24,000 bases of DNA from Alkalihalobacillus bogoriensis ATCC BAA-922 (GCF_000621445.1 NZ_KK211278.1:295383-319382), one strand, 5' to 3'; counted from the first letter of the stretch, positions 1-24,000 are shown. The notes: generated by a model not told the origin, from the letters alone. Numbers and translations are program-made.

Positions 1-1
1 G

Positions 2-919
2 TTGGATGCCATTATACAAGCGTATCAATTGACGAAAAAATTCAAGGAACAAGTAGTGATCAAACCGCTTGATTTCTCATTAAAAAAAGGAGAGATTTGT
101 GCACTAATTGGAAAAAATGGTGCGGGGAAATCGACTTTATTCAAAATTCTTTCGGGACAAATCATGCCGACTTCGGGAGAGATTCATCTATTTGGTAAAT
201 CTGGGAAAGAGCTCGAGAATGTGAAAAAAAGAATGGGTTTTATAATTGAAACACCTGCATTTTTCCCGGATTTTACTGCCATTCAAAATTTGGAATATTT
301 CCGGATACAACGTGGCGTAGTGGACAAGAAAGTTATTTATGAAGTCCTTGAGATTGTCGGTCTGGCTAATGAAAATAAGAAACGATTTAGAGACTATTCT
401 ATGGGAATGAAGCAGCGGTTAGGCATTGCCCTTTGTCTTTTAAGCAATCCTGATTGTTTAGTGCTTGATGAGCCAATCAATGGTTTGGATGTGGAAGGAA
501 TTATGGAAATCCGCAAATTGTTGAAGAAGCTCAATCAGGAAAAACAAGTAACTATATTCATTTCTAGTCATATTTTAACGGAATTGAAATTGCTAGCAAC
601 ACGTTTTGTATTTATCAAAAATGGTGTAATCGTTGATGATTTAAGTAAAGAGGTTCTGGAAGAGAAGAGTCGGAAACAAATTCTGCTTACTGTTGATGAT
701 ACAGTAAAAGCAGCACAACTATTAGAACGAGCATATGCAGATATTCAGTTTAAAGTCCTTCCTAATCAAGCTATCACCATCCAAAATCATGTAGAGCATA
801 GTGGAGATATCAATCGCCTCTTAGTTGATCATGAAGTGATGGTGAAGGAGTTTCGCATCGAATCACTGAATCTAGAGGAATACTTCTTAGGATTAGTGGA
901 GGGAAATCAAAATGATTAA
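2..919 (+). CDS. ABC transporter ATP-binding protein (ABC-2 / lantibiotic- or bacitracin-resistance type)
   Basis: 305-aa ORF with Walker A GKNGAGKST, ABC signature-like SMGMKQR and Walker B LVLDEP. The TTG start is at position 2, so the start cannot be confirmed at the window edge. It overlaps the next ORF by 8 nt (ATGATTAA). Confidence 0.85.
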   Translation: MDAIIQAYQLTKKFKEQVVIKPLDFSLKKGEICALIGKNGAGKSTLFKILSGQIMPTSGEIHLFGKSGKELENVKKRMGFIIETPAFFPDFTAIQNLEYFRIQRGVVDKKVIYEVLEIVGLANENKKRFRDYSMGMKQRLGIALCLLSNPDCLVLDEPINGLDVEGIMEIRKLLKKLNQEKQVTIFISSHILTELKLLATRFVFIKNGVIVDDLSKEVLEEKSRKQILLTVDDTVKAAQLLERAYADIQFKVLPNQAITIQNHVEHSGDINRLLVDHEVMVKEFRIESLNLEEYFLGLVEGNQND

Positions 920-1658
920 TTATATGAAAAGCGAATGTTATCGTCTACTGCGTAAAAAAGGACCTTATGTAACAGGATTGATATGTTATTTGTTAATTGT
1001 CGCCGCTGCTGCCGTCCTTACTTTATCTGGACAGACTGACCCGAATTTTCCTTACGCAACAAGTAAATTTTTCTATTCAAATGCAATTAGTGCTGGATTG
1101 TTGATTGTCATCGTAGGGTTACTCTTTAATTCAGCTCTCACTGGCAAAGATATCTCTTTGATTAAACAATCTGTTTCTTTCGGTATTTCTCGTAATATCA
1201 TCTTCTGGTCTAAGCTATTTTTGACATTAAGTTATTTTTTACTAGTCTGTGTTGTTGGGATCATTTTAATGATGGTTTTAGGTGAAAACTTGCTATCAAG
1301 TGAAAATCCGTCGGTGAGCAATTTTCTAATTGCATGTGTGAATATGGCTCCGCTTGTTCTGAGTGGATTTTTCCTAACTCATACATTGAAAATGCTCAAG
1401 GTTGGGGAAGGATACATCATTATCGTGTTGATTTTTATTTATGGATTATCTGGAAACTTGCTGCGGGTCTTCCGAGAGATATCAGGCTTAAAGGAGTTAC
1501 ACAATTATGCACCGAATACATTGTTCAATGAAAACTTAACGAGCTTTATGAATGAAGGAGTCCAATTTGCGCTCGAATATTGGATTGTAGGTATCATTAT
1601 TTCCGGGATGGCTTTGCTGATTGGAGCAAAAAGATTCGGAAATCAAAACATCGATTGA
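912..1658 (+). CDS. ABC-2 type transporter permease (multi-pass membrane protein, lantibiotic-immunity MutE/EpiE-like)
   Basis: 248-aa hydrophobic ORF with about 6 predicted TM segments. It is translationally coupled to the upstream ATPase and has a GGAGGG RBS at 899-904. Confidence 0.75.
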   Translation: MINYMKSECYRLLRKKGPYVTGLICYLLIVAAAAVLTLSGQTDPNFPYATSKFFYSNAISAGLLIVIVGLLFNSALTGKDISLIKQSVSFGISRNIIFWSKLFLTLSYFLLVCVVGIILMMVLGENLLSSENPSVSNFLIACVNMAPLVLSGFFLTHTLKMLKVGEGYIIIVLIFIYGLSGNLLRVFREISGLKELHNYAPNTLFNENLTSFMNEGVQFALEYWIVGIIISGMALLIGAKRFGNQNID

Positions 1659-1668
1659 TGGAGAAGGG

Positions 1669-2583
1669 ATGAAGAACGTGAGCAGCTGGTTAATTATAAT
1701 TTTGGTTTTCCTGTTAATTGTTGCACTCTCTAAACTTCTGCTTGTCCATTGGGATATCAGAAAGATGACGAAACAATTAGAGGAAATCAGTGCGAATTTC
1801 GGGACAAATGAATTAGTTCGCACAAATACCCATAATAAAAACTTGGCCCGATTTGCTTCGGAAATTAATCAGCTTATTCAATTATTTAAACAGAATCAGC
1901 AGTCTGTCGAAAGAAGGGAAATGGAACTAAAGCAAGAAATTACGAATATCTCCCATGATTTAAGAACGCCTTTAACATCAATTAAAGGATTTTCAGAGTT
2001 ATTAACAGAACCGTCCATATCTGAAGTAGAAAGGAAAGAGTTTTTAGCAATTATTCAAAAGAAGATTGATAATCTCACCATGATTGTTGATTTATTTTAT
2101 GAACTTTCACAACTCGACTCATCGGACAAGAAATTGACGATGGAAAAGCAGTTTCTCGATCAAATTGTTGTGGAAACAATGCTAATGTTCTATGATGATT
2201 TTGAGAAAAAGCAATTAAAGGTAAACTTAGATGAAGCGAGTGTAACCTCTGTTCTTGCTGACAATAAAGCAACTGTTCGGATTGTAACCAACATTATTCA
2301 GAATGCCTTAACTTATGCTAAAAGTTATTTAACAATTAATTATGTAGAGGAAGAGCAATATATTTGGTTAAGGGCAGTAAATGATGTTGAGAACATTAAT
2401 ATTACGGAACTTCAACAGATTTTTAATAGAACATTCAGGTTGGACACAAGTCGATCTGGTACCCAGCTTGGATTAGGACTTCATATTGTTCAGCAACTTG
2501 TTAACAAACAGGGAGGAAAAGCGCTTGCTCATGTCCGTGAAAATGAGTTTATCATTGAGGTATCGTTTAGAAAATCGATTTAG
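1669..2583 (+). CDS. Sensor histidine kinase (HisKA/HATPase_c) with a single N-terminal TM segment
   Basis: H-box ISHDLRTPLTSIKGF, then N-box-like IIQNALTYA and G-box-like GLGLHIV. I prefer the ATG at 1669 (RBS GGAGAAGGG at 1660-1668) over the TTG at 1621 in the ORF track. The gene starts 11 nt after the permease stop. Confidence 0.85.
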   Translation: MKNVSSWLIIILVFLLIVALSKLLLVHWDIRKMTKQLEEISANFGTNELVRTNTHNKNLARFASEINQLIQLFKQNQQSVERREMELKQEITNISHDLRTPLTSIKGFSELLTEPSISEVERKEFLAIIQKKIDNLTMIVDLFYELSQLDSSDKKLTMEKQFLDQIVVETMLMFYDDFEKKQLKVNLDEASVTSVLADNKATVRIVTNIIQNALTYAKSYLTINYVEEEQYIWLRAVNDVENINITELQQIFNRTFRLDTSRSGTQLGLGLHIVQQLVNKQGGKALAHVRENEFIIEVSFRKSI

Positions 2584-2653
2584 GATGGGACATGCCGCTT
2601 CTTTTTGAACGTATTTATATAGGATTAAAAGTAATGGGAAAAGTCTTTAAATT

Positions 2654-2690
2654 AAAGGATTAAGCAAAATGCTTAATCCTTTCTTTATTT
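2654..2690 (+). terminator. Rho-independent terminator after the histidine kinase gene
   Basis: Perfect 12-bp stem aaaggattaagc / gcttaatccttt with loop aaaat, followed by the T-rich ctttattt. Confidence 0.7.
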
Positions 2691-2757
2691 CCAATAACCT
2701 TTTGTTTGCGCCAAGTGTAGTTCGAACAAGCTAAAGAAAAAAAGGATGAGAATTGAC

Positions 2758-3783
2758 ATGGAACCCTTTATTCCACAGCTTGTTTATATAGAACCACAAG
2801 CGCTTGAATACCCATTAGGGAAAGAGCTCCAAGAGAAGTTTGAAAAGATGGGCATTGAAATTCGTCAGACGACATCACATAATCAAGTACGAAATATCCC
2901 TGGAGATAATGAACAACAGCAATATCGAAATGCGAAATCCACTTTAGTTGTTGGCGTGCGAAAAACATTGAAATTTGAACCGTCAAAACCGTCAGCCGAA
3001 TATGCAATTCCGCTTGCGACGGGTTGTATGGGGCATTGCCACTACTGTTACTTACAAACGACAATGGGAGACAAACCATATATTAGAACGTATGTGAATT
3101 TAGAAGATATATTTGCACAAGCAACAGCTTATATCGAAGAACGTAAACCAGAAATAACAAGATTTGAAGCAGCTTGTACATCGGATATTGTTGGCATAGA
3201 TCATTTAACGCATTCGTTAAAGAAAACAATTGAGTTTATCGGGCAAACAGATTTTGGGCGATTACGGTTTGTAACGAAATATCACCATGTCGATCATTTA
3301 CTTGATGCCAAGCACAACGGTAGAACTAGGTTTCGATTTAGTGTCAATTCCAATTATGTCATTAAACACTTTGAACCCGGAACGTCCCCGTTTGAAAAAC
3401 GTATTGAAGCTGCGGGTAAGGTGGCCAAAGCGAATTATCCTCTAGGCTTTATTTTAGCTCCATTATACCGACATGAAGGCTGGGAACAAGGCTATTTAGA
3501 GTTATTCGAACGGCTCGCGGACACATTACCTGATTATGCAAAAAAAGATTTAACGTTTGAAATGATCCAACATCGATTTACAAAAACGGCAAAACGGATT
3601 ATTGAAAAACGCTACCCGAAAACAAAACTTGTCATGAATGAGGATGAGCGTAAATACAAATGGGGAAAATATGGAAGAGGGAAATATGTGTATAAAACTG
3701 ATGAAGCGGACGAGCTAAGAAAAACGATTGAATCTTATATTAATACGTTTTTTCCGATGGCAAAAATAGAATATTTTACATGA
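2758..3783 (+). CDS. splB: Spore photoproduct lyase (radical SAM)
   Basis: Radical-SAM CxxxCxxC motif in GCMGHCHYCYLQ. The N-terminus (PFIPQLVYIEPQALEYPLG) and C-terminus (FFPMAKIEYFT) closely match SplB as I recall it from B. subtilis. The start is ATG 2758, or alternatively ATG 2746. Confidence 0.93.
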   Translation: MEPFIPQLVYIEPQALEYPLGKELQEKFEKMGIEIRQTTSHNQVRNIPGDNEQQQYRNAKSTLVVGVRKTLKFEPSKPSAEYAIPLATGCMGHCHYCYLQTTMGDKPYIRTYVNLEDIFAQATAYIEERKPEITRFEAACTSDIVGIDHLTHSLKKTIEFIGQTDFGRLRFVTKYHHVDHLLDAKHNGRTRFRFSVNSNYVIKHFEPGTSPFEKRIEAAGKVAKANYPLGFILAPLYRHEGWEQGYLELFERLADTLPDYAKKDLTFEMIQHRFTKTAKRIIEKRYPKTKLVMNEDERKYKWGKYGRGKYVYKTDEADELRKTIESYINTFFPMAKIEYFT

Positions 3784-3886
3784 TTCGTGTTTTTCCGTTG
3801 TTGTTGGCTTTTCATTATAGTAAAATAGATACAATGCAAGAACGGAATGCCTGTTGCATTCATGGTGAAAGATTGGAGGAGACACC

Positions 3887-4315
3887 ATGCCAACACCGAG
3901 TATGGAAGATTATTTAGAACGAATATATTTGTTAATTGAGGATAAAGGATATGCGCGCGTTTCAGATATAGCAGAAGCATTAGAAGTCCACCCTTCTTCA
4001 GTTACCAAGATGGTCCAAAAGCTTGATAAAAGTGAATATTTAATTTATGAAAAATACCGAGGGCTTGTTTTAACAGCAAAAGGAAAAAAAGTAGGAAAGC
4101 GTCTTGTGTATCGCCATGATCTTCTTGAAGATTTCATGAAGATAATTGGCGTTTCAAGTGAAAATATTTACGCTGATGTAGAAGGAATTGAACACCATCT
4201 TAGTTGGGATGCAATTGACCGCATCGGTGACTTAGTTCAATTTTTTCAAGAAGATGAGTCAAGAGTCAATTCTTTGCGAATCGTACAAAAACGAAATGAG
4301 GAAGAGCAATCTTAA
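3887..4315 (+). CDS. mntR: Manganese transport regulator MntR (DtxR family)
   Basis: 142 aa. [32 protein letters not shown]...[10 protein letters not shown]...IEHHLSW is near-identical in pattern to B. subtilis MntR. RBS GGAGGAG lies upstream. Confidence 0.93.
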
Positions 4316-4335
4316 TGGAGATTGTTCTTTTTTTA
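4302..4335 (+). terminator. Rho-independent terminator overlapping the mntR stop codon
   Basis: Stem aagagcaatc / gattgttctt (10 bp, one G-U pair) with loop ttaatgga, followed by a run of Ts. Confidence 0.65.
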
Positions 4336-4769
4336 GGTAAGAAAGAAAAGATTTGGTCTAGCAGTGAAGTTTTCAAGAAAAGAGAAGGCTCCTCACCTGA
4401 GTGTTTCACCCCAAAAAGAGCAATTGGATTCACTGGAAAAAGCGGGCAGGACTCCGCACTTCGCTTGAAACAAAAAGGCACTCCTGCGTTTATTTTAAAA
4501 TTTAGGTTATTAGCAATGAAGCGTTGAAAAGCTTTTTCCTTCTTGTTTTTAAAGGAAAGAATACAAACTGATATCATATTGTAATGGATGGAACTTTTTT
4601 GAATAGTGAAACCTGTCTATTTCCCGCTTTTTTTGTTAGGGATAAAGTTACTACTTTTAATTAATAGAATAGATGAGTTGGTTAAAGACATTAAACGCTC
4701 CCTGCAAAATTAATTTGTTAGGCACAATCCCTTATTTCATTCATACAATTGAGTTAGGGGGGTGTTTCA

Positions 4770-5660
4770 ATGTTAATTGATGGTGTGTTTGCAGGTGGAG
4801 GGGTAAAATCTTTTGCTTTTATCGGCGCACTTCAAGTATTAGAGGAGAGGAATTATTCCTTTGAACGAGTGGCAGGAACTAGTGCTGGATCGATTGTAGC
4901 TTCCTTTGTTAAAGCCGGTTATACAAGTGAGGAAATATATAATCTCATTAATGAATTGGATGCACAGTCCCTGATGGATTACCGAAAAACATGGATCCCG
5001 AATAAATTTATGAGATGGTTCTTATTGTATTATAAATTAGGTTTATATAAAGGTGAACATTTAGAAAAATGGGTGAAAGAAAAATTAGCTGATAAAGGAA
5101 TATCGACCTTTGGAGATTTACCAGAGGGATGCTTGAAAATTGTTGTGTCGGATATTACACGAGGGCGGATTGTCGTAATACCTGATGATTTGCCTCAATA
5201 TGGTTTAATTCCTGAAAAATTTCCGATAGCGAAAGCCGTTCGGATGAGTAGCAGTATTCCTTATTTCTTTGAACCTGCGAAACTATGGGACCGGCAAGGG
5301 AAAAAGTCATATATCGTTGATGGTGGAGTGTTAAGTAATTTTCCGATTTGGTTATTTATGGATCCTCAAACATTACGTTCGCGCCGTCCTGTCATTGGTT
5401 TTCGGTTAACCCCAAAACTCGAAGATATTCCGAATCGAAAAATCTCCAATGCGTTAGAAATGTTCCATTCTCTATTTGAAACGATGAGAAAAGCACATGA
5501 TATTCGTTATATTATTAAAGAGCATGCCCAAAACATCGTTTTTATCCCGATTGACGATGTGAAAGCAACCGATTTTGATTTATCTGATGAAATGAAACAG
5601 CAGCTTGTTCAGTTAGGGAAGATGAAAACGGAATTGTTTTTAAAAAAATGGCAGTATTAA
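4770..5660 (+). CDS. Patatin-like phospholipase (YqhO-like)
   Basis: N-terminal glycine-rich GGGVKS oxyanion motif and GTSAGS (GxSxG) nucleophile elbow, with DGG near residue 184. RBS AGGGGGGTG. Its position next to mntR matches B. subtilis yqhO. Confidence 0.88.
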   Translation: MLIDGVFAGGGVKSFAFIGALQVLEERNYSFERVAGTSAGSIVASFVKAGYTSEEIYNLINELDAQSLMDYRKTWIPNKFMRWFLLYYKLGLYKGEHLEKWVKEKLADKGISTFGDLPEGCLKIVVSDITRGRIVVIPDDLPQYGLIPEKFPIAKAVRMSSSIPYFFEPAKLWDRQGKKSYIVDGGVLSNFPIWLFMDPQTLRSRRPVIGFRLTPKLEDIPNRKISNALEMFHSLFETMRKAHDIRYIIKEHAQNIVFIPIDDVKATDFDLSDEMKQQLVQLGKMKTELFLKKWQY

Positions 5661-5700
5661 AAAGAATCGAGCTTAAAAAAGCGCTCGATTCTTTTTTTTA
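5661..5700. terminator. Terminator hairpin between convergent genes (strong on +, weaker on -)
   Basis: 12-bp stem aaagaatcgagc / gctcgattcttt followed by ttttttta on the + strand. The stop codon of the minus-strand ORF lies within the loop. Confidence 0.7.
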
Positions 5701-6026
5701 TTTTTCTTTCCTTCTATTACTTTAAAATTATGTTCGGTTTTCCGCTTCTGTAAAGGTTTGCTTCGTTTTATTGCACTCGGGTTTTTACTCCGGTGTGGTA
5801 CGATATTGCTTGCTTTTTTAATTGGACGGTGAGAGCTTTGTTTTGGCATTCCATATTGTTTTGCAAGAAAGCGCTTATAAAGAAAGAACAAGACAAACGC
5901 AATCGCAGAAAAAATAAGCACTTGAGTGATTATTCGCATTGGATCAGTTATGAGAGTGTACATGAACCCAAAGATAGCTAACCCGATTAAAAGCAAAACA
6001 AGCGGATTGATTCGAAGACGCGACAT
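5673..6026 (-). CDS. Small membrane protein with a basic C-terminal tail (YqhP-like by position)
   Basis: Two hydrophobic segments followed by a Lys/Arg-rich tail. I prefer the ATG at 6026 (MSRLRINP...), which has RBS GGAGGTG 6 nt upstream, over the TTG at 6041. Confidence 0.6.
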   Translation of the reverse strand: MSRLRINPLVLLLIGLAIFGFMYTLITDPMRIITQVLIFSAIAFVLFFLYKRFLAKQYGMPKQSSHRPIKKASNIVPHRSKNPSAIKRSKPLQKRKTEHNFKVIEGKKNKKKNRALF

Positions 6027-6274
6027 ACAACTCACCTCCAATTAAAATCTTTTAATGTGAAAATCTAGTAGCGTTTTATAAAGAAAACTATATTTATTAT
6101 TCGATAAGGAAGTCGCAAAATCCTTTTGATTCAAATCTCATTTTATTTCTATACTTTTCCCTTGTTTCTTTTAGATTACACGTATGGATTAAAAAAATGA
6201 ATAAATTTTTTAAAAGAAACATCAATAACGAATAAAATAGCGGGACATACTACGTTATGGAGGTGTAATCAAAC

Positions 6275-6769
6275 ATGGCAAATAGACAACTTGAACAAAA
6301 CCGTAGAGAAGAACCAATGACATTTAATGCAAAAGTAGCAACGATTGGATTTTGTGGAGGGATTTTTTGGAGTCTTATCGGGTATCTTGCATTCTTTTTT
6401 AATTTTATGAGAGTAGGGCCGGCGTTAGTACTGATGCCTTGGGCGTTAGGAGATTGGAAAAATGGGTATATTGGACAAATTGTAGGTATTTTTGTGATTG
6501 GCTTATTATCCATTCTTGTGGCATTTATTTACATGGTGTTGTTAAAAAAATTTAATAATATTTGGGCAGGACTCGCATACGGCTTGGTATTATGGGGACT
6601 TGTGTTTTATTTGTTAAACCCTGTTTTTCATGGATTAAAACCATTAAATCAATTAGATATCAATACGATTATTACATCGATTTGTTTATATATATTATAT
6701 GGGGTGTTCATTGGTTACTCGATTTCATATGAATATGAAGAATTAAACCAAGCTCAACACCGTACATAG
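6275..6769 (+). CDS. Conserved membrane protein (YqhR-like by position)
   Basis: 164 aa with about 4 TM segments and RBS GGAGGTG at 6260-6266. It occupies the slot immediately upstream of aroQ, as yqhR does in B. subtilis. Confidence 0.65.
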   Translation: MANRQLEQNRREEPMTFNAKVATIGFCGGIFWSLIGYLAFFFNFMRVGPALVLMPWALGDWKNGYIGQIVGIFVIGLLSILVAFIYMVLLKKFNNIWAGLAYGLVLWGLVFYLLNPVFHGLKPLNQLDINTIITSICLYILYGVFIGYSISYEYEELNQAQHRT

Positions 6770-6853
6770 TGATTTTTCTGAACTCCTTTCATAGTAAAAA
6801 TGAAACAGCTATGGTAAAATGACCGTATGATCCAATAGGTTAGGGAGAGTGCG

Positions 6854-7306
6854 ATGAAAAAATTACTTGTTGTGAATGGACCGAATTTAAATCGTTTAGG
6901 ATTGCGGGAACCAGAGGTATATGGACGGGTCACTTTGGCAGAATTAGAACAGTCGATTGTCGATTTTGGGAAAGTACATGAGTTTGAAATCACTTGTCGA
7001 CAATCAAATCATGAAGGAGACATTATTGACTGGATTCATAAAGCACAAGATGAAAATGTAACCGGTATTATCTTAAATCCGGGTGCCTTCACTCATTATA
7101 GTTATGCGATTCGTGATGCGATTGCAAGTGTCAATGTTCCTGTTATTGAAGTCCATATTTCAAATGTTCACCAACGAGAAGAATTCCGTCATACATCTGT
7201 AACGGCACCTGTCACAACAGGACAAATTGTTGGATTTGGATTATCTGGTTATACATTAGCTGTATTGGCGTTTAAGGAAAGGGGAATGCAAGATGAGTCG
7301 AATTGA
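6854..7306 (+). CDS. aroQ: Type II 3-dehydroquinate dehydratase
   Basis: NGPNLNRLGLREPEVYG, QSNHEG, NPGAFTHYSYA and EVHISN are hallmarks of type II DHQase. Confidence 0.93.
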   Translation: MKKLLVVNGPNLNRLGLREPEVYGRVTLAELEQSIVDFGKVHEFEITCRQSNHEGDIIDWIHKAQDENVTGIILNPGAFTHYSYAIRDAIASVNVPVIEVHISNVHQREEFRHTSVTAPVTTGQIVGFGLSGYTLAVLAFKERGMQDESN

Positions 7307-8360
7307 GCGTTTGCGTGAGTTGTTTAAAGAACATGAGGTTGATGGCATTTTAATTGCTAGTCCTTATAACCGAAGATATATTGCGAATTTTACAGGGACG
7401 GCTGGGGCTGTTGTTATTTCAGAAAAAGAAGCGAAATTTATTACAGATTTTCGTTATACTGACCAAGCAAAGGAACAAGCGGTTGGATTTGAAGTAGTAC
7501 AACATTCAGGTGCGATTTACACAGAAATTGCAAAACAAGTAGCAGATATGGGCATAAAAAAATTAGGATTTGAGCAAGAACATGTTACATACCAATCCTA
7601 TGATATTTATAAGAAAAACATTACGTGTGAACTTGTCCCTGTCACAGGATTAGTTGAAGAGTTGCGCTTAATTAAAGATGCATCAGAAATTCAAATAATG
7701 ACTGAAGCTGCTCAAATTGCGGATGCTGCTTTTGACCATATTATATCCTTTATTCGTGCAGGGATGTCGGAGCTTGATGTTTCCAATGAGCTTGAATTTT
7801 TTATGAGAAAGCAAGGGGCAGCGTCATCTTCATTTGATATTATTGTCGCTTCAGGTATTCGGTCGGCGTTTCCGCATGGTGTTGCATCCGATAAGATTAT
7901 TCAAAAAGGTGAATTAGTCACTCTTGATTTTGGTGCTTATTATAAAGGGTACTGTTCTGATATAACACGTACATTAGCGATTGGCCAAGTGAGTGACGAG
8001 CTAGTTAATATTTATAACACCGTGAAAGAAGCGCAACAACGTGGAATGGACCAAATTAAGCCTGGATTGACAGGAAAACAAGCCGATGCAATAACGCGTG
8101 ATTATATTACAGAACAAGGATATGGTGAGTTTTTCGGTCATTCAACAGGACATGGATTAGGAATGGAAGTCCACGAAGCACCAGGCTTATCAGTGAAATC
8201 GGACATTGTGTTACGACCAGGCATGGTTGTTACAGTTGAACCAGGTATTTATATTTCAGGTGTCGGCGGTACTCGTATTGAAGATGATACTTTAATTACT
8301 GAAGATGGAAATCAGTCGTTTACAAAGTCAACAAAAGAATTATTATTTGTCGGTGAATAA
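7293..8360 (+). CDS. papA: Xaa-Pro aminopeptidase/dipeptidase, M24B family (YqhT/PapA-like)
   Basis: 355 aa with creatinase-like N-domain and M24 metal-ligand context ([38 protein letters not shown]). It overlaps the aroQ end by 14 nt and lies upstream of efp as in B. subtilis. Confidence 0.88.
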
Positions 8361-8423
8361 TTAAAAAACATGTGGTATAGTTTAAATTGAAAGACGTAGT
8401 ACATACAGATGGAGGAACTATTT

Positions 8424-8981
8424 ATGATTTCGGTTAATGATTTTAAAACTGGTTTAACGATTGAAGTTGACGGAGGTATTTGGCAAGTAATGGAATTTCA
8501 ACACGTAAAGCCAGGTAAAGGAGCGGCATTTGTTCGTTCTAAACTTCGCAATCTTCGTACAGGATCTGTTCAAGAAAAAACATTCCGCGCAGGTGAAAAG
8601 GTAGCGAAAGCACATATCGAAAACCGTCGCATGCAATATTTATATGCTAGTGGTGATGTGCATACATTTATGGACAACGAGTCATATGAGCAAATTGAGC
8701 TGACCTCTTCTCAAATTGAGTATGAATTAAAGTTCTTAAAAGAAAATATGGATGTTCAAATTATGCAGTATCAAGGGGAAATGTTAGGAATTGAAGTTCC
8801 TAACACGGTTGAACTTGAAGTAACAGAAACGGAACCAGGCATTAAAGGTGATACAGCAAGCGGAGGAACAAAACCTGCCACATTAGAAACAGGCTTAACC
8901 GTACAAGTGCCGTTCTTTGTGAACCAAGGTGATGTTCTTATCATTGATACTCGAAATGCAGCTTATGTTTCTAGAGCCTAA
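8424..8981 (+). CDS. efp: Translation elongation factor P
   Basis: [47 protein letters not shown] is canonical EF-P. The start is ATG 8424 with RBS GGAGG at 8411-8415. Confidence 0.96.
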
Positions 8982-9000
8982 TATTTGAATGTATGATAAA

Positions 9001-9037
9001 AGAGTTGGAAATCCAAAGGATTTTCAGCTCTTTTTTT
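9001..9037 (+). terminator. efp Rho-independent terminator
   Basis: 14-bp stem agagttggaaatcc / ggattttcagctct (two G-U pairs) with loop aaa, followed by ttttttt. Confidence 0.8.
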
Positions 9038-9055
9038 GTTGTTTATGCTAATTAA

Positions 9056-9236
9056 GCGGCCATGAAAACCGTTATCTGTGAACATTATTAGCGTTTTGGA
9101 ACGTTGGTGGACACAGGAGCAGTTAATCATAATATATCGCTAGGAATAGAGTTACTTTTGCGTGAATAAGCGCTCCTGTGGCCGTTAAAAAACGGAAAGC
9201 CGTATCATGTTCACAAATAACGGCTACTCTGACCGC
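9056..9236. repeat. Long imperfect inverted repeat (arms of about 65 nt, spacer of about 51 nt); MITE-like element or structured RNA
   Basis: gcggcca..ccgttatctgtgaacat (9056-9085) matches atgttcacaaataacgg..tgaccgc (9207-9236), and cacaggagc (9112-9120) matches gctcctgtg (9172-9180). The blocks between the matching segments are both 25 nt. There is no ORF. Confidence 0.55.
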
Positions 9237-9361
9237 AAAAATGAGAAATTAAAAGCAAGTGAGCGGTTTACGCTTTTTTTATTGGGTGTTTGGATCACCG
9301 TTCTTACGGCTTATTTCCTTTAAAAACAGCATAATAATTCGATACGATCGCTTCTTAGTTC

Positions 9362-9392
9362 AAAAACGGCAATGGCCGTTTTTTCTTTTTTT
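9362..9392 (+). terminator. Orphan Rho-independent terminator with no upstream ORF
   Basis: Stem aaaaacggc / gccgttttt with loop aatg, then tcttttttt. No ORF of 60 aa or more lies between efp and this hairpin. Confidence 0.6.
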
Positions 9393-9468
9393 CGAAGCTA
9401 GTTCTTGTTCTTAATCTAAAGCTGACAACATAGGTTGTACAAAGAGAACATTGTAGAGGGTGGAAAAG

Positions 9469-9750
9469 ATGAAATCGATATTTTCAGGATTAGAAGCTGC
9501 AGTGTTAGGGATGGTTGTTATCCGGGTCATTTCCGGATTAATTGAATTATCCGCAGCAGCACTTATGTTTCGGTTTAATAGTGTAGAAAAAGCGGTGGCA
9601 ATTAATGCATTGCTAGCCGTTGTTGGCCCTGTCGTCTTAATCTCAACGATGGCGATTGGACTTGTTGGAATGGCGGATAAGCTTTCTGTTGGGAAGTTGC
9701 TCTTAATTGGGGCTGGTGTCGCACTTATCTTAATCGGTTTGCGTAAGTAA
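9469..9750 (+). CDS. yqhV: Small membrane protein YqhV (DUF2619-like)
   Basis: About 93 aa with 3 TM segments. The pattern LRVxSxxIELxAAxxM...AxxGPxxxIxTM resembles B. subtilis YqhV as I recall it, and the gene sits immediately upstream of spoIIIAA. The start is ATG 9469 (RBS AGAGGG), or alternatively GTG 9460. Confidence 0.75.
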   Translation: MKSIFSGLEAAVLGMVVIRVISGLIELSAAALMFRFNSVEKAVAINALLAVVGPVVLISTMAIGLVGMADKLSVGKLLLIGAGVALILIGLRK

Positions 9751-9754
9751 ATCG

Positions 9755-9782
9755 TCATATTCTTGTCCATCTCGCATACATT
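9755..9782 (+). promoter_or_regulatory. Sigma-E-type sporulation promoter of the spoIIIA operon
   Basis: TCATATT (9755-9761), a 13-nt spacer, then CATACATT (9775-9782). This matches the sigma-E consensus (-35 ..ATATT, -10 CATACAnT). The predicted TSS is about 40 nt upstream of the spoIIIAA ATG. Confidence 0.65.
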
Positions 9783-9829
9783 TTAGATAGAAGTGTTACG
9801 TGAAAGACGACAATGGGGGAGAGCCATAA

Positions 9830-10759
9830 ATGGAAGAAGTATATGTCGTATTACCTGAATCACTTCGTTCAGTGATTAGTCAATTTCCTTTTTCGTTACA
9901 TGAGCAAATCGAAGAAATCCGAGTTCGAATTCATCGACCGTTAGAAATTATTGCTGCAGGTAAACCATATTATCCTGAACGAAATGGCAAAAGTTATATT
10001 GTCACTCGAGAAGATGCAAAGCATTTGTTAAATCAATTAAGCCAATATTCCTTGTATGCGTTCGAAGAAGAATTAAAACAAGGGTATATTACGATTCGTG
10101 GCGGTCACCGTGTCGGACTAGCAGGTAAAGTCATTGTTGAAAATGGACAGGTTAAAGCGTTGAAAGAAATAAGCTCCTATAATATCCGGATTGCCAAACA
10201 AAAGATAGGTGTAGCGCAAAGGCTTATCCCACATATTTATGATGGAGGCTGGTTAAACACATTGTTAATTGGCCCACCTCAAACCGGAAAAACAACAATG
10301 CTACGGGATATTGCCAGAGTGATAAGTTACGGGTCAAAAAAAGCGAATATTCCACCAAGTAAAGTGGGGATTGTCGATGAGCGGTCTGAAATTGCAGCGT
10401 GCGTACATGGCATCCCTCAACATGACTTAGGCAGTCGCGTTGATGTGTTAGATGGATGTCCGAAAGCAGATGGCATGATGATGCTCATTCGTTCGATGAG
10501 TCCGGATGTTTTAATTGTTGATGAAATTGGGAGGAAAGAAGATGCTGTTGCTATCCATGAAGCGATAAATGCTGGCGTCCAGCTTGTTACTACGATACAT
10601 GGATTTGATATGGAAGATATTGAACATCGCCCCATCGTTAAGGAATTGCTTGAAATGAAAGTATTTGACAGATGCATTGAATTAGCGAAAGGTGAAAGAG
10701 CTGGAACGATAAAGAGAATAAGAAATAGCGGGAAGAAAGATGTGGTGAGGGTCATTTGA
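9830..10759 (+). CDS. spoIIIAA: Stage III sporulation protein AA (AAA-type ATPase)
   Basis: 309 aa with Walker A GPPQTGKTT and Walker B LIVDEIG. It is the first gene of an 8-gene cluster in the canonical spoIIIA order. Confidence 0.92.
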   Translation: MEEVYVVLPESLRSVISQFPFSLHEQIEEIRVRIHRPLEIIAAGKPYYPERNGKSYIVTREDAKHLLNQLSQYSLYAFEEELKQGYITIRGGHRVGLAGKVIVENGQVKALKEISSYNIRIAKQKIGVAQRLIPHIYDGGWLNTLLIGPPQTGKTTMLRDIARVISYGSKKANIPPSKVGIVDERSEIAACVHGIPQHDLGSRVDVLDGCPKADGMMMLIRSMSPDVLIVDEIGRKEDAVAIHEAINAGVQLVTTIHGFDMEDIEHRPIVKELLEMKVFDRCIELAKGERAGTIKRIRNSGKKDVVRVI

Positions 10760-11268
10760 AACTATTAGGGGCTATCATCATATTGCTCGGTTCGACATGG
10801 GTAGGATTTGAATTTGCCAAACGTCTTAGCGAACGACCAAGACAACTTCGCCACCTAAAAGTGGCGTTACAATCACTAGAAGCGGAGATTATGTATGGGA
10901 TGACCCCGTTAGCAGAGGCAAGTGCGAACTTAGCCAAACAATTACCGAAACCAATGAGGTATTTATTCGAACGCTTTTCTTTTCATTTGCTCAATCAGGA
11001 AGAAAGTGTGGCGAAAGCTTGGGAGGAAAGTCTAGTTGAAACATGGCATCTCACCTCTTTAGTTCAATCAGAATTTGAAATTATGAAACAATTCGGTTTC
11101 ACACTTGGCCAGCATGATAGAGCCAATCAACAAAAGCAAATACGCTTAACATTAGCCCATCTCGAACGTGAAGAAGGGGATGCATTAGAAAAGCAAAGAC
11201 GTTATGAAAAAATGATTAAAAGCCTTGGGTTTTTATCAGGTCTACTCATTATTATTTTAATGCTGTAA
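10756..11268 (+). CDS. spoIIIAB: Stage III sporulation protein AB
   Basis: 170 aa. MKLLGAIIILLGSTWVGFE...RPRQLRHLKVALQSLEAEIMYG matches SpoIIIAB. The TTG start overlaps the spoIIIAA stop, with RBS GGTGAGGG. Confidence 0.9.
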   Translation: MKLLGAIIILLGSTWVGFEFAKRLSERPRQLRHLKVALQSLEAEIMYGMTPLAEASANLAKQLPKPMRYLFERFSFHLLNQEESVAKAWEESLVETWHLTSLVQSEFEIMKQFGFTLGQHDRANQQKQIRLTLAHLEREEGDALEKQRRYEKMIKSLGFLSGLLIIILML

Positions 11269-11312
11269 GTCCAATGAAACGGATAAATGATGGACAAGAG
11301 GAGGAGAGATGA

Positions 11313-11519
11313 GTGGCTTATGATGTAAATACAATCTTTCAAATTGCTGGAATCGGCATTGTGGTGGCCATGATTCATACAGTTCTAAAGCAAATGGGCA
11401 AAGAAGATTGGGCACATTGGGTTACCCTCATTGGGTTTGTTGTCGTATTATATATGGTTGCTTCAATTGTCGATGACTTATTCCAAAAAATTAAAGGCGT
11501 TTTCCTCCTTCAAGGATAA
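11313..11519 (+). CDS. spoIIIAC: Stage III sporulation protein AC
   Basis: 68-aa protein with 2 TM segments, a GTG start and RBS GAGGAGGAG. Position and size fit SpoIIIAC. Confidence 0.88.
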   Translation: MAYDVNTIFQIAGIGIVVAMIHTVLKQMGKEDWAHWVTLIGFVVVLYMVASIVDDLFQKIKGVFLLQG

Positions 11520-11528
11520 TGCCGGGGG

Positions 11529-11927
11529 GTGATGACCATTGAAATCATTCAAATTGTAGGGTTAGGACTAGTAACCACGTTCCTAGCCCTCGTAGTAAAA
11601 GAACAAAAACCCATTTTCGCCTTTTTATTAACAGTCTTTGTCGGTGTACTTATATTTTTATTTTTAATTGATGAAATTTCAAGAGTTTTACAGATGTTAG
11701 AACAAATTGCGGTGACAGCCAATATTAATATGGTGTATTTACAAACGATTTTAAAAATTATTGGTATTGCCTATATTTCAGAATTTGGAGCCCAAATTGC
11801 CAAAGATGCTGGACAAGCAGCGATTGCATCAAAAATTGAATTAGCCGGAAAAGTGCTCATTATGGTCATGGCGATCCCGATTTTAACAGCCATAATTGAA
11901 ATGCTCATCTCGTTAATTCCAAATTAG
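11529..11927 (+). CDS. spoIIIAD: Stage III sporulation protein AD
   Basis: 132-aa polytopic membrane protein. The start is GTG 11529 or ATG 11532. Position and size fit SpoIIIAD. Confidence 0.88.
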   Translation: MMTIEIIQIVGLGLVTTFLALVVKEQKPIFAFLLTVFVGVLIFLFLIDEISRVLQMLEQIAVTANINMVYLQTILKIIGIAYISEFGAQIAKDAGQAAIASKIELAGKVLIMVMAIPILTAIIEMLISLIPN

Positions 11928-11955
11928 TGTACAAGCTTTAAAAGGGGGTGAATGG

Positions 11956-13128
11956 ATGCGAGTCGTTTTTCTAACATTAGCAATCTTTTTATCGATTCTT
12001 CCAATAACGGTTGTTGCAGAAACAGTAGACAAGCCTCCTGACCAAGGCTTTGTCGAGCAACAACTTGACCAACTTGGGTTGGATGAGATTGGTAAGTATT
12101 GGGATGAAATTGCGAATGAATACGGTGGGTTTTTGCCGGAAAGTCAAAAAGGGTCGTTAATGGATTTTCTTCGTGGCGAGAAAAACTTCTCTATTAAAGA
12201 GTGGTTCATTGGGTTTTTGCGATTTTTACTGCACGAGTTACTAGTCAACGGAAAATTGTTAGGTATGCTCATCTTGTTAACGGTTTTCTCAATGATTTTA
12301 CAAACATTGCAAAATGCATTTGAGCAACATTCGATCGGAAAAGTCGCCTATGCAATTACGTACATGGTGCTCATTATATTAGCGCTAAATAGTTTTCATG
12401 TTGCAATTACGTACGCTGTAGAAGCGATAGATAATATGATTCATTTTATGATTGCCTTAATCCCGTTATTGTTAGCGTTAATGGCGTCCATCGGTAGTAT
12501 TACGTCCGTCGCGTTTTTTCACCCTCTCATCGTGTTTTTAGTCAATACAAGCGGACTATTAATTCAAAATTTTGTAATGCCATTATTGTTTTTATCAGCA
12601 TTGCTTAGCATTGTTAGTACACTCACTTCTCATTATAAAGTGACAAAGCTGGCCAATTTTTTAAGAAATATAAGCATCGGTGCTTTAGGTCTTTTTTTAA
12701 CGGTGTTTCTAGGCGTGATTTCCGTACAAGGGGCGACAAGTGCTGCTGCTGATGGAATTACGATTCGAACAGCCAAATTTGTAGCTGGAAACTTTGTCCC
12801 AGTTGTCGGGAGAATGTTTACCGATGCTGCGGATACGGTCATGAGTGCAAGTGTGTTATTAAAAAATACAGTAGGAATTGCAGGGTTAGCGATTCTCATC
12901 TTGTTATGTGCCTTTCCTGCTATAAAAGTATTATCCCTTGCTTTAATTTTTAACATCGCAGCCGCTATTTTACAACCGCTTGGTGGCGGACCAATTATAG
13001 ATTGTTTAACGATTATTGGAAAATCGGTAATGTATATTTTTGCCGCGCTCGCTACAGTGTGTTTAATGTTTTTCCTTGCGGTCACGATTGTCATCGCAGC
13101 GGGAAATGTGTCACTTATGATGAGGTAA
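11956..13128 (+). CDS. spoIIIAE: Stage III sporulation protein AE
   Basis: 390 aa with a signal-like N-terminus followed by many TM segments, and RBS AAGGGGG. Position and size fit SpoIIIAE. Confidence 0.9.
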   Translation: MRVVFLTLAIFLSILPITVVAETVDKPPDQGFVEQQLDQLGLDEIGKYWDEIANEYGGFLPESQKGSLMDFLRGEKNFSIKEWFIGFLRFLLHELLVNGKLLGMLILLTVFSMILQTLQNAFEQHSIGKVAYAITYMVLIILALNSFHVAITYAVEAIDNMIHFMIALIPLLLALMASIGSITSVAFFHPLIVFLVNTSGLLIQNFVMPLLFLSALLSIVSTLTSHYKVTKLANFLRNISIGALGLFLTVFLGVISVQGATSAAADGITIRTAKFVAGNFVPVVGRMFTDAADTVMSASVLLKNTVGIAGLAILILLCAFPAIKVLSLALIFNIAAAILQPLGGGPIIDCLTIIGKSVMYIFAALATVCLMFFLAVTIVIAAGNVSLMMR

Positions 13129-13144
13129 AGGAGGGGGATGGTTC

Positions 13145-13789
13145 ATGGGTGTTTTAACCGATTGGCTAACAAATATCATTCTTCTTATTTTGCTGGCAAC
13201 GATTATCGAGTTGTTATTACCGAATTCCAGCATGCAACGATATGTCAAGATGGTCGTCGGATTATTGTTGCTAGTTGTACTGCTAAACCCTGTTCTATCA
13301 ATCTTTTCAAAGGATATAGGTGAGTTTTTACCTATATTAGAGGACAACCATACTTCAAACTTATCATTAGAAAATTCTATAGAATCAAAGAAAATAGAAA
13401 TAGAAATGGGACAACGTGCATATATTTTTGAAGAGGTGGCTGTCCAACTGGAAAGACAAGTGGAAGAGGAGTTGATTGAAAGGTTTGATGTAGAGATGAA
13501 GGAACTTAAACTTTCTGTGAAGGAAATCCCTGTTCATGCTGATAGGCCAGAAGAAGCAATTGAAGAAGTGAAGGTTCATTTAATAAAACAAGACCATTTA
13601 AAAGAAGTAGAGCAACAAAACGAATTAGTTGAAGCTGTTCCTGTTGTTTCTATTAATGTTGATGAACAACCGGAAACAAAAGAAGTTGGCGAGAACCTCG
13701 ATATAACATCAATTGTTTCTTTTTTATCAGAAGAATGGGACATTCCAAAAGACATGATTTCTGTAACATGGGAAGGGGGCGAGCAGTAG
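13145..13789 (+). CDS. spoIIIAF: Stage III sporulation protein AF
   Basis: 214 aa with two N-terminal TM segments and an acidic soluble domain, and RBS AAGGAGGGGG. Position fits SpoIIIAF. Confidence 0.88.
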   Translation: MGVLTDWLTNIILLILLATIIELLLPNSSMQRYVKMVVGLLLLVVLLNPVLSIFSKDIGEFLPILEDNHTSNLSLENSIESKKIEIEMGQRAYIFEEVAVQLERQVEEELIERFDVEMKELKLSVKEIPVHADRPEEAIEEVKVHLIKQDHLKEVEQQNELVEAVPVVSINVDEQPETKEVGENLDITSIVSFLSEEWDIPKDMISVTWEGGEQ

Positions 13790-13790
13790 C

Positions 13791-14450
13791 ATGGACTCTG
13801 GCGAAAAGGATAAGCAATGGTTGAAGAAACTGTTTGAGAAGGGGGCAGGCAAAAACGGGAAACAGAGAATGCACTATGTTGTCATGATTCTATGTGTTGG
13901 TGTAGCTCTAATGATATTAGGAAATTTCTTTTCTAGTGATGAGACATCTCCTACAAGTCAACCTGTTTTTAATTCAGACCAATCTTCCACAGACGATCAA
14001 CCAGTGTTCGGGCAAAGTGACAGTCCAGAACCAAATTCGATGAAAGATTATGAGATTCGCTATGAGAATCAACTTAAAGAAGTACTTGATGAAGTAGTTG
14101 GTGTTTCAGACGTTTCAATCATGATTAACTTAGCTGAAACGGAAAGAAATGTATATGAACGAAATACAAATACGAAAGAACAAGTGACTGATGAAACGGA
14201 CCGTGAAGGTGGCAAACGGAAAGTGGAGGACACAACAAGAGATGAGCAAGTCGTTATCGTCCGTAATGGGGATAGGGAGGAAGCCATTCTTGTGAAACAG
14301 GAAAAGCCAGAAATTAGAGGGGTTCTTGTTGTAGCCAAAGGAGTAGAAAACGCTCAAGTGAAAACATGGGTAGTAGAAGCGGTTAGTAGGGTACTAGATG
14401 TCCCTTCCCATCGTGTTTCTGTTCTACCGAAAAAAACAAAGGAGGAATAA
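13791..14450 (+). CDS. spoIIIAG: Stage III sporulation protein AG
   Basis: 219 aa with one TM segment, a disordered linker and a C-terminal ring-building-type domain (...IRGVLVVAKGVENAQVK...VSVLP). Position fits SpoIIIAG. Confidence 0.9.
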   Translation: MDSGEKDKQWLKKLFEKGAGKNGKQRMHYVVMILCVGVALMILGNFFSSDETSPTSQPVFNSDQSSTDDQPVFGQSDSPEPNSMKDYEIRYENQLKEVLDEVVGVSDVSIMINLAETERNVYERNTNTKEQVTDETDREGGKRKVEDTTRDEQVVIVRNGDREEAILVKQEKPEIRGVLVVAKGVENAQVKTWVVEAVSRVLDVPSHRVSVLPKKTKEE

Positions 14451-14456
14451 GAAAAA

Positions 14457-15056
14457 ATGGTATTAAAAAGACAAACGGTATGGTTGTTAACAATGTTAAG
14501 TTTAATTATTGTGTTATCTGCTTATTATATGACGTCTCCAGGAGAATCACTTGATTATGCATATATGGATGAGGAAAACGCGCAAGAAGATAATGTTGAT
14601 GTAACGGTTAATGTAGACGAAGAGATGGAATTGGACATGGACATGGAGGTTGTTTATGAGGATGCTGCTGAAGGGGATGAAGAAGCAGGGATGATTTCAG
14701 CGATTTCAAGTGATGAAACCTTTACCTCTCTTCGATTAGACCGTCAAGTATCAAGAGATAAATTACTAGAAAGTTATACAAATGTAATGACATCTGGGGC
14801 TTCCGCTGAAGCTATTGCAGAAGCGGTTGATAAACAAGAAGCTTTGTTATCGATGCAACAACAAGAAGAAATGTTAGAAACGTTAGTTCGTACAAAAGGC
14901 TATGAAGACGTACTAGTCATTACAAAAGACGATAGAGTGAATGTGATTGTAAAAGCAGATGAGCTTTCTCGTGAAGAAGCAGTTGAGATTTTAGCTTTAG
15001 CTAGAGAACAATTGGGTGACAAGCACGTTCTTGTGAAACACCAAGCTTCTAAATAA
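14457..15056 (+). CDS. spoIIIAH: Stage III sporulation protein AH
   Basis: 199 aa with an N-terminal TM segment, an acidic linker and a C-terminal YscJ/FliF-like domain. It is the last gene of the cluster, with RBS GGAGGA. Confidence 0.9.
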   Translation: MVLKRQTVWLLTMLSLIIVLSAYYMTSPGESLDYAYMDEENAQEDNVDVTVNVDEEMELDMDMEVVYEDAAEGDEEAGMISAISSDETFTSLRLDRQVSRDKLLESYTNVMTSGASAEAIAEAVDKQEALLSMQQQEEMLETLVRTKGYEDVLVITKDDRVNVIVKADELSREEAVEILALAREQLGDKHVLVKHQASK

Positions 15057-15084
15057 ACGTGGCCATGTTAGGTCAAACGTAAGG

Positions 15085-15110
15085 CCCCAAAGTCTTTAGA
15101 CTATTGGGGT
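15085..15110 (+). terminator. Possible weak terminator after spoIIIAH
   Basis: The hairpin pairs ccccaa with ttgggg and agtct with agact, with a bulge. The trailing T tract is poor (tcatttcattc). Confidence 0.35.
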
Positions 15111-15188
15111 CATTTCATTCTGAACGTTCACTTTCCTTCTGTAAGATAAACATGTTTTTGGATAAATTATGAATCCTGATTTGTAACA

Positions 15189-15197
15189 TGCTATACT
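15189..15197 (+). promoter_or_regulatory. Candidate extended -10 promoter (TGcTATACT) for the 120-aa ORF
   Basis: The TGn-TATACT motif lies about 65 nt upstream of the ATG at 15262. No good -35 is present. It is followed by the palindrome gattac-ga-gtaatc at 15207-15220. Confidence 0.35.
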
Positions 15198-15261
15198 ATA
15201 CAAAGTGATTACGAGTAATCGTATGAAAAATGTTTACTAAGAAAGGGAGAGTAATGTAACT

Positions 15262-15624
15262 ATGGAATGGAATGATTTAACTGAAGGAGCAAAAGCAGTA
15301 CTTGAACAAACACGAAACTTAAAAAATGACAATATTCAAATTGTTGAGTTTGAAGTTGGATTTAAGCAGGAGTTTGAAACAGAAAGTGGAAGTGTATATA
15401 CAGTCTCTATTCAAGAGGAAGATTATGATAGCTTAAAACGCTTTACAAAAGAAAATGAGTACGGTGAAAAATACCACATGGCCCGAAATAAAAACATTGT
15501 AAAAATTATATTGTTGGAAAACGGAAAGATTCCAGATAATTTATCCGAGTTTCCTGTGTTTCGCCAATATAAATTAGACGCAATTGTAAAAGAAGAAGAA
15601 CAGGTAATAGAGGGTGAAGAATAA
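15262..15624 (+). CDS. Hypothetical small acidic cytoplasmic protein (family not recognised)
   Basis: 120-aa ORF with RBS AAAGGGAGAG at 15242-15251 and a strong terminator immediately after the stop. It has no TM segment, is rich in Glu/Asp, and I recognise no motif. Confidence 0.6.
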   Translation: MEWNDLTEGAKAVLEQTRNLKNDNIQIVEFEVGFKQEFETESGSVYTVSIQEEDYDSLKRFTKENEYGEKYHMARNKNIVKIILLENGKIPDNLSEFPVFRQYKLDAIVKEEEQVIEGEE

Positions 15625-15650
15625 AAACCCTCTAAAATAGAGGGTTTTTT
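15623..15650 (+). terminator. Rho-independent terminator of the 120-aa ORF
   Basis: Stem ccctcta / tagaggg (extendable through the flanking A/T runs) with loop aaa, then tttttt. Confidence 0.8.
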
Positions 15651-15663
15651 ATTATTTTTGATA

Positions 15664-15672
15664 TGGTATAAT
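15664..15672 (+). promoter_or_regulatory. Candidate extended -10 promoter (TGgTATAAT) for accBC
   Basis: TGgTATAAT lies 37 nt upstream of the accB ATG. The -35 region overlaps the preceding terminator's T tract and is poor. Confidence 0.4.
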
Positions 15673-15708
15673 AGGTTGGTACTAAGAGGGAAGTTAGGAG
15701 GAAAAATA

Positions 15709-16209
15709 ATGTTAAAAATACAAGAAATCCGTGAGTTAATTAAACTCATAGACAAATCGAACATTGATGAATTTAAGTACGAGCAGTCAGGGTCAAAGAT
15801 TACATTAAAGAAATATTCTGCACTTCCTCAACAAGCAGGTGGACAACCTAGTCAACCATATGTCGTTCAAGAGACGGTGCAACCGGCTCCTCAGCAACAG
15901 CAGCAGGTTGAGGCAACACCAAAAGAAAACACAGTAACAGAAAGTTCAGCACAAGAAGTAGATTCGTCATTACATAAAATTGTTTCTCCGATGGTCGGTA
16001 CATTTTACGTGGCTCCAGCACCAGACGCTGATCCGTATGTAAAAGTAGGAGATAAAGTAAGTGGAGAAACCGTTGTCTGTATTGTGGAAGCAATGAAGCT
16101 CATGAATGAAATTGAGGCTGAAGTGAAAGGGCAAGTTGTCGAAGTCCTTGCTGAAAATGGTCAGCTTGTTGAATATGGTCAACCACTATTTTTAGTTAAG
16201 CCGGAATAG
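15709..16209 (+). CDS. accB: Biotin carboxyl carrier protein of acetyl-CoA carboxylase
   Basis: Contains the biotinylation motif [11 protein letters not shown] and a Pro/Gln-rich linker. The start is ATG 15709 with RBS AGGAGG at 15696-15701; the ORF-track start at 15658 is probably too early. Confidence 0.94.
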
Positions 16210-16220
16210 GAGCGTTGTTC

Positions 16221-17579
16221 ATGATAAAAAAACTACTCATAGCAAACCGAGGAGAAATTGCGGTACGAATTATCCGTGCTTGTAAAGAGCTTGGAGTTGA
16301 GACCGTTGCGGTATATTCTGAGGCAGATAAAGACTCTTTGCATGTCAGAATGGCCGACGAAGCGTATTGTATCGGACCAACATTATCTTCGAAAAGTTAT
16401 TTAAATTTTACGAACATAATGAGCGTTGCTACGTTAACAGAAGTTGATGCGATTCATCCCGGATACGGATTTTTAGCAGAAAATGCAGACTTTGCTGAAA
16501 TATGTGCAGCTTGTAATATTACATTTGTTGGACCAAGTCCTGAAGCAATAAATAAAATGGGGACAAAAGATGTTGCAAGAGACACAATGGAATCAGCAGG
16601 AGTCCCTATTGTCCCGGGTTCAGACGGTATCATACCGACTGTTGAAGATGGATTAAAGGTAGCAGAAGGAATTGGCTATCCTGTTATTATTAAAGCGACT
16701 GCTGGTGGCGGCGGAAAAGGTATCCGTGTTGCTCGTACACCAGAAGAATTGAAAAAAGGAATTTCAATTACGCAACAAGAAGCAGCGACGGCATTTGGGA
16801 ATCCTGGTGTTTACATTGAAAAGTATATTGAAGATTTCCGTCATGTTGAAATTCAAGTCATGGCAGATAATTATGGCAACGCTATTCATTTAGGTGAACG
16901 AGATTGTAGTATACAACGCCGATTGCAAAAATTAGTTGAGGAAACACCATCTCCAGCGATTACTCCAGAAAAACGAGCTGAAATGGGTGAAGCTGCGGTT
17001 GCTGCAGCAAAAGCGGTTAACTATTCAGGTGCGGGAACGGTTGAGTTTATTTTTGACCATAATACTGGTGACTTTTACTTTATGGAAATGAATACGAGAA
17101 TTCAAGTAGAACATCCAGTTACTGAAATGGTTACAGGGATTGACTTAATTAAAGAGCAAATTAAAGTGGCCTCAGGGCAAAAACTTTCAGTTACACAAGA
17201 TGAGGTTACCTTTAACGGCTGGTCGATTGAATGCCGCATTAATGCTGAAAACCCAGAGAAAAATTTTATGCCATCCCCAGGATTAATTAAAACTTATCTT
17301 CCTCCAGGAGGATTAGGTGTACGTGTTGATTCTGCAGCATACCAAGGGTATATGATTTCACCTTTTTATGATTCAATGATTGCAAAAGTCATCACGTATG
17401 GCGCCACTCGTGAAGAAGCGATTTCAAGAATGAAACGGGCATTAACTGAATTTGAAATTGAAGGCATTGATACGACGATTCCGTTTCATCTGAAACTATT
17501 AAATCATGAAGTGTTTGTATCAGGGGATTTTAATACGAAATTTTTAGAAACCTATGACTTAACAACAAAAGCAGAGTAA
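16221..17579 (+). CDS. accC: Biotin carboxylase subunit of acetyl-CoA carboxylase
   Basis: [20 protein letters not shown], the ATP-grasp motif GGGGKGIR and [14 protein letters not shown]. The start is ATG 16221 with RBS AGGAG. Confidence 0.96.
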
Positions 17580-17641
17580 GAAAAGCCTTTGTATGATATA
17601 CTCGTCATATAGGCTCCAAAATAAAATGGAGGTGTCGTATT

Positions 17642-18049
17642 ATGAGCGAAAATCATATTCTTGAAATGGATGATGAAAAAAACGAACTTGGTAAGGTTGA
17701 AATTTCTCCAGAAGTCATTGAAGTAATCTCAGGGATTGCAACTTCTGAAGTTGAAGGGGTTGCAACGATGCGTGGAAACTTTGCTACAGGCGTTGCTGAA
17801 CGACTTGGCCGCAAAAACCATGGAAAAGGTGTCAAAGTTGACCTTGGAGAAAGTGGAATTACTGTCGATGTAACTGTGACGATTACGTATGGGGTATCCA
17901 TTCCAGATGTAGCGAAAAAGATTCAATCCAACATTAAACAAGCACTTTTAACAATGACAGCCATTGATTTAGAAGCGGTAAATGTTCATGTTGTTGGAAT
18001 CCAGTTTGAACAAACGAGTGAAGCACCGTTAGAAGAAACGGGGATTTAA
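17642..18049 (+). CDS. Asp23/Gls24-family alkaline shock protein (YqhY-like)
   Basis: 135 aa. GKVEISPEVIEVISGIATSEVEGVA...GVKV is typical of Asp23/DUF322 proteins. Its position between accC and nusB matches B. subtilis yqhY. Confidence 0.85.
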   Translation: MSENHILEMDDEKNELGKVEISPEVIEVISGIATSEVEGVATMRGNFATGVAERLGRKNHGKGVKVDLGESGITVDVTVTITYGVSIPDVAKKIQSNIKQALLTMTAIDLEAVNVHVVGIQFEQTSEAPLEETGI

Positions 18050-18103
18050 TCGTAATACGGTTAAAACTGAATGGATTTGGAAATGCTAATTCCTAGAGAA
18101 GAC

Positions 18104-18132
18104 ACAGCCAAAGGACACCTTTGGCTGTTTTT
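18104..18132 (+). terminator. Rho-independent terminator after the Asp23-family gene
   Basis: Perfect 11-bp stem acagccaaagg / cctttggctgt with loop aca, followed by tttt. Confidence 0.8.
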
Positions 18133-18232
18133 CGATCAATTTCGCACTTTCAACTGTATTCATTTCAATAGTTATGCTATTATCGTACATAGAAAAAGAA
18201 GACAAAGGTACCAACAAAAGGAGTAAAAGCCA

Positions 18233-18622
18233 ATGAACAGAAGATTAGCGAGACTACGTGCAGTCCAAGCCTTGTTTCAAATTGATTTAACAGGCTCACA
18301 ATGGCAAGAGGCAATTGAGAGCACGCTCGATGAAAATGAAGAAACGAGTCCTTTTTTAGAAAATCTTGTTCAAGGAACACTAGAACATAAACCTGAAATT
18401 GACTCGATCTTAAAAAAGAATATTGAAAATTGGTCATTGGAACGAGTCGGGAACGTAGACCGTGCGATTTTACGTATGGCCATTTATGAAATTTTACACA
18501 TTGAGGACATTCCTAAAAATGTAACATTTAATGAAGCTATCGAGTTAGGAAAAGCATTCGGGGGAGAAGAATCTGGACGCTTTATTAACGGGGTACTTTC
18601 AAACGTTGTAGAGCAAATATAA
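18233..18622 (+). CDS. nusB: Transcription antitermination factor NusB
   Basis: 129 aa. RRLARLRAVQALFQID...DRAILRMAIYEIL...EAIELGKAFGGEESGRFINGVL is canonical NusB. Confidence 0.95.
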   Translation: MNRRLARLRAVQALFQIDLTGSQWQEAIESTLDENEETSPFLENLVQGTLEHKPEIDSILKKNIENWSLERVGNVDRAILRMAIYEILHIEDIPKNVTFNEAIELGKAFGGEESGRFINGVLSNVVEQI

Positions 18623-18649
18623 AAAAAGAAATGGGATAGGAGTGTGAAA

Positions 18650-19501
18650 ATGATGACAGCAGAAGTCATTAGTGGGAAAGAATTAGCTATACAAAAGAGA
18701 GAAGAGATGAAACAAGAAGTAATGAAGTTAAAGCAGGGGGGAATAACACCTGGATTAGCTGTTATTTTGATTGGAAACGACCCAGCTTCAAGGTCATATG
18801 TTAAAGCGAAACAAAAAGCATGTGAAGACATTGGAGTTCATTCTGTTCTTATTGAAATGGAAGATTCTATTTCTGAGCAACAATTATTAAATCAAATTTA
18901 TGATTTAAATGAAGATAAGGCAATTCATGGTATTTTAGTTCAATTGCCGTTACCTAACCATATTCAAGAACAGGCGGTCATTGAAGCGATTGTTCCAGAA
19001 AAAGATGTCGATGGATTCCATCCGATTAACATTGGTAAAATGATGATTGGGGAAGAAACATTTTTACCTTGTACTCCTTTAGGTATTGTTGAAATGATTA
19101 AATCAAAAGGGATTGAAATAGCGGGAAAACACGTGGTCGTTATTGGACGTAGTAATATCGTCGGAAAGCCAGTAGGACAACTTTTATTAAATGAACATGC
19201 AACTGTCACCTATTGTCATTCTCGAACAACTAATATGAAGTCAATTACACAACAGGCGGATATCCTCGTTGTCGCAGTTGGAAAAGCGAACTTTATTGGA
19301 GCTGATTACATAAAAAAAGGTGCTGTTGTCATTGATGTTGGGGTGAACCGTCTTGAGACAGGAAAGTTATGTGGAGACGTAAAATACGAGGAAACAAAAG
19401 AAGTCGCGTCTTTTATTACACCTGTTCCTGGTGGAGTAGGACCAATGACGATTACGATGCTTCTTCATAATACGATTGAAGCGGCAAAACGTTATGCATA
19501 A
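18650..19501 (+). CDS. folD: Bifunctional methylenetetrahydrofolate dehydrogenase/cyclohydrolase
   Basis: [44 protein letters not shown] and [10 protein letters not shown]. The start is probably ATG 18650 or 18653, with RBS AGGAGTG; the ORF track uses GTG 18644. Confidence 0.95.
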
Positions 19502-19513
19502 TAAGGTGTTTTT

Positions 19514-20884
19514 ATGAAACAAGAACAATTTTTAACAGTTACAGAAGTAACGAGGTATATAAAGAAAACATTTGATTTAGACGATGTTCTTCAAGATGTT
19601 TGGATTCGCGGGGAACTTTCAAATTTTAAATTACATAGTCGTGGACATATGTATTTTACGGTTAAAGATTCAGGGTCAAGAATGCAAGCAGTCATGTTTG
19701 CTGGGAATAATCGCTCACTTACATTTAAACCAGAAGACGGTATGAAAGTGTTAATTCGTGGCAATGTTTCTGTATATGAACCATATGGACAATATCAGTT
19801 GTATGCTCGTGAGATGCAACCAGATGGAATCGGAAATTTATATTTGGCATATGAGCAATTAAAACAAAAGCTTGAAGCGGAAGGGTTGTTCCATCCTGAA
19901 CATAAAAAGCCCTTACCACGTTTTGTCCAACATATTGCCATTGTCACATCACCAACGGGAGCAGCAATTAAAGATATGATTACGACGATTAAACGCCGTT
20001 ACCCGATTGCTAAAGTTACGTTACTTCCGGTGTTAGTTCAAGGTGAGGGGGCAGCACCATCGATTGCACGCGCGATTGAACAAGCAAATCAAGCTAATTT
20101 ATTTGATATTGTTATTGTTGGTCGTGGCGGAGGGTCTATTGAAGAATTATGGGCCTTTAATGAAGAGCTTGTTGCTAGAGCGATCTTCTCATCTGTTTTG
20201 CCAGTTATTTCGGCAGTTGGACATGAAACGGATTTTACGATTGCTGATTTTGTAGCTGATGTAAGAGCAGCTACGCCAACAGCGGCAGCTGAACTCGCAG
20301 TTCCACATATAGAAGAATTAATACAGAGAGTCGAAGGATTACAACAACGAATGCTCCGTGCGACTAAGGACCGTTTAGGGAATGAACGACAACGTTTGTC
20401 GCGCTTACAGAAGTCCTATGCTTTCCGATATCCTGAACAACTAATCAAGCAAAAGGAACAGCAACTTGACCGGACAATTGAAAAGTTGGAAAAAGAGTTT
20501 TTACGTATGATTAAACAAAAGCAAGATACAGTAGAAAAATTAACGAATGCTGTTGAACGAAATCATCCGGCCCGCTTGATAGCGGAAGCAAAAAAACAAC
20601 ATGAACACATGAGGCAAACATTAATTCGTTTATTGAAAGAAAAAACAACCAAATCCGAAAATCAATTTCAGCAGCAACTTGCAAAGCTACAAGTCTTAAG
20701 TCCACTGGCGATGATGGATCGAGGATATAATTTGGCTTATGGTGAGAATAAACAGTTAATAAAATCGACTCGTCATGTTTCAAAAGGGGATAAACTCACG
20801 ATTCGAGTAAAAGATGGCCATATTTATAGCGTTGTTGAAGATATAGAAACAAAAGAAGTAACAGGAGGAAATGAAAATGAGTAA
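19514..20884 (+). CDS. xseA: Exodeoxyribonuclease VII large subunit
   Basis: 456 aa with an N-terminal OB fold ([24 protein letters not shown]), the catalytic region [16 protein letters not shown] and a coiled-coil C-terminus. Confidence 0.94.
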
Positions 20885-21119
20885 GCCAGAAACTGAAATC
20901 ACGTTCGAACTTGCACTTGAACAACTTGAAGAGGTGGTCGATAAGTTAGAGCAAGGGGATGTACCATTAGAGGAAGCTATTGCCATGTTTCAAGAGGGAA
21001 TGAAACTATCGAAAGTATGCCATGACAAGCTGTCAGCTGTAGAAAAACAAATGGAACAAATTTTACATGCAGACGGTCAAGTGGAAGTCACGAGCTTTCA
21101 GGAGGATCATAAAGAGTGA
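20871..21119 (+). CDS. xseB: Exodeoxyribonuclease VII small subunit
   Basis: 82 aa. [39 protein letters not shown] is typical XseB. It overlaps the xseA end by 14 nt, and ATG 20877 is an alternative start. Confidence 0.92.
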
Positions 21120-22009
21120 GAAACGAAAGACTACAACAATTTCTAGCGATACATAAACAAAAGATTGATGAGGCTCTCCCACAGCACATTCAGAAGCTTC
21201 AAGCACCAGAAAGTTTAAAGGAAGCGATGGTTTATTCTTTGCAAGCTGGTGGGAAGCGTGTCCGTCCGATATTATTATTAGCGACTCTACATGGTTTTAA
21301 CCAAAAAGAAGAACTTGGGATTGATGTCGCATGTGCGATCGAAATGATCCACACGTATTCTTTAATTCATGATGATTTACCGGCGATGGATGATGATGAT
21401 ATGCGTCGTGGGAAACCAACAAATCATAAAGTGTTTGGTGAAGCATTAGCCATCTTAGCTGGCGATGCCCTCCTTACGTATAGTTTTCAATTAATAGCAG
21501 GTTTGAAACATCCAAGCATCACATCTGAAATGAAAGTGAAGCTAATGGAACTATTAGCGAAAGCAGCTGGACCAGAAGGAATGGTAGGTGGACAAGTTTC
21601 AGATTTAGATGGTGAAGGGAAAACGTTACAACTGGATGATCTGGAATATATCCACCACCATAAAACAGGGGATTTACTTGCTTATTCGGTTGTAGCTGGT
21701 GCCATTTTAGCGAACGCTGAGCAAGCAGAGGTGGACAATCTTCATGCTTTTGCAAAAGAATTAGGTCTTGTTTTCCAAATTAAAGATGATATTCTTGATG
21801 TTGAAGGTGATGAACAGACGATTGGAAAGCCGATTGGGAGTGACGAGGATAATAATAAAGTGACGTATCCGAGCCTTTTAACAATGGACGGGGCAAAAGC
21901 AAAATTAAATGAGCATACTTCACGAGCAAAAGAATATTTATATAAAGTAAAGATGGAAAATTCTTTGTTAGAAGCGATTACAGAGTATATCGCTGAGCGT
22001 GACCATTAA
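21116..22009 (+). CDS. ispA: Farnesyl diphosphate synthase (geranyltranstransferase)
   Basis: Contains the first aspartate-rich motif ([16 protein letters not shown]) and the second (KDDILD). The GTG start overlaps the xseB stop (GTGA). Confidence 0.93.
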
Positions 22010-22038
22010 CTAATTCTCATCTCTTCCATACATTTTCA

Positions 22039-22067
22039 TTGAGGATGTACGAAGCAGGTGTTATAAT
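22039..22067 (+). promoter_or_regulatory. Candidate sigma-A promoter with extended -10 directly upstream of the OLE RNA
   Basis: TTGAGG (22039-22044), a 17-nt spacer, then TATAAT (22062-22067) preceded by TG at 22059-22060. The predicted TSS at about 22074 is a few nt before the 5' strand of the RNA's closing helix (22078). Confidence 0.5.
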
Positions 22068-22075
22068 AACTTGTA

Positions 22076-22682
22076 AAACTGAGTGGTGCAGTATTCTAGT
22101 CAGTTCTCTATACTTGAGGGCGGGCCTAAAAATCCGCCGAAGGGCACATCGATGAAGCTCCTTGTGTCGGCTTGAGGCGCCCAGCCTTGGGTCGGCGCTG
22201 GGTGTTAAGGTATTCGGGCGATCCACAACGGCATGTGGGCGTTGACCCTAATACCGCGGAGGCCTTTCTTTTTCATGCTACACATTAAGGTGTAAAGTGG
22301 AAAGAAGGGTATGAACCTGCGACAGTAGCTTTGGGAAGCATACTAGCAGCGTAGCCTGCCTTGAGTGGAGTTAGAGGGGATTATGGAAATTGGGGATATT
22401 TTAGTTGTCGGCCAACAACGAATATTCTTTGCCATATGAAATCTGCTCTGCAAAAGAGGATAAAAGTATAGCAAGGGCTGTTGAGGAAAACTCCTAGACT
22501 GTTCATAAGACATATAAAGGGGATTGAAGTGTGGACTAAGTGGTAATCCAGTCTAGCGTTTGGTGACAGCGCTAAGATAGGTTTAAAGGGAAACCGTCAG
22601 ATCGGCGACGATTTGGTACTTATTTGGGAAATCCTACTGGACCTAAGCCACAGCTTTTACTCTTTATATGACCACTCAGTCC
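22076..22682 (+). ncRNA. ole: OLE (ornate, large, extremophilic) RNA
   Basis: The ORF-free gap between ispA and the next CDS is 743 nt. Closing helix actgagtggt (22078-22087) / accactcagt (22671-22680). Internal helices include 22494-22501/22549-22556, 22119-22123/22134-22138, 22178-22184/22198-22204, 22404-22408/22415-22419 and 22580-22584/22591-22595. The region is GC-richer than its flanks, about 605 nt long, and has the hallmark context ispA-ole-oapA-dxs. Boundaries are approximate, to about 15 nt. Confidence 0.85.
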
Positions 22683-22752
22683 GTACATACTCTTAAACGT
22701 TTACAATTGGTTGTAAATAGTTTAATAATATAAAGGTGTCGATTACTTAACG

Positions 22753-23364
22753 ATGAAACATTCCCTTTTGAAAACTATACACTGGAGCTTAGGGATTGCC
22801 GTTATCACGCTTGTGTTAGCGGCTATTTTTTCAATTATTTCAACCTTCTTATTAAGTGGAGTAACATGGGGGGTTGGAATGATAATCGTCTTACTAATTG
22901 TATTAGTTGGTATATTTTTTGATACAATTGGTGTAGCTGCCACGGCAGCAAATGAAGCTCCATTTCATGCGATGGCTGCGAAAAAGTTAGCTGGTGCAAA
23001 AGAAGCTGTTCAAATTACGAGAAACGCAGATAAATTTGCAAACTTTTGCAATGATGTCATTGGTGATATTTCAGGTATTGTTAGTGGAACTGCTTCAGCC
23101 TATGTTGTTCTTCAAATTGCATTGCAATTAGGGTACGATGATGGGTCCTATTTTCAGTTTTTTATATCGGTCCTGTTTACGAGTGTTGTTGCAGCCCTTA
23201 CGGTTAGTGGGAAATCGATTGGAAAAACGATGGCTATACAATTTTCGACGCCAATTATTTATCAAGTTGGTAGATTATTGTATATTATAGAGGTAAAATT
23301 AAAAATAAGTCTTTTTTCAAAAAATGGGAAGAGTAAACGAAAAGAGCAGAAAAAGCGAAAGTGA
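22753..23364 (+). CDS. oapA: OLE-associated protein A (small 4-TM membrane protein)
   Basis: 203 aa with four predicted TM segments and a Lys/Arg-rich C-terminal tail ([14 protein letters not shown]). It lies immediately downstream of the OLE-like RNA and upstream of dxs, which is the published position of oapA. The first in-frame start after the stop at 22726 is ATG 22753, and its SD is weak. Confidence 0.8.
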
Positions 23365-23372
23365 GGGTATTT

Positions 23373-24000
23373 ATGGATATCGAGAGTATTAAAGACCCTA
23401 GTGCCATAAAATCTTTATCAAAACAAGAATTAGAATATGTAGCAAGTGATATCCGGAGTTTTTTAATTGAAAAGCTTTCAGTAACAGGCGGACATTTAGG
23501 ACCAAATTTAGGTGTTGTGGAGCTAACACTAGCCTTACATTATTGCTTTGATAGTCCTAAAGATAAATTAATTTGGGATGTTGGTCATCAAGCGTATGTT
23601 CATAAGATTTTAACTGGACGAGCAAATCAATTTGACGCACTAAGACAATATAAAGGGCTTTGTGGATTTCCAAAGCGTGATGAAAGTGAACATGACGTCT
23701 GGGAAACCGGACATAGTTCAACTTCTTTATCAGCGGCGATGGGCATGGCAACAGCAAGAGATATTAAAGGAACAGATGATAATGTCATTGCTATTATTGG
23801 TGATGGCGCCCTAACAGGTGGAATGGCATTAGAGGCATTAAACCATATTGGGCATGAACAAAAAGACTTAATTGTTATTTTAAATGATAATGAAATGTCG
23901 ATCGCACCAAATGTAGGAGCATTACACAATGTATTAGCGAAGCTTCGTACAGCAGGGAAATACCAAAAAGCAAAAGAAGAGCTTGAAATGCTCATTAAAA
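23373..24000 (+). CDS. dxs: 1-deoxy-D-xylulose-5-phosphate synthase (5' part; continues beyond the window)
   Basis: Open frame from ATG 23373 (RBS GTGAGGG) to the window end. It contains [38 protein letters not shown] and the TPP motif [15 protein letters not shown]...NDN. It is absent from the ORF track only because it has no stop within the window. Confidence 0.95.

Follow-up and report, generated by a model that had tools for sequence, protein, structure and literature searches.

Gene neighbourhood of the ole locus

The window analysed here, the whole stretch of 24,000 nucleotides from Alkalihalobacillus bogoriensis ATCC BAA-922 (GCF_000621445.1, NZ_KK211278.1:295383-319382), carries towards its end the gene order nusB-folD-xseA-xseB-ispA, ole, the gene for an OapA-like membrane protein, and dxs. 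This region contains the following features:

18233-22009, plus strand: upstream cluster of nusB, folD, xseA, xseB and ispA (Pfam and NCBIfam matches)
22039-22067, plus strand: predicted ole-proximal sigma-A-type promoter, with -35 TTGAGG at 22039-22044, a 17-nucleotide spacer and an extended -10 TGtTATAAT at 22059-22067
22067-22691, plus strand: OLE RNA gene, boundaries of the Rfam match; structured core from P1 at 22078/22081 to 22677/22680
22685-22690, plus strand: TACATA box, just 3' of P1
22753-23364, plus strand: oapA, encoding a 203-amino-acid membrane protein, directly downstream of ole here and in all 80 of the best of at least 479 relatives
23373-24000, plus strand: 5' part of dxs, which runs past the window's end (DXP_synthase_N, E 6.5e-100)

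The genes from nusB to ispA are tightly packed, with gaps of 21 and 12 nucleotides and overlaps of 14 and 4 nucleotides. The last of them, ispA, encodes a farnesyl diphosphate synthase (NCBIfam FPPsyn, 440 bits) and ends at 22009, and according to the ORF survey of the window the next credible open reading frame starts at 22753, leaving a gap of 743 nucleotides. At 47.1%, the G+C content of 22076-22682 exceeds that of the whole window (37.8%) and that of the remaining intergenic DNA, where single stretches have 24-36%. A preliminary description of this DNA had pointed out the dense packing of nusB to ispA, the long stretch lacking a credible ORF and its higher G+C content, and had compared the locus with the operon order nusB-folD-xseA-xseB-ispA-ole-oapA-dxs of other Firmicutes; its observations on the sequence are borne out, and the flanking genes match that order.

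Further upstream lie spoIIIAA-AH, accB, accC and an Asp23-family gene. The latter probably corresponds to yqhY, listed in the literature as an ole-associated gene (PMC12265935). A strong terminator-like hairpin at 18104-18128, bidirectional and with six G-C pairs among its 11 bp, separates the Asp23-family gene from nusB, which suggests that the cluster from nusB to dxs forms a transcription unit apart from accBC-asp23.

Two ORFs in the upstream part are without a Pfam family at E 0.001, one of 120 amino acids between spoIIIAH and accB (15262-15624) and one of 219 amino acids at the place where spoIIIAG is expected (13791-14450). The first 9000 nucleotides of the window encode an ABC transporter ATPase, a histidine kinase, a spore photoproduct lyase and a DtxR/MntR-type metal repressor, together with a patatin, YqhR, a type II dehydroquinase, an M24 peptidase and EF-P. 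This context is typical of spore-forming Bacillaceae, and spoIIIA, splB and further genes of the window are characteristic of spore-forming Bacillota. Among the matches listed, alkaliphilic or halophilic members of the Bacillaceae, for example Halalkalibacter and Alkalihalophilus, are the nearest relatives.

A full-length match to the OLE RNA family

The whole window was scanned against Rfam 15, and the gap between ispA and oapA gave a match to model RF01071 with 515.9 bits (gathering score 50) and an E value of 7.8e-149. This match is 625 nucleotides long and not truncated, covers model positions 1-616 of 616 and agrees with 238 of the 249 upper-case consensus positions. No family besides OLE reached its gathering score anywhere in the window. 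The identification as OLE RNA, for which the preliminary description had proposed exactly this search, is thereby supported, and the accession RF01071 that it had named is indeed that of the OLE model. Its further statements that OLE RNA is a class already described, whose biochemical function is not yet settled, and that B. halodurans knockouts are sensitive to alcohol, cold and excess Mg2+, agree with the literature (PMC3413148, PMC10898510, PMC12265935).

The 607-nucleotide RNA has a predicted folding energy of -226.7 kcal/mol, compared with -183.5 ± 6.2 kcal/mol for dinucleotide shuffles (z = -7.0), and the terminal helix 22078-22087/22671-22680 is included in the minimum free energy structure.

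Conservation and covariation among relatives

Relatives were gathered via the downstream 203-amino-acid protein, yielding at least 479 stretches in species-representative genomes. The best 80 of these belong to Bacillaceae and neighbouring families and show 59-81% identity to the protein. An OLE homolog is located immediately upstream of oapA on the same strand in each of these best 80 (nhmmer E 1e-119 to 1e-60), and all 17 diverse loci tested match the Rfam model at 489-534 bits. Over the locus, the closest species representatives among the matches listed are 72-73% identical, and the OLE RNA itself is at most 78% identical to those of the genome representatives compared. On the opposite strand, stop-free stretches of up to 190 amino acids occur in several of the best 80 relatives, similar to same-composition shuffles; these long stretches are attributable to the purine-rich sense strand.

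An alignment of 78 distinct sequences was made with MAFFT, which is not structure-aware, and the Rfam structure was projected onto it by way of the window's alignment to the model. Over 200 of the columns show no variation among the 78 relatives. In the consensus structure 83.6% of the cells are standard pairs, and both partners have changed in 114 of the 169 pairs. Not one of 500 column shuffles attained these values on any of the five measures. If the 3' partners are slid by 1-3 columns, pairing falls to 40-46%. The low pairing of P7, P8 and distal P9 in this alignment can be explained by misalignment of these hypervariable helices by MAFFT. Judged by these column counts and shuffles, the homologous loci conserve the structure and covary in it. 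The stems P1, P3.1 and P3 are missing from the Rfam structure line, yet they covary; the literature consensus includes P1, P2 and P3/P3.1 (PMC12265935).

Helices and motifs of the OLE RNA

From 5' to 3', the following elements were assigned, with pairing values referring to the 78 sequences:

22078-22087, plus strand: 5' strand of P1, pairing with 22671-22680; conserved part 22081-22087 with 22671-22677
22089-22099, plus strand: 5' strand of P2, CAGU..CUAG, of which 22089-22092 and 22096-22099 pair with CUAGACUG at 22494-22501
22101-22106 with 22475-22480, plus strand: P3.1, five of six pairs compensatory, 95.5% paired
22108-22115 with 22464-22471, plus strand: P3, seven of eight pairs compensatory, 63% paired
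22119-22138, plus strand: P4 hairpin with the A-rich loop L4 CCUAAAAAU at 22125-22133; 100% paired, three compensatory pairs, loop invariant
22147-22157, plus strand: P4a palindrome CAUCGAUG at 22147-22154 (AUCGAU) and J4a/5 GAUGAAG, invariant
22158-22178 with 22184-22204, plus strand: P5/P5.1, loop L5.1 GCCCA at 22179-22183
22209-22218 with 22246-22255, and 22223-22227 with 22234-22238, plus strand: P6/P6.1, loop ACGGCA
22263-22280 with 22293-22309, plus strand: P7, from the Rfam model alignment
22317-22331 with 22336-22349, plus strand: P8, from the Rfam model alignment
22358-22460, plus strand: long P9 arm with the nearly invariant terminal loop palindrome GGCC at 22410-22413
22511-22521 with 22660-22670, and 22530-22534 with 22648-22652, plus strand: outer helices of the 3' domain (22511-22670)
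22547-22552 with 22636-22641, plus strand: P12.2
22554-22574, plus strand: P13, GUGA tetraloop at 22563-22566, bulged U at 22559
22575-22582 with 22618-22625, plus strand: P14
22596-22617, plus strand: P14.1, GCGA tetraloop at 22605-22608

The inner 7 bp of P1 are paired in 99.8% and include three compensatory pairs, whereas pairing of the outer 3 bp, which are specific to the window, is seen in only 31-68% of the relatives. P2 is paired in 99.7-100% of the sequences and essentially invariant, so that it gives no covariation signal; its CUAG palindrome (22096-22099 with 22494-22497) is identical in all 78. The value of 63% for P3 is lowered by gaps that MAFFT introduced. Together, P3 and P3.1 comprise 14 bp; a membrane-crossing role has been proposed for this stem, with an estimated need of about 12-14 bp (PMC12265935).

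The palindromes in or near P2 and P4a have been mapped as OapA sites (PMC12265935). J4a/5 is one side of a k-turn bound by OapC (PMC12265935, PMC12286853), and the nucleotides of the k-turn, described in J4a/5 and J6/7 (PMC12286853), are present in both segments. The helices P5/P5.1 and P6/P6.1 (22158-22255) are 86-100% paired with compensatory pairs, and their GCC/GGC loop triplets are complementary and invariant, L5.1 and L6.1 being known as kissing loops (PMC12265935). In the A-rich L4 loop an A-A bridge constitutes dimer bridge B1, and the palindromic P9 loop is the kissing loop of dimer bridge B3 (PMC12286853); L4, L5.1/L6.1 and the GGCC loop of P9 are dimer contacts in cryo-EM (PMC12286853, PMC12265935). 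P7 and P8 (22263-22349) are highly variable with both-sided changes throughout and mark the full-length OLE type. Since P7, P8 and P9 all have their full length, the RNA belongs to this type and not to variant 1 or 2, as these types are defined in PMC11332333. The helices of the 3' domain are 87-100% paired with many compensatory pairs. Here, the GNRA tetraloop of P13 together with its single-nucleotide bulge is the primary OapB site and the tetraloop of P14.1 the secondary one (PMC7936274). Judged by sequence, the motifs that the literature assigns to OapA, OapB and dimerisation are all present and invariant or nearly so.

Six pairs of complementary strings had been listed in the preliminary description as examples of helices. 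All six exist at the positions where they had been placed, and in the 78 sequences half of them are conserved as helices. The 10-bp terminal helix is an exact complement and corresponds to P1, but only its inner 7 bp are conserved; ggcgg/ccgcc matches P4 and gttgt/acaac the tip of P9. The remaining three are not supported, showing no both-sided change in the 78 sequences. The pair cgcccag/ctgggtg overlaps covarying helices: GCCCA is loop L5.1, and ctgggtg makes up the 3' side of P5. In 77 of the 78 sequences, one of the base pairs proposed for it does not form. For ggttt/aaacc, which overlaps P14 and a conserved internal loop, 68% pairing was found, and ctagactg/cagtctag overlaps P2, P12.2 and P13 with one pair failing in 37 of 78.

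Promoter and read-through

Among promoter-like sites in 17000-24000, the predicted promoter at 22039-22067 scores best, with TG and 10 of 12 matches, and would start transcription at about 22073-22076. All 79 related flanks share this layout, placed at a constant distance upstream of P1; the -10 matches at five or six of six positions, 56 flanks have the TG and 51 a spacer of 17 nucleotides, and the commonest -35 is TTGAG[C/G/A]. In B. halodurans, an equivalent promoter gave more than 100-fold higher OLE expression, and the 5' ends were located near the start of P1 (PMC3413148); thus, the promoter is an already known feature.

Terminator-like sites were not detected in the spacers flanking ole (22010-22066 and 22692-22752), and the only match of the terminator scan in the ole region is the internal P14.1 hairpin (22596-22617). 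Since no intrinsic terminator is present on either side of ole, read-through from nusB-ispA and into oapA-dxs is likely. Co-transcription with the neighbouring genes has been reported for B. halodurans (PMC12265935, PMC3413148).

The spacer between OLE and oapA contains a weak AT-rich hairpin, TTTACAAttggTTGTAAA, at 22700-22717. A promoter-like site at 22700-22729 (TTTACA, 18 nucleotides, AATAAT) is probably spurious, since it would start transcription within the ribosome-binding site of oapA. The Shine-Dalgarno-like AGGTG of oapA is located 14 nucleotides before the ATG at 22753 (22734-22755), a distance longer than usual. Relatives have AAAGGTGAT at a similar distance, so this spacing seems to be conserved.

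A TACATA box downstream of P1

The TACATA box is located 4-10 nucleotides past P1 and is near-invariant in Bacillaceae-type ole loci. Of 76 distinct Bacillaceae-type flanks, 73 (96%) have it within 36 nucleotides after P1, compared with 9 of 98 flanks of diverse metagenomic OLE loci (9%) and a chance expectation of about 2%. It is absent from the tail of the Rfam consensus, and no mention of it was found in the part of the OLE literature that could be searched.

Intrinsic terminators directly after OLE are present in 13 of the 98 diverse metagenomic loci but in only 2 of the 76 Bacillaceae-type loci; by eye, the metagenomic loci with terminators are mostly lower-scoring and AT-rich. This contrast suggests that lineages may form the 3' end of OLE differently.

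Other roles of the box were considered and rejected. In several loci it lies about 20-30 nucleotides from the start codon of oapA, which leaves no room for a promoter of this gene, and as a -10 element it would be poor, lacking the final T. Pairing with the 5' leader was considered as well, and a complementary TGTA upstream was found in a minority of loci only.

The downstream gene encodes a protein with hallmarks of OapA

At standard thresholds the 203-amino-acid protein matches no Pfam or NCBIfam family. Its match to the CNNM family PF01595 has 17.3 bits (E 0.0039) and stays below the gathering score of 28.4; 21 of 24 orthologs match CNNM, the best with an E value of 1.6e-05. A DxxxD motif, DVIGD, is found at residues 101-105 inside an invariant block, and the C-terminal tail is basic, with 11 K/R among the last 25 residues. 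According to a simple hydropathy scan, residues 4-67, which offer room for two helices, and residues 131-156 are hydrophobic, while the segment after DxxxD is less so. Sequence and profile searches for related solved structures returned only chance matches to spike proteins. In its sequence, the protein carries the published hallmarks of OapA (PMC11332333, PMC12265935).

OapA resembles the CNNM-domain Mg2+ transporters MpfA and CorB in its transmembrane region, weakly so by PF01595, and has a similar predicted fold (PMC11332333). However, the similarity is below threshold in Pfam and OapA has neither the CBS nor the CorC domain; moreover, it has the DxxxD motif that CNNM lacks, and four instead of three transmembrane helices (PMC11332333). 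The phylogenetic distributions of OapA and MpfA/CorB are anticorrelated (PMC11332333).

Discussion

The best explanation overall, which we hold with high confidence, is that the locus is a full-length OLE RNA gene with its own promoter and the OLE fold, the roles of its partners being carried over from known systems. The RNA is similar to that of H. halodurans C-125 in length, model coverage, conserved nucleotides and the stems P1 to P14.1, in the OapA palindromes, the P13 GNRA tetraloop with its bulge and the palindromic P9 loop, and also in the proximal promoter, the directly downstream oapA and the nusB-folD-xseA-xseB-ispA/dxs neighbourhood. No class-defining difference was found; the outer 3 bp of P1 are particular to the window. 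OLE variants 1 and 2 (TANB77 and RF39 clades; PMC11332333) have the conserved core nucleotides as well and are likewise associated with OapA, but in these variants P7, P8 and P9 are shortened or missing and the OapB site is often absent, whereas the RNA described here has all of them. GOLLD, ROOL and the raiA motif are likewise large structured non-coding RNAs whose functions are at best partly known, and GOLLD and ROOL are homo-oligomeric as well (PMC12286853); however, they are unrelated in sequence and fold, have no OapA partner, and form nanocages in contrast to the membrane-associated dimer of OLE. None of the three matches the window at Rfam gathering scores.

A possible mechanism can be carried over from cryo-EM work on OLE RNAs of clostridia and from experiments with Halalkalibacterium halodurans. 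By analogy, the RNA would be abundant, stable and induced by alcohol (PMC3413148), and would bind OapA via the palindromes in P2 and P4a, leading to membrane localisation. This localisation has been described as dependent on OapA, with a protein:RNA complex of 2:1 and a possibly membrane-spanning P3 (PMC12265935, PMC12286853). The RNA would dimerise via the A-rich L4, the kissing loops L5.1 and L6.1 and the palindromic P9 loop with GGCC, and would recruit OapB to the GNRA tetraloop of P13 and both OapC and bS21 to the P5/P6 region. OLE may in this way serve as the subunit for sensing and scaffolding in a membrane ribonucleoprotein that would modulate OapA, a distant CNNM/MpfA-like divalent-cation transporter, and couple it to translation and to the status of the envelope. 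The outcome would be tolerance of short-chain alcohols, cold, excess Mg2+ and poor carbon sources, conditions for which roles of OLE have been reported (PMC10898510). The models of transporter regulation and of a membrane-spanning RNA are hypotheses of their authors (PMC12265935). Of the mechanisms considered, a sensing and scaffolding ribonucleoprotein modulating OapA is the most likely one, and we give it about an even chance.

It might also be that OLE RNA is mainly a ribozyme for an unidentified reaction, rather than a scaffold and regulator of OapA, but we consider this unlikely. Its size, the approximately 25% of near-invariant nucleotides and the complex fold resemble those of large ribozymes, which was the original speculation of the discoverers (PMC12265935, PMC11332333), and the long invariant single-stranded segments would be compatible with an active site. 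Nevertheless, about 20 years have passed without a substrate or reaction being found and splicing products were not seen (PMC3413148), and according to the authors' present view the demands on a membrane RNA could account for the conservation (PMC12265935); moreover, none of the features of the window bears on catalysis. Considerably less probable still is that the element acts as a long cis-acting 5' leader of oapA-dxs, i.e. a riboswitch or attenuator, and not as a free-standing RNA. The terminator-free junction with oapA would fit such a leader, as would an OLE promoter that probably drives oapA too. However, Rfam classifies OLE as a gene and not as a cis-regulatory element, and in B. halodurans a single stable band of about 600 nucleotides is observed that is among the most abundant RNAs (PMC3413148). 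There, OLE is induced about 7-fold while the oapA mRNA is only modestly changed (PMC3413148). A terminator/antiterminator alternative is not present either, and some lineages terminate OLE with an intrinsic terminator of its own.

The reading to which we attach hardly any credence explains the conservation by a protein gene on the opposite strand, either the 69-amino-acid ORF at 22017-22226 or the 56-amino-acid ORF at 22343-22513. That the gap contains antisense ORFs only had been noted in the preliminary description for the first of these and holds with the second one added. Many relatives do have long stop-free antisense stretches, with medians of 93-101 amino acids, but shuffled sequences give equal lengths (mean about 81 amino acids), and thus composition explains these open stretches. 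Furthermore, 29 of 78 relatives do not keep the frame of the window open, Pfam has no family for the ORF, and the variation is that of compensatory base pairing and not codon-like.

A full-length OLE RNA thus remains our preferred reading, and nothing departs from the known class: the locus is one more canonical OLE in a canonical neighbourhood and leaves existing knowledge unchanged. The practical gain is the correct annotation of the RNA gene, its promoter and oapA, and an additional sequence for comparative structure work on an RNA that ranks among the largest and best-conserved bacterial non-coding RNAs without known biochemical function and that has recently been proposed to span the membrane (PMC12265935). 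The TACATA box is the sole item that might add to knowledge, and modestly so. We tentatively raise the idea, with the chances rather against it, that the UACAUA box of Bacillaceae-type ole loci is an undescribed functional signal, for instance an endonuclease or protein site setting the 3' end of OLE. If this is true, UACAUA would separate the stable OLE RNA from the co-transcribed oapA-dxs mRNA, replacing the intrinsic terminator of other lineages.
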